Source: Clostridia bacterium
GTDB lineage: Bacteria > Bacillota > Clostridia > Oscillospirales > CAG-272
Length of the DNA stretch: 64,000 bases
Reading direction: 5' to 3'
NCBI GenBank assembly: GCA_017407835.1
Contig: JAFQVV010000006.1
Location: 5,809 to 69,808, forward strand
This document shows, one piece after another, positions 1 through 64,000 of the stretch. The notes beneath the pieces were generated by a model. The model was given only the letters and a program-made list of their open reading frames with translations. It did not search any database and was not told the origin of the DNA. Numbering within the stretch: the stretch's first letter is position 1; each line of letters starts with the position of its first letter. A program made the position numbers and the translations under genes.

Positions 1-139
1 GCATACGCCGCGACATCTCCTTCAGCTCGGACACAGTGCAAAGATCCTCGAAGAAGTTGTAGCAATCTTCCATGGAATCAAGCGTCAGGATGCCGCGAAA
101 CAAGTAGTCGATTTTTTCGTCTCGGATTTTACTTTTCAT
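1..139 (-). CDS. TrpR-like YerC/YecD family protein (partial, runs off window start)
   Basis: Manual translation MKSKIRDEKIDYLFRGILTLDSMEDCYNFFEDLCTVSELKEMSRR matches the YerC/YecD 'ECYxFFEDLCT' signature; AAAGGA RBS upstream. Confidence 0.85.
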   Translation of the reverse strand, partial: MKSKIRDEKIDYLFRGILTLDSMEDCYNFFEDLCTVSELKEMSRRM

Positions 140-255
140 GATAACTGCATTCCTTTCAATCATTTGGGAAAGTCAAATATCAGCATTTACCTGTACATAT
201 TGTACTCTATTTTTTCGCTCTTGTAAAGGGCTTTGGCGAAAATTGTCAAAAAACT

Positions 256-1665
256 TTACGCTTCCAGCGCAAGCAGATCATACAGACGATAAATGTCCCC
301 CGCCCCCATGATGATCACGACATCTCCCGCATAGACGTTTTCATTGAGCTCTTGTGCAATGGCAGCAAAATCCGCATAATAATCGGCCCTTTCCCCGATG
401 CGATCGGAAAGTTTGGCCGAGCTGACCTCGGTTGGATTGACTTCATCTCCCCGCGCGGTATAAATATCGGCAAACAAAATGCGGTCGGCATTCTCAAACG
501 CTGTCACGAAATCCTCAAACAGCTCGGCCGTTCGGGAGAAGGTATGGGGCTGGAAAACGCACCAAATGCGTTCATAGCCCATTTTTGCCAAGCCGTCAAG
601 AGTAGCCCGCACCTCAGTGGGATGATGACCGTAATCGTCAAAAACATCGGCACCGCGCAGATGGCCCTTGAACTCCATGCGGCGTTTGGCGCCGTGGAAA
701 GTCGAGAGCCCCTCGCCGATCAGCTCGGGCGAAATCCCGCAGCGGTGTGCGGCAGCCGCACAGGCCAGCGAGTTGAGAATATTATGCGCCCCCGGCACAG
801 CAAGGGCAACGTGACAGAGGAAAGTTCCGCGGAAGAGAATATCAAACTCGGGTTTTCCGCCGACATAGCGCACATTGGCAGCGGTATAATCGGATGACTT
901 GTTGGTCATACCGAAGGTGATCAGCTCACCGTTATAATATTCGAGTGCCGTACGCACATTGGCATCATCAAAATTGGCAATGGCACAGCCCCCCGGCCCC
1001 GTCTTGGCAGCAAATGCTGCGTAAGAGGTACGGATCTGTTCCAGGCTGGTAAAATAATCGGGGTGATCCATCTCGATGTTCAGGATCACGGCGATGGTCG
1101 GATAGAAATCGAGGAAGGAATCCATATATTCGCAAGCCTCAAAGAGGAAATGCTCCTCCCCACCGACATGGTATGCCCCCCCCATTTCCTCCAGCTCCGC
1201 CCCTGAGAGAACCGTCGGATTGGCGCCTGCCGCAAGGAAGGTGTGTGCACACATTGACGTACAGGTGCTTTTCCCATGCATACCCGAGATACCGACACGA
1301 TTCTGATAGGCTTCCATAATATAGCCCAGATAATCGGCACGGGAAATGCGCGGGATGCCCATCTCCTCCGCACGCACATAAAGCGGGTTATCGGGGGAAA
1401 TGGCAACCGTATACACAACAGCATCATATCCATCCAGCTGCTCGGGCTCAAGGGTATAGCAGATGGGAATTCCTTCCTCGGCCAGACGGCGAGTCAGTGC
1501 GGACTCACTGCGGTCATAACCGCCGACACCGAACCCGCGGACATGTGTGATATGCGCAAGCGATGACATATGAATACCGCCGACGCCGATGAAATATATT
1601 TTCTTGACAGGGGATAGCATTCGCGCGATCTCAGCCGCGCCGAAATGTGTATTGGGTGTTGACAT
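256..1665 (-). CDS. murC: UDP-N-acetylmuramate--L-alanine ligase
   Basis: GVGGIHMS, GMHGKST P-loop, FEACEY, DDYGHHPTE and FQPHTFSRT motifs; start moved to ATG at 1665 behind AAGGAAG. Confidence 0.95.
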   Translation of the reverse strand: MSTPNTHFGAAEIARMLSPVKKIYFIGVGGIHMSSLAHITHVRGFGVGGYDRSESALTRRLAEEGIPICYTLEPEQLDGYDAVVYTVAISPDNPLYVRAEEMGIPRISRADYLGYIMEAYQNRVGISGMHGKSTCTSMCAHTFLAAGANPTVLSGAELEEMGGAYHVGGEEHFLFEACEYMDSFLDFYPTIAVILNIEMDHPDYFTSLEQIRTSYAAFAAKTGPGGCAIANFDDANVRTALEYYNGELITFGMTNKSSDYTAANVRYVGGKPEFDILFRGTFLCHVALAVPGAHNILNSLACAAAAHRCGISPELIGEGLSTFHGAKRRMEFKGHLRGADVFDDYGHHPTEVRATLDGLAKMGYERIWCVFQPHTFSRTAELFEDFVTAFENADRILFADIYTARGDEVNPTEVSSAKLSDRIGERADYYADFAAIAQELNENVYAGDVVIIMGAGDIYRLYDLLALEA

Positions 1666-1849
1666 GAACATACTTCCTTTGGATCGAATTTTAATGGCTT
1701 TGCCGCAAAATGACAAAAAAAAGACGAATTACGGAAAAAGATTGACATTTGGTTCATAAAAATCTCGATTTTCCGCTGTATAATCTTCACAAAGATATTA
1801 TATACTATATTCCGATAAGGTGCAAATTATCAACAATGGAGGAAAGAAA

Positions 1850-2161
1850 ATGATTATCACAGATGTAAAAGTCAGAAAACTGTTTGACGAAGGACCGATG
1901 AAAGCGATTGTCTCTGTTACCTTCGACGGTCAGCTGGCGGTACATGACATCAAAATCATCAATGCGCGTGACAAATTCTTCATCGTGATGCCCAGCCGCA
2001 AAAACCCCGACGATACCTATCGAGACATCGTGCACCCCATCAATGCTCCCTTCCGCAGCGAGTTGGAGGCAGCCGTAATCAGCGCATATGAAACCGCGCT
2101 GGAGGAAGCAGCCGCAGCGGCCGAAATTGAACCCGAGGCCGAAGCCGTCGAGCTTCTCTGA
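1850..2161 (+). CDS. spoVG: Septation regulator SpoVG
   Basis: MIITDVKVRK...MKAIVSVTFD...VHDIKII...MPSRK...DIVHPIN signature; GGAGGA RBS. Confidence 0.95.
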   Translation: MIITDVKVRKLFDEGPMKAIVSVTFDGQLAVHDIKIINARDKFFIVMPSRKNPDDTYRDIVHPINAPFRSELEAAVISAYETALEEAAAAAEIEPEAEAVELL

Positions 2162-2251
2162 CAAACACAGCAGTTCGCCGGCAGAGCGGACACCACCTGC
2201 TCTGCCCGCACGACTGCCCTCTCTCCCCCAAAGGGGAGTTTTTTTATTGCT

Positions 2252-2749
2252 TTACAGCCTGCCGTGGGAGAGCAGGATGCCGTTTTCGCGAATGGTAATC
2301 AGACCAAACTCCCGGCTGTTAACCGATCCGGGGTTGAAGAGATACAGCGGTTTTTCCAATGTCCGCCCAAACATCTGCTCACCTGGGGGAATGTAGTAAG
2401 AAAACTGTTGATGCGTGTGCCCGAAGCAAACAATATCCGCCCCCGCTTCAAGCCCTGCGGCAGCCGCAGACATCACTCCCGATTTTACACTTCGCGTATG
2501 ACCGTGCATCGCCAGAATCCGCTTCCCACCAAAGATCTCGGTACATTCATCCGGAGCAGGATCGAGGTCAAAGAGGGTGAAGACATCGCAATTGCCCCGC
2601 ACACGCACAAGGGGGCAGTGTGTCGTTTCGGGCAGGTCGCGCAGACCGTCGCCCAAAAAGAATACCGCCGCAGCATCCCGATGCATCTCCATGATCTCCC
2701 GCACCAGGTCAGCACGGCCGTGGGAATCAGACAGGACAAGCAGCGTCAT
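2252..2749 (-). CDS. YfcE/MJ0936-family metallophosphoesterase
   Basis: SDSHG, GD, VRGNCD, HGH, FGHTH and NPGS motifs. Confidence 0.9.
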   Translation of the reverse strand: MTLLVLSDSHGRADLVREIMEMHRDAAAVFFLGDGLRDLPETTHCPLVRVRGNCDVFTLFDLDPAPDECTEIFGGKRILAMHGHTRSVKSGVMSAAAAGLEAGADIVCFGHTHQQFSYYIPPGEQMFGRTLEKPLYLFNPGSVNSREFGLITIRENGILLSHGRL

Positions 2750-3677
2750 TCCTGCTCTCCTCTCTCCACATCACGCCCCGGGGAAGCACAAGCCGAAGTG
2801 CACGGGGCAGAACCTTAACCGAAAGTCGATCGGCCGCAAACAGCTCTCCATCGACACAAATATTCTGCATCTGCGGGAACTGCAGCTCGAGTGTCTCGCA
2901 CTGGCTGTAATTGATCAGTCCCTGGGCAGCCTTCTTTTCCAAATATGTGCCGTCATGATAGCTTTTGACCAGCGACACAAAACGGGTTCGGCTGATATTC
3001 TCAACCATGCAGATATCCATTCTGCCGTCGTTGAGGCTGCTGCGCGGTGCCGCACGAAATCCTCCGCCGCAGAAAGCACCATTGGCGATGGCAATTAAAA
3101 GCAGGCGATGCTCTTGTGCCGCAGCCGCATCAATGGATGCGCGCAGACAAACACCGGGTTTGCGGGCCAACGTCATGGCAACACCGCTGATATACGCCAT
3201 CTTCTCCCCCATCCAGCGATTGCGGCGAAGGCGGGCCGCCTGCCCTGCCGCCTCACAGTCAAAGCCGATATTGAGCATATTCACGCACAGCCGCTCGCTG
3301 CACCGAAGCAAATCAATGCGCGTTTCGATGCCGTCAAGCTGGGCGAAGGGATCAAGGAACGCCGCCCGGTTGTCGAAGTTGCGCACAAAATCATTGCCCG
3401 TGCCGATCGGCATTACGCCGACAGAAGCGCAGGGAAATTCGACTGCCGCATTCACCACACCACTCAAGGTGCCATCCCCGCCGCAGGCAATGATGCGCAC
3501 CTCTCCCCCCGCCGAGCAGGAAGAACGAATCAACTGCTGAGCCTCCTCCATGGAAGCGGTGGAATAGAGTGCATAGTCTACATCATGTGCATCGCGCAAT
3601 ATCTGCAGTTTGGCAGAAAGCTCGGCATAATGATCTGCCGCACCCGCATGCGCATTCAAAACAAACAAATATTTCAC
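2727..3677 (-). CDS. Diacylglycerol kinase-family (YegS/BmrU) lipid kinase
   Basis: NAHAG, GGDGTL, PIGTGNDF, GFD, NGAFCGGG and VDGE motifs. Confidence 0.9.
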   Translation of the reverse strand: MKYLFVLNAHAGAADHYAELSAKLQILRDAHDVDYALYSTASMEEAQQLIRSSCSAGGEVRIIACGGDGTLSGVVNAAVEFPCASVGVMPIGTGNDFVRNFDNRAAFLDPFAQLDGIETRIDLLRCSERLCVNMLNIGFDCEAAGQAARLRRNRWMGEKMAYISGVAMTLARKPGVCLRASIDAAAAQEHRLLLIAIANGAFCGGGFRAAPRSSLNDGRMDICMVENISRTRFVSLVKSYHDGTYLEKKAAQGLINYSQCETLELQFPQMQNICVDGELFAADRLSVKVLPRALRLVLPRGVMWREESRNDAACPV

Positions 3678-3888
3678 AGCTTGCCCCTGCTCTCTTCATC
3701 ATATTCTGCCGCGGAAAAAGTTTTACAGATTATTATAGCACGCCAAGACAAAGTTGTCAAGAGAGCGACATTTTCCGCGGTCGGCGAAAATGGCAAATCT
3801 TCTTTAATTGCACAAGGCACTCTCTTGATTTATCTGCCGCTTCGTGATATAATGAGCTCATCAATTATCGATCAATCGGAGTTTTGTT

Positions 3889-5625
3889 GTGAAAAAACTG
3901 CTGACTTTTCTGCGTGCATATCGCCGTGAATGTGTGCTTGCACCTCTGTTTAAAATGTTGGAAGCCATCTTTGAGCTTTTTGTTCCTCTGGTTGTCGCCG
4001 CAATCATCGATCGCGGCATTTCCGGGCGGGAGACGGCGGTCATTTACCGCATGGGTATCCTCCTCGCTGCGCTGGGCTTGATTGGACTGCTCTGCTCGGT
4101 GACAGCCCAGTTTTTCGCTGCGCGGGCGGCGGTTGGCTGTGCGGCCGATCTGCGCCGTTCGCTGTTTGCGCATATTCAATCTCTCTCCTACACTGCACTT
4201 GACCGCGTCGGCACATCCACGCTCATCACCCGCATGACAGCCGATGTCAACCAGGTGCAGTCGGGAATCAATCTTGTGCTGCGTCTCTTTTTGCGCTCTC
4301 CCTTCATCGTGTTCGGCGCAATGCTCATGGCCTTTACCGTTGATGTGCCCTCTGCATGCATCTTTGCGCTGGCAATCCCCGTCCTCTCGATTATTGTTTT
4401 CGGCATCATGTGCTGGAGCATTCCCCGCTTCGGTGAAATCCGCAAGCGGCTGGACGGCGTGCTGGGCATTACGCGAGAAAACCTGGCAGGTGTGCGTGTC
4501 ATCCGCGCCTTTGGCCGAGAAGAGGCGGAACAGCGCGACTTTGATGTACGCAATGAGGTATTGACCGCACTGCAGCTGCGGGTGGGGCGCATCTCAGCGC
4601 TGATGAATCCGCTGACCTATGTGGTCATCAACCTTGCAGTCATCGCGCTGATTCACACGGGGGCAGTTCGTGTGAATGAGGGCCTGCTCACAGCGGGTGA
4701 GGTCGTTGCACTCTACAATTATATGAGCCAAATTCTTGTCGAGTTGATTAAGCTCGCCAATCTGATCATCACCATCAACAAATCGCTTGCCTGCACCGAC
4801 CGCATCAATCAGGTCTTCGCCATCCCTGCCGATATGACCGCCGAGGCATCGGCGCCAAGTACAGATATGCCGGGCAGTGACTATGCGGTGGAATTCCGCC
4901 ATGTCTCCTTCACCTATGCAGGCAGTGCCGAGCCGTCGCTGAGCAATCTCACCCTGCGCGTCAAACGGGGCGAGACTGTGGGCATCATCGGCGGCACGGG
5001 AGCAGGCAAAAGTACACTTTGTCAGCTGATCCCCCGCTTCTATGATGCAACCGAGGGCAGCGTGCTGGTCAACGGAACCGATGTTCGCAGCTGCGCCACC
5101 GACGAACTCCGCCGAAAAATCGCCGTTGTCCCCCAGACGGCCACCCTTTTTGCGGGTACGGTCAGGGACAATTTGCTCTGGGGGCAGCGGGACGGCGTTC
5201 CCGCCGATGATGCTGCACTGATGGCGGCACTTGAGACGGCACAGGCAAAGAACATCATCGAAGAAAAAGGCGGGCTTGACGCGCCCATTGCTCAGCACGG
5301 ACGCAACCTCTCGGGCGGTCAGCGGCAGCGATTGACCATCGCCCGCGCACTGGTCGGACGGCCTGAGATTCTCATTCTCGACGATAGTGCATCTGCGCTC
5401 GACTATGCCACCGATGCCGCTCTGCGGCAGGCACTGCGCAGGCTGCCCGATCAAACTACCGTCTTTATCGTCTCCCAGCGGGCAGCCTCTCTCTGCCACG
5501 CCGATCAGATTGTCGTGCTCGATGACGGCGAAGTGGTGGGCATCGGCACGCACGATCAACTGCTGGCCGACTGCTCCGTCTATGCCGAAATCTACTATTC
5601 GCAGTTTGAGAAGGAGGAGGCGTAA
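3889..5625 (+). CDS. ABC exporter, fused permease/ATPase subunit 1 (heterodimeric multidrug type)
   Basis: Multiple TM helices, Walker A GGTGAGKST, LSGGQ, degenerate Walker B ILDD. Confidence 0.92.
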   Translation: MKKLLTFLRAYRRECVLAPLFKMLEAIFELFVPLVVAAIIDRGISGRETAVIYRMGILLAALGLIGLLCSVTAQFFAARAAVGCAADLRRSLFAHIQSLSYTALDRVGTSTLITRMTADVNQVQSGINLVLRLFLRSPFIVFGAMLMAFTVDVPSACIFALAIPVLSIIVFGIMCWSIPRFGEIRKRLDGVLGITRENLAGVRVIRAFGREEAEQRDFDVRNEVLTALQLRVGRISALMNPLTYVVINLAVIALIHTGAVRVNEGLLTAGEVVALYNYMSQILVELIKLANLIITINKSLACTDRINQVFAIPADMTAEASAPSTDMPGSDYAVEFRHVSFTYAGSAEPSLSNLTLRVKRGETVGIIGGTGAGKSTLCQLIPRFYDATEGSVLVNGTDVRSCATDELRRKIAVVPQTATLFAGTVRDNLLWGQRDGVPADDAALMAALETAQAKNIIEEKGGLDAPIAQHGRNLSGGQRQRLTIARALVGRPEILILDDSASALDYATDAALRQALRRLPDQTTVFIVSQRAASLCHADQIVVLDDGEVVGIGTHDQLLADCSVYAEIYYSQFEKEEA

Positions 5626-5626
5626 A

Positions 5627-7369
5627 ATGAAAAAAGTCAACCTTTCCGCGCTGCCCTCCATCTTATCACGGCTGCGCAAATATACCCCCATGATCCTGCT
5701 CTCACTTTGCCTTGCCATGGTGCAGGTTGCAGCCACACTTTATGTGCCCATCCTCGTGGGTGAGGCGATTGACAATATTACGGCAGCGGGGCAGGTAAAC
5801 TTCCCTGCCATTCTCGAGCGACTGATCCGAATTGCACTCTTCACCGGGGCCGCCGCCTTCGCACAATGGCTGATGAACCTCTGCAACAACCGCGTCACCT
5901 ACCGCGTTGTGCAGGATCTGCGCCGCGATGCCTTCCGCCGTATACAAATTCTCCCTCTCTCCTATCTTGACCGCCACCCCATAGGGGATCTTGTCAGCCG
6001 CGTGATTGCCGATGCCGATCAGTTTGCTGACGGCCTGCTGATGGGATTTACTCAACTTTTCACGGGTATCATCACCATTGCCGGCACCATCGGGTTTATG
6101 CTCTCGATCAACCTCAGCATTACCGTCATTGTTGTACTCATCACTCCGCTGTCTCTCTTCGTTGCCGCCTTCATTGCCAAGCGGACGCACACATTCTTCC
6201 TCGCGCAGTCGGAAGCACGAGGGGAACAGACCGCGCTTATCGACGAAATGGTCGGCGGTCAAAAGGTTGTCCGCGCCTTCGGTATGGAAGAAGAGGTTCA
6301 GACTCGCTTCGATGCCGTCAACGAAAAGCTGCGCTGTGCCAGCCTTAAAGCTATTTTCTTCTCTTCGCTGACCAATCCCTGTACCCGCTTTGTCAACGCA
6401 ATGGTCTACGCCGCCGTGGGCATTGTCGGCGCATTTATCGCCATCGGCGGGGGACTGAGCGTGGGACAGCTCTCCTGCTTCCTCAGTTATGCCAACCAGT
6501 ATACCAAGCCCTTTAACGAAATCTCAGGGGTTGTCACCGAACTGCAGAACGCTCTGACCTGTGCAGAACGCGTGCTTGACTTGATTGAAGCCGAGCCGCA
6601 GCGCCCCGATGCGTCGGATGCATTGGTACTCACTCGCCCCGACGGGAATGTTGAACTGCAGAATGTCAGCTTCAGCTACACCTCCGATCGGCCGCTGATC
6701 GAGGGGCTCTCGGTCTCGGTGAAACCGGGGCAGCGGGTAGCCATTGTCGGCCCCACCGGCTGCGGCAAGACCACGCTGATTAACCTGCTGATGCGCTTTT
6801 ATGATGTGGATGACGGCAGCATCTCGGTGGACGGGCAGGATATCCGCTCGCTCACCCGAAGCTCGCTGCGACAGAGTTATGGCATGGTCCTGCAGGAGAC
6901 ATGGCTCAAATCGGGCACCATCCGCGACAATATCACCATGGGCCGCCCCGACGCCACCGATGAGGAAATCATCGCGGCGGCAAAGGCTTCGCACGCCCAC
7001 AGCTTCATTCGACGCTTGCCCGATGGATATGACACCGTCATCGGTGAGGACGGGGGCAGCCTCTCCCAGGGACAGAAGCAGCTGCTCTGCATCACCCGCG
7101 TCATGCTCTGCCTGCCCCCCATGCTCATCTTGGACGAAGCCACTTCCTCGATCGACACCCGCACCGAGCAGAAAATTCAGGCAGCATTTGCCACCCTCAC
7201 CGCAGGGCACACCTCTTTTATTGTCGCACATCGTCTCTCGACCATCCGAGAAGCCGACATCATCCTGGTGATGAAGGACGGACACATCATCGAACAGGGC
7301 AATCACACAGAACTTCTGGCAAAGGAGGGCTTCTACTACACCCTCTACCGCAGTCAGTTTGCGCAGTGA
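5627..7369 (+). CDS. ABC exporter, fused permease/ATPase subunit 2
   Basis: Walker A GPTGCGKTT, LSQGQ, ILDEATS; ATG at 5627 directly after partner stop. Confidence 0.92.
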   Translation: MKKVNLSALPSILSRLRKYTPMILLSLCLAMVQVAATLYVPILVGEAIDNITAAGQVNFPAILERLIRIALFTGAAAFAQWLMNLCNNRVTYRVVQDLRRDAFRRIQILPLSYLDRHPIGDLVSRVIADADQFADGLLMGFTQLFTGIITIAGTIGFMLSINLSITVIVVLITPLSLFVAAFIAKRTHTFFLAQSEARGEQTALIDEMVGGQKVVRAFGMEEEVQTRFDAVNEKLRCASLKAIFFSSLTNPCTRFVNAMVYAAVGIVGAFIAIGGGLSVGQLSCFLSYANQYTKPFNEISGVVTELQNALTCAERVLDLIEAEPQRPDASDALVLTRPDGNVELQNVSFSYTSDRPLIEGLSVSVKPGQRVAIVGPTGCGKTTLINLLMRFYDVDDGSISVDGQDIRSLTRSSLRQSYGMVLQETWLKSGTIRDNITMGRPDATDEEIIAAAKASHAHSFIRRLPDGYDTVIGEDGGSLSQGQKQLLCITRVMLCLPPMLILDEATSSIDTRTEQKIQAAFATLTAGHTSFIVAHRLSTIREADIILVMKDGHIIEQGNHTELLAKEGFYYTLYRSQFAQ

Positions 7370-7401
7370 GCAAAAATCCACACCCAAAAGGAGGATAACA
7401 T

Positions 7402-7887
7402 ATGAAACGGTACTTGCTCTGCATCCTCATTTATTGCTGTATCCTGTTTTTCCCCGCCTGCGGCGACACCGCAGACGTTCAGCCCCCCGCACCTATGCAA
7501 ACAGAGGAAACCACCGACACGGCCAACGAAAATACCATCCCCGAAGGCCGCACCTATGTCTACGAGGGGGAAGGCTGCGGCGGTGCCTTCAACATCACGC
7601 TCTTTGAGAATGGAAGTTTCTCCTACTATGAGGGTATGTTCAGCAGTCATATCGGCTTCGGCACATGGTCCATCGACAGCGACATTCTCACCCTCAGCGA
7701 GGACGAGGGAACCGGCCACGGCGGCGATTTCCGCTTTCTTTTGCAGGAAGATGAACTGCACTATCTTGCCGAAGGCTCGCAGAACTTTCTCTATGTGCGC
7801 CTGGAAAACGGTGCCGTATTCCGACATCTTGATCCCACACAGGCAGAGGAGGGAGATATCGGGCTGATCATGTACGTTTCCCCTTGA
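7402..7887 (+). CDS. Hypothetical lipoprotein
   Basis: AGGAGG RBS; signal peptide ending FFPAC; acidic linker followed by beta-rich domain. Confidence 0.7.
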   Translation: MKRYLLCILIYCCILFFPACGDTADVQPPAPMQTEETTDTANENTIPEGRTYVYEGEGCGGAFNITLFENGSFSYYEGMFSSHIGFGTWSIDSDILTLSEDEGTGHGGDFRFLLQEDELHYLAEGSQNFLYVRLENGAVFRHLDPTQAEEGDIGLIMYVSP

Positions 7888-7912
7888 CATTGCCCCGCAA
7901 AAAGGGTATAAT
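7884..7912 (+). promoter_or_regulatory. Sigma-A promoter of rnpB
   Basis: TTGACA-17 bp-TATAAT. Confidence 0.85.
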
Positions 7913-7919
7913 ATACCCG

Positions 7920-8283
7920 ATACTCCGCTGAACAATCGCGTGGCGTCAGGCCGAAAGGCAGCGCCATGAGGAAAGTCCGGGCTTCACAGGGCAGGATAGC
8001 TGATAACGTCAGCCGAAGGCGACTTCAGGGAAAGTGCAACAGAAATAGACCGCCTGCCTCTGGCAGGCAAGGATGGAAAGGCGAGGTAAGAGCTCACCGG
8101 CACGACAGGCGACTGTGTGCAAATGTAAACCCTATCCGAAGCAACACCGCAGTCGGAGGCTTGCCCGGCACATCTCCGCAGGTGGCATGCGGCGACCGAG
8201 AGGAAACCGCGGAGCGGTATGGTGACATACCGCACAGATAGATGATTGTTCTCGACAGAACCCGGCTTACAGGCGAAGTATCA
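7920..8283 (+). ncRNA. rnpB: RNase P RNA
   Basis: Conserved GAGGAAAGTCCGGGC, AGTGCAACAGAAA and ACAGAACCCGGCTTA elements; ends approximate. Confidence 0.95.
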
Positions 8284-8294
8284 CCAAAATCATA

Positions 8295-8326
8295 GGGGAT
8301 TGCCCGGTGCAATCCCCCGTTTTGTT
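8295..8326 (+). terminator. Intrinsic terminator after rnpB
   Basis: GGGGATTGC/GCAATCCCC stem followed by T-rich tail. Confidence 0.75.
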
Positions 8327-8384
8327 TGCAAAATAAAGGAGCCGTGGCAGTTGCCACAGCTCCTTTTGTTTGGTATAACAATGA

Positions 8385-9503
8385 TCAATAATAGTAATTC
8401 GCCGTCACCGATTTAAGTGAATAAAGGTCGGCGATCTCGTCATTGACCACAACATCCGCCATATAGGGCTCCAGCACGCGGGTGAAGGATTCGACAGTCA
8501 GGTTCGATTCGAAATCGGTGAAGAAATCTGCCGACGCGGTCGATGCGTAGGCCTGCGGCTCAAGCTCCAGACGCATAATAATGTGATAGCCCAAGTCGCT
8601 CTGGACATAATCCCATTCCCCGATCTCCAGGTCGAAGGTCATGTCGACAACTTCTTCAACATAGTTGGAAGTTGCGGTCAGATAATAGCCATTGGGGTAA
8701 ATCCCGGTTGCGCTGTCCTCGGTATAAAGCGCCAGCATTTCCTCAAAATCCGCCCCCTCCTCGAGCTGTTTGACCACCTCCGCAGCCTTCTCTCGCTGTG
8801 CGGAAAGCTCCTCGGCAGTAAACTCGGTGGTCATCACATTTCCGTCCTCGTCATACTGGTAATCTCCGTTCTCGTCATAAACATACTTCGCGGAAGTATT
8901 GACGAAAATATGCTTGATACGAGCATAATTATTCGCATAATACTCATCCTTGACCGCATCGGTCAACGCCTCCGGACCATCCTCAGCAAAAAGATATGTC
9001 TGCAGCTGCTTGACCTTGGCTTCAATGATATAGATTTCCTTGAGCATATCATAATTGACAGCAAAGTTGGCAAGCTCGGCATTCATCGCGGTCTTGCCGC
9101 CGGCCGCATCGACAAGCTCGGCAAGATCATCTTCAATCGTCTGCATATCCGCATCGGACAGCTTCAGCTTGTACTCATCATAGAGATAAAGCGCAGCAGC
9201 ATAGGTGCGGGCATTCTCCTTGACATAGCCCGTGAAGGTTTCATTGAGTGTCGCCCCGGTTTCGTCAATGGGAGTATCCCATATTTCCGCACTTTCCTCG
9301 TTGTTCATATAATAATATACGAAAAACGCCTTATACCGGGAGAGCCAGAAAGCATACATATTCTCGGTGATTTTATGTCCGTTCAGCTCCATCACCACAT
9401 TGCCCGAGGGTGCACAGGCGCTGAGCATGCCAAGAAAAATCACCAACGCCAGAACGATGCAGATCAATCGATTCATTTGTTTCGTCATCACGATGTACCT
9501 CAA
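8385..9503 (-). CDS. PrsA-like parvulin peptidyl-prolyl isomerase lipoprotein
   Basis: Lipobox LSAC; ARIKHIFV, YTED and SDLGYHII parvulin motifs; start may be the downstream ATG (MTKQM). Confidence 0.8.
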   Translation of the reverse strand: MRYIVMTKQMNRLICIVLALVIFLGMLSACAPSGNVVMELNGHKITENMYAFWLSRYKAFFVYYYMNNEESAEIWDTPIDETGATLNETFTGYVKENARTYAAALYLYDEYKLKLSDADMQTIEDDLAELVDAAGGKTAMNAELANFAVNYDMLKEIYIIEAKVKQLQTYLFAEDGPEALTDAVKDEYYANNYARIKHIFVNTSAKYVYDENGDYQYDEDGNVMTTEFTAEELSAQREKAAEVVKQLEEGADFEEMLALYTEDSATGIYPNGYYLTATSNYVEEVVDMTFDLEIGEWDYVQSDLGYHIIMRLELEPQAYASTASADFFTDFESNLTVESFTRVLEPYMADVVVNDEIADLYSLKSVTANYYY

Positions 9504-9689
9504 TCGAAAATTCGGTCAACATAACCGTTATTTTTATTATTTTACCGCGTTTGGGGGAACGTGTCAAGACAATGGCAAGAGTGTTTACAAATTTGTCGTA
9601 TTCGCTCATTTACACGCCGCTTTCATGCGTCACTTTTTCGGTACTGCTTGCATATCCTGCTGTTGAAGACAAAATTCATCGAGAGGAAG

Positions 9690-9938
9690 ATGTATATGCA
9701 GCTTGATCGCAAATCGGTAGAACGCATGCTCCGCATGGATGACAACAGTCTCCGTCAGCTGATCAATCGTCTGGCACACGATGCGGGGATAGACCTGAAT
9801 GCCCTCAACATCAGCACCGCCGATCTGGGCGAAGTTCGCCGTGCATTCGGGACAGCTTCGGATGCCGAACTGAACGCACTTGCCGCCCAAATTGAGGCAC
9901 AGCGCAAAGGCGGAGGGAGAGATGGACGTGGACAGTGA
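9690..9938 (+). CDS. Small hypothetical protein, probably sporulation-associated
   Basis: GAGGA RBS; first of three closely spaced ORFs; upstream TCACTTT-14 bp-CATATCCT resembles a sigE/sigK promoter. Confidence 0.6.
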   Translation: MYMQLDRKSVERMLRMDDNSLRQLINRLAHDAGIDLNALNISTADLGEVRRAFGTASDAELNALAAQIEAQRKGGGRDGRGQ

Positions 9939-10380
9939 ACGCACGCCCGATCTGTCGGCAATGCTCGGCAGTCTCCTGCGCGATCCTTCCGTCATGGCAC
10001 AGGTGCAGCAGGCGCTCTCTTCGGTCACCGAAGCCGACAGCACGCCGCAAGTCGATGCGGAAGAATCTCACGAGCCAACCATCGCATCGGAGCATACGCT
10101 GCCGCCGGCACCGACACTGCCGCCCGAACTCGGAGCGCTTCTGCAGAACGGTGCACTGATGTCGCAGCTTCCCGCCATGCTCGGGATGCTTTCCTCGGCA
10201 ACGGGGAAACCGACACAGAGCGGCGGCGGTGGCAGCGGGGGCGGAAAATCCGGCGATCATCGCACCGCACTTTTGCTTGCGCTCAAACCTTATCTGAGCA
10301 GCGGCCGCTGCCAGATGATCGATTCTATTGTTAATCTCAACCGCTTGGGCGACCTGCTCGGCAAGCGGCCGAACCATTGA
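9922..10380 (+). CDS. Hypothetical protein with C-terminal 'ALLLALKPYLS' motif
   Basis: GGAGGGAG RBS; motif recalled from clostridial hypothetical proteins. Confidence 0.65.
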   Translation: MDVDSERTPDLSAMLGSLLRDPSVMAQVQQALSSVTEADSTPQVDAEESHEPTIASEHTLPPAPTLPPELGALLQNGALMSQLPAMLGMLSSATGKPTQSGGGGSGGGKSGDHRTALLLALKPYLSSGRCQMIDSIVNLNRLGDLLGKRPNH

Positions 10381-10393
10381 AGGAGGGGGCGAA

Positions 10394-10768
10394 ATGTACA
10401 GCCGTAGTCAAGCCGCACGCACGGGGGAAGAAACCCTGCGCGTACCCGAGCATTACAGCGGGGTTGCCTTTGATCGCAATCCCGTTCCGCGGCAGCGGGA
10501 ATACTGCGCCGAGGGACTTCCGCCAAGGGAAACACCGCCACCGCCGCCGATGCCCAACATTCCCTCACCATCTTTCCCGCCCCAGCCGCACGAATCTGAG
10601 AGCGCACCGCCTCCCATTGAGAGAAAATCCGAGAGCGGTGAGGGCGTGCTCGGTTCAATCGGCCGCGAGGAACTTCTTCTGCTCGGCATCATCTACATCC
10701 TTGCACAGCGGCAAGGAGAAGACGACACCATTCTCCTGCTGCTTCTGCTGCTTCTTCGTCACGAATAA
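10394..10768 (+). CDS. Pro-rich hypothetical protein with hydrophobic C-terminus
   Basis: AAGGAGG RBS; EELLLLGIIYIL...DDTILLLLLLLL tail. Confidence 0.65.
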   Translation: MYSRSQAARTGEETLRVPEHYSGVAFDRNPVPRQREYCAEGLPPRETPPPPPMPNIPSPSFPPQPHESESAPPPIERKSESGEGVLGSIGREELLLLGIIYILAQRQGEDDTILLLLLLLLRHE

Positions 10769-11666
10769 GATCGGCAAACTGCTTGAGCCCGATTTGTGCG
10801 GGATCAAAGCGATCGGTCCCCAGCGAAAAGCCGAGCACACCCTCCGATGTGACAAAAACATCAATCGCAAAACCGCTCTGCAGCGAGAACAGCTCCGCCA
10901 AATGCAGTTCTGCCGCATCGGGGAAACGGGTGAGAAGAACATCCAGAGATGCAAACCCGACAGGCAGGGGCAGGCTGCTTTTGGCGCTGATGATCAATGC
11001 TGCATCGGCGGCACGCCCGCTTGCCGAAAAGGTCAGATCAGCATCCCGCAATGTGCGGCAAAGAAAAAGAGCCAGACAATACGCCGCACTGCACCATCGC
11101 TCACTTTGTCCCCCCATCTCCAACGCCCCAAAATAATCGGGCAGCATCAAGCGGGTTGGATATGTGCAAAGCGGAGGCATGGATAATATGCTCTCCAACA
11201 TAGCGCGCGGCGTCGCAGAAACGGCGGGCAATGCCCGCTTGGCAGTACACGCACAAAGGTTCGCCATCACCGCAGGCAGACATCGCGCATCGCTCGACTC
11301 TTTTATACGAACCCCTGCCGTACTCGGCGCAAGATAAAGGTCGGGCAGTGCGCCGCTGCGCACTGCCCATACCGCATCGGCAACCGGCACATCGGGGCAG
11401 AAAACACCACGGAAAGCACTGCATCCGAACAGGTTCGGCACAACCAAAACCGTCCGCTTTCCTCCACGGCAGGCCACAGCATACAGCACAGCCTTTTCGC
11501 CATCAGAAAAGCAAGGACGATCGCCCGCCGACAGCAGAAGCGGAAAATAATCACCCACATGAAGTGAGAGAGGGGCGGCGTGCACATAAAGCACCCGTCC
11601 CTCCCCATCACAGATCGCAGACGGCAATGCTGTCAATTGATCTGCAGATACATATTTCGGCATCAT
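10689..11666 (-). CDS. Hypothetical protein downstream of abrB
   Basis: 325-aa ORF starting 12 bp after abrB stop; weak PAS-like N-terminus (PSAICDGEGRVLYV); 3' end overlaps convergent ORF. Confidence 0.55.
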   Translation of the reverse strand: MMPKYVSADQLTALPSAICDGEGRVLYVHAAPLSLHVGDYFPLLLSAGDRPCFSDGEKAVLYAVACRGGKRTVLVVPNLFGCSAFRGVFCPDVPVADAVWAVRSGALPDLYLAPSTAGVRIKESSDARCLPAVMANLCACTAKRALPAVSATPRAMLESILSMPPLCTYPTRLMLPDYFGALEMGGQSERWCSAAYCLALFLCRTLRDADLTFSASGRAADAALIISAKSSLPLPVGFASLDVLLTRFPDAAELHLAELFSLQSGFAIDVFVTSEGVLGFSLGTDRFDPAQIGLKQFADLIRDEEAAEAAGEWCRLLLAAVQGCR

Positions 11667-11677
11667 GTTAATTTATC

Positions 11678-11923
11678 TTACAGTTCGTTCTTTAATTTTT
11701 CCAAGCAAGCCGAGCAAATGCGCTTACCTTTGAAGTGTACAACATTATCCACATTGTCACAGAAAATACAAGCGGGTGTGTACTTGGAAAGAATGATTCG
11801 CCCATCATCGACAAAAATCTCAAGGGCATCTTTGTCACTGATGTTCATAATTTTGCGCAAGTCCGCAGGAAGTACAATGCGGCCAAGTTGATCAACTCGA
11901 CGGATAATACCTGTGGATTTCAT
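11678..11923 (-). CDS. abrB: AbrB-family transition-state regulator
   Basis: MKSTGIIRRVDQLGRIVLPADLR signature and C-terminal CIFC...ICSAC; GGAGG RBS. Confidence 0.9.
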   Translation of the reverse strand: MKSTGIIRRVDQLGRIVLPADLRKIMNISDKDALEIFVDDGRIILSKYTPACIFCDNVDNVVHFKGKRICSACLEKLKNEL

Positions 11924-12121
11924 ACGGATAACCTCCCCAAAAAAATTTGTCAACAGGATAAACCACCTGTGTAATCAGTATACCATATTTCGCCTTTATT
12001 GTCAAGCGTTTGCCAAAATAATCAGGGCATTTTTTACAATATTGTTATAATTCTTCCATTCAAGTCGAATCATGGAATTTTCATCCTCCGACCTTATTTG
12101 CTGTCAACTCATGCAAACCGT

Positions 12122-12151
12122 GAATAAGCACCCCCGGGGATGCCAATACTA
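12122..12151 (+). promoter_or_regulatory. Putative forespore sigma (sigF/sigG-like) promoter
   Basis: GAATA-15 bp-GCCAATACTA resembles the Bacillus sigF consensus. Confidence 0.45.
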
Positions 12152-12188
12152 ACACAGGATGGAAAAATTCACCGAATTCAAGGAGAAA

Positions 12189-12470
12189 ATGTTCATGGTA
12201 AAAGGCTGTCAGCGAAGAATCATTCTGCTGCGCGGAACGGGAAGCGGAATGTTTGAAGAAGCATATTTCATCCTCAAGCCGGAAAAGGCACACCTTCCCG
12301 AGCAGATGATGATTGCCGAGGCCAACCGAATCGTCGAACAAAATCTGCTTCGTGGAGGCCGTCGCGAGAGAAGCACTCCGCAAAAGCCTTCCGGGAAATT
12401 GCTTGCTTTTTTACTCGGTTTAATGTCAGGAAGCGCTTGCCTTGGTCTGCTTTGGCTGTTTTTGGGGTAA
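12189..12470 (+). CDS. Conserved hypothetical membrane protein
   Basis: AAGGAG RBS; MVKGCQRRIILLR...FEEAYFILK motif; C-terminal TM helix. Confidence 0.7.
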   Translation: MFMVKGCQRRIILLRGTGSGMFEEAYFILKPEKAHLPEQMMIAEANRIVEQNLLRGGRRERSTPQKPSGKLLAFLLGLMSGSACLGLLWLFLG

Positions 12471-12499
12471 GCCTATTTTGCCTCAGGCGAATTCTCCCC

Positions 12500-12528
12500 T
12501 TGACAAATTGCTCCCTATCGTGTATAAT
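12500..12528 (+). promoter_or_regulatory. Sigma-A promoter of rnj
   Basis: TTGACA-17 bp-TATAAT about 300 nt upstream of the start codon. Confidence 0.8.
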
Positions 12529-12832
12529 AATGGTAACTCTATTGACCGTATTCCCCGTTTAACCCAATTTTTACCTCAGGCTATGGCAGATGTGCGTGGT
12601 CTTCCATGGCATGAGGTTGCTTTCTGCGTGTCATTTTTCGCGCCGTTCCATCATCGGCGGCGAAAGTTCTCCGTCCGCTTTTCAAAGTGAAAAATCGGGC
12701 AGAGAACATCAAGCATTTCCCCGCAATCGACGGGGGCATCTTTTTGCGCGCAAATTTTATGACAACATACAACCACGCCTCACATACAGCAAAGAAAGGA
12801 ACCCCGCCTTCTCTGCGGGAACAGGTATAACT

Positions 12833-14512
12833 ATGGCAAAAAAAGAAAAAGAGTTAGGCAAGCTTCGCATCATATCATTGGGCGGCCTCAACGAGGTCGG
12901 CAAAAATATAACGGTCATCGAGTATGGGAATGACATTATCATCGTCGACTGCGGTCTGGGTTTCCCCGATGAAGAAATGCTGGGCATTGATCTGGTCATC
13001 CCCGATATCACATATCTGGAAAAAAATCAGGACCGCATCCGCGGCCTTCTGCTTACGCATGGGCATGAAGATCACATCGGCGCCATTCCGTATATTCTGC
13101 GCACCATCAATCCTCCTATCTACGGGACAAAGCTGACGCTGGGCATTCTGCGCAACAAGCTCGCCGAGCATCGCCTGCCCGCACAGCCCAAACTCAATGT
13201 TGTCTCAGCGGGCGATGTGGTCAAGCTGGGCGCGCTGAGTGCCGAATTTATCCGAGTCAACCACTCCATCGCCGATGCCTGCTGTCTTGCCATCCGTACG
13301 CCGCTGGGTACGCTGGTGCACACAGGCGACTTTAAGCTTGACATTTCCCCCATCGACGGCGAGATGATGGACCTCACCCGCTTGGGCGAAATCGGTCGGG
13401 AAGGCGTACTTCTGCTGATGTGTGAATCGACCAACGCAGAACGGCACGGATTTACCCCGTCCGAGCGCAAAGTCGGTGAATCACTGGAGTATATCTTTAC
13501 GCGAAACGCCGACAAGCGGCTGGTCATTGCAACATTTTCCTCCAATGTTCACCGTGTGCAGCAAATCATCGATGCATCCGCCAACCACGGACGAAAGGTT
13601 GCCATCACCGGGCGCAGTATGCTCAATGTCGTCGGTGCCGCCGTGGAACTCGGCTATATGAAGGTTCCCTCGGGTGTGCTGATTGATATTGCCGACATCC
13701 GCCGCTATAAACCGGAGGAGCTGACCATTATCACCACGGGAAGCCAGGGAGAACCGATGTCCGCCCTCTACCGCATGGCATGGGGGGAGCACGACAAGGT
13801 GACTCTGGGACGTCAGGATCTGGTTGTCCTCAGCTCCAGTGCAATTCCGGGCAACGAAAAACTGGTGGGCCGCGTCATCAACGAGCTCTCCAAAAACGGT
13901 GTCAGCGTTCTGCACGACTCGGTGGTTGAAGTGCACGTTTCGGGCCATGCCTGCCAGGAAGAACTCAAGCTGATGCAGGCGCTGACCAAGCCCAAATATT
14001 TTATGCCCATCCACGGTGAATTTCGCCATCTGGCAGCCAACCGTGAATTGGCGCTGTATATGGGCATTGAGGACCGCAACATCTTCATCTCCGACATCGG
14101 CCGTGTGCTGGAAATCGATCAGCACGGTGCGCGCTTCAACGGAACGGTTCCGTCAGGCAAAGTGCTCGTCGACGGCTACGGCGTCGGCGACGTGGGCAAC
14201 ATTGTTCTCCGCGATCGCCGTCATCTCTCGCAGGATGGGCTGATCGTCATTGTGGCAACCGTTGACATTGAGGAAGGCATGATCCTCTCGGGACCCGACA
14301 TCATCTCGCGCGGTTTTGTTTATGTGCGTGAATCGGAGGAACTGATGGAGCAGGCCCGCAAGCTTGCCCTTGATGCACTGACCGACTGCATGGATACCGG
14401 TGTTATCGACCGCATGGAAATCAAGAGCAAGGTCAAGGACGACCTCTCCAAATTCCTCTACACCAAGACAAAACGCAAACCAATGATTCTGCCTGTCATC
14501 ATGAACGTTTGA
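12833..14512 (+). CDS. rnj: Ribonuclease J
   Basis: LGGLNEVGKN, THGHEDHIG, HTGDFK, ESTN, HVSGH and PIHGE metallo-beta-lactamase/beta-CASP motifs. Confidence 0.96.
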   Translation: MAKKEKELGKLRIISLGGLNEVGKNITVIEYGNDIIIVDCGLGFPDEEMLGIDLVIPDITYLEKNQDRIRGLLLTHGHEDHIGAIPYILRTINPPIYGTKLTLGILRNKLAEHRLPAQPKLNVVSAGDVVKLGALSAEFIRVNHSIADACCLAIRTPLGTLVHTGDFKLDISPIDGEMMDLTRLGEIGREGVLLLMCESTNAERHGFTPSERKVGESLEYIFTRNADKRLVIATFSSNVHRVQQIIDASANHGRKVAITGRSMLNVVGAAVELGYMKVPSGVLIDIADIRRYKPEELTIITTGSQGEPMSALYRMAWGEHDKVTLGRQDLVVLSSSAIPGNEKLVGRVINELSKNGVSVLHDSVVEVHVSGHACQEELKLMQALTKPKYFMPIHGEFRHLAANRELALYMGIEDRNIFISDIGRVLEIDQHGARFNGTVPSGKVLVDGYGVGDVGNIVLRDRRHLSQDGLIVIVATVDIEEGMILSGPDIISRGFVYVRESEELMEQARKLALDALTDCMDTGVIDRMEIKSKVKDDLSKFLYTKTKRKPMILPVIMNV

Positions 14513-14674
14513 TGCCAACCGCGATGCGGAGATTCTCCGCATCGTGTACATAAATTTATGCAATATTCATGTATTGTTCACAATATCATCACGAAGTATC
14601 GGTATAATGAAAAGACGTATTGGTTTTTTACAATATTCGATGTTTAAAAATTAAGAAAAGGCGGTATTCCTACC

Positions 14675-16150
14675 ATGGGTAACACCAAGAAAAAGACCTC
14701 CGGCAAAGATCTCGGTATGAAGATCTTTTTGATTGCAGTTATTGCTATTGTTGTGCTGGCACTCGGCACAAGTCTGATCAACAACTCCGGCTTGCTTCTG
14801 CACACCTTCAACCCCGTCACGTCGGAGAATTTCACCATCAACGGCGCGATGATGAACTATTTCTATAAGACCACCTACTACAACTTTGTCAGCCAGATGG
14901 GCGACTATCTTTCTTACTTTGGTCTTGACACCTCGATTCCGCTGAAAAATCAAGACTATCTTGACGGCACACAGACCTGGCATGACTATTTCCTCTCCTC
15001 CACAACCGAGCAGGCCAAGGAGCTTCTCGTTCTCGCTGAAGCTGCAAAAGCTGCAGGCCTGGAATTGACCGAGGAAGATATCACGGCGATTGACGAAAGC
15101 ATTGCATCCCTCGAAGAAACCGCTGTTGCTTACGGCTACACAACCGCCGCATCCTTTATTTCTGCTCAGTATGGTGCCGGTGTCAAGGTAAAAGATATCC
15201 GCTCCGCAATGGAACTCTCCACGCTGGCCGGCAAGTACTCTACCAAAATCTCCGATGAGATCACTATCACCGAGGATGAAATCAATACCTATTTTGAGGA
15301 AAACCGCGAAACCTATACCATGGTTGACCTGCGCCAGTTCACCTTCGCTGCAAGTGAGGTAGAACTTGCCGAAGCAACCGATGAAGAGAAGGAAGCAATC
15401 GACGCTTCTCTCAAAGAAAAGGCCGATGCCCTCGCAGCATGCACATCGGTTGAGGAGTATGAGGCTTACCTCACCGAGTATATGAAGAGCACAACTGCCG
15501 ACGGTGTTGAAATCACCGAGGAAAATATCGCCAGCAATCTTGCATCGACCGAGTATGCCGGCTATACCTCCCGCGATACCGATCAGGGCAAGTGGGCATT
15601 TGAAGAAGGCCGCAAGGTTGGCGACACCTTTATCGTGGCAGATGAAAGCACGCTCGCTTATACGGTTTATATAGTTGAGCGCACCGAATACCGCGACGAG
15701 ACCGCAACCCGCAATATCCGCCACATCCTTTTCCTCTCTTCACAGCACACCGATGCCGCAGGTGCTCTGGTCGAGGCTGAAAAAATTCTTGCCGAGTATG
15801 AAGCAGGTGAGAAAACCGAAGACGCATTCGCCGCACTGGCAAACAAGTACTCCGAGGACACCGGCTCTAACACCAACGGCGGTTTGTATGAGAACGTATA
15901 TGCCGGCGATATGGTTGAAGAATTCGACGCTTGGCTCTTTGACGATGCACGTCAGGTCGGCGATGTTGAAATTGTGGAAACAGCTGACTACGGTGCACAT
16001 ATCATGTACTATGTCGGCGAAGGCGAACCCCAATGGAAGCTTTCCGTTGAGAGTGCACTGACCAGCGAAAAGTACACCGCTGCGTACGAAGCAGTTGCCG
16101 CAACCATTGAGGTTGCACAGAATGACTTTGCTCTCAAGCTGGTTGGCTAA
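14675..16150 (+). CDS. Membrane-anchored PrsA/SurA-like peptidyl-prolyl isomerase
   Basis: N-terminal TM; RNIRHIL, ANKYSED, MVEEFDAW and YGAHIM parvulin motifs. Confidence 0.85.
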   Translation: MGNTKKKTSGKDLGMKIFLIAVIAIVVLALGTSLINNSGLLLHTFNPVTSENFTINGAMMNYFYKTTYYNFVSQMGDYLSYFGLDTSIPLKNQDYLDGTQTWHDYFLSSTTEQAKELLVLAEAAKAAGLELTEEDITAIDESIASLEETAVAYGYTTAASFISAQYGAGVKVKDIRSAMELSTLAGKYSTKISDEITITEDEINTYFEENRETYTMVDLRQFTFAASEVELAEATDEEKEAIDASLKEKADALAACTSVEEYEAYLTEYMKSTTADGVEITEENIASNLASTEYAGYTSRDTDQGKWAFEEGRKVGDTFIVADESTLAYTVYIVERTEYRDETATRNIRHILFLSSQHTDAAGALVEAEKILAEYEAGEKTEDAFAALANKYSEDTGSNTNGGLYENVYAGDMVEEFDAWLFDDARQVGDVEIVETADYGAHIMYYVGEGEPQWKLSVESALTSEKYTAAYEAVAATIEVAQNDFALKLVG

Positions 16151-16176
16151 ATCAAACCTAAACCAAACATATATAA

Positions 16177-16212
16177 CGGGGATTGTCGCACGGTGTGCGG
16201 CAATCCCCGTTC
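16177..16212 (+). terminator. Intrinsic terminator
   Basis: ACGGGGATTGTCGCAC/GTGCGGCAATCCCCGT inverted repeat. Confidence 0.7.
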
Positions 16213-16271
16213 ATGTTTCGGAAAACATGCAAATATTTTTCGCCCAATTCCCAAAAATTTCGCGATTTTAA

Positions 16272-16300
16272 TTGACAAATGACACACACTGTGCTATACT
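16272..16300 (+). promoter_or_regulatory. Sigma-A promoter of TPP riboswitch-thiT
   Basis: TTGACA-17 bp-TATACT with TG extended -10. Confidence 0.8.
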
Positions 16301-16327
16301 ATTGCCATCGCACAGGAATTGAATAAG

Positions 16328-16414
16328 CAAACAGGGGTGCTGACGACGGTCGGCTGAGATGGGCTTTGCCCGAACCCTTTAACCTGATTCGGATAATACC
16401 GGCGTAGGGAGTTT
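16328..16414 (+). promoter_or_regulatory. TPP riboswitch
   Basis: GGGGTGC...GGCTGAGA...ACCC...ACCTGAT...GGATAATACC.GCGTAGGGA core, upstream of a thiamine transporter. Confidence 0.95.
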
Positions 16415-16492
16415 TATGGAGTTGGACGCGTCACTTCGATACAACCGCACGGGTATATTCCCGTGCGATAATTTTTTATCGGAGGTGTTTTT

Positions 16493-17143
16493 GTGAAAAA
16501 AACCAAAACACAGCGTCTCATTCTGACCGCGATGATGCTCGCGGTCGCCACAGTCATCGCCCTGCTCTGTCAGGCAATTCCCTTCATCAACGCGGCATTC
16601 GGCGGCGGCTTCACGGTGGCAAGTATGCTGCCCATCGTTATCATCGCCTATATGTTTGGCACCAAGTGGGGGCTTTTCTGCGGTCTGGTCTACGCCGTTC
16701 TGCAAATGCTGATGGGCTACAGCACCGTATCGGCCTTCTTCATGCCCTCCAGTGACAGCTACATGGTCTTCGGACACGCAATTCTCGTCATTCTCATCGA
16801 CTACATCATCGCCTACACCCTGCTCGGCACGGGCGGTATTTTCCGCCATCGGCTGTCCAAAACGCCCGCGCTCTGTCTCGGCTGCGTAGTCGCACTCAGC
16901 CTGCGCTACCTGGCGCACGTCATTTCCGGTACCATCTTTTTCGGCACATGGGCAGAGTGGTTCTTCTCGGAGATGGGCAGCTTCGGCGAGTCGATTCTGG
17001 GCACCTTCTCGGGCACATCGCTCTCGCTTGTCTACTCACTCTTCTACAACGGCATGTACATGATCCCCGAGATCATCGTAACCACCATCGTCGCGGCTGT
17101 CATCGCACATCTGCCGCAGATTGCCATTTGCGAAGTGGAATAA
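16493..17143 (+). CDS. thiT: ECF transporter S-component for thiamine
   Basis: FGGGFTVASMLP, DYIIAY, HVISG and SLFYNG motifs; TPP riboswitch upstream. Confidence 0.9.
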   Translation: MKKTKTQRLILTAMMLAVATVIALLCQAIPFINAAFGGGFTVASMLPIVIIAYMFGTKWGLFCGLVYAVLQMLMGYSTVSAFFMPSSDSYMVFGHAILVILIDYIIAYTLLGTGGIFRHRLSKTPALCLGCVVALSLRYLAHVISGTIFFGTWAEWFFSEMGSFGESILGTFSGTSLSLVYSLFYNGMYMIPEIIVTTIVAAVIAHLPQIAICEVE

Positions 17144-17204
17144 ACACATACCCGAAGGGGGTGCCTCGCCCATTTGCGCGGCACCCCCTTTTCCTATCCA
17201 CAAA

Positions 17205-18461
17205 TTATTCGGGAATAACAATTTTACCGTCATCGGTAATCGTATATCCATATGGTGACACCGTATAGCCGGTGACCTGATGCTCGCCGATGCTGTAAAA
17301 TACATACCCCGTCATCCCGGCTGCCGTTTCATCATCGCAGCAGTCTGTGGCGCAAATAAACATCACCGTTTCGCTGTCGGCAGTCCACACCACATCACGA
17401 ATGGCACACACCGGCAAATCTGTGGGAAGCGACAAGAGTGAACCGCTCTCCCCGCCATCGGCGTAAAGCTGGCTCAACCCGAACTCCATCGGCGTCTGCG
17501 TCAGTGTAATCAGTTTCATTCGATCGGGCGACCAATACGCCGCCGTACGATTCGACCATTCACGGTTAGCCTTACAGGCTGCCGCAATAGACTCGATCAC
17601 CTCGGCACGCCCCTGCCAACTGCACGCCTGCAGCAGCGGCGCCTCAACAAAATCAACCTCTTCATCATCTGCGGTCAAACGGTTGGAAAGTGCAATCACT
17701 TCTCCGTCGGTCCAAAATCCACCATACACCTGTTCGCTGATTCCCTCCCCACCGATACGGCTGTCATCGATGCGGCAAATGAGTTGGAGCGAAGACAACA
17801 CGCGTTCCGCAATGATATCCACCAAATACAGCCCGTTTTCCTCCACGCGTGCCAGACGAATCTGTGCACGCATCCCAGCCGAAACCGCCGCAAAAAAATC
17901 ATCGAGTGCAGCAATGCCCTCCTCGGTGAGCGCATCGGGGAAAATCACACCGTCCTCTGCGGCCTGCTCGGCAGTATAATCTTCAGGCAACTGCTCAAGG
18001 GCAGAAAATCCATAGGGAGAATCGGCAGAAACACGCGACTGCCCCATCGAAAATTCCGCCGCATAAACCGTATCGTTCAGCTCCTTCACAATGCGATATT
18101 CTCCATCCGAAAAGGCATAATCGAGGATGCCGAGATGAACGGTAAATGAAGAGGTTCCTCCGGCGCCCAGACTATACAGGGGCTGAATCCAAGCGACATT
18201 TTCAACAAAAGGAATTTTCACCCACACACCGTTTCGATAGGTCTCCATTTCCCATTCCGCACCATATTCAACCGATGCCGGAGAATTATTGCGAATGAAT
18301 ACGTTGATCTGCTCGATATCGCAACTGTAAACAGAAAACTGTGTTTCGATCGCAACATCACCTGACGTAACCGGGATATGTGTCGAAGGAACAAGCCCAT
18401 CACAGGCATTCAATACAAGCAAAACCAGAATAAGCAAAAAAGGAAAGCATCTCCGCTTCAT
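17205..18461 (-). CDS. Lipoprotein with N-terminal bacterial Ig-like domain
   Basis: GGAGGTG RBS; lipobox LNAC; I-x-N...YG..W...W...GEYRIVK Ig-like pattern. Confidence 0.7.
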   Translation of the reverse strand: MKRRCFPFLLILVLLVLNACDGLVPSTHIPVTSGDVAIETQFSVYSCDIEQINVFIRNNSPASVEYGAEWEMETYRNGVWVKIPFVENVAWIQPLYSLGAGGTSSFTVHLGILDYAFSDGEYRIVKELNDTVYAAEFSMGQSRVSADSPYGFSALEQLPEDYTAEQAAEDGVIFPDALTEEGIAALDDFFAAVSAGMRAQIRLARVEENGLYLVDIIAERVLSSLQLICRIDDSRIGGEGISEQVYGGFWTDGEVIALSNRLTADDEEVDFVEAPLLQACSWQGRAEVIESIAAACKANREWSNRTAAYWSPDRMKLITLTQTPMEFGLSQLYADGGESGSLLSLPTDLPVCAIRDVVWTADSETVMFICATDCCDDETAAGMTGYVFYSIGEHQVTGYTVSPYGYTITDDGKIVIPE

Positions 18462-18619
18462 GCAATCACCTCCGAAAATTTTTCCATAAGTAAGACGTAA
18501 AACCATATATTTTGTTCCCGAAGTCAGAAAAAACCACATCTTCTATTGACAAAAATCGGTATTTTTGCTTTAATATTATTCGGAAATTTGGAAACATTCG
18601 CAAATATGAGGTGAAAATT

Positions 18620-19846
18620 ATGAATCTTCCCGCGCTTCGTCAGCAGCGTATCCTGCGGCTGATGTGCAGTCTCATTTATTTTACAAAATACTTAACTCGC
18701 TCCAATTACGCCGCCGTCATTCTGGCCATCTGCGAGGATCTTTCTCTCTCCCGTGCCGAGGCCGGTCTTGCTGTCACCGGGAGTTTTTTCACCTACGCCA
18801 TCGGCCAGCTGGTCTGCGGCATCCTGGGCGACCGCATCTCCCCCAAGAACATGATCTGCATCGGTCTGATCGGCACCGCTGTCTGTAATATTGCGCTGCC
18901 CTTCTTCTCCTCGGCTCTGCTGATCGCCCTGATCTGGTGTATTAACGGCTTCTTCCAGGCGATGGTGTGGCCCCCGCTGGTGCGCATTCTGGCCGAAAAC
19001 CTCAATGAATCCGACTATATGGATGCCTGCTCCGAGGTCTATGCCGCATCTTCCATTGCGATAATCGTAACCTATCTCACCGTCCCGCTCTTTTTGCAAA
19101 TCTCCGACTGGCGCATGGCCTTCTTCTTCCCCGCCGCACTGACCATCCTCTTCACGGTGCTGTGGATGATCGTTCTTCCCCGCCTTTCCCTGAATACCCC
19201 CACCAAGCGTTCGGCAGTCCCTACCCCTACCGCGTCCAAGGCACAGCCAATTTTCCCTCTGCTGATGCGTTCCGGGACATGGATGCTTCTGCTTCCCGTT
19301 CTCTTCCATGGCCTTCTGCGGGACGGCATCACCACATGGCTCCCCTCCTGTGTGGCTGACCTGGGCGGTCTGGACACCTCCTCCTCCATCCTCTCGGCGG
19401 TGGTCCTGCCCATCTTCAGCATTATCTGCGTCCGCCTCGCAGCTGTGCTCTTCCGCCGTATGCGGCACGAGACTACCGAGTGTGCCCTGCTGTTCGGCAT
19501 CAGCACAGCGGCGGCCCTGGTCATGTTCATCTGGCTGGATGCCAACGCCCTGCTGCTGGTGACCTGCATGGCCATCATCACCGGCGGAATGAATGGAATC
19601 AACCTCTTACTTATCTCCCGTCTTCCCGGCCATTTTGCCATCCACGGCTGTGTGGCGGGAATGTCCGGCCTGCTCAACTGTGTCACCTACGTAGGCTCAG
19701 CCCTTTCCACCTACGCCATCGCAGCCGTGTCGGAGAATTTCGGCTGGAGTCCTACCGTTATGATATGGGCTATCGCCGCCGCCGTCAGCGGTTTACTGTG
19801 CATGGCTGCCCATCGGACTTGGCTGAAGTTTAAGAAGGAAGGGTAA
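18620..19846 (+). CDS. MFS transporter
   Basis: About 12 TM helices; motif A GILGDRISPK; GAGGTG RBS. Confidence 0.9.
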   Translation: MNLPALRQQRILRLMCSLIYFTKYLTRSNYAAVILAICEDLSLSRAEAGLAVTGSFFTYAIGQLVCGILGDRISPKNMICIGLIGTAVCNIALPFFSSALLIALIWCINGFFQAMVWPPLVRILAENLNESDYMDACSEVYAASSIAIIVTYLTVPLFLQISDWRMAFFFPAALTILFTVLWMIVLPRLSLNTPTKRSAVPTPTASKAQPIFPLLMRSGTWMLLLPVLFHGLLRDGITTWLPSCVADLGGLDTSSSILSAVVLPIFSIICVRLAAVLFRRMRHETTECALLFGISTAAALVMFIWLDANALLLVTCMAIITGGMNGINLLLISRLPGHFAIHGCVAGMSGLLNCVTYVGSALSTYAIAAVSENFGWSPTVMIWAIAAAVSGLLCMAAHRTWLKFKKEG

Positions 19847-20057
19847 TTATGGGAAAGAGGTGCCTTTTGACAAAGGCACCTCTTTCGGTTTGTCCTTTGT
19901 TGGGGAAATATTCCATCCCCGCCTGCGAAATGCAATCGTAGAGCCGCAAGGCCTATTTCGGGAGGGCACAACCCGTCTTTAATTTGCCGCCAACTGTGCG
20001 TGCCGTGCCCATACTCCCATCCCGCGAAAACTTTCCCAAAATTTTTTCAAAAAACCC

Positions 20058-20086
20058 TTGACAAAGCGGACGGGCTGTGCTATAAT
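20058..20086 (+). promoter_or_regulatory. Sigma-A promoter of rplJL
   Basis: TTGACA-17 bp-TATAAT with TG extension. Confidence 0.85.
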
Positions 20087-20097
20087 AGCCCTGTTAA

Positions 20098-20230
20098 TCC
20101 TAAGACAGCAGGTTCCCGTAAAAGCGGCGACGCTTTCCTGCCGAGGTGCGACCCCTTTTCATGACAAATATCATGTGTGGTCTTTCCTCGGAGGCGGTGT
20201 GCCGTCACGGGAGAAAGATTTTTTTATGCT
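20098..20230 (+). promoter_or_regulatory. Ribosomal protein L10 leader
   Basis: TAAGACAGCAGG...CCTGCCGAGG motif, followed by a U-rich terminator-like segment, directly upstream of rplJ. Confidence 0.85.
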
Positions 20231-20256
20231 CATTTTCACAATCGGGAGGTGAAATC

Positions 20257-20784
20257 ATGCCCAGCAAAGCTATACTCGAACAAAAGCAGAAGGCCGTTGC
20301 AGAACTGGCGGAGAAGATGAAGAATGCCGCATCCGGCGTCCTCGTTAACTACCAGGGTATCACGGTCGAAGACGACACCAAGATGCGTGCAGCACTCCGT
20401 GCAGCAGGCGTTGAGTACATGGTTGTTAAGAACACCCTGACCGGTCGTGCATGCGACGAAGTTGGTTTCGGCGATATGAAGCAGTACCTCAGCGGTATGA
20501 CTGCTATCGCAATCAGCAACGAAGATCCCATCGCACCCGCAAAGGTACTCAAGAAGTACGCAGAGAAGGTTGAGTCCTTCAAGATTCTGTCCGGCTTCCT
20601 CGACGGCGCGGTTGTCGATGAGAAGACGGTCAACGAATTGGCTGACATTCCGTCCAAGGAAGTGCTCATCGCCAAGATGCTTGGAAGCCTGCAGTCCTCT
20701 CTCTACGGACTCGCATATGTACTCCAGGCAAAGATCGACAAAGAAAACGGCGGCGCAGAAGAGGCCGCTCCCGCAGAGGCGTAA
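20257..20784 (+). CDS. rplJ: 50S ribosomal protein L10
   Basis: YQGITV, VVKNTL and LADIPSKE motifs; GGAGGTG RBS. Confidence 0.97.
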   Translation: MPSKAILEQKQKAVAELAEKMKNAASGVLVNYQGITVEDDTKMRAALRAAGVEYMVVKNTLTGRACDEVGFGDMKQYLSGMTAIAISNEDPIAPAKVLKKYAEKVESFKILSGFLDGAVVDEKTVNELADIPSKEVLIAKMLGSLQSSLYGLAYVLQAKIDKENGGAEEAAPAEA

Positions 20785-20859
20785 GCCCTGCCTGCCGATA
20801 CACATCGGTTCATTTCGCCCACAAGGGCATCATTACGTTTTACACAGGAGGATATTATC

Positions 20860-21237
20860 ATGGCTACTGAAAAGACCACTGCTATCCTTGACCAGATCAA
20901 GGAACTTACCATTCTTGAGCTCTCCGACCTCGTGAAGGCTCTCGAGGAGGAGTTCGGCGTATCTGCCGCTCCCGTTGCTGCTGTCGCTGTTGGCGGCGCT
21001 GCTCCCGCTGCTGCCGCTGAGGAAAAGACCGAGTTCGACGTCATCCTCGCAAACTTCGGCGCAAAGAAGCTCGACGTTATCAAGGTTGTCCGCGAGATCA
21101 CCGGTCTCGGCCTCAAGGACGCAAAGGACCTGGTCGAGGGTGCTCCGAAGCCTGTCAAGGAAGGCGCTTCCAAGGAAGAGGCAGAGGACATCAAGAAGAA
21201 GCTGGAAGAGGCCGGCGCTTCTGTCGAGCTGAAGTAA
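20860..21237 (+). CDS. rplL: 50S ribosomal protein L7/L12
   Basis: [18 protein letters not shown] and [12 protein letters not shown] motifs. Confidence 0.98.
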
Positions 21238-21287
21238 TTCGCTTCCCAGACGCTATTTACCGATTAAAGTCTGTCTTTCGGGTCAAT

Positions 21288-21322
21288 AATAAAAGCAGCC
21301 GAAACGGCTGCTTTTATTTTTT
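21288..21322 (+). terminator. Intrinsic terminator after rplL
   Basis: AATAAAAGCAGCC-GAAA-CGGCTGCTTTTATTTTTT. Confidence 0.85.
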
Positions 21323-21437
21323 ACCAATAAAGATATTTTCAAAACCTCCATTTTTTCAGCACCGGTATCTTGACATTATTATCAAAACGTGTTAAAATAG
21401 TTTTGAAAACTATTTGTAATAGCAAAGGGTGACATGT

Positions 21438-22124
21438 ATGGCAGCAAAAAGGAAAAAGGTGATTATATGGGGCGACTCGGTGACAAAAGGTGTAATATAC
21501 GACGAAACACGCCGGCGTTACACGCTGGCACCGCAGACAGCTGTATCCATTGCGGCCGCTGCACTGGAGCTGGACGTGATCAATCGGTCACGGATGGGGG
21601 CGACGGTACAGGAAGGCGAGAGCATGATGTACCGAGATCTCGAGCGCGGTCTCACCGCAGATATGGCGATCATCGAATATGGCGGCAACGACTGTGATTT
21701 CAATTGGCAGGCAATCAGTGAAGCGCCGGAGCGCGAACATTTGCCCAAAACACCCGCACCGCTCTTCGAGGAAAAGCTTCGCAGCATGATCGGGGCACTC
21801 TCCTCCCGGGGAATCAAGCCTATTCTTGTGACCTTGCCCCCCATCGTTGCAGAACGATATTTCTCCTTCATCGCACAGAGAGGGCTTGATTCCAACAATA
21901 TTTTACGCTGGCTTGGCGATAAAAATCACATCTATCGCTATCACGAACGCTACTCTTCCCTCATCACACGAATCGCACACGATTGCGGATGCCATCTGCT
22001 CGATCTGCGCGCCGATTTTTTGGCCCTCTGGAACTCAGCGCATCTCTTCTGTCCCGACGGCATCCATCCGAATGCAGAGGGGCAGTGCTTTATGGGAGAG
22101 TCAATCATTCGCGCCATTGGATGA
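21438..22124 (+). CDS. SGNH/GDSL-family hydrolase
   Basis: WGDSVT, GGND and DGIHP catalytic blocks. Confidence 0.88.
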   Translation: MAAKRKKVIIWGDSVTKGVIYDETRRRYTLAPQTAVSIAAAALELDVINRSRMGATVQEGESMMYRDLERGLTADMAIIEYGGNDCDFNWQAISEAPEREHLPKTPAPLFEEKLRSMIGALSSRGIKPILVTLPPIVAERYFSFIAQRGLDSNNILRWLGDKNHIYRYHERYSSLITRIAHDCGCHLLDLRADFLALWNSAHLFCPDGIHPNAEGQCFMGESIIRAIG

Positions 22125-22201
22125 TTTTTGTTTATTTTCAACAAATTGAAGTCTGCAAATTATGCACTTAACCAAAATTTCGCACATCAATTGAAAAAGT
22201 G

Positions 22202-22230
22202 TTGACAAATCGATCACTGTCTGTTATACT
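22202..22230 (+). promoter_or_regulatory. Sigma-A promoter driving an ORF-less repeat unit
   Basis: TTGACA(22202)-17 bp-TATACT(22225) with TG extended -10. Confidence 0.85.
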
Positions 22231-22236
22231 GAAATC

Positions 22237-22605
22237 GGAAAGCAGGAAGGCATCAAAGGGATGCACCCAAAGGCTTCCGTACGAAAGGAGAAGGCACACC
22301 GATGGGCCATCACAACTGACTAAACACGTTCCGTTGACATAGATGGAAGACGTACCGCCACATGATTGCGCGAAAGGAGAAGGCACGCCAATGGGCCACG
22401 ACGAGTAAGACGAATCATCGATCGCCTCATCGCCTACCCCGATGGAAGTTCCACCCGCTGTGCGAAAGGAGAAGGCACGCCAATGTACCGGTTCATTGTT
22501 CGGCTATGATAGCCGATAAGCCAGTTGTTTTTTCACAGAAACTTTCACTTACCTCCTTAACATATTTGTGGGGGCTGTTGCAAATGCAACAGCCCCCACA
22601 AAAAA
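22237..22605 (+). ncRNA. Candidate small RNA (or mini-ORF array) with three conserved repeats
   Basis: Strong promoter; repeats CGAAAGGAGAAGGCAC(A/G)CC(G/A)ATG at 22282, 22371 and 22463; anti-SD ACCTCCTT at 22551; 16-bp perfect stem at 22567-22602. Confidence 0.55.
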
Positions 22606-22719
22606 TCTCCAACAAGACCGCTTTTTTGAACTTCCGTAGGAATTTGATGCAAGATTTGATGGTTTTAGAACTTGCAAGGTCTCAAATATCGGTGGTCATA
22701 CCGCCAAATCAAACTCGAC

Positions 22720-22756
22720 GGGGTGTCGCGCTCATTTGCACGACACCCCCTTTTTC
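22720..22756 (+). terminator. Intrinsic terminator upstream of the cadC promoter
   Basis: GGGGTGTCG/CGACACCCC stem followed by CTTTTT. Confidence 0.7.
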
Positions 22757-22777
22757 ATGTATTTTTTCATTTTTCTC

Positions 22778-22826
22778 TTGACACAAAAGCAATTTCATGA
22801 TATCATATGAACAAATGAACATATGA
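22778..22826 (+). promoter_or_regulatory. cad operon promoter with overlapping ArsR/SmtB operator
   Basis: TTGACA-17 bp-TATCAT; imperfect inverted repeat TCATATGAACAAATGAACATATGA over the -10. Confidence 0.75.
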
Positions 22827-22838
22827 AAGGTTAAAAAC

Positions 22839-23198
22839 ATGAAAGAAAATACATGTCCCACAGACACCTATCTTTGCCTGACTCCCGAACGTGTGGCAGA
22901 TATTCTGGATGAAATGCCCCCCGATGAGCAGCTTTACGATCTCGCCGAACTTTTCAAAATTTTCGGCGATTCCACGCGGATTCGCATTCTGTATGCACTC
23001 TTTGAGGCGGAGATGTGCGTGGGTGATATCGCACAGCTGCTCGGACTTTCACAAACTGCCGTTTCCCATCAGCTGCGCGTACTGAAAATCAACAAGTTGG
23101 TCAAAGGGCGAAAGGAAGGCAAAATTGTCTTTTACGCCCTCGCCGATGAGCATGTCCGCCGTATCATCGATCAGGGCATGGAACATATCGCCGAATAA
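22839..23198 (+). CDS. cadC: ArsR/SmtB-family metal-sensing repressor
   Basis: LAELFKIFGDSTRIRIL, EMCVGDIA, SHQLRVL and LADEHV motifs. Confidence 0.88.
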   Translation: MKENTCPTDTYLCLTPERVADILDEMPPDEQLYDLAELFKIFGDSTRIRILYALFEAEMCVGDIAQLLGLSQTAVSHQLRVLKINKLVKGRKEGKIVFYALADEHVRRIIDQGMEHIAE

Positions 23199-23218
23199 CC
23201 GAGATAAGGAGTTACATC

Positions 23219-23437
23219 ATGAAAAAAGTGTTCAAGATGCGTGACCTTGACTGTGCCAACTGTGCACGCAAAATGGAGGATGCCATCCGCCGCATCGACG
23301 GCGTTGCCGATGTACAGATCAATTTTCTTTTGCAGAAGATGGTCTTGACGGCCGATGATACACACTTCGATGAGATTGTGGAGCAGGCAGCCCGGGTTTG
23401 CCGCAAAATAGAGCGGCATTGCGTTATCCTCCGCTGA
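23219..23437 (+). CDS. Heavy-metal-associated (HMA) domain protein
   Basis: LDCANCA metal-binding motif; split N-terminal domain of the P1B ATPase. Confidence 0.88.
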   Translation: MKKVFKMRDLDCANCARKMEDAIRRIDGVADVQINFLLQKMVLTADDTHFDEIVEQAARVCRKIERHCVILR

Positions 23438-23450
23438 AAGGAGGCACGCT

Positions 23451-25322
23451 ATGACCGGCAAGCAAAAGCGTACTTCGGCGAGAATTCTTCTCTCTGCTAT
23501 CCTCTTCGGCACAGCCATCATCCTGCCCCTGCAGGGCAATGCACGGTTGATTGTGTTTATTCTCCCCTACCTCATCATCGGCGCAGACGTGCTTTGGCAC
23601 GCGCTGTCCGGGATAGCCCATGCCCAAATTTTCGATGAAAATTTTCTCATGGCCCTTGCTACCATCGGTGCGCTCTGCATCGGCGAATATCCCGAAGCGG
23701 TCGCCGTCATGCTTTTTTATCAAGTCGGCGAATTTTTTCAGGATTATGCTGTGAACCGCTCCCGTCAATCAATCGCCGCACTGATGGATATTTGCCCCGA
23801 CAGCGCAAATTTGGAGAAAGACGGTGAACTGTTCTCTGTTTTACCCGATGCGGTCAATGTCGGGGATATTATCGTTGTCAAGCCGGGTGAGCGGATTCCT
23901 CTGGATGGCAGTATTGTCACAGGCAGCTCTTCGCTCAATACTGCGGCACTGACAGGGGAACCGCTTCCCCGCCCCGTCTCGGCAGGTGACGAGGTGTTCA
24001 GCGGCTCGATCAACGAAACCGGCTTGCTACGCATACAGGTCAGCCGACCGTTCGCCGATTCGACCGTCTCGCGCATTCTGGAGCTGGTCGAAAACGCCTC
24101 GGCAAACAAAGCAAAAGCCGAGCATTTCATCACACGTTTTGCACGCTGGTACACCCCCTGTGTCGTTGGTGCCGCCCTTCTGGTTGCGCTCATCCCCCCC
24201 CTCTGTTTGCGGGGGGATTGGCAGAAATGGCTCTATCAGGCACTGACCTTTTTGGTTGTTTCCTGCCCCTGCGCGCTGGTCATCTCGATCCCGCTCAGCT
24301 TTTTCGGCGGAATCGGGGGCGCGTCACGGCGAGGGATTCTCGTCAAGGGGGGCAATTATCTCGAAGCCTTGGCAGATGCCGAGACGGTGGTATTTGACAA
24401 AACCGGAACGCTGACCTCGGGTAACTTTCGTGTCACTGAAATTTGCCCCCTCCTGGACATTACCGCGCGTGATCTGCTCACCTATGCAGCGCTTGCTGAA
24501 ATTTATTCCGACCACCCCATTGCCCGCTCGCTGCGCGATGCGGCGGGTGAGCTTGACCGTACACGCGTTGACACTGTGCATGAAGAGGCGGGACTGGGTG
24601 TTCGGGCAATGGTAGACGGTACTCCCGTTGCGGCGGGCAGCCGACAGCTGATGGATGCCCTCTGCCTTACCGTTGATTCTTTCTCTGAAAACGGAAGCAC
24701 TGCCGTACATGTTGCCATTGACAACCAATACGCGGGATATATCATCATCGCCGATGAACCCAAACCCCATACCGCAGACACAATCGCCGCCCTGCGCAGG
24801 CTGGGTATTCGCCGAACCGTCATGCTGACCGGGGATCGCCCCGCGCGCGCGGCGCAAATCGCGGCATCGCTGGGATTGGATGACTACCGCGCCGAGCTTT
24901 TGCCTCACGATAAGGTTGCCTGTATCGAATCATTGCTCACCGAGCAAACAGGCGGGCGGCTGATTTTTGTCGGAGATGGGATCAACGATGCCCCTGCCCT
25001 CTCGCGCGCCGATATCGGCATTGCCATGGGCGGACTGGGGACAGATGCCGCCATTGAAGCCGCCGATCTGGTCATCATGGATGACAGCATCGCCAAGGTT
25101 GCCGAAGCCATTGCCATCGCTCGCCGCACAAGACGGATCGTTCGGCAAAACATCATTTTTGCCCTGTCGGTTAAGGGACTTGTGCTGCTGGCGGGATTGG
25201 TCGGAGCAGCGAATATGTGGTTTGCGGTCTTTGCCGATGTGGGTGTCGCCCTGCTTGCCGTGGTGAACGCCATGCGCTGCCTGCATACCGGCCATCCCGC
25301 ATCGGTCGAGCAGAAATCTTAA
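23451..25322 (+). CDS. cadA: Cd/Zn/Co-translocating P1B-type ATPase
   Basis: TGE, SCPCAL, DKTGT, HP and GDGINDAP motifs. Confidence 0.93.
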   Translation: MTGKQKRTSARILLSAILFGTAIILPLQGNARLIVFILPYLIIGADVLWHALSGIAHAQIFDENFLMALATIGALCIGEYPEAVAVMLFYQVGEFFQDYAVNRSRQSIAALMDICPDSANLEKDGELFSVLPDAVNVGDIIVVKPGERIPLDGSIVTGSSSLNTAALTGEPLPRPVSAGDEVFSGSINETGLLRIQVSRPFADSTVSRILELVENASANKAKAEHFITRFARWYTPCVVGAALLVALIPPLCLRGDWQKWLYQALTFLVVSCPCALVISIPLSFFGGIGGASRRGILVKGGNYLEALADAETVVFDKTGTLTSGNFRVTEICPLLDITARDLLTYAALAEIYSDHPIARSLRDAAGELDRTRVDTVHEEAGLGVRAMVDGTPVAAGSRQLMDALCLTVDSFSENGSTAVHVAIDNQYAGYIIIADEPKPHTADTIAALRRLGIRRTVMLTGDRPARAAQIAASLGLDDYRAELLPHDKVACIESLLTEQTGGRLIFVGDGINDAPALSRADIGIAMGGLGTDAAIEAADLVIMDDSIAKVAEAIAIARRTRRIVRQNIIFALSVKGLVLLAGLVGAANMWFAVFADVGVALLAVVNAMRCLHTGHPASVEQKS

Positions 25323-25385
25323 CGCACAAACCATCTGCCACTGCATCCTGCAAATCGTCAATGAACACCACTCACCGACCGTGTC

Positions 25386-25740
25386 GTGATCAACCCCTTC
25401 AGCGGCAGGCTAAATGAATATGTGTACAAAACCTACAGCAACAAATACCGTCAGCACGTCTTTTACCCCATTAGCCATCTCGACGGCGGAATGACGATTG
25501 ATCCCTATTCCTACGCCTACTGCGCCTGTATGTTCAAAACTTGGTTCAGCGAGGTCAACATCGCCGCAAAAGCAGAATTTGATGCCATGGCAGAAAAAGG
25601 CGTACAGCCTTGGGCAGGTGCTGACATCCGCGACGAGCACGGTGGCGATCTTGTCTTTGATACGAGTCCTGTTCTCATCACCTGCGACAATCTCCAGTTA
25701 TCCTCGATTTTCTGCGTCCAAAAGGCTATCATCAATCTCC
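25386..25740 (+). pseudogene. Probable internal gene fragment
   Basis: Protein-like reading frame (YVYKTYSNKYRQHVFYPISHLDGG...) with no RBS or clean ends; runs out of frame into the deaminase gene. Confidence 0.35.
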
Positions 25741-25767
25741 CCTATCCCACCCAAAGGAGGCCTACAC

Positions 25768-26178
25768 ATGACAAAATATCCGATCACCGACACAGACCGA
25801 ATCCTGATTGCAGAAGGACTGGAAGTATTAGCCCAAAATTTTGATGACGGCACATACAACCATACGGTTGGCTGTGCCCTGCTGTGCAAAAACGGAAAGA
25901 TCTACCGGGGCGTCAACTGCGACGGCATTCACGGTGCCTGCGCCGAATACATCACAATGGGCATGGCCATATCGAACGGCGAGCACGAATTTGACACAAT
26001 TGTAGCGGTTCATGAAAAGCATCTCAACGCGGTCATTCCGCCCTGCGGGAACTGCCGGCAAATGCTGTTTGAATATTGTCCCGATATCAAGGTGATTGTC
26101 AACGATGAACAGGGAAATTTGATCAAGGTCACAGCAAGAGATTTGCTCCCCTTTGCATGGGAACCTGTAAAATGCTGA
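25768..26178 (+). CDS. Cytidine deaminase-family protein (homotetrameric/blasticidin-S deaminase-like)
   Basis: HTVGCA, GVN, CAE and PCGNCRQ zinc motifs; AAGGAGG RBS. Confidence 0.88.
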   Translation: MTKYPITDTDRILIAEGLEVLAQNFDDGTYNHTVGCALLCKNGKIYRGVNCDGIHGACAEYITMGMAISNGEHEFDTIVAVHEKHLNAVIPPCGNCRQMLFEYCPDIKVIVNDEQGNLIKVTARDLLPFAWEPVKC

Positions 26179-26185
26179 AAATGCT

Positions 26186-26240
26186 GAGAATGCCGAGGGT
26201 GCTGCGCAAATTGCACTGCACCCTCGGCATTCTTCGTTTG
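26186..26240. terminator. Bidirectional terminator
   Basis: GAATGCCGAGGGTGC/GCACCCTCGGCATTC inverted repeat between convergent genes. Confidence 0.75.
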
Positions 26241-26252
26241 GTTTTGCGTTGT

Positions 26253-26879
26253 TTATTTGTCACCGGGCAGCCGATAGGTAAAGTGATCGATGCGGGTGAT
26301 GCCCATCTTGCGCAAACGCTCTGCCGTGGCATCGGTATCGCTCTCGCCGTTATAGCCGGGGATCAGCGGTACCCGAGCCACGATTCTGTCCTCGCCCGCC
26401 TGCGACAAAAGCCATGCAAGATTGTCCCAGGCAAGGTCTGCATCCCGCCCTGTGTAGGCAACATAGCGGGCGGGATCTCCCTCCTTGACGTCCACATAGA
26501 AGCAGTCAGCGGCCTGTACGGCCAGCTCCACCGCACGGCGAGGAACGGAAAGGCAGGTTTCCACGTTGATCTTCCATTCGTGCCCACAGACAGCCCGGAA
26601 AGCGGGGAAAAAATCGGCGTAGAGCAAGGGTTCCCCTCCCCCGAAAGTTACACCGCCCCCGGTGGCGCGGAAATAGAGATCGTCCCGCTTCAGCACCCGC
26701 CACAGCTCTTCGGGGGTGTAGTCCCTGGTGGCAGTCCCCTGCCGCCAGGACTGAGGATTGAGACAGTAACGGCAGCGCAGGGGACAGCCGTAGCCGCAGA
26801 CCAGAGTGGTCACCCCTTCCCCGTCGCTGGCCATCCGCAGGCGGGAAACCCCAAAGGCGCGAAAGATGGGAGCACTCAT
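26253..26879 (-). CDS. Radical SAM protein, glycyl-radical activating enzyme-like
   Basis: DGEGVTT, GCPLRCRYCLNP (CxxxCxxC), GGVTFGGGEP and RVPLIPGYN motifs typical of PflA-like activases. Confidence 0.9.
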   Translation of the reverse strand: MSAPIFRAFGVSRLRMASDGEGVTTLVCGYGCPLRCRYCLNPQSWRQGTATRDYTPEELWRVLKRDDLYFRATGGGVTFGGGEPLLYADFFPAFRAVCGHEWKINVETCLSVPRRAVELAVQAADCFYVDVKEGDPARYVAYTGRDADLAWDNLAWLLSQAGEDRIVARVPLIPGYNGESDTDATAERLRKMGITRIDHFTYRLPGDK

Positions 26880-27553
26880 GATGTGGAAGAGTCCGGGATG
26901 ATTTCAGGTGCAATCGTCACCGCGTCCCTTTCCTCCTCGGGCTCGGGGAGCAGCTGATCGTCGCCGACGAGCTCACCGACAGTCTCGGTCTCGGGCACCG
27001 GCATAGTCCCCATGAGTACCGTAGTTTCCACATACGGCTCGGTGGTGACAGTAGAATCGTCCTCCGGTTCGGGCAGGTCTGTTTCGGGTAATGGGGCGCC
27101 CATCGTAGACTCTTCAGGTCCCGGAAGCACAGGATCCCCCATCAGCGGCTCGACCGGCATCAGCCCTTCCACAACAGGTGGCTCGGTAGTCGTAGTCGAT
27201 TCCACCAGCTCACCGGGAAGATGCGTGGTCTGCTCAATCTGCTCACTTCCCGTGGTATCAGGGGGGAGCATATCCCCCTGCAGCTGATTGTTGCGGGAAA
27301 AGGGATTGTCACAGGAAGCGAGATTAACGCTCAGCAGTCCCATGGACAGGCCAACAACTGCAATGCGCTTCCCCAGAGAACGGCGTTCGGAGAGACTTCG
27401 CTCCAGCCGGCGAAGCTCGGCCTCGCAATAGGGGCAGGTACCGATACATTCCCCCGTATGCGTGCATGCACGTTCCGCATAGGGAATATTGTTGGCAGCG
27501 GCAATATCGCGGCGGATTCGGCGCAGAAGATTGCATTTTTCTTTTCCGGTCAT
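26876..27553 (-). CDS. Uncharacterised lipoprotein-like protein: Cys-rich N-terminal domain, TM/lipobox, repeated hydrophobic-x-Gly motifs
   Basis: AGGAGG RBS; CTHTGECIGTCPYC; hydrophobic stretch ending LASC; acidic Pro/Thr-rich tail; ATGA overlap with the radical SAM gene. Confidence 0.85.
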   Translation of the reverse strand: MTGKEKCNLLRRIRRDIAAANNIPYAERACTHTGECIGTCPYCEAELRRLERSLSERRSLGKRIAVVGLSMGLLSVNLASCDNPFSRNNQLQGDMLPPDTTGSEQIEQTTHLPGELVESTTTTEPPVVEGLMPVEPLMGDPVLPGPEESTMGAPLPETDLPEPEDDSTVTTEPYVETTVLMGTMPVPETETVGELVGDDQLLPEPEEERDAVTIAPEIIPDSSTS

Positions 27554-27718
27554 GGCAATTTACCTCCTGATGATTTCAATGGATAAGACGCAAAAAATTT
27601 GTTTTTGTTCCCAAGCACAGCAGAATTTTCTCCGCGCCGATATCGGAGCAGACTTGACAGGGATACAAAAAAATGATACAATACCATCATCACAATCAAA
27701 CCCGAAAGGATATATGCT

Positions 27719-28021
27719 ATGATCCGTCACGTTGTTATGTGGAAATTCAAGGAGGAAGCTGAGGGCAAGACCAAGGCCGAGAATATGCAAATCGTCCGCG
27801 ATTCTCTCTTTGCCCTGCTTCCCATCATCCCCGAGATCAAGCTCATGGAAATCGACTGCGACATCTCCCATACCGAAATGTCCTATGACATGATGCTCAC
27901 CACCGAGTTCGAGTCGGTGGCATCCATGAAAGTTTATGCAGAGCATCCCGAGCACAAAAAGGTACAAGCTTTTGTGAAAGCGGTGCGGGAAGCCCGCATC
28001 GTCCTCGACTGCGAGAGATAA
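27719..28021 (+). CDS. Dabb family (stress-responsive A/B barrel) protein
   Basis: MIRHVVMWKFK...YAEHPEH signature. Confidence 0.9.
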   Translation: MIRHVVMWKFKEEAEGKTKAENMQIVRDSLFALLPIIPEIKLMEIDCDISHTEMSYDMMLTTEFESVASMKVYAEHPEHKKVQAFVKAVREARIVLDCER

Positions 28022-28026
28022 TCGGC

Positions 28027-28085
28027 AAAGCATAAGAAAATCGGTCTGCCGCGCTGCGTCAGACCGATTTTCTTATGCTTTTTTG
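28027..28085. terminator. Bidirectional terminator
   Basis: AAGCATAAGAAAATCGGTCTG/CAGACCGATTTTCTTATGCTT inverted repeat. Confidence 0.8.
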
Positions 28086-28101
28086 CTTTTCCCAATAAAC
28101 C

Positions 28102-28521
28102 TCAATAACGAACCCACCCCATCGTGGGAACAAATACATCCACAATCCATTGGGTACAAAGGATGGCGACAAGAACACACAGCACAACAAAAAGACGCTT
28201 AAGCCAAGTATCTTTGTTGGCCAGTATTGACTTATACATATTTACAACCTCAGATTCCATCACCTTGGTGACAGAAGCCTGAGCGCGGTCTGCAATGAGC
28301 AATTCGGCATCAATCGGCGGCTTGACGGAAATGCCGGCAATCTCATCCAGGGAACCATTCATAGCAGTTACGATTGCCACCATTGTTTGAAAGTTGGCAT
28401 TTTCACCGTTTCCCGCCAGGATTCGGGTGATGGTTGACTCGGAAATACCACTTATTTCCGCAATTTGAGCAGTCGTGAGTTTTTGCTTATTTTTCAAGGC
28501 TTTCAGGCGTTCGGCAATCAC
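28102..28521 (-). CDS. XRE-family HTH regulator with C-terminal TM helix
   Basis: LTTAQIAEISGISESTITRI HTH; hydrophobic C-terminus; lower GC than flanks. Confidence 0.85.
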   Translation of the reverse strand: MIAERLKALKNKQKLTTAQIAEISGISESTITRILAGNGENANFQTMVAIVTAMNGSLDEIAGISVKPPIDAELLIADRAQASVTKVMESEVVNMYKSILANKDTWLKRLFVVLCVLVAILCTQWIVDVFVPTMGWVRY

Positions 28522-28885
28522 GGATGCATGTCCTTTCCCTCATCCGTGAGGGTACAAAATGCACCGATAACGGACAAGTACTAAAATTGATTATGGATTT
28601 TCGGGGAAATTTCGTGTATGATGGAGACACAGAGAAGGTGCAAACACATCGCTCAGGCAATCCATGCATAGACAGACAAAAACTGATCTGTTGTGGAAAA
28701 AATCCCCATGAGCAATTTTATTATACCATGCAAAATGCGATTTGTCAACTGATGAAAAGGCGCAGCCCGCCCAAAGGATTAACCGCACTTACATTAGGGC
28801 CAACAACGCCAACCCCAAAGAGACAATTTTGCACTCCTGTCAATACAATACATAAATTCATAAAAATACGGAGGAAAATAAAACG

Positions 28886-29779
28886 ATGAGAAACACCATC
28901 ATTACATCACAAACAAAATTTGACCAAGCCGCAATCCACAAAGATCTTCAATATGCACTTACCAAAAGATACGCCAACACCGATGCAGCTGTACAAGAAA
29001 GAGAAGAGGCTCCCGTTTGAAAAAAAGCCGAAGCATTCGGCAACGGCGACACAAAAAAAGAACTTGGATATTGTTCGGCCAAGCAGAACATACAGCCCCG
29101 CGAAAACGATGGAAACAGTACTTCCACGCAGATCAAAATCGGCGCAGAAGTGAATATCGCAGGGCTTATCAAAGCCAATGTAGAATGGACAAAAGCGCAT
29201 TCGGGCGAGGAAACAAGCCCCCCCAACACAGAGACAGCCGGCAATCGAGGAACAGCTGTCGTCGGTGATTATGGTACGGCAACGGCAGGCAGGAGTGGTA
29301 AAGCCATCGCCGGCGACTATGGTACGGCGACCGCGGGAAGCCGGGGCAAAGCATCGGCCGGCGACTACGGAGGTGCCACAGTGGGCAGAGGTGGAAAAGC
29401 CATCGTCGGTGACTATGGTGTTGCAGCCGCAGCCGGTCAAGGGAAAGCAGAAGCAGGCGATTACGGCACAGCCGTTTCGGGTGAAACAGCCGAAGTGGGC
29501 AAATGGGGATTGGCCGTTGTGCGAGGAATGGAAGGCAAAGCAAAAGGCGGGGTGGGATCAATTTTGGTCATTTGCGAAGAAAATAAAGGCAGTCCGCAAA
29601 CTCCCGCATGGATTGCCGTTTTCGTTGATGGAATCGACATCAAAGCCGAAACATGGTATATGCTCAAAAACGGCATATTGATGGAAGTGGCGGAGGATAA
29701 CGGATATAAATACCCATCGATGGCCTTTGCACAAAAATTCGAGAGTCTGATTTTTATTGCCCACCCAAGCAGAGATTGA
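28886..29779 (+). pseudogene. Phage-type Gly/Ala 8-aa repeat protein interrupted by an in-frame TGA at 29018
   Basis: GGAGG RBS and ATG at 28886 in frame with ORF 29150-29779; IKIGAEVNIAGLIKA, AxxGDYG repeats and VDGIDIKAETWY tail resemble phage repeat proteins. Confidence 0.6.
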
Positions 29780-29877
29780 AGGCCCCAGCCTCGCTTCGCT
29801 CGGCGCAAGAACCGCTCCCCTTCGCTCTAATCGATTCCCCCTGCCGTTCTTGTATCAAACTTCTCTTGCCCAGACAT

Positions 29878-29930
29878 CTCCACCAAAAGCAAAAGGCACC
29901 CCACAGGGTGCCTTTTGCTTTTGGCGGAGA
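29878..29930 (-). terminator. Terminator overlapping the tRNA-Ser 3' end
   Basis: CCAAAAGCAAAAGGCACC/GGTGCCTTTTGCTTTTGG inverted repeat. Confidence 0.7.
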
Positions 29931-30013
29931 AGCAGAGATTCGAACTCTGGAGGCGCTTTTAACGCCTACACGATTTCCAGTCGTGCGCCCTCGACCAACT
30001 AGGCGACTTCTCC
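29922..30013 (-). tRNA. tRNA-Ser(GGA)
   Basis: GGAGAAG acceptor, anticodon arm CACGA-CTGGAAA-TCGTG, long variable arm, GTTCGAATC T-loop, encoded CCA; TTGATT-17-TATAAT promoter upstream. Confidence 0.97.
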
Positions 30014-30251
30014 ATATTCGGGTCATGCGGACGTTGGCTATCCACGCGACTTGTATATTATACACCATCCCGCAAGAAAAATCAACCCCTCTGCGAAAAA
30101 TTTTTTCGTTTTTTTGCAATTATTTTGCAATTTCCCTCGCTGCCGAGAAAATAATGCTTGACAAAACGCTGCAAACAGGATATAATATTACTCGCTCCGA
30201 ATTTTTTCGGTATCTACGGAAAGGAACCGCCTCGGCGGTACGGTATGCATT

Positions 30252-30776
30252 ATGCTGCTTGATCTCCGTCCTCTGATGCGCGGTGAAGTGTCTGCGCTTG
30301 ACGTGGACTACACCCTGACCCCACCGCCGATGGAGGGTATCATCTTCCCCGAGTCGGCGCATATCCAAGGAAAAATCGTGGACCACGTCGAGTTCATGCG
30401 CCTGACGCTTTGCTGCGATGTCCCCTTTGTCGGCGAATGTGCCCGCTGTCTGACGCCTGTCTCCGATCGTTTGACCTTCGACTTCTCCCGAACGATTATG
30501 GACGAAAAAGGACTGCGCATGGTCAGCGACACCGAAGATTTCGATGAGGATGAATATGTCACAGTTGTGGACGGCATGCTCGACATTGATGAGCAGCTGG
30601 CAGAAGCCTTGCTCCTGGAGTTCCCTTCCAAGCTGCTCTGCCGTGAGGATTGTCCGGGGCTTTGTCCCAAGTGCGGCAAACCACTCGCCGAGGGAGATTG
30701 CGGCTGTCCCAAAAAAGAAATGGATCCTCGCTTCGAAATTTTGAAAAAACTACTTGAAAAAGATGAAAATGTGTGA
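30252..30776 (+). CDS. yceD: DUF177/YceD family protein
   Basis: ECARCL and LCREDCPGLCPKCG...DPRF motifs; conserved position upstream of rpmF. Confidence 0.9.
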   Translation: MLLDLRPLMRGEVSALDVDYTLTPPPMEGIIFPESAHIQGKIVDHVEFMRLTLCCDVPFVGECARCLTPVSDRLTFDFSRTIMDEKGLRMVSDTEDFDEDEYVTVVDGMLDIDEQLAEALLLEFPSKLLCREDCPGLCPKCGKPLAEGDCGCPKKEMDPRFEILKKLLEKDENV

Positions 30777-30826
30777 TATAATAGAGTGTATTTAATTGCA
30801 GTGACAGAATAAGGAGGGAATAAGCA

Positions 30827-31009
30827 ATGGCAGTACCGAAGAAAAAGGTATCGAAGGCCCGCAGAGATAAGAGACGTTCCAATGTTTGGAAGCTCGAGCT
30901 GCCCGGCATGACCAAGTGCCCGAAGTGCGGCGAGTACAACCTCGCACACAGAGTTTGCAAGGCTTGTGGCTCTTACAATGGCAAGGAAGTCATCAAACAG
31001 GATGCCTAA
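30827..31009 (+). CDS. rpmF: 50S ribosomal protein L32
   Basis: [17 protein letters not shown]; CPKC...HRVCKACG zinc ribbon. Confidence 0.97.
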
Positions 31010-31216
31010 ATCAAAGGTCAGGAATCTTCTCACCCAACGGTGATGAGGATTCCTTTTCCTTTTCCCGGCGAGGGATGTATCGCAGATAATGAAAATGCTT
31101 TATGTCCAGTCTGTTAATTCTCGCGCATCGCTCTTCCCATTTCGTCCAAAGCATGATATAATAAACAAACAGTGCGGCATCTCTGCCGTGCATTAAACAA
31201 AATAAGGTATGGTATA

Positions 31217-32368
31217 ATGATGAAGCGCATTTCTCTGAGAATGTTAAGTATGTTCCTTCTTGCTCTGCTGGCGGTATCTTCTTTCGCCGCGTGTAATGCC
31301 GCCCCCTCCACAGATTCTGATCAACCCTCCGACACCACAAATTCAACCGAACAAACCGAGTCAACCGAACAAACCGGCACCGTTGATCCCTTTGTTTATT
31401 TGCAGGAAGATTTAACCCCCTACATTACATTGGGCAACTACCGCGATATCACAGTTATCCGCGCATCTTCTGTTGTAACCGATGAAGATTTGGCCGCTTA
31501 TATTCAGGAAGTGTGTGAATACTATGCTGTCCCCGCACAAATTACTGATCGTGCCGCAGCCGAGGATGACACTGTCAACTTTGATTTTGCAGGGTATATC
31601 GACGGTGAACAGTTTGATAACGGTACCGCTGCAGGCCAGTCCATTACGCTCACGGGAACCGGCGGCTATATTGAGGGCTTTGTTCCTGCCATCATCGGCA
31701 AAATGCCGGGCGAATCCTTTGAGATTGTCACCACCTTCCCCGAGGATTACGGTGTTGATGAACTCAACGGAAAAGAGGCTGTCTTCAAGTGCACACTCAA
31801 CTACATTGAAGGGGATCTTATTGTCCCCGAATTCAACGATGAGCTGGCACAGGAAATCTCGGAATTTCAAACTGCCGATGAGCTGAGTGCATATCTGCGC
31901 ACCGCGATGGAAGAGGAGCTGGCAAACTCGTCAATCAACCAGCTCTATACCGATGTTTGGACACAGGTTGTCAACAATGCCACCATCCACAGCTACCCTG
32001 AAGAAAAGGTGCAGTATGTATATGAGCAGAATGTTTCCACATACACCATGTACGGTGCCATTTACTACAACGAAAGCTATGAACAGTTCCTCCTCCGCCA
32101 GGGAATGACCGATGACGATGTGCTCGAAGAAGCAAAGAGCATGATCAAGGAAGATCTTGTTTTCTACGCCATCGTTAAGGCAGAAAACATCTCGATTTCT
32201 GATGAAGAATTCGAAGCAGAGCTTCCCGAATTTGCTGCTTACTACGGTTACGATGATCCGCAGGGGATCGTCGACACCTACGGCAAAGAAGCCATTGTTG
32301 ACGGCATGCTCTGGAATAAAACCCAGGATCTGCTCTTAAGCTGGGCAAATATTGTTGATGAAGAATAA
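31217..32368 (+). CDS. Exported trigger-factor-like FKBP PPIase lipoprotein
   Basis: Lipobox FAAC; FKBP domain (DFAGYIDGEQFDNG, FPEDY, LNGKEAVF) plus trigger factor C-domain; no ribosome-binding GFRxG motif. Confidence 0.85.
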   Translation: MMKRISLRMLSMFLLALLAVSSFAACNAAPSTDSDQPSDTTNSTEQTESTEQTGTVDPFVYLQEDLTPYITLGNYRDITVIRASSVVTDEDLAAYIQEVCEYYAVPAQITDRAAAEDDTVNFDFAGYIDGEQFDNGTAAGQSITLTGTGGYIEGFVPAIIGKMPGESFEIVTTFPEDYGVDELNGKEAVFKCTLNYIEGDLIVPEFNDELAQEISEFQTADELSAYLRTAMEEELANSSINQLYTDVWTQVVNNATIHSYPEEKVQYVYEQNVSTYTMYGAIYYNESYEQFLLRQGMTDDDVLEEAKSMIKEDLVFYAIVKAENISISDEEFEAELPEFAAYYGYDDPQGIVDTYGKEAIVDGMLWNKTQDLLLSWANIVDEE

Positions 32369-32446
32369 GAAGAATAGCCGGAGATGTCACGCTGATTGGC
32401 GTGACATCTCTTGCTTTCGGTAACGATCTTTTCCGGTTACGGTGTG

Positions 32447-32474
32447 TCATGCTTTGTGTCCTGCCGCATACACT
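32447..32474 (+). promoter_or_regulatory. Putative sigE (mother-cell) promoter
   Basis: TCATGCT-13 bp-CATACACT close to the Bacillus sigE consensus. Confidence 0.55.
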
Positions 32475-32507
32475 GAAGATATAACTTCAATGCTGTGAAA
32501 GGATCCA

Positions 32508-33071
32508 ATGACCATGCTGATTACCAAAGAATACGATCGCCTGCGTGCGCAGATGTATGCTGAACGCTGGGCACTCGACCGAAATCCGCTTTTTCTCGAC
32601 TTCACCGGGCGTGGTGGAGATTGCACCTCTTTTGTTTCCCAAGCCGTGCTGGCTGGCGGATGTGTCATGAACTTCACCCCCACCTACGGCTGGTACTACA
32701 TCAGCCCCGATGACCGCGCAGCGGCATGGACGGGGGTACCCTATTTTTATAATTTTTTGCTGACCAACAGGGGGGCGGGGCCATTTGGCGAAGAAACAGC
32801 CCCCGGTTTGCTTGAAATCGGAGATGTGATCCAGCTCGGCCGTGCGGACGGTGTCTACTATCACACCCTTCTGGTCACGGGATTTTCCCACTCGGGGTAT
32901 CTCGTCTCCGCCCACAGCGATGATGCCTATAACCGTCCGCTCTCGACCTACACCTTTGACCGTGCCCGCTATCTGCACATTCTCGGCATCCGAGAAGAAG
33001 TGCCCGATCGCGTGGATTGCTTTGAATCTCTGCTCAACGGAACAGCGATCGTGGGTGTGGGCGAGCCGTAA
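32508..33071 (+). CDS. Putative amidase domain protein (Amidase_6-like)
   Basis: YDRxxAxxYAxxW, GGDCTSFVSQ, GDVIQ, YHT and SAHS motifs. Confidence 0.85.
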   Translation: MTMLITKEYDRLRAQMYAERWALDRNPLFLDFTGRGGDCTSFVSQAVLAGGCVMNFTPTYGWYYISPDDRAAAWTGVPYFYNFLLTNRGAGPFGEETAPGLLEIGDVIQLGRADGVYYHTLLVTGFSHSGYLVSAHSDDAYNRPLSTYTFDRARYLHILGIREEVPDRVDCFESLLNGTAIVGVGEP

Positions 33072-33088
33072 GGGATGGGGAATAGTCG

Positions 33089-33165
33089 TTGGGGCTTTGC
33101 CCCAACACCCCACGCAAGGGGCTTTTTCGAGAAAAGGCCCCTTGCGAATCCCCAAAAAGCTTTCA
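33089..33165 (+). repeat. Intergenic palindromic repeat, copy A
   Basis: GGGGCTTTGCCCC + GCAAGGGGCTTTTTCGAGAAAAGGCCCCTTGC + AAAAGCTTT; similar to copies at 55057 and 56588. Confidence 0.7.
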
Positions 33166-33216
33166 TAAAAAAGGAAACGATGGCGGAGTGCACATCGTTT
33201 CCTTTTGACACGGGAA

Positions 33217-34143
33217 TTATTTTAAGAAGCCGTTGACAATCTGGGCTTCTGCTTCTTCTTCGGTCAAACCGAGCGTCATCAGTTTAATCAGCTGCTCGCC
33301 TGCGATCTTACCGATGGCGGCCTCGTGAATGAGGCTTGCATCAATATGGTTTGCGGTGATCTCGGGAATGGCGGCGACCGTTGCCCGATCCATGATGATG
33401 GCGTCGCACTCGGTATGCCCAGCGCAGCGATTGTTTCCGTTGATGGCAGAGCGAAAAATTTGGTGCGACTCGTCTCGTGCAACCGAGCGGGAGATCACAT
33501 TTGCGCTGCAGTCCTCACCGTCCAGAGCCACAGTAAAATCGGTCTCGGCGTACTGCTTGCCGTGGGTCATGAGCTTCTCGCGAATGACCAGCGACGCCCC
33601 CGCCGCCAGCTTGGCGGTCGTGACGCGCTTGGTCGAATCAACGCCCTTGATCTGGGTGGTGTCCATCTCCATATGGCTGTCCTCTGCCTGCTCAATCACC
33701 GTGGTGGGATTCATCAGGCGCTGTCCGTTTCCGTCCCCTTCCCCATAGTGACGCTCGACATAGTGAACCTTCGCACCTTTTCCCAACACAAAGCGGTGGA
33801 TGCCCGAATGCTCGGCATCGGCGTCGCCGCCGTTATGGATACCGCAGCCCGCGACAATCGTCACATCGGCACCTTCGCCGATGAAGAAATCGTTGTAGAC
33901 CAGCTCCTTGATGCCGCTCTCGGAGAGGATAACGGGAATATGGACGCTCTCGTTGACCGTGCCGGGCTTGATGATGATGTCAATGCCTGGCTTATCGGTC
34001 TTGGTGACGATATCAATGTTGGCCGTTGTGCGGCGTCCCGCCGATTCGCCGTTGGCACGGAGATTGTATGCCCCCGTGGGAATCTCATGCAGATCGGCGA
34101 CCTGCTTGAGCAGATTTTTCTGAATATTGTTCATCTCACTCAC
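33217..34143 (-). CDS. SufB/SufD-family Fe-S assembly scaffold (SUF-like minimal system)
   Basis: VAGCGIHN, GHTECDAIIM and HEAAIGKIAGEQLIKLMTLGL motifs. Confidence 0.9.
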   Translation of the reverse strand: MSEMNNIQKNLLKQVADLHEIPTGAYNLRANGESAGRRTTANIDIVTKTDKPGIDIIIKPGTVNESVHIPVILSESGIKELVYNDFFIGEGADVTIVAGCGIHNGGDADAEHSGIHRFVLGKGAKVHYVERHYGEGDGNGQRLMNPTTVIEQAEDSHMEMDTTQIKGVDSTKRVTTAKLAAGASLVIREKLMTHGKQYAETDFTVALDGEDCSANVISRSVARDESHQIFRSAINGNNRCAGHTECDAIIMDRATVAAIPEITANHIDASLIHEAAIGKIAGEQLIKLMTLGLTEEEAEAQIVNGFLK

Positions 34144-34146
34144 CCC

Positions 34147-34878
34147 TTACAGCTTATTGGTCATGACCGAACAGCTATAGCTCGGGCTTCCGCCGCCCAG
34201 AAGTTCGGGAAGGATCTCATCCCTCGTGCCGATTGCCTTAAGGTGCCCGCCCGCGATGACCACGATTTTGTCGGCGATATTGAGAATACGCTCCTGATGG
34301 GAGATGATGAGAATTGAGCCGTTGACACTCTGATGCAGCCGCTCGAAAACGGTGATCAGGTTGCCGAAGCTCCAGAGGTCGATACCCGCCTCGGGTTCAT
34401 CAAAGACCGAGAGCTTGGTGCCCCGCGCGATGATCATGGCAATCTCGATGCGTTTCAGCTCACCGCCCGACAGGCTGGCGTTGATCTCGCGGTTGATGTA
34501 ATCGCGCGCACACAGCCCAACCTCCGAGAGGTAGGCGCAGGCATCGTTGATTGACAGATCACGTCCCGCCGCCAGCGAAATCAAATCGCGCACCGTCAGC
34601 CCCTTGAAGCGGACAGGCTGCTGGAAGGCAAAGGAAACGCCCAGCTTTGCGCGCTCGGTAATGGACGCTTGGGTAATGTCCACACCGTCGAGGATGATTT
34701 TTCCCTCGGTGGGCATATAGATGCCGGCGATCAGCTTGGCGAGAGTGGATTTTCCGCCTCCGTTGGGACCTGTGATAGCAACAAAGCGCTCATCAATGGT
34801 CAGCGAGACATCGTGTAATATTTCGCGGTCCCCATCGGCATCCGACACCCGATAGGAGACATTTTGCAGTTCAAGCAT
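34147..34878 (-). CDS. sufC: SufC-like ABC ATPase
   Basis: GPNGGGKST, LSGGELKRIEIA and DEPEAGID motifs; AGGAGG RBS; adjacent to SufB-like gene. Confidence 0.88.
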   Translation of the reverse strand: MLELQNVSYRVSDADGDREILHDVSLTIDERFVAITGPNGGGKSTLAKLIAGIYMPTEGKIILDGVDITQASITERAKLGVSFAFQQPVRFKGLTVRDLISLAAGRDLSINDACAYLSEVGLCARDYINREINASLSGGELKRIEIAMIIARGTKLSVFDEPEAGIDLWSFGNLITVFERLHQSVNGSILIISHQERILNIADKIVVIAGGHLKAIGTRDEILPELLGGGSPSYSCSVMTNKL

Positions 34879-35170
34879 GATATTCCTCCTGTGGAAATCA
34901 CAATAATCTGTATTATTATACCACAAAAAGATAAACTATGCAAGAGAAAACGCGATATTCCCCCGTGCGAAGAAAAATCATACAACGGCACCCACAGTTA
35001 GCAGTAAATTGAAAATCGATTTACGCCGTTTTGAAATATTCCTCGCGATCTCAACAACCGCGTTCCGCAAGCATAAACGGAATATTGCCCAAACAAAATG
35101 CAGGCCGAGGGGATGCTTCTCATAAGGATAAAAATCCCCGACAGATTTTTCAAGATCTGTCGGGTGGGAT

Positions 35171-35374
35171 TTATTTCTTCTTAAAAATTCGGGTTGCAAT
35201 AAAAGTCTCAATAATTATCAATAGAATAAAAAAGGATCCATATACGATTCTTACTTTTTCAATTTGTTCTACCGTGGGATATTCTTCTAACGATCCTAAA
35301 ACAAACAAGAATACATCTATAACAATAATAATTGCAACGATTATTGAAATAATTATATAAAATGCTTTTTTCAT
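35171..35374 (-). CDS. Small two-TM membrane protein, very AT-rich
   Basis: AAAGGAG RBS; two hydrophobic helices flanking GSLEEYPTVEQIEKVR. Confidence 0.7.
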   Translation of the reverse strand: MKKAFYIIISIIVAIIIVIDVFLFVLGSLEEYPTVEQIEKVRIVYGSFFILLIIIETFIATRIFKKK

Positions 35375-35549
35375 ATATCCCACTCCTTTTTATCACAAAT
35401 TTCGCATTGGTATTACAAATGCGTCGGGCAAAGCCGCTGCCCATAAAATTGCACGAGCGCGTTCATAGGCTTCCTGTCGAAATGAAGCTTCTTGTTAGTC
35501 CCATTATACCATAAAATCGGCAGAGGAACAATACCTCTGCCGAAATTTG

Positions 35550-35580
35550 TTTGTAGGGCGACCAATGATCGCCCTACAAA
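35550..35580. repeat. GTAG-type REP-like hairpin
   Basis: TTTGTAGGGCGA-7 nt-TCGCCCTACAAA. Confidence 0.5.
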
Positions 35581-35628
35581 ATGAGATAACATCCCTATGA
35601 GAAGGAGCGTAACTGTTTCCGTTTTTTC

Positions 35629-36639
35629 TTATGTATCAAGCTCGCTCTTGATATCGCGGTTCATCAGTCTGTGCATCGCATCGTGCGGTTTTTCGCCGCA
35701 TTTTATAATCGAATATACCGACTCGGTGATCGGAAGCTCGACGGCATACTTTTCCGCAATTCCCATCGCCGCCTCAAGCGCGTGATATCCCTCGACAACC
35801 ATACCGATCTCCGCCTGCGCCTCTTCGTAACTTTTTCCGCGTCCGATTAACTCACCGCAGCGGTTGTTTCGGCTGTGGCATGACGTGCAGGTAACGATAA
35901 GATCACCGACACCAGCCAGCCCCATAAAGGTACGGCGTTTGCAGCCCATCGCAAGCCCCAGCCTTGTGATCTCGGCAATTCCGCGGGTCATAAGCATGGC
36001 ACCCGAATTGTCACCGAAGCCCATCCCGCGATTGATACCTGCAGCGAGCGCGATCACATTCTTCAGCGCCCCCGATATCTCAACGCCCTTAACATCGGTG
36101 TTGGTATATACTCGCATACACGAATTGGCAAACAAGCCCGCGATTTTGCGCGATATCTGCTCATCCTCCGATGCGGCAACGATGGAAGTCGGCAGTCCCG
36201 CCGCCACCTCTTCTGCGTGTGTCGGACCGGACAGCGCGGCTATGCTGTATTGGAGCCCACTCCGCACTGTCCTCAAAACGTCCGCAATGACCTCTGTCAT
36301 CGTCATAAAGGTGCCCTTTTCAATACCCTTTGCAGCATTTACGATGACCGCGTCGTTTTGTATATATGCCGCCGCTTTTTCTGCTGTCGAGCGAATGAAT
36401 TGGGACGGCACCACAAAAAGCACTATCTCCCCATCCCGGCATGCGGCTTCCATGTCGTTTGTATATATAATATTTTGCGGCAGCTGGATGCCCGGAAGAT
36501 TTTGATGCGTATTTGTGGCGCGGAGCCGTTCGATCTCGCACACAATGGGCGACCAGACCGTCACATCGCACCCGTTTTTGGAAAGCAGAGCGGCAAGCGC
36601 AACGCCCCATGTACCCGCTCCAAGTATAGTGATTTTCAT
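35629..36639 (-). CDS. gpsA: NAD(P)H-dependent glycerol-3-phosphate dehydrogenase
   Basis: GAGTWG, KGIE, SGPTHAEE, GALKN and GDLIVTC...SRN motifs. Confidence 0.96.
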   Translation of the reverse strand: MKITILGAGTWGVALAALLSKNGCDVTVWSPIVCEIERLRATNTHQNLPGIQLPQNIIYTNDMEAACRDGEIVLFVVPSQFIRSTAEKAAAYIQNDAVIVNAAKGIEKGTFMTMTEVIADVLRTVRSGLQYSIAALSGPTHAEEVAAGLPTSIVAASEDEQISRKIAGLFANSCMRVYTNTDVKGVEISGALKNVIALAAGINRGMGFGDNSGAMLMTRGIAEITRLGLAMGCKRRTFMGLAGVGDLIVTCTSCHSRNNRCGELIGRGKSYEEAQAEIGMVVEGYHALEAAMGIAEKYAVELPITESVYSIIKCGEKPHDAMHRLMNRDIKSELDT

Positions 36640-36660
36640 CGATAAACAACTCCTTTCTCC

Positions 36661-37338
36661 TCACCCAAGCGTTGCCTCGCCGTTCCCGCTGATGGGAATC
36701 ATCTCGCCCAAATAGGTGGGCTCGGGCTTGAACCAACAGTAAAGCATTCCCTTGACCCGCGCCGCTATCTCACGCAGATCATGACCAAATTGACCGAAAT
36801 ACACATTTAAATCTGCCGAAACGCCAACCGCTTCAATGCCGAGCGAGCGGGCAATATACAGTGCGCGAGGCAAATGATATTCCTGCGTCACAATGACAAC
36901 ACGTGAGACGCCGAACACATCTCTGGCGCGATAGAGACTGTCATAAGTTGAAAAGCCTGCGTGATCCATAAAAATATCTTGGCTTGGCACATCTGCCGCC
37001 ATTGCGCGCTCGCGCATGACGTTGACTTCATCATACCCTTCTCTGCCGTGATCGCCGGTCATCAAAAGTTTTGGGGCCACTTGGTCATCATAAAGCATAA
37101 TGCCCGTATCAATACGATCACGCAGCATATCTGAGGGGGTTCCGTCATCCCTTACGCCGGCACCCAGTACAAGAATACAATCGGCACCAAAGGCTGCCGC
37201 TTCCTCCGCCGAAACGATCATGTCGTCGGTTACGGCCAGCATGATCCAGTTAATCACCAACACCACACCGCCGCCGAGCAAGCCCAGCACAATCGCCGCC
37301 GCAAACAAACGTTTGAGGTGCTTTTTTATTTTTTTCAT
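36661..37338 (-). CDS. SanA/YdcF (DUF218) family protein
   Basis: ILVLGAG, MLRDR, DHAGFSTYDS and TQEYHLPRA motifs; N-terminal TM. Confidence 0.9.
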   Translation of the reverse strand: MKKIKKHLKRLFAAAIVLGLLGGGVVLVINWIMLAVTDDMIVSAEEAAAFGADCILVLGAGVRDDGTPSDMLRDRIDTGIMLYDDQVAPKLLMTGDHGREGYDEVNVMRERAMAADVPSQDIFMDHAGFSTYDSLYRARDVFGVSRVVIVTQEYHLPRALYIARSLGIEAVGVSADLNVYFGQFGHDLREIAARVKGMLYCWFKPEPTYLGEMIPISGNGEATLG

Positions 37339-37579
37339 CTTTTCATCACGCCCCCGTCCCGAAAATATTCTTTCTGTGTTCATAGCATAACACACCCGCA
37401 CCCTGTTTGTCAAGAATGGAATTTTTATAGACAAAAATTTTGCAAAGGGTTGATTTTCTCCACACAGCAGAGTATAATGATGGAGAAGCGCCATCCCTGC
37501 GTGAAAACGCTTTTTCGCAGGCAACAACAGGAAAGGGTCCGCCTCCCGTCCATTGCATGGAGCGGACAGTGTAATACAG

Positions 37580-38494
37580 ATGAGACTTGGTACTGAGATC
37601 TCCATGTTCAGCGTCGGTGCACCGGAAAATCAGCCCAAGGCATGGATCACCATGATGCAGCATGCCGTGACGGCAGGATTCCGTGTATTGGCAATAGATT
37701 TCGGAAGCATGGTCAGCGCATACCCCAATTTATTGGCAGATGATGCGTGGGAGCAGCATATCGATGCGCTCGCCGAAACCGCCTCTGCCATGCAGGCAGA
37801 ATTTGTTCAAGCCAATCTTCCCTTCCATGATGATCTCCTTGTCTACGGGCGTTGTCCCGACGCGCAGTCGATCGCTCATCTGCAGGAGATGATCCGCCGC
37901 AGTATTCTCGCCTGTGCACGTCTCGGCATCAAGTGGGCGGTTGTGCGTCCTCTGACAGACACCGTCAATGGTGAATTTGACAACACCGTCAACCTCGCAT
38001 CGAATCACGCCTTCTACGAGCAGTACGTCACCCTCGCCGAGCAAAGCGGCGTCGGTCTTGCCTTTGAGAATATGCCCGAGTTCAGTCTGACCGAAACCAT
38101 GCGCCGCTACTGCTCCACCCCGGAGGAACTGATTGACCTGGTCGACAGCTTCGGCTCCGATGCGGTAGGCATCTGTTGGGACTTCGGTCATGCGCACTCG
38201 ATTCTCCGCGACCATCCCGCAGCGCTTCGCCTCATCGGCAGCCGCCTGAAGGCTGTCCATGCGCGGGATAACAAACCCACCGTAGATGCACATCTCATCC
38301 CCTTCATCGGCGGTAATATCAAATGGGAGGTGCTGATGCCCGTGCTGACCGAGATTGGGTATACGGGTGACTTCGTGCTCGATGCCTGTGATTATATGCG
38401 CAATATTCCCCAGGCACTGCGCCCGTCTGCCGCAAAACTGGCGTATGAACTGAGTATGCACTGTCTCTCCTTCGCCGAATCCGGGGAGAATTGA
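37580..38494 (+). CDS. Sugar phosphate isomerase/epimerase (xylose isomerase-like TIM barrel)
   Basis: AFEN, CWDFGHAH, HARDN and GNIKW motifs. Confidence 0.82.
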   Translation: MRLGTEISMFSVGAPENQPKAWITMMQHAVTAGFRVLAIDFGSMVSAYPNLLADDAWEQHIDALAETASAMQAEFVQANLPFHDDLLVYGRCPDAQSIAHLQEMIRRSILACARLGIKWAVVRPLTDTVNGEFDNTVNLASNHAFYEQYVTLAEQSGVGLAFENMPEFSLTETMRRYCSTPEELIDLVDSFGSDAVGICWDFGHAHSILRDHPAALRLIGSRLKAVHARDNKPTVDAHLIPFIGGNIKWEVLMPVLTEIGYTGDFVLDACDYMRNIPQALRPSAAKLAYELSMHCLSFAESGEN

Positions 38495-38496
38495 GC

Positions 38497-39192
38497 ATGC
38501 GCCGCCCCATCATCGGCATCACCACCTCCGCCTGTGCGGATGGTCAGTTGACTGTGCGCGATTCCTACATACAGGCCATCACCGCACACGGCGGTCTTCC
38601 CTGCCCACTCTGCACTGACACCGATTCGATCGCCCTCACCGATCTCTGTGACACGCTGGACGGTCTGCTCTTCGGCGGCGGCTGCGATCTGAATCCCAAC
38701 CATTACGGGGAAACCGTCATTCATCCCTCAGTCGAAATTTCCGACGCGCGCGATCGCTTTGAGCTGGCACTTTTCTCAGCCTTTATGCAAACAAAAAAGC
38801 CCATCTTCGGCATCTGCCGAGGTGTGCAGCTGATGAATGTGGCTCTGGGTGGCAGTCTTATCCAGCACCTTGACGGTCATCGGCAAACGCCGACTGCGGG
38901 AAATATTCCCACGCACGATGTGCTTCTCGCCGAAAAGAGCTTGCTCTGCCGCATTTGCGGGTGCGACCGAATATCGGTCAACAGCTTCCACCATCAAGCG
39001 ATTAAGCATATCGGAAAAGATGCATCTATCTCGGCCATCACCCCAAACGGTGTTGTCGAGGGCATCGAGCTGCCCCAAAGTGTACATCCCTTTTTCCTCG
39101 GCGTACAATGGCATCCCGAGCTGTTTTGGCGGGAACATCCGTCGGCTTCCCTGCTCTTCTCTGCCTTTGTTTCTGCCTGCGTACAAAAATAA
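38497..39192 (+). CDS. Gamma-glutamyl-gamma-aminobutyrate hydrolase family (peptidase C26)
   Basis: PIIGIT, GGGCD, GICRGVQ, VNSFHHQ and GVQWHPE motifs. Confidence 0.9.
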   Translation: MRRPIIGITTSACADGQLTVRDSYIQAITAHGGLPCPLCTDTDSIALTDLCDTLDGLLFGGGCDLNPNHYGETVIHPSVEISDARDRFELALFSAFMQTKKPIFGICRGVQLMNVALGGSLIQHLDGHRQTPTAGNIPTHDVLLAEKSLLCRICGCDRISVNSFHHQAIKHIGKDASISAITPNGVVEGIELPQSVHPFFLGVQWHPELFWREHPSASLLFSAFVSACVQK

Positions 39193-39219
39193 AACAAACA
39201 AAATCCTGAGGATAAAAAT

Positions 39220-39990
39220 ATGTCTGTCGAACTGAAAATCTGCACCTTTAATCTCCGCGTTGCCACCGAGCACGACGGAATCAACAACTTCCCCTATCGC
39301 ACCCACCGCATTTTGGATACCATTCGCACCGAAAAACCCGATGTGATCGGTTTTCAGGAAGCTCGGGATGAGCAGCGCCTTTGGCTGCGTGAATCTTTGA
39401 CCGACTACACACTGCTCGGATGCGGACGCAATGCCAATTACCGCGGTGAATCTGTGGTACTCGCTTATCGCACCGATGTCTTTGAAATGATTGCATTTGA
39501 GCAGTTCTGGCTCTCGCCCACACCGTCTGTTCCCGCCTCCCGCTTCGGCGCCGATCAAAGCACCTGTCCCCGTACGACAGTTGCCGCTTCGCTCAAGCAT
39601 CACGATGCAGATGAGATTCTGCATGTTTACAATACGCATCTCGATCATAAAGGGCCGATCGCCCGCCTGCTCGGTGCAACCCAGCTCATACAGAGGATCT
39701 CCGCACAGGGTGGGAAATTTGTTCTCACGGGAGATTTCAATGCCACACCGGATGCTGCGGAAATCCAAAGCATCACGGCTTGCCCCACCCTGCCCATCGT
39801 TGATGCTACCGTAGGATTGGGGGGCACCTTCCATGACTACGGCAAGCTGGACAATCCGGAGAAAATCGACTACATCTTCACCAACGCCGAGTGCGATCCG
39901 GCCGAATCTTACCTCATCGAAGACCATCCCGCCGACGGTGTCTACATCTCGGATCACAATCCCGTTTTTGCCTATATCACGCTGAACTAA
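39220..39990 (+). CDS. Endonuclease/exonuclease/phosphatase family protein
   Basis: TFNLR, GFQE, NTHLD, GDFN, IDYIF and SDHNPV motifs. Confidence 0.9.
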   Translation: MSVELKICTFNLRVATEHDGINNFPYRTHRILDTIRTEKPDVIGFQEARDEQRLWLRESLTDYTLLGCGRNANYRGESVVLAYRTDVFEMIAFEQFWLSPTPSVPASRFGADQSTCPRTTVAASLKHHDADEILHVYNTHLDHKGPIARLLGATQLIQRISAQGGKFVLTGDFNATPDAAEIQSITACPTLPIVDATVGLGGTFHDYGKLDNPEKIDYIFTNAECDPAESYLIEDHPADGVYISDHNPVFAYITLN

Positions 39991-40037
39991 AAAGGAAGCG
40001 GAAGTCAATTGACTTCCGCTTCCTTTTTGCTTATCAT

Positions 40038-41099
40038 TTATGCCAGATCGCCCACCATGGCGTACAGGCGTTCAATCTCTGCCTTGCGGTATGCGCAGAG
40101 TTCCTTCATGGAAGCGATCTCTTCCGCAGAGTAGGGATCAAGGTCGCCCTCTTTGAGCTTGTTTTTGTACATACGGTCCACAATGTGCGAATAATTGATA
40201 TCGCAGGTGACCAGCTTACCCTCGCGCTCAACAACAACCAGATTGCTCTTGCCCTCAAGCATCAATTCAACGGCCATTGTTCCCATCTCGGCAGCCGTCA
40301 AACGGTCACGCAGGGTAGGTCTGCCGCCGCGGCAAACGTGTGCCAAACGGGCAAACTTGGTCTCAACACCGGTTGCTTCTTCAATCTTCTTTGCCAGTTC
40401 CTCACCGTATTTGCCCAGGCCCTCGCTGACAGTAACGATAAAGTTACGCTTGCCGCCCGCACGCAGCGTCTTGATCTTCTCAAAAGCAGCAGTTTCATCA
40501 AAGGGAATTTCGGGAATCGCAACAGCAACCGCACCGCAGGCAATGCCCGTACGCAGTGCAATCTCACCGCAGTCACGCCCCATGACCTCAACCACATTGC
40601 AGCGCGCGTGGGATTCGCAGGTATCACGCAGGCGGTCAATCATCACGCAGACGGTGTTCATCGCGGTGTCAAAGCCGATGGTATAGTCACTTGCCGTAAT
40701 ATCATTGTCGATCGAACCGGTCAGGCCGATGGTGGGAATACCATGATTGGAGAGGTCGGTGGCACCGCGGAAGGTACCGTCACCGCCGATGCACACAATA
40801 CCGTCAATTCCGTTGTCACGGCAGCAGGCAATGGCCTTCTTCATGCCTTCCTCGGTCTTAAACTCGAGGCAGCGGTCGGTATACAGAAACGTACCGCCCT
40901 CATTGACAATATTGGAAACATCGCCATGGTTAAGCGTCTTCATTTTGTTGTTGAGCAAACCGCTGTAACCGCCGTAGAAACCGATAACCTCAAGGCCGCG
41001 GGAAAGTGCAGCCCGCGTCACGGCACGCACACAGGCATTCATGCCGGGAGCATCACCGCCCGACGTGAGCACGGCAATTTTGCGAAACTGTTTGTTCAT
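40038..41099 (-). CDS. pfkA: ATP-dependent 6-phosphofructokinase
   Basis: TSGGDAPGMN, GGDGT, IDND and EVMGR motifs; GGAGG RBS. Confidence 0.93.
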   Translation of the reverse strand: MNKQFRKIAVLTSGGDAPGMNACVRAVTRAALSRGLEVIGFYGGYSGLLNNKMKTLNHGDVSNIVNEGGTFLYTDRCLEFKTEEGMKKAIACCRDNGIDGIVCIGGDGTFRGATDLSNHGIPTIGLTGSIDNDITASDYTIGFDTAMNTVCVMIDRLRDTCESHARCNVVEVMGRDCGEIALRTGIACGAVAVAIPEIPFDETAAFEKIKTLRAGGKRNFIVTVSEGLGKYGEELAKKIEEATGVETKFARLAHVCRGGRPTLRDRLTAAEMGTMAVELMLEGKSNLVVVEREGKLVTCDINYSHIVDRMYKNKLKEGDLDPYSAEEIASMKELCAYRKAEIERLYAMVGDLA

Positions 41100-41281
41100 G
41101 GTAATTCCTCCGTTTGATACGATAGGCAAAGCCTTAATTTTTGCAATAGTCATCATTGGATTATTATAATATAGTCTTGGCAAAAAATCAAGAGTTCATG
41201 CACAATTTGTCGTTTTTCTCACAAATCTTGGCAAAATTGAGAAAAACGCAGCCCAAAAATCTCCAATCGTTGTGCGATTTT

Positions 41282-42553
41282 TCAGCGGCACTCGGGATAC
41301 TTTTCACGCAGCCGGACCAACACATGATAGAGCGCATGGCTGGCGGAACAAGTACGGATATACGCACGGTCGGCATGAGAATCAAGCTGAAGCAAATGTG
41401 TACTCTCCCCCCTCTCGTCAGAAAGGCCAAGCCAAACGGTCCCGACAGGCTTCTGTGGCGTTCCGCCACCCGGTCCCGCAATCCCCGTTGTACTGATACC
41501 GATCGACGCACCGGTCGCCAGACGAACACCCCGTGCCATTTGTGCGGCAACTTCCGCACTGACCGCACCGTGTGCAGCAAGTGTTTCTCGGTCAACACCG
41601 AGCACATCCGCCTTGACCTCATTGGCATACGAAACAACGCCACCCGGGAAAACGGCGGATGCACCGGGGACATCGGTAATACGCTTTGCGATCAAGCCGC
41701 CCGTACAGGACTCGGCCGTGGAAACCGTCAGCCCGTGCTCGACAAGGAGAGGCACCAGTGCAGCCTCAATTGAGCCAACATCCACACCGTAAATATAGGG
41801 CGCAATCTCGGTCTTGCGCAGTGCGCTTTCCTCGGCGTCGCAGAGCGCGTATGCCTCTGCCTCATCCCGTCCGCGCGCCGTGATGCGCAAACGAACCTCG
41901 CCGTCGGCACAATAAGGGGCGAGAGTGGGATTGAGAGAACCCTCCATCCGATCGCGCAGAAGAGCCTCCAGTGCCGATTCGCCGATGCCGAACAGATGCA
42001 GATTTCGGCTTCGCAAAACACAATCGGTGCGCGCCGACAAATAAGGAATCACCCATCTATCCACCATGGGAACAAGCTCGCGGGGAGGGCCGGGAAGCAA
42101 AATCATCACGCCGCGCCCCTCTTCCTCGAGGGCAAGACCGGGTGCGGTTCCGTGATCGTTGGCAAATATCGCCGCGCCCTCGGGCATCATTGCCTGCTTG
42201 CGGTTGTTGGGTGTCATTTCCTTTCCGCGACGGGCAAAAAAGGCTTCAATTTGCTCGAGTGAATCGGTATCACAATACATCTGCCGCCCAAAACAGGCAG
42301 CCGCCGTTTCCTTGGTCAGATCATCGCAGGTGGGGCCGAGTCCGCCGCTGGTGATGACCAGATCGGCGCGTCCAAGTGCTGTTTCCATCGCTTGGCGCAT
42401 TCTGGCGGGATTATCCCCCACCACCGATTGATGATAGACCGATATGCCAAGCGACGCCAGCGTGCGAGCCAGATAGGCGGCATTGGTATTGACAATGTCA
42501 CCGAGCAGAAGCTCGGTACCGACACATAAAATTTCGGCAGTTTTGATTTGCAT
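41282..42553 (-). CDS. cinA: Competence/damage-inducible protein A
   Basis: GTELLLG, GGLGPTCDD, PGPPRE, TAESCTGG and TTGIAGPGG motifs. Confidence 0.95.
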   Translation of the reverse strand: MQIKTAEILCVGTELLLGDIVNTNAAYLARTLASLGISVYHQSVVGDNPARMRQAMETALGRADLVITSGGLGPTCDDLTKETAAACFGRQMYCDTDSLEQIEAFFARRGKEMTPNNRKQAMMPEGAAIFANDHGTAPGLALEEEGRGVMILLPGPPRELVPMVDRWVIPYLSARTDCVLRSRNLHLFGIGESALEALLRDRMEGSLNPTLAPYCADGEVRLRITARGRDEAEAYALCDAEESALRKTEIAPYIYGVDVGSIEAALVPLLVEHGLTVSTAESCTGGLIAKRITDVPGASAVFPGGVVSYANEVKADVLGVDRETLAAHGAVSAEVAAQMARGVRLATGASIGISTTGIAGPGGGTPQKPVGTVWLGLSDERGESTHLLQLDSHADRAYIRTCSASHALYHVLVRLREKYPECR

Positions 42554-42685
42554 GAATACTCACCTCTTTGGTATTGTTGGTTTTATAATAGCATATTTTC
42601 GGGCGTTTGGCAAGAACAACTCACCTTATGTGGAAAAAGGGTGTGCCGCGCCCATTCACGCGGCTCACCCTTTTTATCATTCTTT

Positions 42686-43507
42686 TTATTTGTCTAAATG
42701 TACATCGAGCTGCGGGAAGGGAATCTCGATTTCAGCAGCGATCAGACGGTTATGAATATCCCGAAGCAGGTCGTGATACACATCCCAATATTTTCCCGAC
42801 TCAACCCAAACACGCAGTGTAAAACCGAGCGAACAATCGTTCTGGGCGGTCATTCGGGCAAAGGGAGCGGGATCACGGCGAACGCGGCTGTCGGCTTCTG
42901 CAGCCTCAAGCAAAAGCGCGGTAACACGATCGGGATCGGTACCGTATGCCGCAGTGAAACTCATATCCACACGGCGCAGCTCCTCGGCGGAGTAGTTGAC
43001 GATGGCGGCTCCCATGAGCGTACCGTTGGGAATCATCACACGCTTGTTATCGCCCGTGGTGAGAACGGTGTAAAAAATGGTAATCTCGCGCACAACACCC
43101 GATTGACCTGCGGCTTCAATAAAGTCACCGATTCTGAAGGGCTTGAGGAATACCAACATAATCCCGCCTGCAAAATTAGACAGGGAACCTTGCAGAGCCA
43201 AGCCAATGGCTGCCCCGGCTGCAGCGAGCACGGTAATGATTGATGCAATTTCAATCCCGAGAATCGGAACAATGGCAACAATCAAAACCACATAAAGTGC
43301 GATCCGAATAAAGCTGTCAAGGAAACTGCGCATCTCAAGGTCAATCCGTGCATACGCCTTGGAGCGTCCGATCACCCTCAGCAAAAACTTAATCAGCAGC
43401 GAACCGACAACAAAAACAATAGCCGCCCAGAGCAGCTTGGTGCCGATACCGACGGCTGCGGTGAGAATTGTGGAAAGAATTGCGGGCATAATAACATTCT
43501 CCTTCAA
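42686..43507 (-). CDS. mscS: Small-conductance mechanosensitive channel
   Basis: AIGLALQGSLSNFAGG, PFRIGD and IPFPQ motifs. Confidence 0.92.
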   Translation of the reverse strand: MKENVIMPAILSTILTAAVGIGTKLLWAAIVFVVGSLLIKFLLRVIGRSKAYARIDLEMRSFLDSFIRIALYVVLIVAIVPILGIEIASIITVLAAAGAAIGLALQGSLSNFAGGIMLVFLKPFRIGDFIEAAGQSGVVREITIFYTVLTTGDNKRVMIPNGTLMGAAIVNYSAEELRRVDMSFTAAYGTDPDRVTALLLEAAEADSRVRRDPAPFARMTAQNDCSLGFTLRVWVESGKYWDVYHDLLRDIHNRLIAAEIEIPFPQLDVHLDK

Positions 43508-43714
43508 AAGTTCCCGTCAAACGGAGTAATAGACAGTATAGCACAAAACAACACATTTGTAAAGGCAAAATCTTGCCATGTACCCGAAAATATGCTATAA
43601 TAAACTATACTTCATCCGGTAAAAAAATACCTCGCTATCCCAATTTACTTCGCACCAAAGTTTTTTGTGCGTATCCGATTGCAACGACACCAAACAAAAG
43701 AAAGGTGATTTTCG

Positions 43715-46700
43715 ATGTCTGCTCCTCGCTTTTATCATGCGCCTGCCCGCCGCGCCATCCGGGGGACGGCATATACAATATTTGCCTCAACCTCGGCCGA
43801 AGTGCAGTCGGTCTGCGCGGTCTGCAGTCACACAAAGACGCTTCTCCTTCCCACAGGTGAGTATGGAAATCTTCGCCTTTGGCAAGGGGAACTGATGCCG
43901 CCGATGGGTGTCGATACCCTCACCTATACCCTGTGTGCCGATCTGGTGCCGATGGGGGAATACACCGTTCCCCTCTCGCCGATCAACCTCGCCCCCATCG
44001 CCATTTCCGAGCTTTATCTGCGGGCACGAACCATGCACACCCCCTATATTGAGGTCATGAACACAACTGACGCGCCCATTGATCTCGCAGACTATGCGCT
44101 GATGTGGAAACGCGGTACACTTGATGCCGATTTCCCCGTCAACCGAATCCCGATTTCCCCTCGTGCGGGCGAAACAATTATTCCCCCGCGCTCGACAGCA
44201 GTGCTCTGGGTTGCCTTTGCCCTGACGCATGACAGCAGCTCCCCCTGCCTGACCGCCGAGGATTTCTATGCCCGTTTGGCGGCAGATCACACATGGTGCG
44301 GATTTTCCGCCGTGCCCGATGAAGTCAATCTGATTCGCATCGAAGCCTGCGATGAAGCAGAGGACGGAACATGGCACAACAAAGCTGATTTTGCGCCCTT
44401 CCCCGTTCTGCGGCCGTGGGATACCATCACGCTGGGTATTGCCCCCCTGGGTGCTTCCCTTGACGATGCCGTCAGCCGTGTCACCTTAAACACAAATATC
44501 AATTCCCCGTGGCACAACGATGTTTCTGTGCGCCGTGCTTCGCTCTGGCAGACCGATATCTTCGGCGGTGCGGCTGTGCGTATGCTCACCTCGTCGGCCC
44601 CCATCTCGCCCGGTATACTTGATGCCGCTCAGCGTATCCCCGATCCGCATACCGACAAACCGCTTGGCATCGCGCCCCTTCGCCTGCCCGATGAACACCC
44701 CCTCTCCGATGGGAAACTTAACCTCTCGTGGGCGGTGTTCGGCGGAGATGCGTGTGCAAGCCGCATTCGCTGTGTACAGGAAAATGATACGATCTGCTTT
44801 GATGCAGCCGAAGAAAACGGCATCTGGTCGATCACCCTTCCCGCTGATCTGATCGACCGACAGGAGATGCTCTCGCTCACCATTGAGGCGGACAACGGCA
44901 GTTTCACTACCGCGCTGGAAACTTCGATTCGCATCATTGATAACGCAGGTCCCGTGGTGACCGCGATGACCCCCGACAACGGATACGCCGCCTTCGTCAG
45001 CCAATCGATTGAGCTGAGGGCGGACTATTTCGACCGTTCGGGTGTGGATGCTTACACCAGCCGGCTCTATCTTGACGGCATGGATATCAGCCACAAGGCG
45101 ATCTGGACTTCTTCGGGCGTGCGCTGTACGCTCGAGAAGCTCAAGCGCGGACAGCACAAAATTGCGCTCAAGCTCTATGACTGTCTGGGCAATGCAAGCA
45201 GAACCGTTTCCTATTTTCGCATGGTTGGACAGGATGAACTGCACTGTTATCGGGGGGAGGTACACGCGCACACGCAGGACTCGGACGGTGTGGGTACCCC
45301 CGAGGATGCCATGACTTATGCGCATGAGATGGGCGGTGTCGATTATTTCGCCGTCACCGAACACGGGCACCATATCTCGCAGAAAATTTACGACAAACAA
45401 AAAGCGGCCGCGGCGGCACACAATATCCCCCATCAATACGCTGTTCTGCAGGGATGGGAAATGACCTGGAACAACGAAACGGGGTATTGGGGGCATATCA
45501 ATATCCTTGAGAGCGATTTCATCCACTTTGACATTCGCTCCATGGATATGCCCGCTCTCTTTTCGGCGTTTGCCGATGATCCCACCGCCATTGGTATGTT
45601 CAATCACCCCTGCTATGCATGGGGCAACTTTGACGAATTCGCACATCTCACCGCCGACGCCGACCGTGTGATGTGTCTGGACGAGATCAAATCCGCCGCC
45701 TACGACACCGCGCACGCGCTGGCACTGGCAAAGGGCTGGCACGTCGCCCCTGTATCCAACGAGGACACCCATCAGTTCAACTGGACAACAGCGACTCCCC
45801 AAACAGGCTTCATCCTCGCACCCGCACTGACGCGGCAGAATGTCGCCGAAGCCTTCCGCGCACGGCGAACCTATTCCACATCCGATCCCACACTTCATCT
45901 GCGCTTCCGCGTCAATGGGGCATGGCTCGGCTCGCGCATCCCTGCCACTGATCTGCTGACCATTGATCTGCAGCTTGAGACCCGTCGCCCCGAGGGGCTT
46001 GGTGTGATCAGCATCATCGGTGAGGATAATATCACCGTCGCCGAATGGGATGTCGGGGTGCAGAAGCAGTTTGCACGGCGCATCCACCTCCCTGCCGACT
46101 TCGACTATTATTATCTCAAACTCGTCAATCCTCTCGTTGAGGGAGACTACACCGTCAGCGCGCCCGTCTGGATTGAGGGGCGGGATGCACTTGCCATCAC
46201 CGACATGGCGCTTGCGCTGACGGGGGGCCAAGCCTCCAATCTTGTCTCGGTATCACTCTGCAACAACACCGCCGATGCCGTCACCGACCTTCGCGCCGAG
46301 TTTTATCTCTCACCCGCCGAAGGCTTCGGTCTCGGCAAAACCCTGCCCTATCACACCGCCTATCTCGGCAAGCTTGCCGCAGGTGAGCGCATCACAACCG
46401 AACGCACCTTTCCCAATATCGCGGACTGCCGCCGTGTCAGCGTCATCGTCAGCGGCAGAATCGGCAAGCATCGCTATGCCGACACCCGTTATTTGATGCT
46501 CACCCCCGTCTCCATCGTCGAAATTTTGCCAGACAGCTCTGCCATCACCCTCGCGGATGGAAGAAGCATCACCAATCCCTTCACCTATGCCGTGCTCTTC
46601 AATCATACCAACGAGCCCCTCAATCTGGACGGAGCACAGCTGCGCCAATGGACAAAGACGGGGAAACAGCCATCCCCCAAGCACTGTCATCCCCTTGATG

Positions 46701-47281
46701 GGATCACCATTCCGCCGCGCGGCACCGTGACCCTCTGGCTGCGGGGCGAGGACTCGCCCCTGACCGCCGCGGAGTTCAATGCACACTTTGGCTGTGCGCT
46801 GATTGAAGGCGTAGACCTGATCTGTATCGACCGCGCTCCCCTCTCCGACAAACACACCGCCGCGCGAAGACTGGATTTGTGTCTCGGCGAAGAAACGCTC
46901 AACCGCGTACACTGGAATTACGCCGCCGACTTTGGCCATCAGCCGACCACCGACCGCGCACTCCGCTATTGTTTCCGCGGCAGTATGACGGCGACCTCTG
47001 TCCTCATTGATGAGGCAGCCGTCCCCTCCCCCGCAGGCGTTGATCGTGAACAGCTCCCCACTTCCCGCGCATACCGCATTCCCGACGCAGAACTCCGCCG
47101 TGAGCGGAAAGCAAAGAAGAAGCAGAAAAAACTCACCCGTAAGCCCGAGAAAAAGGGACTGAGTAGCGCAGCCGCCACGGCACTTGGCATCGGTTCGGCT
47201 GCTGTCGGGGCAGCTGTCGGTGCGGGGAGTGCCCTTCTCGCCGTTCTGCTGGCTGATCGACACAAGGAGGATCGCTCATGA
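43715..47281 (+). CDS. Large PHP-family metallohydrolase with flanking lamin-tail-like/Ig-like domains and C-terminal membrane anchor
   Basis: GEVHAHTQDSDG, AVTEH, EMTW...GH, FNHP and NEDTH PHP motifs; ISEL...YIEVMN LTD-like segments; Lys-rich then hydrophobic C-terminus. Confidence 0.78.
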   Translation: MSAPRFYHAPARRAIRGTAYTIFASTSAEVQSVCAVCSHTKTLLLPTGEYGNLRLWQGELMPPMGVDTLTYTLCADLVPMGEYTVPLSPINLAPIAISELYLRARTMHTPYIEVMNTTDAPIDLADYALMWKRGTLDADFPVNRIPISPRAGETIIPPRSTAVLWVAFALTHDSSSPCLTAEDFYARLAADHTWCGFSAVPDEVNLIRIEACDEAEDGTWHNKADFAPFPVLRPWDTITLGIAPLGASLDDAVSRVTLNTNINSPWHNDVSVRRASLWQTDIFGGAAVRMLTSSAPISPGILDAAQRIPDPHTDKPLGIAPLRLPDEHPLSDGKLNLSWAVFGGDACASRIRCVQENDTICFDAAEENGIWSITLPADLIDRQEMLSLTIEADNGSFTTALETSIRIIDNAGPVVTAMTPDNGYAAFVSQSIELRADYFDRSGVDAYTSRLYLDGMDISHKAIWTSSGVRCTLEKLKRGQHKIALKLYDCLGNASRTVSYFRMVGQDELHCYRGEVHAHTQDSDGVGTPEDAMTYAHEMGGVDYFAVTEHGHHISQKIYDKQKAAAAAHNIPHQYAVLQGWEMTWNNETGYWGHINILESDFIHFDIRSMDMPALFSAFADDPTAIGMFNHPCYAWGNFDEFAHLTADADRVMCLDEIKSAAYDTAHALALAKGWHVAPVSNEDTHQFNWTTATPQTGFILAPALTRQNVAEAFRARRTYSTSDPTLHLRFRVNGAWLGSRIPATDLLTIDLQLETRRPEGLGVISIIGEDNITVAEWDVGVQKQFARRIHLPADFDYYYLKLVNPLVEGDYTVSAPVWIEGRDALAITDMALALTGGQASNLVSVSLCNNTADAVTDLRAEFYLSPAEGFGLGKTLPYHTAYLGKLAAGERITTERTFPNIADCRRVSVIVSGRIGKHRYADTRYLMLTPVSIVEILPDSSAITLADGRSITNPFTYAVLFNHTNEPLNLDGAQLRQWTKTGKQPSPKHCHPLDGITIPPRGTVTLWLRGEDSPLTAAEFNAHFGCALIEGVDLICIDRAPLSDKHTAARRLDLCLGEETLNRVHWNYAADFGHQPTTDRALRYCFRGSMTATSVLIDEAAVPSPAGVDREQLPTSRAYRIPDAELRRERKAKKKQKKLTRKPEKKGLSSAAATALGIGSAAVGAAVGAGSALLAVLLADRHKEDRS

Positions 47282-48216
47282 TTCCGCTTCTGCTTGAAGC
47301 CGCGCCCCGCACAGCGCTCTGGGGCGGAAATCGACTGCATGATCGCTACCGCAAGCCCGATCTGCCCCATCTCGCCGAAACATGGGAGCTGTCCGCTCGG
47401 GGTGAGCGTCCTTGCCTTATCATCAACGAGCCGTTTGCAGGTATGCCCTTCGATCGCTACCTCACCGAGATCGAGCATTCCAATCTCCCCTTCCCCCTGC
47501 TGATCAAATTCATCGATGCCGCACAGCCGCTGTCGGTGCAGGTACATCCCGATGATGCCTGCGCCGCCATGTTTGGGGAGAGCGGTAAAACCGAGCTGTG
47601 GCACATCATCGAAGCCGAGCCGGGTGCACGGCTGATTTTGGGTCTGCGGGACGGGGTTGACCGCGGCACCTTTGCAGCCGCACTGCAGAGGGGAGATCCC
47701 ACTCCGCTTCTGCGGGAGGTGGAGGTACACGCAGGCGAGAGTTATTTTATTCCCGCAGGGCTTCTGCACGCCATCGGCACCCCGAGCCATGCCGGAATTC
47801 TGTTGGCCGAAATCCAGCAAAATTCCGATTCGACCTATCGCACCTGGGATTACGGGCGCATGGATACCAACGGTGCTCAGCGCCAACTGCACACCGCCGA
47901 GGCAAACCGCGCACTGCACCTCTACACCCCCGAGGAGGTAGAAGCCCTACGCTTTTCCCGCCGTGACCGCTGCACATTGGCAGGCGAATGCATCTGTGCC
48001 TGCGATCAATTTTCGGTGAGTCTGTTTCGCGGCGAGAGAGGGTTTAAGGTGGAGGAAAGCTTTCTTTCCCTGCTCTGCCTGCGCGGGGAGGGGATTTTGT
48101 CTGCCTCCGGCACCGAACTCACCTTTTCTGCGGGACAAAGTATTTATCTGCCCCCACACATCGGCATCTGCCAGCTGCACGGCAATGCCGAGTTTCTGCT
48201 CAGCGCACCGTCCTGA
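47278..48216 (+). CDS. manA: Mannose-6-phosphate isomerase, class I
   Basis: WGG, PLLIKFIDA, LSVQVHP, KTELW, HAIG and EIQQNSDSTYR motifs. Confidence 0.92.
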   Translation: MIPLLLEAAPRTALWGGNRLHDRYRKPDLPHLAETWELSARGERPCLIINEPFAGMPFDRYLTEIEHSNLPFPLLIKFIDAAQPLSVQVHPDDACAAMFGESGKTELWHIIEAEPGARLILGLRDGVDRGTFAAALQRGDPTPLLREVEVHAGESYFIPAGLLHAIGTPSHAGILLAEIQQNSDSTYRTWDYGRMDTNGAQRQLHTAEANRALHLYTPEEVEALRFSRRDRCTLAGECICACDQFSVSLFRGERGFKVEESFLSLLCLRGEGILSASGTELTFSAGQSIYLPPHIGICQLHGNAEFLLSAPS

Positions 48217-48267
48217 TATGGCTCACGCAAAAAAAGTCCTCTTGAAAATTCAAGAGGACTTTTTTAC

Positions 48268-49146
48268 TCAATCGGCATAAACCGAAGAGATGCCGAAGTA
48301 TTCTTCAAGCGTCATAAATTCGCCATTCCCGAGATACAGCTTCTCTGCGAGCTCGACACCGACATAGCGGATATGCCAAGGCTCGTACATATAGCCTGTG
48401 ATCTCCTCCTTACCCTTGGGATAGCGGATAACAAAGCCATATTCGGCGCAATGCTCCGCGATCCAGCGCGCCTCGGGCGTCTGATCAAAATCAAATGCGG
48501 TTGAGTTGAGATCGATCGCCAACCCCGATTGATGCTCGGAATGCCCTGCACGGGCAGAGTAGCGATCGGCTGCCGCCTGCCCGTCGCGGGCGACATAGCC
48601 GTTGTAGATATATCGCTGATCGTAATATGAGCGGTAATCGCTGATGGATTTGATGGTATACCCCGCAGCGGCGGCATCCTGCTTCATTTGCCAGTAAGCA
48701 TTGAGCGCCTCGGGCGTCAGCGATTTCTGGGGATAATCGGCAGGCAGACCGTAGGTTTTGTTGACGATCAGCGTGCCGTCGATATATGTTACACCGTCAA
48801 CCACAGTAATGGGAAAGCCCTTTGATGTACGGTTTGAATCGGGCGCATCGGTGGTTTGGGGCGTGGCTGTTGTTTCGGGTGCGACCGTCGTTTCGGGTGC
48901 GGCTGTTGTCTCGGGTGCGGCTGTTGTCTCGGGTGCGGCTGTTGTTTCGGGTGCGGCTGTTGTTTCGGGTGCAGCCGTTGTCTCGGGTGCAGCCGTCGTC
49001 TCGGGCTCCGCATCAATCGACGCGAGAGGGGAGACAGTCTCCGGCTTTGTATCGGGCAGAACGTCAATCATTGTCCGATCATCACCCAATGCACAGGACG
49101 AACAAAGAAACAATAGAACAAAAATCAGCGCCAATTTATATTTCAT
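48268..49146 (-). CDS. M15B (VanY-like) D-Ala-D-Ala/LD-carboxypeptidase lipoprotein
   Basis: YRSY, SARAGHSEHQSGLAID and EPWHIRYVG motifs; signal peptide with Cys. Confidence 0.9.
   Translation of the reverse strand: MKYKLALIFVLLFLCSSCALGDDRTMIDVLPDTKPETVSPLASIDAEPETTAAPETTAAPETTAAPETTAAPETTAAPETTAAPETTVAPETTATPQTTDAPDSNRTSKGFPITVVDGVTYIDGTLIVNKTYGLPADYPQKSLTPEALNAYWQMKQDAAAAGYTIKSISDYRSYYDQRYIYNGYVARDGQAAADRYSARAGHSEHQSGLAIDLNSTAFDFDQTPEARWIAEHCAEYGFVIRYPKGKEEITGYMYEPWHIRYVGVELAEKLYLGNGEFMTLEEYFGISSVYAD
48844..49005 (-). repeat. 18-bp coding tandem repeat (PETTAA-type, 9 units)
   Basis: Six PETTAA units followed by PETTVA, PETTAT and PQTTDA. Confidence 0.92.
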
Positions 49147-49339
49147 GGTAAAACTCCTCATCAAAAACCAACATTACCGATATGATACCACATTTTTTCC
49201 GTTTGCGCAAGTGTCAGCAACGGCATTGGAAATAAAAATCACTCGACATTTCACGAAAACGGTTGCAACCGGCGCAAAAAAATGATATAATTTAAGATAG
49301 ATTTGTGTATTCAAAAAACAACACACGGGAGACCGTTTT

Positions 49340-50452
49340 ATGATTAAACTTCTGCATTGCGGGGATATCCATCTGGACAGTCCCTTTTCCCTGCTCGAGC
49401 GCGAGGAAAGTCTCAGCCGTCGGGATGAGCTTCGCCGTACATTTTTGGAAATGCTCGCCTTTGCACAAAAAGAAGATGTGCGTGTTGTCCTCATTGCAGG
49501 CGACCTCTTTGACCACGGCTTTGCCACGGCAGATACGGTAAATCTGCTCTGCGATGCATTCTCTGCCATGAGCGACACCTATTTTGTCATCACCCCCGGC
49601 AATCACGACGCGGCTTCTGCGGGAAGCGCATATCTCAGCGAACGTTTCCCTGCCAATGTCACCGTTTTCACCGACGAGACACTGTCTTATGTAGATTATG
49701 ACGATCTCGCTCTGCGTGTCTGGGGATACGGCTTTACCGCCGAGCGGCTGGAAAAATCTCCCCTGATGGGACAGTCGCTGGCGGTTGAAGGAAAAACCGC
49801 CGTTCTCTGTGCCCATGCCGACCTTGGCGTTCCCCTCTCCAAATACGCCCCCCTCTCGTCGGCGGATCTCGCCGCAAGTGGACTCTGCTATGCGGCACTG
49901 GGGCATGTGCACAATCCGCCCGAGCCCAAGCGCTTCGGCAAAACACTGACCGCATATTCGGGCTGTCTGGTGGGCCGAAGCTATGATGAATGCGGCTTTG
50001 GCGGTGCAGTGCTTGTGGGCATTGAAGACGGAGATGTCGTGGAATGTAAGCGCGTTTCCTTCGCTCACCGCCGATACATAGTGGATGAACTGTCGGTAGA
50101 AGGTGCGGCATCGGATGACGATATCCTCTCCGCACTCAATCTGCATATTGCATCAGCGAGCTATGGCGAGGAAACCGCTCTGCGCGTCCTGCTTACCGGA
50201 CCGATTGATCCCAACTACACCCCCAACCTGACTGCCATCACCAAGCCTGCTTCGGCCAACCTCTGGCAGCTTGAACTCATTGATCAAACCCTGCCCATCT
50301 GGGGAAGCGACTATCTTGAGCGCGATCCCAGCATCCGGGGTGCACTTTACCGCACACTGCTTCCTGCCATGCAGACAGGCACGCCCGAGGAGCGCGCACG
50401 TGCTGTTGCCGCCCTTCGCCTGGGGTTGTCGGCTCTGGAAGGCAAGCTGTAA
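49340..50452 (+). CDS. SbcD/Mre11-like (YhaO-type) DNA repair exonuclease
   Basis: DIHL, AGDLFD, GNHD and LGHVH motifs. Confidence 0.9.
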   Translation: MIKLLHCGDIHLDSPFSLLEREESLSRRDELRRTFLEMLAFAQKEDVRVVLIAGDLFDHGFATADTVNLLCDAFSAMSDTYFVITPGNHDAASAGSAYLSERFPANVTVFTDETLSYVDYDDLALRVWGYGFTAERLEKSPLMGQSLAVEGKTAVLCAHADLGVPLSKYAPLSSADLAASGLCYAALGHVHNPPEPKRFGKTLTAYSGCLVGRSYDECGFGGAVLVGIEDGDVVECKRVSFAHRRYIVDELSVEGAASDDDILSALNLHIASASYGEETALRVLLTGPIDPNYTPNLTAITKPASANLWQLELIDQTLPIWGSDYLERDPSIRGALYRTLLPAMQTGTPEERARAVAALRLGLSALEGKL

Positions 50453-50478
50453 AATCCAAGCAAAAGGAAAAGACGGAT

Positions 50479-52794
50479 ATGCGAATTGTTTCCATACATA
50501 TAGACGAATTCGGCGTACTGGAAAACAGAGATTTTTCCTTTGCGGCGGGGATGAATATTCTCGAAGGCAAAAATGAGTCGGGAAAAAGCACCCTGCTCGC
50601 CTTCATTAAATTTATGCTGTACGGTGCCCCCGGGCGAACAGCGGGAGAAATCTTTCCCGAGCGCACTCGTCGCCTGAACTGGCGAACGGGGCGCGCTGCC
50701 GGCAGCATGACGGTCTTCATTGAAGCCGATCAGCGCGAATATCGCATTGAACGTTCACTGGCGCGCACAGTCAGCGGAAGTGCCGAATCAAGCCGTGAGA
50801 GTTTTGTGGAAAGTCTGCAGATTATTGATCTTACCGACGGTTCTCCCCTCCCCCGCGGCACCCAGCCCGGGGAGCATTTTCTTGGCGTTCCCGCGTCGGT
50901 CTTTGAGAGCACTGCTTTCGTCCGTCAGCTGGGCTGTACGGGCATTGACGGCCCAGAAGTCAGCGAAGCCCTCGAGAATCTGCTCACATCGGCCAATGAA
51001 TCGAACAACACGGCGCGGGCACTCTCCCGCCTTGATGCCGCCCGCAAATCCCTGCTGCACAAAAACGGACGGGGCGGTGAAATCTACACCCTGCAGAACG
51101 ATCGCGCGGTCATCGCCGAGCGGCTGGCACGTGCCAAGGCCGCAGGCAGCGAGCGCATCGCTGCGCAAACGCATCTGGACGCGCTGATCAAATCGGGGGC
51201 TGAAACCGGCGAGAAGCTGACACAAATCTCCGCGCTCTATGCGGCACGGGAGGCATCAACACTGCTGTTCCGCTTTGAGAGTCTGCACGCATTGGAAAGC
51301 AAGACCGATGCCCTGCGCACCGAACTCTCCGCCCTGTACGCCGCCGAAGGTGCGGGGGATTTCTTCCCCAGCCGCACATACGCGGCACAGCTGCGTGATG
51401 TCGAGCGGCGCATCGCCTCTGCCGAAACCGAGTATGCCCGTATCGAGACCGAGCTTGCCCGTATGCGCTATGAACAGCCCTGCAGCCGCACACAGGCAGC
51501 GCAGGCAGCCGAAATCCGCACGGCAGGCGGCGTTGACGCGCTGACGGGGCATTATGCCGAACTGGCGCACACTGCAAAGTCGATGCGTACACTCGCCATT
51601 CTTCTCTTCGTGCTCGGCGCCCTCTTTCTCATCGGCGGAGCTGTGCTCTGGTATTTGATGCCGACCGTTGCGGGATATCTGCCTATGCTTCTCTCGCTTC
51701 CCATGCTGGCAGGCGGCGTTGCCGCGCTGTCCGCTTCCCGCCGCCGTCGGACTGAGCGCGATGCGCTCTGCCGCAAATACGGCATGTCGGGTGACGCAGG
51801 TGAGGTGGCATTTGCCGATTGGCTCAACGCCTGCTTTGGGGCCGAGGAACAGATCAAAGGCTATGAAGAGGTACTGGCACAGATTGAAGACGAATTGAAT
51901 GCACGGCAAACAGCACTTGACACCCTGCGCGGCGAAGCTGCCGATGCACTGGAAAAATGGGGAATTACCGTCCGCGACGGTGGGCTGAACGAGACACTGT
52001 CGACTGCCATTCCACGTGCCGAGCGTGCGGCAGATACTGCGGATAATTTAATGCGCGATCTGGACAAATACAGCATTACCATGCAAAATATTCGTACCGA
52101 GCTTGAGGATCATGATGAGGAAGTCCTGCGCAGCCGTGTGGCGGCAGTCGATGTTGATCCCGCCGGACTGAACATCACCGCACTGCATCGCGAACATGAT
52201 TCTCTGGTACAGGCGGTAAATGAAATTGAGCATCAGCGCATCGAAACCGAAAAAAGACTGATTGCGCTTGATGCAACCGCAGAAGATCCTATCCATCTTG
52301 CCGCACAGCTTGAAGCAATTGACCGACGGATTGCCGAGCTGACGGCACGGCATGATGCCATTCAGCTTGCCGCCGCTTCTCTGGCCGATGCCGCAGAATC
52401 AATGCGCCGCGGCATCATCCCGCGTCTGCGCACACGGGCAGGTGAGCTGCTTTCCTCGATCACAAACGGTCGTTACGCCGGCATCGGACTCGGCCACGGC
52501 TTGTCCATGACCGTTGAAACGGCTGATGCAACCCGCCCCGTTGAACTGCTCTCCTCGGGCACAGGCGACGCCGCCTATCTGGCACTGCGTCTGTCCCTGC
52601 TTGAGCTGCTCTTTCCCAATGAACGTCCCCCCATTCTGCTCGATGAAAGTCTCGCTCAGCTGGACAACACCCGTGCCGCCGCGCTTCTCGCCATGCTGGA
52701 GAAAAAGACGCGCGAAGGTGCGCAATGCCTGATCTTCACCTGCCACCCCCGTGAGGCACAGATGGTCGAAGCCGAGCATATCCTGCTGGGGTAA
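50479..52794 (+). CDS. YhaN-like SMC/AAA ATPase with internal TM hairpin
   Basis: GKNESGKST, long coiled coils, two TM helices, LSSGT signature, LLDE and TCH motifs. Confidence 0.85.
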   Translation: MRIVSIHIDEFGVLENRDFSFAAGMNILEGKNESGKSTLLAFIKFMLYGAPGRTAGEIFPERTRRLNWRTGRAAGSMTVFIEADQREYRIERSLARTVSGSAESSRESFVESLQIIDLTDGSPLPRGTQPGEHFLGVPASVFESTAFVRQLGCTGIDGPEVSEALENLLTSANESNNTARALSRLDAARKSLLHKNGRGGEIYTLQNDRAVIAERLARAKAAGSERIAAQTHLDALIKSGAETGEKLTQISALYAAREASTLLFRFESLHALESKTDALRTELSALYAAEGAGDFFPSRTYAAQLRDVERRIASAETEYARIETELARMRYEQPCSRTQAAQAAEIRTAGGVDALTGHYAELAHTAKSMRTLAILLFVLGALFLIGGAVLWYLMPTVAGYLPMLLSLPMLAGGVAALSASRRRRTERDALCRKYGMSGDAGEVAFADWLNACFGAEEQIKGYEEVLAQIEDELNARQTALDTLRGEAADALEKWGITVRDGGLNETLSTAIPRAERAADTADNLMRDLDKYSITMQNIRTELEDHDEEVLRSRVAAVDVDPAGLNITALHREHDSLVQAVNEIEHQRIETEKRLIALDATAEDPIHLAAQLEAIDRRIAELTARHDAIQLAAASLADAAESMRRGIIPRLRTRAGELLSSITNGRYAGIGLGHGLSMTVETADATRPVELLSSGTGDAAYLALRLSLLELLFPNERPPILLDESLAQLDNTRAAALLAMLEKKTREGAQCLIFTCHPREAQMVEAEHILLG

Positions 52795-52864
52795 CCACAC
52801 AAATGATGCAACGGTCGAGCAGTTTGCTCGACCGTTACGCCATCCGCAATCTCGGAGGTATTGT

Positions 52865-53668
52865 ATGCAACTCGTCACCGCCCCAAACGGGGTTTGCTAT
52901 CTGCGATCCGATCTGATCGCCTTTCCCCACGGATTCTCCACGCGGGTGGGCGGGGTAAGCACGCTTCCGCACACCGCGTCCCTCAACCTTGCTTTCGGAC
53001 GAGGGGATGCGGATGCCGTCGTGCTGACCAACCTTGCCCGCTTCACCGAAGCGGTGGGCGTACCGGGCGAGGTAATCTCCCTGCCGCAGGTTCACTCTGC
53101 CGATGTTCGCATTGTCGGAGAGGCAGACCGCGGGCTTGGCTATTTTCACCCCGCCAAGGACGCCTGTGACGGCTATGTCACGGCAGACAAAGGGGTAAGC
53201 ATCGGGGTTAAGACCGCCGACTGCGTACCCATTTTATTGGCCGATGAAGAAGCAGGGGTTGTGGGCGCACTGCACGCCGGGTGGCGCGGTACGGTTGCGG
53301 GCATTGCCCGTGTTGGCGTTGCACGCATGATCTCCCTTGGTGCAGATCCCGCACGCATCAAAGCCGCAATCGGTCCGGCAATCGGGAGCTGCTGCTATAC
53401 CGTGGGAGAGGATTTCTGCCGCGCTGTGGCAGGCTCCCCCTGCGCCAATCTTTGCCTGCCACATATTTACCGCCGAGAAGAGCAGCCCACCGCCGATCTG
53501 CCTGCCATGAATGTCGCCATTCTGCGCTCTGCCGGCCTTCGGGAGGAAAATATCGACTGCACCCACCTCTGTACCTGCTGCCGAACCGATCTCTTCTACT
53601 CTCACCGCGCAAGCCAAGGTCTGCGGGGCACCATGCTCAACCTCATCGCCATCCCGAAAGGAGAATGA
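52865..53668 (+). CDS. pgeF: Peptidoglycan editing factor / purine nucleoside phosphorylase (YfiH family)
   Basis: HGFSTRVGGVS, QVH, TADCVP, HAGWRG and FYSHR motifs. Confidence 0.93.
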   Translation: MQLVTAPNGVCYLRSDLIAFPHGFSTRVGGVSTLPHTASLNLAFGRGDADAVVLTNLARFTEAVGVPGEVISLPQVHSADVRIVGEADRGLGYFHPAKDACDGYVTADKGVSIGVKTADCVPILLADEEAGVVGALHAGWRGTVAGIARVGVARMISLGADPARIKAAIGPAIGSCCYTVGEDFCRAVAGSPCANLCLPHIYRREEQPTADLPAMNVAILRSAGLREENIDCTHLCTCCRTDLFYSHRASQGLRGTMLNLIAIPKGE

Positions 53669-55053
53669 CCGTGCGAATCTACGATGCCCTCTCGACCTAC
53701 AGCAAAAAGGATGCCGTTCCCATGCACATGCCGGGGCACAAACGCTATGCATATGATTACTTAGTCGGCGCCCCCCTGGACATCACCGAGATCGACGGTT
53801 TTGACGATCTCCACGACGCGGATGGGCTTCTGCGCGAAGCCATGGACAATGCCGCCCGAGTTTGGGGGAGCCGCCACGCCTTCTTCTGCGTCAACGGCAG
53901 CACGGGGGGCATTTTGGCTGCCATCCACGCCTGTGCCCCGCGGGGAAAGAAAATCCTCGTCGCGCAGAACTGCCACAAATCGGTGTGGCACGCCATCGAA
54001 CTCTGTCAGCTGATGCCTGTCCACATCTCTCCGCCGGTGGAGGAAGATTTTGATATCTTCGCATCAATCGACGCTAAAGTGGTGGAGAATACGCTGGATG
54101 AGAATCAAAACATTGCCGCCGTGGTGATCACATCCCCCACCTACGAGGGTGTGATCTCAGATATTTCCGCCATCTGCGCCGCCGCGCACCAACACAACGT
54201 GCCCGTGATCGTGGACGAAGCGCACGGCGCGCATCTCGGCTTCGCACCATTCCCCGACGGTGCGGTTCGGGCGGGAGCGGATATTGTGGTACAGAGTCTG
54301 CACAAAACCCTCCCCAGTCTGACGCAAACCGCCATCGTCCATCTTTGCGGTGATCTCATTGATCCTGCCGTCTTCCGGCGGAGCAAAAATCTCCTCGAGA
54401 CCAGCAGTCCCTCTTATCTGCTCATGGCATCCTGTGACGGATGTGCGCATCTGCTCGGCAGCGATACCGAACCGCTTAACGGCTGGGCTAATGTGTTGGA
54501 TCTTTTCTATGCGCGCACAGCGAAATTGCGTCATTTGCGCATCTTCCGTCCCCGGGGGCGGGGGAGCGTATTTGCTCACGATCCGAGCAAAATTGTCATT
54601 TCCACCCGTGGCACCTCCATGACCGGCGTGGAGTTGATGCGGCGGCTGCGGGAGGAATTTGCCATTGAGCTTGAGATGGCCTCGGGGGATTATGTCCTGG
54701 CCATGACGGGATTTGGCACAACACGCGAGCATATCACCCGCCTGTCCGACGCGCTCAAGGCGATCGATGAGACACTCACCGTCTCCGCACAGCCCGCTCC
54801 CATCCTGCTTCCACCTCCTGCCGAGCAGGTCATGCGTCCCGCCGATGCGGTAGCAGCTCCAAAGCTCTGCCTGCCTGTGGACAGTACCGAGGGGGAGATC
54901 GCTGCCGACTATCTGTGGGCCTATCCCCCCGGAATCCCCCTCCTTGCCCCCGGCCAGCGCATCAATCGCGCCGTGCTGGATGCCATTGTCGCCCTGCGGG
55001 TGCGGGGGGTAGTACTGCGGGAGGAGATTGATGTGGTGGAAGAGAGCCTATGA
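53665..55053 (+). CDS. PLP-dependent Orn/Lys/Arg decarboxylase
   Basis: HMPGHK, VNGST, DEAHGAH, QSLHKT and YPPGIP motifs. Confidence 0.9.
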   Translation: MTVRIYDALSTYSKKDAVPMHMPGHKRYAYDYLVGAPLDITEIDGFDDLHDADGLLREAMDNAARVWGSRHAFFCVNGSTGGILAAIHACAPRGKKILVAQNCHKSVWHAIELCQLMPVHISPPVEEDFDIFASIDAKVVENTLDENQNIAAVVITSPTYEGVISDISAICAAAHQHNVPVIVDEAHGAHLGFAPFPDGAVRAGADIVVQSLHKTLPSLTQTAIVHLCGDLIDPAVFRRSKNLLETSSPSYLLMASCDGCAHLLGSDTEPLNGWANVLDLFYARTAKLRHLRIFRPRGRGSVFAHDPSKIVISTRGTSMTGVELMRRLREEFAIELEMASGDYVLAMTGFGTTREHITRLSDALKAIDETLTVSAQPAPILLPPPAEQVMRPADAVAAPKLCLPVDSTEGEIAADYLWAYPPGIPLLAPGQRINRAVLDAIVALRVRGVVLREEIDVVEESL

Positions 55054-55056
55054 TTT

Positions 55057-55132
55057 CCCCTTGGCTTTACCCCCGACTCCGACCAAGGGACTTTTTCTTG
55101 AAAAAACCTTGGGAGACCTGAAAAAACTTTTA
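55057..55132 (+). repeat. Intergenic palindromic repeat, copy B (degenerate)
   Basis: CCAAGGGACTTTTTCTTGAAAAAACCTTGG core shared with copy C. Confidence 0.65.
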
Positions 55133-55277
55133 GAAAAAAGGATACCGCTCTGAGGGCGATATCCTTTTTCTCTTTTCAAAAGTGCAAAATTTCCCTTGAT
55201 TAGCTTGGCACAATTTACAACTTTTCATCCTGCATTTTGTGCATCCGTACAAAACTCTACATTTATAGAAACTATAG

Positions 55278-55306
55278 TTGACAAACGTAGAGCGAACGAG
55301 TATAAT
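55278..55306 (+). promoter_or_regulatory. Sigma-A promoter
   Basis: TTGACA-17 bp-TATAAT. Confidence 0.8.
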
Positions 55307-55367
55307 AAAAGCAGGGGCGGGAAATTTCCCGTAACAAACGCACACCATTCACCCGAAGGAGGCCGTT

Positions 55368-56579
55368 ATGAAACGCATCTTACCGATTTTTCTTGTCATG
55401 GTTCTCGTACTTCTGCCCTGCTGCAGCGAAAAACCGGATATGGAACTGCCGGGGCAGGACGAAATCCACACCTCGCGGGTGGTTTCCCGATGTATTGCGG
55501 AATACGGTGATTATGTGTATTTCCAAAAGGACGGCAGACTGATGCGGTACAACCGCAAAACAGAGGAAATGCAGACACTCTGCACCGATCCTAACTGCAA
55601 TGCCGAGTGTTTTTTCTGTTCGCCAATACAGGAAACAACACAGGTGGTCGACGGCAGACTGTACAGCTATTATATGCGGATCTGGGACCACGAATATGTA
55701 TATGCCTACTGGGATCTGGCCACCAACGAAGTGAAGGTTTTGCTGACGCTGCCCGAGGCTGAGACAGCTGAGATATGGCCGCCTGTTCTGCACGGGGGGT
55801 ATCTCTACTATACGGGACAGTATCTGCGGGAAGGTGGGTCCGCCGAAAATCCCGATGATTATCAGCCCTATGTGGGGCGCGTTCCCATGGATGGGGGAAA
55901 ACCCGAAGTAATGTGCCCTCTGGAATCCCGTTACCAAGAAATCCTGCTGGCAGTTACCGACAGCAAGGCCATCACTTCCCTCAACTACTGTCTCTACGCC
56001 ACGGATTTTGACACCGATGAACGCAGTCTGCTTTTTGACCCCGAGGAGCACGGCCTGGCCCGCCGTTATGAGTGGTACAGTTATTTGGACGGTTATCTCT
56101 ATATGCTGTACCATGCACCGGGTTTTTCCGAGGAAAAGCTGGTTTATGAAGATATTGTGACACCCGGCAAATGCGGCTATCAGTTTCTGGTCAAGATCGA
56201 CATTCAAACGGGAGAGATGACCCAACTGCTGGATGAGCGGATAGATCACTTCTGGCTGACGGAGGATACCATCTACTACACCGAGCTGGGCTTCCGCGTA
56301 TTTTACATTCCCGAGGATTACGAAACAAATCCGAATGCCTCGATGGGCTTAACCCTCTCTCTGGACACCCTTTACGCCTGCGACCTGGACGGAAGCAACC
56401 GCCGGGCGGTCTATACCGATCCCCTCACGATTTTCTCCTATAAAGGCACCATAATCGATAACTGCTATTACGGCAATCTATACGTACATGACGAAACACA
56501 GCACAAAACAAACTACGACGTATATGGGAAAATTGATTTCACCACGGGCGAGTTTACCCCTGCCGTGATCGAAGAATGA
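55368..56579 (+). CDS. Secreted/lipoprotein with probable beta-propeller fold
   Basis: AAGGAGG RBS; signal peptide ending LPCC; repeated Tyr-rich blades (GYLYY, GYLYM, DTIYY), LCTDPNC and DLDGSN motifs. Confidence 0.75.
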   Translation: MKRILPIFLVMVLVLLPCCSEKPDMELPGQDEIHTSRVVSRCIAEYGDYVYFQKDGRLMRYNRKTEEMQTLCTDPNCNAECFFCSPIQETTQVVDGRLYSYYMRIWDHEYVYAYWDLATNEVKVLLTLPEAETAEIWPPVLHGGYLYYTGQYLREGGSAENPDDYQPYVGRVPMDGGKPEVMCPLESRYQEILLAVTDSKAITSLNYCLYATDFDTDERSLLFDPEEHGLARRYEWYSYLDGYLYMLYHAPGFSEEKLVYEDIVTPGKCGYQFLVKIDIQTGEMTQLLDERIDHFWLTEDTIYYTELGFRVFYIPEDYETNPNASMGLTLSLDTLYACDLDGSNRRAVYTDPLTIFSYKGTIIDNCYYGNLYVHDETQHKTNYDVYGKIDFTTGEFTPAVIEE

Positions 56580-56587
56580 TGTATATG

Positions 56588-56662
56588 CCCGGGGCCTTTC
56601 CCCGGACTCTACCAAAGGAACTTTTTCTTGAAAAAGTTCCTTTGGTAACCTCAAAAAGCTTT
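56588..56662 (+). repeat. Intergenic palindromic repeat, copy C
   Basis: CCGGGGCCTTTCCCCGG + ACCAAAGGAACTTTTTCTTGAAAAAGTTCCTTTGGT + AAAAGCTTT. Confidence 0.7.
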
Positions 56663-56707
56663 CCCCCAAAGAAACAGGAGTGAACCGAGAGGTTCACTCC
56701 TGTTTCT

Positions 56708-58147
56708 TTATCCGCAATGGGTGCCGTCGCAGTCGCCGCAGGATGAGCAGTCACCGCAGGCGATCTCGCCGCCATCGGCGGCATCGGCCACCTGAAGCAT
56801 GATGGCGCATTCCATACGCTTCTTGAACAGCTCACAGCCGTACTTGTATGTACCGGTGATTGAGCCGGTGGCATGGTAGGCGTTGGCGGCGCATCCGCCG
56901 GCGCACCAGAGCCTTGCCCAGCAGTCAGCGCATTCGGGCTTGGCGTAGACGTTGCACTGTCTGAACTCGTCCCGCAGGGCTTCCTTCTTCACGCCGTCCC
57001 AGATGTTGCCCATGCAGAAGCGCTCGTCACCGACGAACTGGTGGCAGGGGTAGAGGTCGCCCCAGGGGGTGACGGCAAAATACTCGCTGCCCGAACCGCA
57101 TCCCGCCACCCGCTTATAGATGCAGGGGCCGTGGGTCAGGTCGATCATGTAGTGGTAGAAGGTAAAGGGACGTCCCTCGCGCTTGCGGCGCAGCATTTCC
57201 TTCGCCAGGATCTCGTACTGCTCGAAGAGGATGGGCAAATCCTCCTCGGTGAGGGCGCTGGGATCGTCGGGAGAGCAAACCACCGGTTCCATACTCAGCT
57301 GGTCAAAGCCGAGGTCGGCCATGTGGAAGATATCGTTGGTAAAGTCGGTGTTGTGGTGGGTGAAGGTGCCGCGCATATAGTAGCCCTCACCGCCCCGGCT
57401 CTCCACGAAACGCTTAAACTTGGGAACGATGTTGGCATAGCTTCCCTTGCCTGCGTAGTCCACGCGGAAGCGGTCATGCACCTCAGGGCGGCCGTCAAGC
57501 GAGAGCACGACATTATGCATCTCGCGATTGCAGAAGTCGATGACATCATCATCGACCAGCACGCCGTTGGTGGTGAGGGTGAAGCGGAAGTTCTTGCCTG
57601 CCGCCTGCTCGATGGAGCGAGCGTACTCGACCAACTGTTTGACCACGTCCCAGTTCATCAGCGGCTCACCGCCGAAGAAGTCCACCTCAAGGTTTCGGCG
57701 TCCGGTGGAATTCTCCACCAGAAAATCCAGCGCACGCTTACCGGTCTCGAAGGACATGAGGGCGCGGTCGCCGTGATATTTGCCCTGGCTGGCAAAGCAG
57801 TAGGAGCAATTGAGGTTGCAGGTATGGGCGATGTGCAGGCAGAGTGCCTTGATGCAGGTATTGTTGGCTTTCAGGTTGACCGCCGCATCCCGGAAGGTGT
57901 CGTCAGAGAAGAGCTTTCCTGCATCCCGCAAGGCGGTGATATCCTCATAGCAGGCCGCAAGCTCGGCCTCGTTCACGTCCTCCAGATGGCCGTATTTTGC
58001 CATCATGGATGCGATCAGCGCATCGCGGGGGGTATCGGCGTAAGCGGCGATCATGTCATAGGCCACCTCATCCACCACATGGACCGAGCCGCTGTTGACG
58101 TCCAGGACGATATTGCATCCGTTAAGTTTATACTGGTGAATCATCAT
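56708..58147 (-). CDS. scfB: SCIFF (ranthipeptide) radical SAM/SPASM maturase
   Basis: IVLDVNSGSVH N-terminus, CNLNCSYC, DFFGGEP, SPASM cysteines; adjacent to SCIFF peptide. Confidence 0.96.
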   Translation of the reverse strand: MMIHQYKLNGCNIVLDVNSGSVHVVDEVAYDMIAAYADTPRDALIASMMAKYGHLEDVNEAELAACYEDITALRDAGKLFSDDTFRDAAVNLKANNTCIKALCLHIAHTCNLNCSYCFASQGKYHGDRALMSFETGKRALDFLVENSTGRRNLEVDFFGGEPLMNWDVVKQLVEYARSIEQAAGKNFRFTLTTNGVLVDDDVIDFCNREMHNVVLSLDGRPEVHDRFRVDYAGKGSYANIVPKFKRFVESRGGEGYYMRGTFTHHNTDFTNDIFHMADLGFDQLSMEPVVCSPDDPSALTEEDLPILFEQYEILAKEMLRRKREGRPFTFYHYMIDLTHGPCIYKRVAGCGSGSEYFAVTPWGDLYPCHQFVGDERFCMGNIWDGVKKEALRDEFRQCNVYAKPECADCWARLWCAGGCAANAYHATGSITGTYKYGCELFKKRMECAIMLQVADAADGGEIACGDCSSCGDCDGTHCG

Positions 58148-58226
58148 TTTCTCCGTTGATCTTTCTCTCAAATGGCGAGGGCAGAAAAATACCGCCCATG
58201 GGGGGGCGGTATTTTTCTGCCAACAC

Positions 58227-58379
58227 TTATTTCTTGGCGTTCTTGTTTTCGCACTTCTGATTGGCAACACCGCAGGAGGTCTTGCAAGCCGACTGGCAGG
58301 AGGTCTGGCACTCGCCGCAGCCGCCGTTCTTGACGCTCTTTGCGAGGTCACGAGTGGTAATGGTCTGAATTCTCTTCAT
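58227..58379 (-). CDS. scfA: Six-cysteine SCIFF ranthipeptide precursor
   Basis: GGCGECQTSCQSACKTSCGVANQKCE signature. Confidence 0.97.
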   Translation of the reverse strand: MKRIQTITTRDLAKSVKNGGCGECQTSCQSACKTSCGVANQKCENKNAKK

Positions 58380-58535
58380 GATGTAACCCTCTTTCGAGAT
58401 GGAATATGGATAGTTTATTATACCATGCAATCCGGAGATTGTCAAGATTCCGCGCGAATTTTCTCGGATTTATTCTTCGATGCCCCCAAGATAACCCTCT
58501 CACATACATCCCCATGAATATTTTTTCAAAACCTC

Positions 58536-58564
58536 TTGACAAGACGGTAGGTTTGTGCTATGAT
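58536..58564 (+). promoter_or_regulatory. Sigma-A promoter of the aro-phe operon
   Basis: TTGACA-17 bp-TATGAT with TG extension. Confidence 0.85.
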
Positions 58565-58624
58565 AAACCGCAGATAGCTCTCTATCACGGTAAAGTCCCG
58601 TTATCGGAAGGAAACGAAAAGAAA

Positions 58625-58720
58625 ATGAATCTCATCTGCTCTGCATACTTTTTCTTTTTCTTTTTTAGCTTTGCGTTTTATTTTCGCAAGGCCTTTTGTC
58701 GTTCCACTGCCGAAGCATGA
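58625..58720 (+). CDS. Phe/Tyr-rich attenuator leader peptide (31 aa)
   Basis: MNLICSAYFFFFFFSFAFYFRKAFCRSTAEA with 10 Phe and 2 Tyr; lies between promoter and terminator upstream of aroF. Confidence 0.8.
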   Translation: MNLICSAYFFFFFFSFAFYFRKAFCRSTAEA

Positions 58721-58752
58721 TATAACGGGCAACACCGTCACATCAAACGACC

Positions 58753-58786
58753 AGCCGCAGTGAAACGACACTGCGGCTTTTCTGTT
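58753..58786 (+). terminator. Attenuator terminator of the aro-phe operon
   Basis: AGCCGCAGTG-AAACGA-CACTGCGGCT followed by TTTCTGTT; alternative pairing with 58697-58710. Confidence 0.85.
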
Positions 58787-58826
58787 CGCAGTACCGACCG
58801 GCGGTAAATTTCAGGAGAAAAATACC

Positions 58827-59837
58827 ATGATTGCAAAACTCGTAAAACATCCCGATCAACACAAAGTAGACGAATTGTTGATTCGTCTTTCCGAGATGGG
58901 TGTCAAAGGACAGCCCATTCAAGGCGGCGAAACCATGGTTATCGCCATCATCGGCGATACCACAAAGGTCGATCAGGACTTTCTTCACGCGCAGGATATC
59001 ATTGAAGATGTCACGCGAATCCAAGAGCCCTACAAACTCGCCTGCCGCAAAATTCATCCCACCGATACCGTTGTTACGGTCGGCGGGAACGCAGCCATTG
59101 GCGGCGGGAACTTTGCCATGATTGCAGGTCCCTGCTCGGTCGAATCGCGCGATCAGCTCTGCACCATTGCCGCATCGGTCAAAGCATCCGGGGCAACCAT
59201 TCTGCGCGGCGGTGCCTTCAAGCCTCGCACCTCCCCTTATGCTTTCCAGGGGATGCGCGGCGAGGGCATTGATCTGCTCATCGAGGCCAAGCGTCAGACC
59301 GGACTGCCCATCGTCACCGAAATCATGGATATTTCTCAGCTCCCCCTCTTTGAAGAAGTGGATATGATCCAGGTCGGCGCACGCAATATGCAGAACTTTG
59401 AGCTGCTCAAGGAGCTGGGCAGACTGCGCCGCCCCATTCTGCTCAAGCGGGGACTTTGCGCAACGCTGGATGAGCTGCTGATGTCCGCCGAGTATATCAT
59501 GGCGGGGGGCAACACCCAGGTTGTCCTCTGCGAGCGCGGCATGCGCACCTTTGAGACAGCTACCCGAAACACGCTTGATCTTTCCTGTGTCCCTGTACTC
59601 AAGGCACGCACTCACCTGCCCATCATCATTGATCCCTCCCACGCGACGGGCAAATCGGCATACGTTGCCCCCCTTGCGCTGGCAGCGGCCGCAGTCGGTG
59701 CTGACGGGCTGATTATTGAAGTGCACAACAATCCCGCCCGTGCCGTCTGCGACGGACCGCAGTCGCTGACGCCCGACGCATTCGATACACTGGCAAACCA
59801 GGTTCGCGCCATCCTGCCCGCCGCATATAAATATTAA
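58827..59837 (+). CDS. aroF: DAHP synthase (type I-beta with N-terminal regulatory domain)
   Basis: IAGPCSVES, GGAFKPRTSPY, GARNMQN, CERG and DPSHATG motifs. Confidence 0.95.
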   Translation: MIAKLVKHPDQHKVDELLIRLSEMGVKGQPIQGGETMVIAIIGDTTKVDQDFLHAQDIIEDVTRIQEPYKLACRKIHPTDTVVTVGGNAAIGGGNFAMIAGPCSVESRDQLCTIAASVKASGATILRGGAFKPRTSPYAFQGMRGEGIDLLIEAKRQTGLPIVTEIMDISQLPLFEEVDMIQVGARNMQNFELLKELGRLRRPILLKRGLCATLDELLMSAEYIMAGGNTQVVLCERGMRTFETATRNTLDLSCVPVLKARTHLPIIIDPSHATGKSAYVAPLALAAAAVGADGLIIEVHNNPARAVCDGPQSLTPDAFDTLANQVRAILPAAYKY

Positions 59838-59876
59838 ATGATAACTCCGCCATCGAAACCAAAGGATGAATGTATC

Positions 59877-60899
59877 ATGTATGATGTTTTGATTGAGCGC
59901 GGACTGCTGTCCGCCGTCGGTGCAAAATCGGCTGAGGTTCTCTCCCCCGGCCGAACCATGGTTGTAACCGATGAACATGTCGCCCCCCTCTACGCCGATA
60001 CGGTATTGACAAGTTTGCACCGAGCAGGTTTTGATCCTGCACTGACCGTCCTTCCCGCAGGAGAATCCACCAAATGCGGTACCCAGTACATCGCCCTGCT
60101 CGAGAAGATGGCAGAGGCCGGGCTGACCCGTTCTGATTGTGTCATCGCGCTGGGCGGCGGCGTCATCGGTGATCTGGTGGGATTTGCCGCTGCCACCTAT
60201 CTGCGCGGAATTGCCGTTGTGCAAATTCCCACCACCCTCCTCGCCGCCGTTGATTCTTCGGTTGGCGGCAAAACCGCCATTGACCTCGCTGCCGGCAAGA
60301 ATCTGGTAGGGGCTTTCCACCGTCCTGTTCGCGTTCTCTGCGATCCCGACACCCTGGCCACCCTTCCGCCCGAACAGCTGGCGGCGGGCATGGCGGAATC
60401 CATCAAATACGGTGTCCTCTTCGATCAATCTCTCTTTGATCTGCTCGCACACGGAGCGCCGCAGGATCTGACCGAAACAATTTCCCGCTGCGTCGCTCTG
60501 AAGCAGGCGGTGGTCTCCCGTGACTTCACCGACCGCGGAGAGCGCCAGCTGCTCAATCTCGGGCACACCTTCGGGCACGCCATTGAAGCCTGTTCACACT
60601 ATCGCATTCTGCACGGCGAGGCCGTTGCCATCGGGATGCGCATGGCGGCACGCGCCGCCGTCCTGCTCGGCGTGGCAGAGCTTGACTGCACCGACGCCAT
60701 CACCGATGCGCTGACCGCCGCAGGACTGCCCACCCGCGCCGAATTTACCGCCGCCGAGCTGACCGCCGCCGCCCTGCACGACAAAAAGCGCATGGGCGAC
60801 ACCCTCAAGCTGGTGCTCCCTGTGGAGATCGGCCATTGCGCGCTCCATCCCTTCCCGGTGGATCGACTGGGCGAGCTGATGGAAGAGGTGTGCCGATGA
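59877..60899 (+). CDS. aroB: 3-dehydroquinate synthase
   Basis: GGGVIGD, PTTLLAAVDSSVGGKT and LNLGHTFGHAIE motifs. Confidence 0.96.
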   Translation: MYDVLIERGLLSAVGAKSAEVLSPGRTMVVTDEHVAPLYADTVLTSLHRAGFDPALTVLPAGESTKCGTQYIALLEKMAEAGLTRSDCVIALGGGVIGDLVGFAAATYLRGIAVVQIPTTLLAAVDSSVGGKTAIDLAAGKNLVGAFHRPVRVLCDPDTLATLPPEQLAAGMAESIKYGVLFDQSLFDLLAHGAPQDLTETISRCVALKQAVVSRDFTDRGERQLLNLGHTFGHAIEACSHYRILHGEAVAIGMRMAARAAVLLGVAELDCTDAITDALTAAGLPTRAEFTAAELTAAALHDKKRMGDTLKLVLPVEIGHCALHPFPVDRLGELMEEVCR

Positions 60900-62164
60900 T
60901 CCGTACCCTCATGCCGGGGCGGGTCTGCCGGGGAAGCCTCCCCGCTATCCCCTCCAAATCGGATGCCCACCGCCTGCTCCTCTGCGCGGCACTGGCCGAC
61001 GCCCCCACCGAGATCGAGGTAGGTAAGGGAGAGCTTTCGGCCGATATTCACGCCACCATGGCCTGCATTCGGGTGCTGGGGGGAGATGTGACTGCGGAGG
61101 GCGAGATCCTTCGGGTTACGCCCATCAGATTTTCAAAGAGTAATGAGTCCATCCTCTGCAACTGCGGGGAAAGCGGCTCAACCGCCCGTTTTCTGCTCCC
61201 CATCGCCGCCGCGGCCGGGCACATCACCCCCATCACTCTGTCGGGGCACGGCCGCCTGCCCCTGCGCCCCTTTGCGCCGCTGTGCGATGCACTCCGTGCC
61301 CGGGGCGCTGACATCTACCGCGACCTGCTTCCCATCACCGTCCGCGGGGGACTGCAGGCAGGGGAGTTCACCATCGCGGGAAACATCAGCTCCCAGTATA
61401 TCACGGGGCTTCTTCTTGCCCTGCCCCTGCTGGAAGGGGACAGCCGCATCACCCTCACCACACCCCTGGAATCCCGGGGCTATGTGGACATGACCCTCTC
61501 CACCCTGGCCCGGTTCGGCATCCATGTCAAGGCCGATGCGGCCGGCTGGAAGGTCCCTGCCGCCCCCTACCGATCCCCCGGCCGCATCACCGCCGATGGC
61601 GACTGGTCGAACGCCGCCTTCTGGCTTTGCGCCGGCGCGGTCAGCGCACCAATGACGGTCACGGGTCTATCGTCGGGAAGCCGGCAGGGCGACCGCCGCA
61701 TCACCGATATTCTTGCCGCCTTCGGCGCCCGGGTCACAGTGGGTGGCGATGCCGTCACCGTCTCTCCCGCCCCTCTGCGAGGTGTCACCCTGTCAGTGGC
61801 CGACATTCCCGACCTCGTCCCCATTCTGGCGGTAGTTGCCGCCGCGGCGAAGGGAGAGACCCGCTTCATCGACGCCGGCCGACTTCGCCTCAAGGAAAGC
61901 GACCGACTGGCCACCGTCTCGGCCATGATCTGCGCCCTGGGCGGCGACGCCGACATTGACGGCGACACCCTCATCATCCGGGGCGGAAAGCCCCTCTGCG
62001 GGGGCACCGTGGACAGCGCCAACGACCACCGCATTGCCATGTCGGCCGCCGTGGCCGCCCTGCTCTGTACCGGAACCGTGGAGCTGCAGGGTGCCGAGGC
62101 TGTGGAAAAATCCTACCCCGCCTTCTGGACCGACTATGACCGGCTGAGCGGTGAACAAATTTGA
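60896..62164 (+). CDS. aroA: EPSP synthase
   Basis: PSKSDAHR, GESGSTAR, SSQY, KESDR and DHRIAM motifs. Confidence 0.96.
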   Translation: MIRTLMPGRVCRGSLPAIPSKSDAHRLLLCAALADAPTEIEVGKGELSADIHATMACIRVLGGDVTAEGEILRVTPIRFSKSNESILCNCGESGSTARFLLPIAAAAGHITPITLSGHGRLPLRPFAPLCDALRARGADIYRDLLPITVRGGLQAGEFTIAGNISSQYITGLLLALPLLEGDSRITLTTPLESRGYVDMTLSTLARFGIHVKADAAGWKVPAAPYRSPGRITADGDWSNAAFWLCAGAVSAPMTVTGLSSGSRQGDRRITDILAAFGARVTVGGDAVTVSPAPLRGVTLSVADIPDLVPILAVVAAAAKGETRFIDAGRLRLKESDRLATVSAMICALGGDADIDGDTLIIRGGKPLCGGTVDSANDHRIAMSAAVAALLCTGTVELQGAEAVEKSYPAFWTDYDRLSGEQI

Positions 62165-62201
62165 CAATTACGATGCATCTGCGGATGCAGAAAGGATCAT
62201 A

Positions 62202-63302
62202 ATGAGCAGTCAATTCGGACATCAGCTGAAGATCAGCATATTCGGGCAATCCCACTCCGCCGGCATCGGTGTAGTCATCGATGGCCTGCCTGCAGGGGAA
62301 CCCATTGACTTAGAGCAAATCGCCGCCTTCATGGCGCGCCGCGCACCGGGCAACAGCCCTGCCTCCACGGCACGCAAGGAAGCCGACACACCGCAGATTC
62401 TCTCAGGGCTTTTCGAAGGACGCACCTGCGGTGCCCCTCTCGCCGCCGTCATTGCCAATACCGACACGCGATCGGGGGATTACGCCGCAATCGCCGATAT
62501 GCCCCGTCCCGCACACGCCGATTATACCGCCCACGTCAAATACGGCGGTGCCAATGATGTCCGCGGCGGGGGGCATTTCTCGGGTCGTCTCACCGCGCCC
62601 CTCTGCTTTGCCGGCGCGGTCTGCGCACAGATTCTCGCCAGACGAGGCGTCACCATCGGTGCGCACGCCGCAACCATCGGCACAACCTTCGACGAAAGCT
62701 TTGATCCAGTCGCTGTGACAGCGGACGAGCTTCGCGCAATCGCACCAAAGCCCTTCCCTACCATCTCGGATGCATCGGCCGAAGCGATGCTGGCCGAGAT
62801 CGCCGAGGCAAAAGCGAGGGGCGATTCGATGGGGGGCGTGATCGAATGCTTTGCGGTCGGTCTACCCGTGGGACTTGGCGAGCCGATGTTCGGCGGCGTT
62901 GAGGGACGGATCGCCGAGGCCGTCTTCGGCATTCCCGCCGTCAAGGGGCTGGAGTTCGGTTCGGGCTTTTACGGCTCAACCCTCTGCGGCTCGGAGAACA
63001 ATGATCCCTTCCGTACCGAAAACGGGCGCATTGTCACCGAAACCAACAACCACGGCGGCATCCTCGGCGGCATCACCTCGGGTATGCCCCTCGTTCTGCG
63101 CGCCGCCATTAAACCCACCCCCACACTGATGCAGGAGCAGCAGACAATCAGCTTCTCCCGCGGTGAGAACGCGATTCTCCCGCCCAAAGGACGCCACGAT
63201 CCCTGCATCGTTCCCCGCGCCGTCCCCGTCATCGAAGCCGCCGTTGCCGCTGTTCTGCTCGATCTGTGGCTTGAGTCGGGCAGTTTCCCGAAAGGAGCAT
63301 AA
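62202..63302 (+). CDS. aroC: Chorismate synthase
   Basis: FGQSH, RPAHAD, GGGHFSGR, GGITSG and GRHDPC motifs. Confidence 0.96.
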   Translation: MSSQFGHQLKISIFGQSHSAGIGVVIDGLPAGEPIDLEQIAAFMARRAPGNSPASTARKEADTPQILSGLFEGRTCGAPLAAVIANTDTRSGDYAAIADMPRPAHADYTAHVKYGGANDVRGGGHFSGRLTAPLCFAGAVCAQILARRGVTIGAHAATIGTTFDESFDPVAVTADELRAIAPKPFPTISDASAEAMLAEIAEAKARGDSMGGVIECFAVGLPVGLGEPMFGGVEGRIAEAVFGIPAVKGLEFGSGFYGSTLCGSENNDPFRTENGRIVTETNNHGGILGGITSGMPLVLRAAIKPTPTLMQEQQTISFSRGENAILPPKGRHDPCIVPRAVPVIEAAVAAVLLDLWLESGSFPKGA

Positions 63303-63307
63303 TCCTC

Positions 63308-64000
63308 ATGTCGGATAAACCCATCGATCTTTCTGTTCTCCGCACGCGCATCAATGCCATTGATGGCGAGCTGCGGGCACTTTTCCTTGAGCGGATGGAC
63401 ATCGCCGCCGATGTCGCCGAATACAAGCGTTCGGTGGGCATGGCTGTGCTCGATCCCGCGCGCGAGCAGGCAATTCTCGACCATCTTTGTATCGGTCTTG
63501 ACGCCGCTTACGCCGAGGCGGTCGCAAGCCTGTGGAAACAGATTTTTGAGCTGTCCCGCGGTTATCAGCACCGCCTGCTGGAGAGAGATACCTGCCCACA
63601 GGCATCTGCCCTCCGTCAGCACATCGCCGCGCAGAGCGAATTGCCTTCCCACGCATCTGTCGCCTGCCAGGGACGGCAGGGAGCATATGCCCACCGTGCC
63701 GCCGAAGCAATCTTCACCTCCCCCGATGTTACCTTTTTCCCCGATTGGAGCGCCGTCACCGATGCCGTGCTTGACGGGCGGTGCGACTACGGTGTGCTGC
63801 CCATAGAAAACAGCACACGCGGCTCGGTCAGTGCCGTTTATGAGCTGCTCCGTTCGCGTAAAGTACATATTGTACGCGGATGCCGACTTGCTATTCGTCA
63901 TGCGCTCCTCGGGCTTCCGGGGGCAAAGCTCTCCGATATTCGCGAGGTTCGCTCACACGAGCAAGCGCTCGGACAGTGCGCAGGATGGCTGGATACCCAT
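63308..64000 (+). CDS. pheA: Bifunctional chorismate mutase/prephenate dehydratase (partial, runs off window end)
   Basis: Manual translation: LRTRINAID...LFLERM...K...DPARE (CM domain), QGRQGAY, LPIENST and SHEQALGQC (PDT domain); AAGGAG RBS. Confidence 0.93.
   Translation, partial: MSDKPIDLSVLRTRINAIDGELRALFLERMDIAADVAEYKRSVGMAVLDPAREQAILDHLCIGLDAAYAEAVASLWKQIFELSRGYQHRLLERDTCPQASALRQHIAAQSELPSHASVACQGRQGAYAHRAAEAIFTSPDVTFFPDWSAVTDAVLDGRCDYGVLPIENSTRGSVSAVYELLRSRKVHIVRGCRLAIRHALLGLPGAKLSDIREVRSHEQALGQCAGWLDTH

Follow-up and report, generated by a model that had tools for sequence, protein, structure and literature searches.

In the STAB-SD leader of Bacillus thuringiensis cryIIIA and in the aprE leader of Bacillus subtilis, RNase J1 is blocked by ribosomes that bind without translating productively. 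Very short reading frames are known from minigenes, such as bar of phage lambda, and from mccA, which encodes the 7-codon precursor of microcin C, a very short translated frame carried by an abundant short transcript. Ribosomes that initiate at a strong Shine-Dalgarno (SD) sequence on the hbs mRNA of B. subtilis also block RNase J1 without productive translation (PMC5737220), and minigenes act via ribosome and peptidyl-tRNA traffic, an example being that of the Enterococcus axe-txe operon (PMC8708949).

Like the SD 5' stabilisers, the RNA locus analysed here carries a strong SD (GAAAGGAG) near its 5' end behind a 5' hairpin; theirs, however, stand in the leaders of real genes, whereas no gene follows within the present RNA, and its SD is followed by an AUG and, almost at once, a stop, in a box repeated up to five times per RNA. 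As in minigenes, an SD and a start codon are followed by a stop after a few codons, two boxes of one relative (G006) being two-codon frames, but known minigenes are single and lie in operons or phage DNA, whereas those described here are arrayed on the chromosome, conserved, and served by a promoter and terminator of their own. With CsrB/RsmZ the locus shares the layout of a stand-alone RNA made of repeated purine-rich sites whose number varies among relatives, and it differs from them by the lack of CsrA and FliW in the genomes searched, the lack of GGA enrichment, the position of the sites outside hairpin loops and the spacing of the repeats (~90 nt vs 10-20 nt in CsrB/RsmZ). The resemblance to mccA lies in a very short frame on a short transcript and in four first-box peptides that end in Asn as MccA does, but these frames have 5 codons instead of 7 and give 5-residue peptides, no mccB-type enzyme (MccB-type adenylyltransferase) is encoded next to them, and the Asn is missing in two relatives (G004 and G005) and in the other boxes. 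In its way of working the RNA would come closest to the SD-type 5' stabilisers and the minigenes. It is a member neither of an Rfam family nor of the Csr/Rsm sponges, the CRISPR arrays or the mccA-type precursors, and a narrow literature search returned no description of an RNA of such design.

The locus very probably represents a real, selected RNA gene, which on comparative grounds appears to be genus-restricted, independently transcribed and part of a family outside Rfam. On the best reading, its working parts would comprise a short hairpin domain at the 5' end and at least one ribosome-loading box; because nothing but promoter, 5' hairpin and box is common to all seven genomes of the genus and the number of boxes varies, the boxes are the most likely working parts. 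The window, i.e. the whole 64,000-nt stretch of DNA analysed, belongs to a 2.07-Mb assembly that is 98% complete (G000), and G001 to G006 are relatives of the same genus. The features of the locus, in window positions, are the following:

22202..22230, plus strand: promoter (11/12 consensus matches, TG present, layout common to 7/7 genomes of the genus)
22236..22281, plus strand: 5' domain (covariation analysis; RNAalifold returns the helices P1 and P2)
22282..22319, plus strand: box 1 and its mini-ORF (box 22282-22309; orthologous box in 7/7 genomes)
22326..22353, plus strand: inter-box hairpin (boxes 1/2), seen in MFE and centroid folds alike
22371..22408, plus strand: box 2 and its mini-ORF (box 22371-22398; ATG at 22391; aligns with box 4 of G006)
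22463..22509, plus strand: box 3 and its mini-ORF (box 22463-22490; ATG at 22483; aligns with box 5 of G006)
22500..22516, plus strand: small hairpin TCGGCTA-TGA-TAGCCGA, found in the folds and not conserved in G006
22545..22559, plus strand: tail TCACTTACCTCCTTA, containing the anti-SD-like ACCTCCTTA
22570..22757, plus strand: dispersed repeat of ~187 nt, joined to the RNA at its 3' end in G000 only

The unit opens with the near-perfect extended sigma-A promoter that had been predicted, composed of a -35 TTGACA (22202-22207), a 17-nt spacer, a TG (22222-22223) and a -10 TATACT (22225-22230). Since a scan for promoter-like sites found two where shuffles give 1.6, the weight of this promoter comes from its conservation in the seven genomes and not from the scan count. 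Transcription, which we infer from it, would start near 22236-22238. The description of a stand-alone, promoter-driven unit without a long ORF also held. No ORF of the stretch belongs to a Pfam family, neither a 139-aa frame at 22362-22781, which crosses the dispersed repeat, nor a 72-aa frame on the minus strand at 22168-22386. Both frames were rejected as coding genes, and so was a minus-strand reading of the locus, given that the conserved promoter, the G-U pairs of P2 and the terminators of the relatives all match the plus strand.

Within the 5' domain, P1 pairs 22236-22243 with 22273-22279, and P2 is a hairpin in which 22250-22254 pair with 22260-22264 around the loop AAAGG, with an extension at 22249/22266. 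P2 with its extension covaries: 96% of the cells are paired, both sides have changed in 5 of the 8 pairs, and the covariation score is reached by none of 500 shuffles, slid controls giving 0-1 double-change pairs, although these statistics are thin, with only ~6 distinct sequences. The G-U pairs of P2 fit the plus strand only. The sequences are only compatible with the pairing of P1, whose 5' strand never varies. Further downstream, the hairpin at 22326..22353 (ACGU-UCC ... GGA-AG-ACGU) holds the first GATGGAAG, and the corresponding stretch of G006, read by eye, can form GUGU/GCAC. The folding energy of 22236-22610 (z -3.8) is due to the 18-bp stem near its 3' end, without which z rises to -0.12 and 43 of 100 shuffles fold equally well, and the 273-nt RNA of G003 gives z = -0.54. 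The body of the RNA is therefore no more structured than shuffles and has the look of an mRNA.

The 28-nt box CGAAAGGAGAAGGCAC.CC.ATGGGCCA is present in three copies that start at 22282, 22371 and 22463, exactly where the original prediction had placed them with a spacing of 89 and 92 nt, and their identity to copy 1 is 100/93/82%. The window contains three copies of its 15-nt core for 0.10 expected, a count reached by none of 100 shuffles, and when up to one mismatch is allowed the core has four matches in the whole 2.07-Mb genome, the three boxes and one ordinary gene start on another contig. The three tiny ORFs were likewise read correctly. Box 1 has its SD, GAAAGGAG, at 22283-22290 and its ATG at 22302-22304, which opens the mini-ORF 22302-22319 (MGHHN, stop TGA); those of boxes 2 and 3 extend over 22391-22408 (MGHDE, stop TAA) and 22483-22509 (MYRFIVRL, stop TGA). 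The SD is complementary to 8 nt of the canonical Firmicute 16S tail, the 16S rRNA gene being absent from the G000 assembly and its anti-SD sequence thus taken as canonical. Most boxes leave the SD unpaired when folded locally, and the AUG is touched only by a weak hairpin (-1.6 to -5.5 kcal/mol), in which GGCAC pairs weakly with GGGCC, GGGCU, GUACC or GUACU around the AUG.

Selection on the boxes is visible both in their sequence and in the frames that they open. The identity of the box between G000 and its relatives ranges from 0.80 to 0.96, whereas the neighbouring SGNH gene is only 0.45 identical at its third codon positions (G000/G003); the boxes are under purifying selection and, with their SD and ATG, are the selected feature of the RNA. 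Across the seven first boxes GGCAC.CC.AUGGGC is invariant, and the spacer GGCACNCCR is more conserved than a plain ribosome site requires, which hints at a further binder or at the small hairpin. The SD-to-AUG distance is fixed at 11 nt, on the long side. In sequence, 12 of 12 boxes look like minigenes, with an SD and a start codon soon followed by a stop in the same frame: the ATG is kept in all of them, and the stop follows after 2-12 codons (mean 6.1), whereas the other two frames run on for 16.5 and 29.9 codons on average and the background chance of a stop within 12 codons at arbitrary positions in these RNAs is 0.43, the 12 ORFs being non-independent through box duplication and common descent and representing perhaps 7-8 independent events. 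This early-stop bias points to selection for immediate termination. The encoded peptides (MGHHN, MGHDE, MYRFIVRL, MGCQN, MG, MG, MYHNI, MYSFLLA, MGHEN, MGHTN and MGHTILTP(A/V)ICR) are not conserved as a set.

The RNA occupies one place, in the order MFS-rplJ-rplL-(SGNH)-RNA, in the seven genomes of the genus, the SGNH gene being missing in G005. The repeat motif, which had been proposed for a search of related genomes, was indeed found in 7/7 of them, with a copy number of 1, 3 or 5: three boxes in G000, five in G002 and G006 (one of them degenerate), and a single box, followed by an unrelated non-coding 3' part, in G001, G003, G004 and G005. Delimited by its own terminators, the unit measures 273-626 nt in four relatives (273 nt in G003, 598-626 nt in G005/G004), that of G001 being cut by the contig end. 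The boxes of G006 are spaced by 86, 74, 169 and 82 nt, and its RNA can be aligned with that of G000 only at the 5' domain and box 1, at box 2 (box 4 of G006) with ~35 nt upstream of it, at box 3 (box 5 of G006) and at the short tail, while the spacers outside the boxes largely fail to align between species. The genes downstream of the RNA differ among the relatives and have their own promoters.

Beyond the genus, BLAST over 40 relatives retrieved the 5' part of the RNA in the six same-genus genomes and in no other genus; a match in G022 covers the promoter only, those in G010 and G019 correspond to a hairpin of the dispersed repeat, and all three were rejected as homologues. A covariance model of the 5' domain and first box (R1) gave no true match among 148-150 other genomes of the family and 150 of the order, three weak hits outside the genus all lying inside ORFs and being judged false. 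Pattern scans of genome contigs gave chance gene starts, mostly from Streptomyces, and otherwise only six loci, whose RNA sequences are identical to those of the genus relatives. One pattern scan of metagenomes returned 18 stretches, none of them homologous, and a scan of viral contigs gave no match.

Comparison with known classes supports the original view that no described RNA family can be recognised: the Rfam covariance scan gave no credible match in the window or the relatives. With Rfam 15, the region 22202-22800 had no hit at E<=1, and a threshold of E<=10 added only noise of the hairpin-like miRNA/sRNA kind, placed on the 18-bp stem and scoring at best 22 bits vs a cut-off of 37. Lacto-rpoB on a hairpin of the G005 RNA, the best match among the relatives, was a tempting candidate, as the locus follows rplL, but its 17.6 bits are insignificant against a 40-bit cut-off. 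A CRISPR array was rejected in view of the irregular spacing in G006 and of the flanks of boxes 2 and 3, which are conserved between G000 and G006, and the Rfam scan contained no CRISPR-DR match. Hence, of the proposal that the locus is either a processed repeat-spacer array or a polycistron of micro-peptides, the CRISPR-like half fell, whereas an array of mini-ORFs is still viable, every box having an ATG and a stop within 2-12 codons.

The 3' part of the unit in G000 differs from what had been described. The small hairpin at 22500-22516 and the anti-SD-like ACCTCCTTA at 22551-22559 are both present, but the anti-SD tract is not conserved: CACUUACCUC of the tail is common to G006, CUCC is not, and both G002 and G006 have ACCUCAUAA. 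The tract is absent from the single-box forms. The stem predicted to be a perfect 16-bp one at 22567-22602 is there too, but it has 18 bp (22565-22602) and is followed on the plus strand by an A-run and not by a T-run, so that it is not a canonical terminator. The unit does not simply end at 22605, as had been supposed, since this stem is the left end of the dispersed ~187-nt repeat (22570-22757), the right hairpin of which (22720-22749) is followed by a T-run and is likely the terminator of the unit. The transcript of G000 would end at 22602 (~370 nt) or, more probably, in the T-run after 22749 (~520 nt). Four relatives without the element (G006, G003, G005 and G004) have ordinary hairpin-plus-T-run terminators, hence the dispersed repeat replaced the original terminator in G000, and on this comparison the 3' stem is not part of the ancestral RNA. 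Consequently, the proposal that the RNA titrates ribosomes or proteins, its 3' anti-SD masking its own SD repeats, survives in its ribosome-titrating half only, the tract not being conserved and the adjacent stem being a mobile repeat.

A second full copy of the repeat lies on another contig of G000 (C17, 18054-18241; 75% over 190 nt) and has compensatory changes in three internal hairpins. The genome has another 20 matches of lesser length, most of which fall on the right hairpin; this hairpin with its T-run is apparently used as a terminator module elsewhere in G000, and G001 has at least nine long copies. The element is bounded by two GC-rich hairpins, which are mutual inverted repeats (I2, 17 nt, 76% complementary). 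Several dispersed copies with inverted-repeat ends, as in MITE-like elements, characterise 22570-22757 only, and this repeat has no match in Rfam. This hairpin-ended dispersed repeat may be flagged as a supplier of terminators in the genus.

We tentatively read the RNA as a ribosome-loaded minigene RNA, the most plausible of the interpretations weighed, if less likely than not. Each box would offer an unpaired 8-nt SD with an AUG placed 11 nt further on, whose frame closes after 2-12 codons; ribosomes would load on every box and translate the minimal frame, and the bound ribosome and the 5' hairpin would shield the weakly structured RNA from 5'-to-3' decay, in a way that may be likened to strong SD elements in Firmicute mRNAs. 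The abundance of the RNA would then depend on translation capacity and, the function being carried by the boxes and not by the variable spacers, the copy number (1, 3, 5) would set the dose. Counted against ribosome loading are the 11-nt SD-AUG spacing and the over-conserved GGCACNCCR spacer. Moreover, titration of ribosomes by a small RNA is quantitatively hard, so that the benefit to the cell is unexplained under this reading. It is improbable that the boxes form instead a trans-acting array of decoy initiation sites capturing initiating ribosomes, initiator tRNA or a putative ribosome-site-binding regulator; such an array would be a strongly transcribed pseudo-mRNA setting global translation in a lineage without CsrA and Hfq, and would constitute a new class of regulatory RNA.

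Several other readings were weighed against ribosome loading. A rather unlikely one, which nevertheless accounts for part of the data, makes the RNA a decoy or sponge for a putative factor that recognises ribosome-site-like RNA, be it a C/U-rich antisense sRNA or some RNA-binding protein distinct from CsrA and Hfq, with one site per box and a capacity set by the copy number. The variable number of boxes, their conservation beyond the SD and AUG in the seven first boxes, the small hairpin that can hold the AUG and the otherwise unstructured RNA would all fit, but the extended box is found on no other mRNA of the G000 genome, has no extended complementary (antisense) partner beyond chance 11-mers, and this reading leaves the uniformly early in-frame stops unexplained, in addition to the missing regulators: Hfq was not found in the one genome searched (G000, 98% complete), nor was FliW (PF02623), and CsrA (PF02599) was found in none of the seven genomes of the genus, the same search recovering it in the controls E. 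coli, B. subtilis and T. maritima. The search for csrA/fliW co-occurrence, suggested with the original prediction, has therefore found neither gene, which bears most directly on its CsrB/RsmZ-like sponge. The boxes and 5' loops are purine-rich and contain GGA, but the eight GGA triplets that were to serve as ANGGA sites are not above chance (8 observed vs 6.1 expected at 22237-22564, P=0.24, mononucleotide shuffles), the counts stand at chance level in five of five RNAs (P of 0.20 in G006, 0.87 in G005, 0.74 in G004 and 0.56 in G003), and Rfam gives no Csr/Rsm match; a CsrA sponge is thus exceedingly unlikely.

The RNA could also act by base-pairing or protein binding through its invariant 5' end or its hairpin, the boxes being accessory stabilisers that arose by neutral tandem duplication. 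The first 12 nt, AAUCGGAAAGCA, are identical in the seven genomes while the 3' strand of P1 varies, and the loop of P2 is purine-rich and semi-conserved; we consider this reading unlikely, since part of the 5' invariance may stem from the promoter or start site, of the five complementary sites found with up to one mismatch (~2.5 expected) one is this very locus and no site coincides with an evident gene start, and selection on the internal boxes in two lineages would not be explained. That the tiny ORFs encode functional micropeptides, for instance M-G-(H/C)-x-N from the first box, is less probable still. The first-box product is MGHHN, MGCQN, MGHEN or MGHTN in four lineages, with synonymous pairs at codons 3 (CAT/CAC) and 5 (AAC/AAT) and a shared TGA. 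To our knowledge, five residues are below any ribosomal peptide product that can be named. Genes for 7-codon peptides do exist, mccA being an example (PMC4231749, PMC6495379), but the first box of G004/G005 gives MGHTILTP(A/V)ICR, the other boxes give MG (twice), MGHDE, MYHNI, MYSFLLA and MYRFIVRL without a common peptide, and no modifying enzyme is a conserved neighbour (GDSL/SGNH, ArsR and a P-type ATPase in G000, with different downstream genes in the relatives). Finally, a non-functional remnant, in which a lost gene has left its promoter, leader and start and slippage has produced duplications, would agree with the highly variable 3' parts, the lack of a conserved ORF and the landing of a mobile repeat in the locus; it is very unlikely, as species with near-saturated synonymous sites have all retained the promoter, the compensated hairpin and the boxes, and each lineage has kept a proper terminator.

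If the boxes do load ribosomes, the locus would be a natural RNA gene built of translation-initiation sites and making no protein. Such loading, which we infer here together with the stabilising effect and any action on other molecules, would bear on how small RNAs are stabilised or used in Gram-positive bacteria without Hfq or CsrA, on whether minigenes play a chromosomal role and on the tuning of RNA dose by tandem duplication. The reach of these considerations is narrow, the family being known from seven uncultured gut Clostridia species of one genus and from sequence alone; it is a candidate new family for Rfam.

In the surroundings of the locus, a separate near-consensus promoter (22778-22806) precedes the genes of an ArsR-family regulator (22839-23198) and a P-type ATPase (23451-25322). 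The ATPase gene has a ribosome site, GAAAGGAGGCACGCT-ATG, that resembles the box of the RNA; the only orthologue of the ATPase (G004, 58% identity) has a different site, and this likeness was set aside as probably a coincidence. In G005 (L009 1590-2110) and G004 (L011 ~1590-2135), a ~520-nt non-coding stretch with 75% mutual identity, absent from the other 39 of the 41 genomes searched, comes after the promoter, 5' hairpin and single box. It has neither a shared ORF nor an Rfam match and, having no shared ORF, was rejected as a pseudogene; it is possibly a larger structured RNA. The single-box forms (L009 ~1965-1995 and the equivalents in L011, L110 and L109) also have a hairpin with the conserved loop GGYUGAAA(A), the stem of which appears, by eye, to covary, and Rfam offers for it only the weak resemblance to Lacto-rpoB given above. 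On the other side of the locus, rpoB does not follow rplL in the RNA-bearing genus, and an L10 leader (RF00557) precedes rplJ-rplL at 20081-20233 with 37.7 bits, just below the gathering score of 44, which its G005 orthologue passes at 48.9 bits.

Follow-up and report, generated by a model that had tools for sequence, protein, structure and literature searches.

Glycyl-radical activases are textbook one-enzyme, one-substrate systems, and to our knowledge all characterised members of the clade of PflA (E. coli; structures 3c8f and 3cb8), which includes the families TIGR02493, TIGR02494 and NrdG, abstract a hydrogen atom at a glycine C-alpha. The radical SAM enzyme anSME, which lies outside this clade, modifies a backbone-adjacent position in a short protein motif in the cytoplasm, before export; it recognises C/S-x-P-x-R, needs no substrate-borne docking domain, and its own chain includes a SPASM domain that binds two auxiliary clusters. 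In the Crp system of methanogens (CrpA/CrpB with the rSAM-SPASM enzyme CrpC), the available text of the source describes a radical SAM enzyme that acts on whole proteins, with paralogous substrates whose conserved N-terminal region of ~47 residues is likened to a RiPP leader, and with thioethers formed by the SPASM enzyme CrpC on Cys-rich C-terminal regions (PMC13692751). Sactipeptide synthases such as GggB (streptosactin) work at the backbone C-alpha of a ribosomal product, with leader-plus-core logic and several precursors per enzyme; going by the available text, they are SPASM/RRE enzymes on peptides of some tens of residues, accompanied by dedicated transporters and proteases (PMC9389541).

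The stretch of DNA analysed here, a 64,000-nucleotide window of a Clostridia bacterium genome (GCA_017407835.1), holds a precursor-like membrane protein or lipoprotein gene (gene 1) followed by a gene for a PflA-like radical SAM (rSAM) enzyme (gene 2; Table 1). Both genes lie on the minus strand, and the two-gene operon with an ATGA overlap that the initial annotation had described is present; among the 45 non-Bacteroidota loci with the rSAM gene, 15 show such a 4-nt stop/start overlap (a gap of −3 in the ORF table). The signal scan returned no sigma-70-like site upstream of gene 1 on the minus strand and no terminator 3' of gene 2, and an Rfam scan of positions 25000-31500 matched only a tRNA-Ser, with no riboswitch or similar element.

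Table 1. Coordinates of the two-gene locus and its features (positions in the window)
Feature	Position	Strand	Basis
Gene 1, 225-aa precursor-like membrane/lipoprotein	26876..27553	-	ORF and translation; 37 homologues
Gene 2, 208-aa PflA-like radical SAM (rSAM) enzyme	26253..26879	-	Pfam and NCBIfam scans
ATGA overlap of gene 1 stop and gene 2 start (translational coupling)	26876..26879	-	plus strand reads tcat
Shine-Dalgarno AGGAGG, 9 nt 5' of the gene 1 ATG	27563..27568	-	read from sequence
Gene 1 Cys domain, residues 1-63: basic helix, Cys-rich loop, helix	27365..27553	-	alignments A1, A2, A5; AF2
Gene 1 hydrophobic segment, residues 64-80, then lipobox-like L78-A79-S80-C81	27311..27364	-	read from sequence
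Gene 1 acidic Pro/Thr/Glu tail, residues 82-225	26879..27310	-	read from sequence
Gene 2 CX3CX2C cluster motif CPLRCRYC (C32, C36, C39)	26763..26786	-	invariant in alignment A3
Gene 2 GGVTFGGGEP, presumed SAM-binding GGE region, residues 75-84	26628..26657	-	alignment A3

Gene 2 matches Radical_SAM (7.9e-19) and Fer4_12 (8.3e-09), which are its only Pfam matches at E <= 1, with no SPASM or twitch domain; in alignment A3 its sequence stops short of where such a domain would start. Both PflA-type motifs first noted in this short protein are present, and within the second, to which we assign a SAM-binding role from general knowledge of radical SAM enzymes, residues G75, G76, F79, G81, G82 and E83 are invariant in the same alignment, which has no additional invariant Cys beyond the cluster motif. 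The top NCBIfam matches are glycyl-radical activases, and among the 38 families matched the 25 listed all fall under their curated cut-off (TIGR02494, PFLE_PFLC, 128.6 versus 174.35; TIGR02493, PFLA, 91.4 versus 231.75). TIGR02494 aligns in two stretches, 10-39 and 101-254 of its 293 positions, skipping positions 40-100, and gene 2 therefore lacks the ferredoxin-like insert with two auxiliary 4Fe-4S clusters. A phmmer comparison placed residues 18-193 on residues 15-191 of the 245-residue PflA chain 3c8f (E = 1.4e-11). We observe that gene 2 shares with PflA and the other activases the N-terminal CX3CX2C, the DG-x-G stretch ahead of it, the GGE region and a partial TIM-barrel fold, whereas it ends some 39 residues before PflA does, has no glycyl-radical enzyme partner and is paired or fused with a five-Cys domain that PflA does not have. 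The fold match is that of a fused homologue (L016), whose AF2 model (pLDDT 90.9) superposes on PflA with bound peptide (3cb8_A) with a Z score of 29.8 and an rmsd of 2.0 A over 238 of 244 residues, the window enzyme itself being compared by sequence only. By homology, the expected chemistry of gene 2 would be hydrogen abstraction from a backbone Gly of a protein substrate. A PADLOC match of gene 2 to pVip (19 bits) was put down to general radical SAM likeness.

The best family matches being glycyl-radical activases, gene 2 might be an ordinary spare activase for the pyruvate formate-lyase (PflB) or anaerobic ribonucleotide reductase (NrdD) that the genome does encode, with gene 1 as an unrelated neighbour. 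However, gene 2 falls under every curated cut-off, including those of TIGR02494 and PFLA, and in Bacillota, Bacteroidota and Chloroflexota alike its pairing with the Cys domain has been kept, natural fusions included. As had been pointed out at the start, no glycyl-radical enzyme is encoded in the window (contig C38); the only PF01228 protein of the genome lies on contig C31 and NrdD on contig C10, each beside its own activase-like gene. Furthermore, in the tree 67 linked rSAMs together with L142 group in a single clade (SH-aLRT 98), from which the 29 PflA/NrdG-like sequences stand apart. Since PflB and NrdD have their own adjacent activases and the rSAM clade is separate, a canonical glycyl-radical partner elsewhere in the genome is disfavoured, and we regard the spare-activase explanation as very improbable.

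The partner of this enzyme carries the ~60-residue N-terminal domain with the spacing C30-x5-C36-x3-C40-x2-C43 that had been read from gene 1, and, in addition, a fifth Cys, C7, which the initial annotation had not included and which is invariant across gene 1 homologues. The residues invariant in alignments A1, A2 and A5 are K4, C7, L10, R14, C30, C36, G38, T39, C40 and C43, and the domain is predicted to be a helix-loop-helix (AF2, pLDDT 88.7; helices 3-20 and 41-60). With five invariant Cys suggesting a metal site, the domain is probably metal- or Fe-S-binding. Scans of Pfam and NCBIfam assign gene 1 to no family: Fer4_4 matches the Cys domain weakly (E = 0.78; 10.7 bits versus a cut-off of 24), no NCBIfam model of a metal-binding domain matches it, and PADLOC has no match for gene 1. 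A comparison of the Cys-domain model with 48,161 structure chains returned nothing beyond generic helical hairpins (best Z 5.6), and residues 1-63 found only unnamed clusters in the ESM Atlas, with scores of 0.85-0.87, under the lead level of 0.9. A match of TIGR03826 (YvyF) to the Cys domain of one homologue (L018) was taken as chance (E = 0.0041; 17 bits versus a cut-off of 124).

Across genomes, we observe that the Cys domain and the enzyme are linked obligatorily, almost without exception, so that the co-occurrence proposed at the outset as a check on the pair is borne out. The Cys-domain profile matched 12 of the 400 scored genomes of the class, 11 of them real; the match in G294, to a ferredoxin stretch within a hydrogenase-like ORF of 592 aa, was excluded from the counts. 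The rSAM was found at E <= 1e-30 in nine of the 400 genomes, all nine among the 11 with a real Cys domain, and in each of these the two share contig and strand, the matched segments being 72-486 bp apart and the Cys domain less than 500 bp away or in the rSAM's own frame (9/9). Loci were also fetched through the Cys domain (the best 80 of at least 611), a sample that is therefore biased to close relatives of the window domain. Bacteroidota account for 27 of the 74 fetched loci, which bears out the initial annotation's mention of similar Cys-rich N-termini beside such rSAM genes in Bacteroidetes. In the non-Bacteroidota loci, the rSAM gene is directly downstream on the same strand in 45 of 47, which is 45 of 45 evaluable loci, as the remaining two end 495 and 668 bp past the Cys-domain gene. 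In the Bacteroidales there are one to four Cys-domain paralogues per rSAM. Three Cys-domain genes accompany the rSAM in each of the loci L046 and L104, and four in L091; one enzyme thus serves several Cys-domain proteins. Where the rSAM is missing from the Cys-domain locus of a Bacteroidales genome (n = 5 genomes), it is encoded elsewhere in four (E <= 5e-73). No third gene family occurs in more than six of the 74 loci, apart from one 14-locus cluster that we take to be a spurious gene, its example lying antisense over the acidic tail. The two genes are best explained as a self-contained protein-modification module, and their pairing points to an undescribed protein-modification system; full-text searches of openly accessible papers returned no description of the pairing.

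Behind the Cys domain, a hydrophobic segment is found in 88 of 88 unique homologues, ending in a lipobox-like sequence (loose pattern) in 73 of them. In the specific case of gene 1, the hydrophobic helix ending in LASC was described correctly from the start: L-A-S-C81, to be set beside the lipobox consensus [LVI][ASTVI][GAS]C, adjoins a 17-residue hydrophobic stretch, preceded by an n-region of 63 residues that is folded. A folded domain of 60 residues ahead of the signal peptide is atypical for lipoproteins, and LASC is a putative site of cleavage and lipidation. Residues 1-63 are conserved among homologues and the tails are unalignable, with G114 conserved in at least 90% of alignment A1. 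The eight hydrophobic-x-Gly pentamers reported for the acidic tail of gene 1 are all there (G93, G114, G130, G139, G152, G182, G193 and G197); the tail has 10 Gly in total, six of them with L or V at position −2. Conservation of these motifs, which had been singled out as a check, holds in the otherwise unalignable tails as an enrichment: 50 acidic tails hold 111 copies of [LIVMF]-x-G-[DE]-[LIVMFAP], with one or more in 46 of them, versus 9.9 +/- 3.1 (maximum 21) in 1,000 same-tail shuffles, an enrichment of ~11-fold for a motif that was chosen after viewing the same tails, with tails that are kin to each other and shuffles that control composition only. A related pattern occurs 63 times in 38 domain-type tails versus 14.7 +/- 3.8 in shuffles. 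Given the recurrence of the pairing in three phyla and a tail motif above all 1,000 shuffles, the association is more than chance.

We favour, with a probability of about 50%, the reading that the Cys domain docks the rSAM, which acts on the Gly motifs of the tail before Sec/Lsp export. The five-Cys domain would leave the ribosome first, fold and recruit the minimal PflA-like rSAM in the cytoplasm, and the 5'-deoxyadenosyl radical would then take a backbone hydrogen at or next to the Gly of hydrophobic-x-Gly-(Asp/Glu)-hydrophobic motifs. The hydrophobic segment would next direct the gene 1 protein to Sec, the Cys domain would be removed at the lipobox by signal peptidase II (in some relatives at an Ala-x-Ala-type site), and the modified acidic tail would end up lipid-anchored on the cell surface. 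We infer the Gly motif as the modification site, and likewise what the product is, that modification precedes export, and how the lipoprotein is processed. A glycyl radical would be unstable on a disordered exported tail, and the product must therefore differ from that of the known activases. We know of no precedent for cross-linking by a minimal rSAM without a SPASM or twitch domain, and a sactipeptide-like cross-link from a Cys of the domain to a Gly of the tail was rejected, as the split form has the Cys domain within the enzyme. A model of the complex of rSAM, Cys domain (1-63), 4Fe-4S and SAM hints at physical docking, with an ipSAE of 0.48 (median of three runs; best of three controls 0.01) and a mark that is reached by 116 of 157 solved complexes and two of 215 mismatched pairs, but at 0.60 or under by only 18 of the 157 solved complexes plus both passing mismatches. 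The runs showed 100% contact agreement and a partner pLDDT of at least 76.

With the Cys domain as dock and the Gly motifs as target, the pair would resemble anSME in motif-directed protein modification before export, unlike anSME in that gene 2 has no SPASM match. With rSAM-SPASM maturases of RiPPs and proteins in general, it shares a conserved N-terminal region joined to a variable one and several precursors per enzyme. With Crp, the pair would share action on whole proteins in place of short peptides, and paralogous substrates with a conserved N-terminal region. It differs from Crp, as far as the available text of that source describes it (PMC13692751), in that the window Cys lie in the conserved N-terminal domain while the variable part has few, and in the lack of a SPASM domain in the enzyme and the export of the proteins. 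Relative to the sactipeptide synthases, with which the pair would have radical SAM chemistry at a backbone C-alpha, leader-plus-core logic and several precursors per enzyme in common, neither SPASM/RRE domains nor dedicated transporters or proteases are present here, going by the Pfam scan and the gene families of the loci.

The architectures of the Cys domain bear on which part of the system is the substrate. In G208, G403 and G249 the rSAM carries the domain as a C-terminal fusion, and each of these three fusions is followed by an ORF of 81-97 aa that combines an ordinary signal peptide with an LLTGC lipobox and a motif-bearing tail. One motif copy fits the LMGDVAY-type motif of tethered tails; G081, with its fused gene broken into two ORFs, was left out of this count. 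The motif-bearing lipoprotein is thus retained when the Cys domain moves onto the enzyme. Were the Cys domain itself the substrate, with, for example, a radical or cross-link at the invariant G34, G38 or T39 or at a Cys and a tail motif irrelevant to the enzyme, there would be no reason for this lipoprotein to lie directly downstream in 3/3 intact fused loci, and a 1:1 fusion to the enzyme would permit one turnover only. The domain is, moreover, predicted to be a well-folded helical hairpin (pLDDT 88.7), unlike the flexible loops bound by PflA-type enzymes. On the other side, it is the sole element common to every architecture, G38, T39 and the five Cys are invariant, several paralogues per enzyme fit a substrate role, and domain and enzyme are still found together where the protein has no tail (G121 and G058). 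On balance we consider the Cys domain an unlikely substrate.

A rather unlikely, if slightly better placed, explanation is that the Cys domain is an auxiliary Fe-S, electron-transfer or membrane-tethering subunit, that the real substrate is something else, for instance a different protein, a lipid or a small molecule at the membrane, and that the exported domains are passengers or sensors. Related activases have the Cys-rich ferredoxin insert that gene 2 lacks at positions 40-100 of TIGR02494, and the Cys domain can be fused to the enzyme. In addition, alignments of the fused model with MoaA (2fb2_B; Z 14.6, rmsd 6.0, model 25..309) and anSME (4k38_B; Z 14.4, rmsd 3.9, model 25..296), ranges that give first and last aligned residues only, reach the Cys-domain region, where MoaA and anSME have C-terminal auxiliary-cluster domains. 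A mere cofactor subunit, however, would not be expected in two to four tandem paralogues with different exported domains, nor with a signal-peptidase site between it and the exported domain, nor with a conserved tail motif, and the loci contain no other conserved candidate substrate gene.

Taking the docking of the Cys domain and the targeting of tail Gly motifs one step further, we tentatively put forward the possibility, which we hold with less confidence, that the PflA clade has a large second branch with exported proteins, in place of glycyl-radical enzymes, as substrates. Here, a minimal rSAM core would be complemented by a substrate-borne, detachable five-Cys (Fe-S) auxiliary domain for oxidative chemistry at the Gly C-alpha of hydrophobic-x-Gly motifs (e.g., alpha-functionalisation, backbone cleavage or amidation, or epimerisation of a neighbouring residue), and signal peptidase would then discard the domain. 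If true, surface lipoproteins and TonB-like proteins would carry a new backbone modification in anaerobes of the gut and rumen, and an auxiliary domain borne by the substrate and cleaved at export would give radical SAM maturases a new design principle. A sister branch whose partner is a new Cys domain on exported proteins would extend the known roles of the activase clade, and the two small genes make the modification question directly testable.

As a partner of the enzyme, the Cys-rich region acts like a portable module. The initial annotation had called it a leader; the Cys-rich region is confirmed, but with five invariant Cys, a predicted fold and its portability it is more than that. Besides its place on the enzyme, it is found at the C-terminal end of soluble proteins, as in the 333-347-aa proteins of G121 and G058 with no lipoprotein nearby, and before RNA-polymerase-alpha-CTD-like domains, as in P0037, where it precedes two RNA_pol_A_CTD domains. 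These proteins have no exported tail; export is therefore not shared by all Cys-domain proteins, and there may be targets other than the motif. Many Bacteroidales members have an N-terminal membrane anchor, a linker and TonB_C (PF03544, E = 1.6e-19; TIGR01352, E = 1.6e-11), an arrangement in common with the TonB-family proteins of Bacteroidota, whereas canonical TonB has neither a 60-aa Cys-rich cytoplasmic domain nor a linked radical SAM enzyme; gene 1 itself has no TonB_C domain in the Pfam scan. The initial proposal of a modification system for a surface protein is supported in part: the system is not confined to a single surface protein but takes in lipoprotein tails as well as proteins with TonB_C or CarboxypepD_reg. 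Although abundant, the Cys domain lacks annotation, with no Pfam or NCBIfam model, and every source name encountered for a protein carrying it is "hypothetical protein". It is found in Lachnospiraceae, Oscillospiraceae, Bacteroidales and Anaerolineae of gut and rumen, and given this spread could mark a common modification of cell-surface proteins there. At E <= 1e-3, it matches 2947 representative clusters (50% identity), and it occurs in at least 6918 clusters at 90% identity and at least 611 places in species-representative genomes.

Gene 1, encoding the lipoprotein-like protein with the N-terminal Cys domain, and gene 2, encoding the PflA-like radical SAM (rSAM) enzyme, form the ATGA-overlapping operon read in the initial annotation, with the start of gene 2 lying within the stop of gene 1 and AGGAGG lying 9 nt before the gene 1 start. 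The flanking genes (a convergent cytidine-deaminase-like gene, a divergent Dabb gene, an XRE-type regulator, and an ArsR and P-type ATPase pair) are oppositely oriented or of other function, indicating a stand-alone two-gene unit; no Rfam elements were found upstream of it.

Features of the two-gene unit and its surroundings, in window positions
Feature	Position	Strand	Remarks
Gene 1	27553..26876	-	225 aa
Gene 2	26879..26253	-	208 aa, rSAM protein
ArsR-family regulator	22839-23198	+	part of 22839-25322 group
72-aa ORF	23219-23437	+	Cys-x2-Cys metal-binding look, read from sequence only
P-type ATPase	23451-25322	+	623 aa; E1-E2_ATPase 1.7e-47
Repeat ORF	29150-29779	+	209 aa
tRNA-Ser (anticodon GGA)	29922-30013	-	ARAGORN and Rfam

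The gene 1 protein, which has no family in Pfam or NCBIfam, consists of a basic N-terminal region of 63 residues with five cysteines (C7, C30, C36, C40, C43), a hydrophobic segment (residues 64-80) ending in L-A-S-C81, and a Glu/Pro/Thr-rich tail of 144 residues. Alignment with homologues is confined to residues 1 to ~63 plus the hydrophobic segment; K4, C7, L10, R14, C30, C36, G38, T39, C40, and C43 are invariant in all architectures. An AF2 model of the domain (pLDDT 88.7) predicts a helix (3-20), a Cys-rich loop (21-40), and a second helix (41-60), and matches only generic helical hairpins among 48,161 solved chains (Z ≤ 5.6). Against 1.84 billion representatives, the domain profile gave 2947 matches at E ≤ 1e-3 and 2606 at E ≤ 1e-10, with the domain at the extreme N-terminus in nearly all of the 150 representative matches listed. 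A search for longer proteins found it in 6918 of 8000 candidates (E ≤ 1e-6); every source-given name was "hypothetical protein," and no Pfam domains were found in the 120 listed. One library protein (P0160, 262 aa) matches the profile in two stretches (best 190-247) and may hold two copies or one placed differently.

The pairing of this domain with the rSAM enzyme, which the initial annotation had proposed, holds across genomes. The window's genome has a single Cys-domain gene. Of 400 class genomes scored, the profile matches 12, one of which (G294) was dropped as a ferredoxin motif within a hydrogenase-like ORF. The rSAM is found in nine of the 400 (E ≤ 1e-30). Each of these nine is one of the 11 real domain genomes, and in each the two matched segments share contig and strand and lie 72 to 486 bp apart; the remaining two of the 11 have both in one gene (G249) or a fused gene broken into two ORFs (G081). 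Neither gene was found in the 14 genomes of the same order, indicating that the pair is patchy. A scan of species-representative genomes gave at least 611 confirmed places, the top 80 of which yielded the 74 loci analysed (45 Bacillota, 2 Chloroflexota, and 27 Bacteroidota). In 45 of the 47 Bacillota and Chloroflexota loci the rSAM gene lies directly downstream on the same strand, and the other two loci stop 495 and 668 bp past the Cys-domain gene. Nine Bacteroidota loci have the rSAM (5 same strand, 4 convergent), 17 are without it inside the 1 to 4 kb fetched, and one is without a complete ORF. For four of five Bacteroidales whose locus is without the enzyme, it is found elsewhere in the genome (E ≤ 5e-73), adjoined by another Cys-domain gene in three of these four. 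Tandem paralogues accompany the rSAM in two Bacteroidales loci (four in L091, three in L104), and an Oscillospiraceae locus has three Cys-domain genes with the rSAM; no third gene family is recurrent in the loci.

Gene 2 (CPLRCRYC and GGVTFGGGEP motifs; Pfam Radical_SAM, 7.9e-19) resembles PflA in fold and sequence, yet falls outside the glycyl-radical activase family in score, partner, and insert. Its top NCBIfam families are all such activases, every one under its cut-off (TIGR02494, 128.6 versus 174.35; PFLA, 91.4 versus 231.75), and the TIGR02494 match is split in two, leaving out the ferredoxin insert. The closest solved protein is Escherichia coli PflA (E = 1.4e-11), to which residues 18-193 align over 15-191 of 245, so that the C-terminal end of gene 2 is ~39 residues shorter. 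That gene 2 is a spare ordinary activase is highly improbable: in the window's genome (2.07 Mb, 98% complete), the one Gly_radical protein has its own adjacent 252-aa activase (contig C31), and NrdD (contig C10) has an activase-like gene just upstream, leaving gene 2 as a third, partnerless member. Compared with the window's enzyme, rSAMs beside or fused to a Cys-domain gene score 101 to 488 bits and unlinked PflA- or NrdG-like genes of the same genomes 23 to 90 bits, with the sole exception of L142 (201 bits), whose genome has a Cys-domain gene elsewhere. In a tree of 97 rows (IQ-TREE quick, LG+G4), rooted on the NrdG-like gene of the window's genome and built without identical duplicates or matches of <150 residues, the 67 linked rSAMs group with L142 in a single clade (SH-aLRT, 98); the unlinked rows set against them are limited to one bacterial family and the window's own genome. 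Within the clade the fused forms branch as sister to all others, and Bacteroidota and Chloroflexota rows are nested among Bacillota rows, a pattern suggestive of transfer between anaerobes of the gut and rumen.

The commonest architecture is the Cys domain, a hydrophobic segment, and a variable tail. The segment is present in all 88 unique proteins of the loci, with a lipobox-like end in 73 by a loose pattern and mostly Ala-x-Ala-like ends in the remainder. Bacillota have acidic, disordered tails; Bacteroidales tails carry TonB_C (E = 1.6e-19) or CarboxypepD_reg (7.6e-17) domains; four of eight proteins scanned had no domain family whatever. In one Bacteroidales paralogue group (L033-L037, L049) a conserved Cys precedes the tail motif, C-D-T-(Y/I/F)-x-x-x-G-(I/V)-V, and the C-terminal ~150 residues, without a Pfam family, end in a conserved ...LR.

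In three class genomes (G208, G403, G249) the Cys domain is instead fused at the rSAM C-terminus. The AF2 model of the fused form (pLDDT 90.9, pTM 0.89) superposes over residues 7-247 on PflA with peptide (3cb8_A; Z 29.8, rmsd 2.0 Å, 238/244 residues), the Cys domain (253-307) being an extra module. The next ORF is in all three cases a small lipoprotein (81 to 97 aa as called) that combines a short signal peptide of ordinary type, an LLTGC lipobox, and an acidic or Pro-rich tail bearing the Gly motif; one of the motif copies matches the LMGDVAY-type motif of tails attached to the Cys domain. Retention of the tail protein when the domain sits on the enzyme indicates that the three elements belong together functionally, the domain acting with the enzyme and not simply being placed ahead of a signal peptide. 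It is close to certain that enzyme and Cys domain are functional partners; that the domain is merely an auxiliary or tethering subunit, the substrate being something else, appears doubtful. The split G081 gene (L107 4621-5532, + strand; ORFs of 147 and 90 aa with ~200 nt between) is followed by no small lipoprotein and is probably a decayed copy.

Export is not obligatory, as soluble forms indicate. G121 (L108 6228-7229, - strand) and G058 (L019) encode, directly before the rSAM, a 333- to 347-aa soluble protein that carries the Cys domain C-terminally and has a ~260-residue N-terminal part without a Pfam or NCBIfam family; this protein may represent a different substrate class. A metagenome protein without a membrane segment (P0037, 272 aa) has the Cys domain followed by two RNA_pol_A_CTD domains (PF03118, 185.6 bits); LMGD-like motifs lie between these two and again after the second.

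Eight of the 10 Gly in the gene 1 tail lie in the hydrophobic-x-Gly pentamers that had been proposed as modification sites, and this motif is conserved. Across 388 Gly in 50 acidic tails, Leu/Ile is enriched at -2 (L 4.6-fold), Asp/Glu at +1, Val/Ile at +2 (2.5- to 2.7-fold), and Tyr at +4 (3.1-fold). The pattern [LIVMF]-x-G-[DE]-[LIVMFAP] occurs 111 times, at least once in 46 of the 50, versus 9.9 ± 3.1 (maximum, 21) in 1000 composition-preserving shuffles, and [LIVMFYP]-x-G-[LIVMDE]-[LIVM] occurs 63 times versus 14.7 ± 3.8 in the 38 other tails (present in 33), both patterns having been written after viewing these same, related tails, with shuffles rather than unrelated acidic tails as the sole control. 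Conservation of G114 is 90% or higher among the window's close relatives, where the LQGD and LMGD sites are found again.

A complex model of the enzyme, the Cys domain (1-63), a 4Fe-4S cluster, and SAM reached an ipSAE of 0.48 (median of three runs) versus 0.01 for the best of three controls, a verdict of "weak support," with 100% contact agreement between runs and partner pLDDT ≥ 76. Of 157 solved complexes, 116 reach the ipSAE mark, as do 2 of 215 mismatched pairs; values of 0.60 or under account for only 18 of the 157 and for both passing mismatches. Given the strong prior of fusion and linkage, the model lends mild support to docking. The best-supported mechanism, with a probability of about one-half, is that the Cys domain docks the minimal PflA-like enzyme, perhaps complementing it with a metal cluster; the enzyme would then act in the cytoplasm on Gly motifs of the attached protein (the adjacent protein in the split form), after which Sec and signal peptidase would export the tail and remove the domain. 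That the Cys domain is itself the substrate we regard as unlikely. The PflA clade is known for hydrogen abstraction from Gly C-alpha, and it is solely from this habit that we infer chemistry at the tail Gly. Because a disordered exported tail could not plausibly keep a glycyl radical stable, some other product is to be expected.

Modification of tails before export would be similar in logic to anSME, which modifies a protein before its export, and to rSAM maturases guided by a leader, among them the Crp system (PMC13692751), which works at the protein level. These have a SPASM domain, recognition element, and accessory genes, whereas the window's system is without them. No description of the rSAM-Cys domain pairing was found in open-access full text or bioRxiv. 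We regard the system as a form of radical SAM protein maturation in which new chemistry is a real possibility.

Elsewhere in the window, the ArsR regulator, 72-aa ORF, and P-type ATPase look like a heavy-metal efflux operon. In the 209-aa ORF, a ~14-residue unit of G-D-Y-G-T-A-T-A-G-x-x-G-K-A type is repeated ~8 times in tandem; the ORF matches DUF4774 weakly (E = 6.7e-06).

Follow-up and report, generated by a model that had tools for sequence, protein, structure and literature searches.

Attenuation of transcription by a translated leader peptide is usually taught as a device of Proteobacteria and Actinobacteria, and amino-acid genes of Firmicutes are usually under T-box control; for this phylum, Panina et al. 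2003 and Vitreschak et al. 2008 are said to have treated aromatic regulation in terms of T-boxes and TRAP. In Corynebacterium glutamicum, the leader aroR with its Phe-Tyr-Phe codons lies before the aroF operon, and read-through goes up on Phe limitation (Neshat et al. 2014, as summarised in the review PMC11802643). The accessible part of Brewer et al. 2021 (PMC8632094) describes the motif uORFC-13-1 from Acholeplasma and from unassigned environmental sequences (24 representatives), all of them upstream of aroF and of no other gene. It consists of a promoter, a ribosome-binding site, a start codon, a U-run coding for Phe and an adjoining intrinsic terminator, and its authors suggested an attenuation that depends on how fast Phe is incorporated. 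In some Firmicutes, T-boxes are replaced by His leader peptides, which precede hisZ and hisS in Bacilli (Naville and Gautheret 2010, PMC2965389, in whose available text the terms aroF, aromatic and phenylalanine have 0 occurrences each). For Clostridioides difficile 630, premature termination in the aroF 5' UTR has been mapped experimentally, with no known riboregulator named for it in the available text (PMC8237595). In the full-text literature, a scope that leaves subscription journals and supplements largely outside, no description of a Phe/Tyr leader at aroF in Clostridia was found. An earlier note on the DNA analysed here had known of no described Phe/Tyr leader peptide for a full shikimate operon in Clostridia; to this it has to be added that related aroF leaders have been published from Corynebacterium and Acholeplasma.

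The window, which is the whole stretch of DNA analysed (64,000 nucleotides, with positions counted from its first letter), contains an aroF gene of a Clostridia bacterium that is preceded by a leader region. The features to which the text refers are the following.

58536 to 58564, forward strand: sigma-70-type promoter, with the -35 hexamer TTGACA at 58536-58541, a 17-nt spacer containing TG, and the -10 hexamer TATGAT at 58559-58564
58573 to 58586, forward strand: 5'-proximal hairpin of the leader transcript, GAUAG...CUAUC, obtained by RNA folding
58606 to 58612, forward strand: Shine-Dalgarno-like GGAAGGA, 12 nt 5' of the leader ATG
58625 to 58720, forward strand: leader ORF, 31 codons plus TGA, from ORF reading and translation: MNLICSAYFFFFFFSFAFYFRKAFCRSTAEA
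58646 to 58684, forward strand: regulatory codons Y8, F9-F14, F16, F18, Y19 and F20, the presumed stall sites, read from the ORF
58668 to 58692, forward strand: hairpin P1 within the ORF, GCUUUGCG (58668-58675) pairing with CGCAAGGC (58685-58692), the loop being F18-Y19-F20
58697 to 58710, forward strand: putative antiterminator 5' strand (segment 2), leader codons 25-29, recognised by complementarity to the terminator
58753 to 58786, forward strand: intrinsic terminator, stem 58753-58762 with 58769-58778, loop 58763-58768, T-tail 58779-58786
58827 to 59837, forward strand: aroF, 3-deoxy-7-phosphoheptulonate (DAHP) synthase (NF006421, 470 bits), the first structural gene
59838 to 64000, forward strand: aroB, aroA, aroC and pheA (NCBIfam), pheA running off the window

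The elements on which the earlier note had built its reading were found where it had placed them. Its consensus promoter agrees with the consensus at 11 of 12 positions, and translation returned its 31-codon ORF, whose 10 Phe include six in a row and which also has 2 Tyr and is closed by TGA at 58718-58720. The Shine-Dalgarno-like element has an AAGGA core at 58608-58612, and its 12-nt gap to the ATG is at the long end of usual spacings. The terminator reads AGCCGCAGTG-AAACGA-CACTGCGGCT at 58753-58778, followed by the T-tail TTTTCTGTT; the stem indeed has the 10 bp claimed for it, 7 of them GC pairs, with a 6-nt loop and an energy of -18.3 kcal/mol. A base-by-base reading likewise reproduced the 13 of 14 complementary positions between 58697-58710 and 58757-58770, the sole mismatch being C/A at 58704/58763, and RNAduplex gives this antiterminator duplex -15.3 to -16.9 kcal/mol. 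The segment 58757-58770, in the 5' arm and loop of the terminator, also serves as the 3' strand of the antiterminator. A decoy partner for segment 2, AAACGAC, lies at 58744-58750, just 5' of the terminator. The marks of a classical attenuator are thus present at this locus: an ORF with ribosome-binding site and ATG, a cluster of cognate codons, a terminator before the first gene and an antiterminator that shares a strand with it. The preferred reading, to which a probability of roughly 85% is given, is that the region would be a ribosome-mediated (leader-peptide) transcription attenuator of a six-gene operon, sensing Phe-tRNA and, more weakly here, Tyr-tRNA.

The gene order aroF-aroB-aroA-aroC-pheA given by the earlier note was confirmed with NCBIfam, and the operon extends further than it had assumed. 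Directly after pheA, whose product combines chorismate mutase and prephenate dehydratase and has a complete length of 384 aa beyond the window end, a 413-aa aroE/aroK fusion follows outside the window, and then a LacI-type regulator. As the genes abut or overlap, aroF-aroB-aroA-aroC-pheA-aroE/aroK are likely to be on one transcript. The description as a full shikimate operon has to be given up, since aroQ and tyrA, the genome's sole genes for a type II dehydroquinase and for a prephenate dehydrogenase, are on other contigs. A type I dehydroquinase was not found in the genome, and no short F/Y-rich ORF was apparent in the 260 nt read upstream of tyrA. Upstream of the leader, and divergent from it, a SCIFF peptide gene and a radical-SAM maturase have their own perfect promoter.

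Known RNA families were searched at the locus with cmscan. All 4227 Rfam families were compared with positions 57500-60000 at E up to 10, and only two chance-level matches, both off the leader, were obtained. The T-box (RF00230) had no match at aroF in this range and at this threshold, in agreement with the absence of a T-box motif stated in the earlier note, and the same holds for the Rfam Phe, Trp, His and Leu leaders including Phe_leader and Leu-phe_leader. A T-box, a TRAP-like element or another known RNA family at aroF was rejected on this lack of an Rfam match in 57500-60000. Elsewhere in the same genome there are 13 T-box matches, five of them above the gathering score, which precede pheS, tyrS, serS, a class I synthetase, an ilvB-like gene and other genes. 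Among related loci, ten without a clear leader or with short upstream sequence had no Rfam match at gathering score.

Within the genus, the region is present in 5 of 6 congeneric genomes at 77-82% identity, and the frame of the leader ORF is retained in 5 congeners. The genus alignment contains two indels in the ORF, each of exactly 3 nt (an extra codon near the N-terminus in two genomes, an extra Phe codon in this window), and 1- and 2-nt indels outside it. Almost invariant are the promoter hexamers, the ATG, the stretch from GCATAC (Ala-Tyr) via the Phe run to CACTGCC, and the whole terminator; the N-terminal leader codons vary. Both the -35 and the -10 hexamer are invariant across the 6 congeneric sequences, AAGG/AGGGA is retained at the Shine-Dalgarno position in congeners, and the 5'-proximal hairpin appears as GACAG...CUGUC in two of them.

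Beyond the genus, an AroF scan with one genome per species gave 80 loci at 59-68% identity, 78 of which have at least 300 nt upstream; their labels include Oscillospiraceae, Lachnospiraceae, Acutalibacteraceae, Candidatus Fimenecus and others. These loci are kin, so p-values overstate and the family statistics given here are descriptive. An F/Y-rich window, defined as at least 6 F/Y per stop-free window of 10 codons, was found within 300 nt upstream of aroF on the gene strand at 64 of the 78 loci, compared with 3/78 on the reverse strand, 2/71 at 600-900 nt upstream and 2/78 after shuffling. Alignment of the aroF upstream regions, by which the earlier note had wanted its reading judged, thus speaks for conserved Phe/Tyr-codon runs. 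An ATG with a Shine-Dalgarno sequence lies upstream in the F/Y frame in 64/70 leaders, against 1/70 and 3/70 in the other frames. Synonymous codons are mixed across the family (TTT 294, TTC 67, TAC 131, TAT 127). The leader ORFs comprise 14-41 codons, with medians of 29 codons, 5 Phe and 4 Tyr, and Trp occurs in 9 leaders only. N-termini and lengths are variable across the family, and the start, the F/Y run and the placement of the stop are constant. Between leader and aroF, 71 of 73 related leaders have a strong hairpin with a T-tract, located 9-51 nt past the leader stop and 17-131 nt before aroF. A single locus (L074) stands apart with 135 nt, which goes back to a mis-picked ORF; this wrong ORF is contained in the terminator, duplex and nascent-folding counts, was corrected in the alignment and was excluded from the 70 leaders counted for ATG and Shine-Dalgarno sequence.

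In the genome itself, short ORFs with ATG, Shine-Dalgarno sequence and an amino-acid-rich window were scanned (1262 candidates, 117 with a terminator), and the aroF leader was the sole ORF with at least 6 F/Y/W in 8 codons. When any amino acid together with a terminator was allowed, the same scan returned only noise besides the aroF leader, with crude thresholds that could miss short Trp or His leaders. These results bear on the idea of a small hydrophobic protein with its own terminator that stands before aroF incidentally, or of a chance ORF and chance complementarity beside a leaky terminator. The peptide is in fact hydrophobic and has the length of a membrane segment. However, it is the product of the only such ORF in the genome, the same arrangement is always placed before aroF, the F/Y run alone is retained at the peptide level, and none of the 5 leader peptides tried matched a Pfam or NCBIfam model at E up to 10. 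As the antiterminator complementarity, which is locus-specific (see below), would also be left unexplained, this is the least probable of the explanations considered.

Membership in a family was approached with R1, a covariance model built from 70 loci, none of this genus, with a structure consisting of P1 and an outer helix. On the 64-kb window, R1 gave one significant match at 58625-58723 (45.5 bits, E 1.4e-7; the next had E 0.16), and on the whole genome also one, the aroF leader. P1 fits fully in the window and the outer helix does not. In a less biased sample of 61 relatives, in which each genus or family of the same order was represented by a single genome, 32 have an AroF match. R1 found one match each in 15 of the 61 genomes, always just upstream of the AroF match, and 0 in the 29 genomes without an AroF match; some of the matched relatives were seed members (e.g. 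G042 = L023, G057 = L015), and only the specificity of this result counts. Of 29 aroF loci outside the genus (26 genomes), 15 pass automatic criteria for leader and terminator, one of them (L115) being doubtful. Several of the aroF loci that do not pass lie inside an operon. Judged by sequence, the leader of the window belongs, with a bias to Phe, to a widespread family of aroF leaders in Clostridia that is apparently uncatalogued; as far as this comparison goes, it has many counterparts and is not a singular case.

Hairpin P1, which is conserved and lies inside the leader ORF, was absent from the reading of the earlier note. Its folding energy in the window is -10.1 kcal/mol, and its 5' arm and loop are made of Phe/Tyr codons. 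For all pair counts, the pairs of P1, terminator and antiterminator were specified by hand and then counted on alignments. In an alignment of 71 sequences, 89% of the cells of P1 and terminator are paired, compared with 37-44% when the partners are slid, and 221 cells are changed on both sides, compared with 80 in shuffles (0/500 as high), which shows covariation of both helices. P1 alone is 86% paired in a second alignment without this genus, with 6/8 pairs changing on both sides. RNAalifold returned 0 consensus pairs on the 70-sequence core alignment A4.

The near-invariant CUUU...AAGG of P1 in the family, together with a 5' UTR plus leader that folds better than shuffles (z -3.5), might be taken as evidence that P1 and its flanks form a conserved RNA sensor to which a protein or a small ligand would bind, thereby choosing terminator or antiterminator, with the F/Y codons as a by-product of a U-rich motif. 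The conservation of AAGG is accounted for by its pairing partner, a Phe codon with a C in front. Furthermore, a sensor of this kind fits poorly with the preference of ATG and Shine-Dalgarno sequence for the F/Y frame, with ORF indels in threes, with an F/Y run that starts 5' of P1, with N-termini and lengths that vary around a constant start, run and stop placement, and with the lack of any Rfam family match, and it is considered very unlikely. A second alternative, held to be less probable still, is a nascent F/Y-rich arrest peptide that would halt the ribosome when free Phe or Tyr is present, in the manner of TnaC, or would act in the exit tunnel, tRNA charging not being sensed. It draws on the motif F-[GS]-K-[AV], which recurs after the run in many family leaders, and the peptide itself may contribute. 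The recurrent Lys-Ala/Val is accounted for because these codons form the 3' arm of P1; they covary with the 5' arm, and RNA pairing suffices. Moreover, F and Y interchange freely, the run length varies, and a TnaC-like sensor would have the wrong sign, turning a biosynthetic operon on when the amino acid is abundant.

The antiterminator was assessed at each locus separately. The duplex with the cognate terminator has -15.1 kcal/mol compared with -11.7 kcal/mol for non-cognate ones, and the cognate is better in 60/71 loci. When a fixed stretch of 32 nt after P1 was combined with the 5' arm and loop of its own terminator, -12.9 kcal/mol was obtained, compared with -9.8 kcal/mol for permuted partners (z -9.4; 0/10,000 permutations as low as observed). 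The stretch before P1, typically GCAGCUGAAUA, also pairs with segment 2 (anti-antiterminator), at -18.3 compared with -12.3 kcal/mol (z -16.5). Counted in one register, 53.6% of the cells of this segment 1:2 helix are paired in the family. In the window itself the helix is weak (-9.5 kcal/mol), with 8/14 pairs non-canonical in the register of the R1 alignment, and an alternative register of 11 pairs is only partly retained in the genus.

Compensatory changes in the antiterminator pairing, which the earlier note had named as a further check, gave a divided answer. The per-locus duplexes are locus-specific as described. However, a count in a single register of the MAFFT alignment is weak, with 54.1% paired compared with 51.6% after shuffling and 61 double changes compared with 51 (68/500 shuffles as high), because loops, registers and offsets differ between subgroups; the genus allows no compensatory test because the terminator is invariant there. 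Terminators differ from locus to locus, and the 3' part of a leader finds its strongest partner in the arm of its own terminator. From the per-locus duplexes, the family is predicted to have all the classical pairings, 1:2, 2:3 and 3:4, P1 being an apical hairpin that separates segments 1 and 2. The comparative evidence from frame, F/Y leaders and locus-specific pairing thereby supports the mutually exclusive antiterminator and terminator that the earlier note had proposed.

For the window, we infer that the leader is translated, that ribosomes stall on it, that folding follows a kinetic order, that P1 acts in pausing and that the operon is co-transcribed, and the attenuator would then work as follows. 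Transcription would start at about 58571, and the 31-codon leader would be translated while it is being made. Scarce Phe-tRNA, and to a lesser degree scarce Tyr-tRNA, would stall the ribosome on codons 8-20 with its edge at or before about 58694. This would leave 58697-58710 free to pair with 58757-58770 once the latter has emerged, so that the 5' arm and loop of the terminator would be occupied and RNA polymerase would continue into aroF. With plentiful charged tRNA, the ribosome would reach TGA at 58718-58720 and cover about 58703-58730; the terminator at 58753-58778 would form and transcription would end at the T-tract. P1 (58668-58692) is probably a pause or coupling hairpin that is melted by the ribosome. 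Codons 8-20 would be the effective ones because a ribosome stalled at F24 would mask the strand needed for the antiterminator.

Folding of the nascent RNA, for which only ribosome-free RNA up to the terminator loop was considered, before the 3' arm exists, is consistent with this order of events. When the ribosome is placed on F/Y codons, 54-60 of 71 loci have at least 60% of the terminator's 5' arm sequestered, compared with 11/71 when it is placed at the stop. In the window, an A site on F9 or F20 lets the antiterminator form (-31 and -20 kcal/mol, respectively), and an A site on F14 or F16 gives another fold, in which the terminator arm is still partly occupied. With the ribosome at the stop, only a structure of -2.5 kcal/mol is left and the terminator is unopposed. 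The arm-sequestered fraction in the window differs little, being 0.6-0.7 when stalled compared with 0.5 at the stop, and the nascent RNA of the window also forms the antiterminator without any ribosome. At equilibrium, the full-length leader keeps the terminator despite a stalled ribosome in 53-60 of 71 loci, the window included; since equilibrium prefers the terminator even when the ribosome is stalled, the switch would have to be kinetic, as in trp.

A wider interpretation is offered tentatively, at somewhat less than even odds. The aroF leaders may form an order-wide and possibly Bacillota-wide uncatalogued family of leader-peptide attenuators that sense both Phe and Tyr and that in many Clostridia occupy a position for which textbooks give T-boxes. 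The family may share its lineage with uORFC-13-1 of Acholeplasma and may explain the aroF termination in C. difficile, and the ratio between Phe and Tyr codons, which is 10:2 here and about 5:4 as family median, may track the presence of pheA or tyrA in the operon. In the attenuator reading, many Clostridia of gut and rumen would have the entry point of aromatic amino-acid synthesis under leader-peptide control, and in this genome T-boxes serve pheS and tyrS alongside. Annotation would gain if the family were catalogued, for instance in Rfam or NCBIfam, as the ORFs would no longer be missed or called hypothetical proteins. The family would also offer a ready-made Phe/Tyr-responsive switch for the engineering of Clostridia and give a testable explanation of the premature termination mapped upstream of C. 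difficile aroF. The mechanism is textbook and not new; the bearing is on annotation and on the control of aromatic amino-acid synthesis in gut Clostridia, not on a new principle.

Compared with known systems, the clostridial leader shares with the T-box (RF00230) the sensing of tRNA charging and the choice between terminator and antiterminator; it would sense through the translation of codons, whereas the T-box binds the tRNA directly. Neither in sequence nor in structure does it match the Rfam Phe_leader, which we take to be RF01859, at E up to 10. The enterobacterial pheL-pheA attenuator and the trpL class resemble it in having a short translated leader with a Phe run, a terminator and a competing antiterminator (for pheL, see also PMC3082878). 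As in pheL-pheA, the position of the ribosome would decide, and the operon includes pheA. Unlike pheL-pheA, the leader belongs to a Clostridia host, mixes Tyr with Phe codons, has the extra hairpin P1 inside the ORF, and precedes DAHP synthase and the common pathway, not pheA alone. The His leaders of Bacilli are likewise a 'regular' leader peptide in place of a T-box in Firmicutes, as the available text has it (PMC2965389), and they differ in amino acid, genes and lineages. With aroR, compared by the description in the accessible text, it has in common an aromatic leader peptide before a DAHP-synthase operon; aroR belongs to another phylum and its aromatic run is much shorter (PMC11802643). 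uORFC-13-1, compared by the text description in the accessible part of its source (PMC8632094), corresponds in its position upstream of aroF, in a uORF with Phe codons and in an adjacent terminator. The nearest published relatives of the clostridial family appear to be aroR and uORFC-13-1.

In the leader-peptide attenuator predicted before the aroF operon, the +1 frame of the leader, starting at the U-run, meets no stop codon before a TGA within the 5' arm of the terminator (58671-58763, plus strand). A ribosome slipping on the Phe run would translate across the antiterminator strand into the terminator. The motif AAACGAC is present twice, at 58744-58750 just 5' of the terminator and at 58763-58769 in the terminator loop and 3' arm, and through this duplication the 5' strand of the antiterminator (58697-58710) has a second possible pairing site, one that does not disrupt the terminator. 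The extreme 5' end of the predicted transcript carries a further hairpin, which has a different stem in two congeners (GACAG/CUGUC). The leader is oriented divergently to a ranthipeptide gene and its maturase (56708-58445, minus strand), and this pair has its own promoter, including a TG element and matching the consensus at 12/12 positions (58445-58417, minus strand).

58573-58586, hairpin at the 5' end of the predicted transcript, GAUAG/CUAUC in the window
58227-58376, minus strand, SCIFF (six-Cys-in-45) ranthipeptide gene
56708-58150, minus strand, radical-SAM maturase of the SCIFF peptide

Among related AroF (DAHP synthase) loci, a short-leader subtype of 14-20 codons was identified at L040, L053, L054, L068, L085 and L087, in which runs of Tyr codons occur and Phe is scarce (e.g. 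MLHSRFAYYYALYRKSRA), and the flanking pairings differ and are stronger. A Clostridia-like AroF (63% identity) was additionally found in metagenome-assembled genomes labelled Lentisphaerae or Victivallales (L050, L072 and L075), with a Phe/Tyr-rich leader and a terminator of the same kind before it; either horizontal transfer or mis-binning would account for its presence there.

Within the family to which the window's genome belongs, at a match threshold of E up to 1e-40, AroF was matched in 9 of 30 genomes (G007-G036, one per genus) when the window's own genus is excluded, and in 14/36 when the congeners, five of which match, are counted as well. Many of these relatives may have no aromatic amino acid synthesis or may use another class of DAHP synthase.

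T-boxes were located elsewhere in the genome to which the window belongs (G000), all of them outside the window.

C24:9317-9568, C24:12112-12351, C25:33693-33953 and C33:22255-22492, T-boxes before PaaK-like AMP-binding ligases and an IorA-like TPP oxidoreductase
C30:27079-27310, T-box before pheS
C23:3644-3881, T-box before tyrS

The PaaK-like and IorA-like genes could form a putative, tRNA-controlled route from arylacetates to aromatic amino acids. With T-boxes at pheS and tyrS in addition to the predicted attenuator of the aroF operon, one genome therefore holds two different devices for sensing the charging of Phe and Tyr tRNA.
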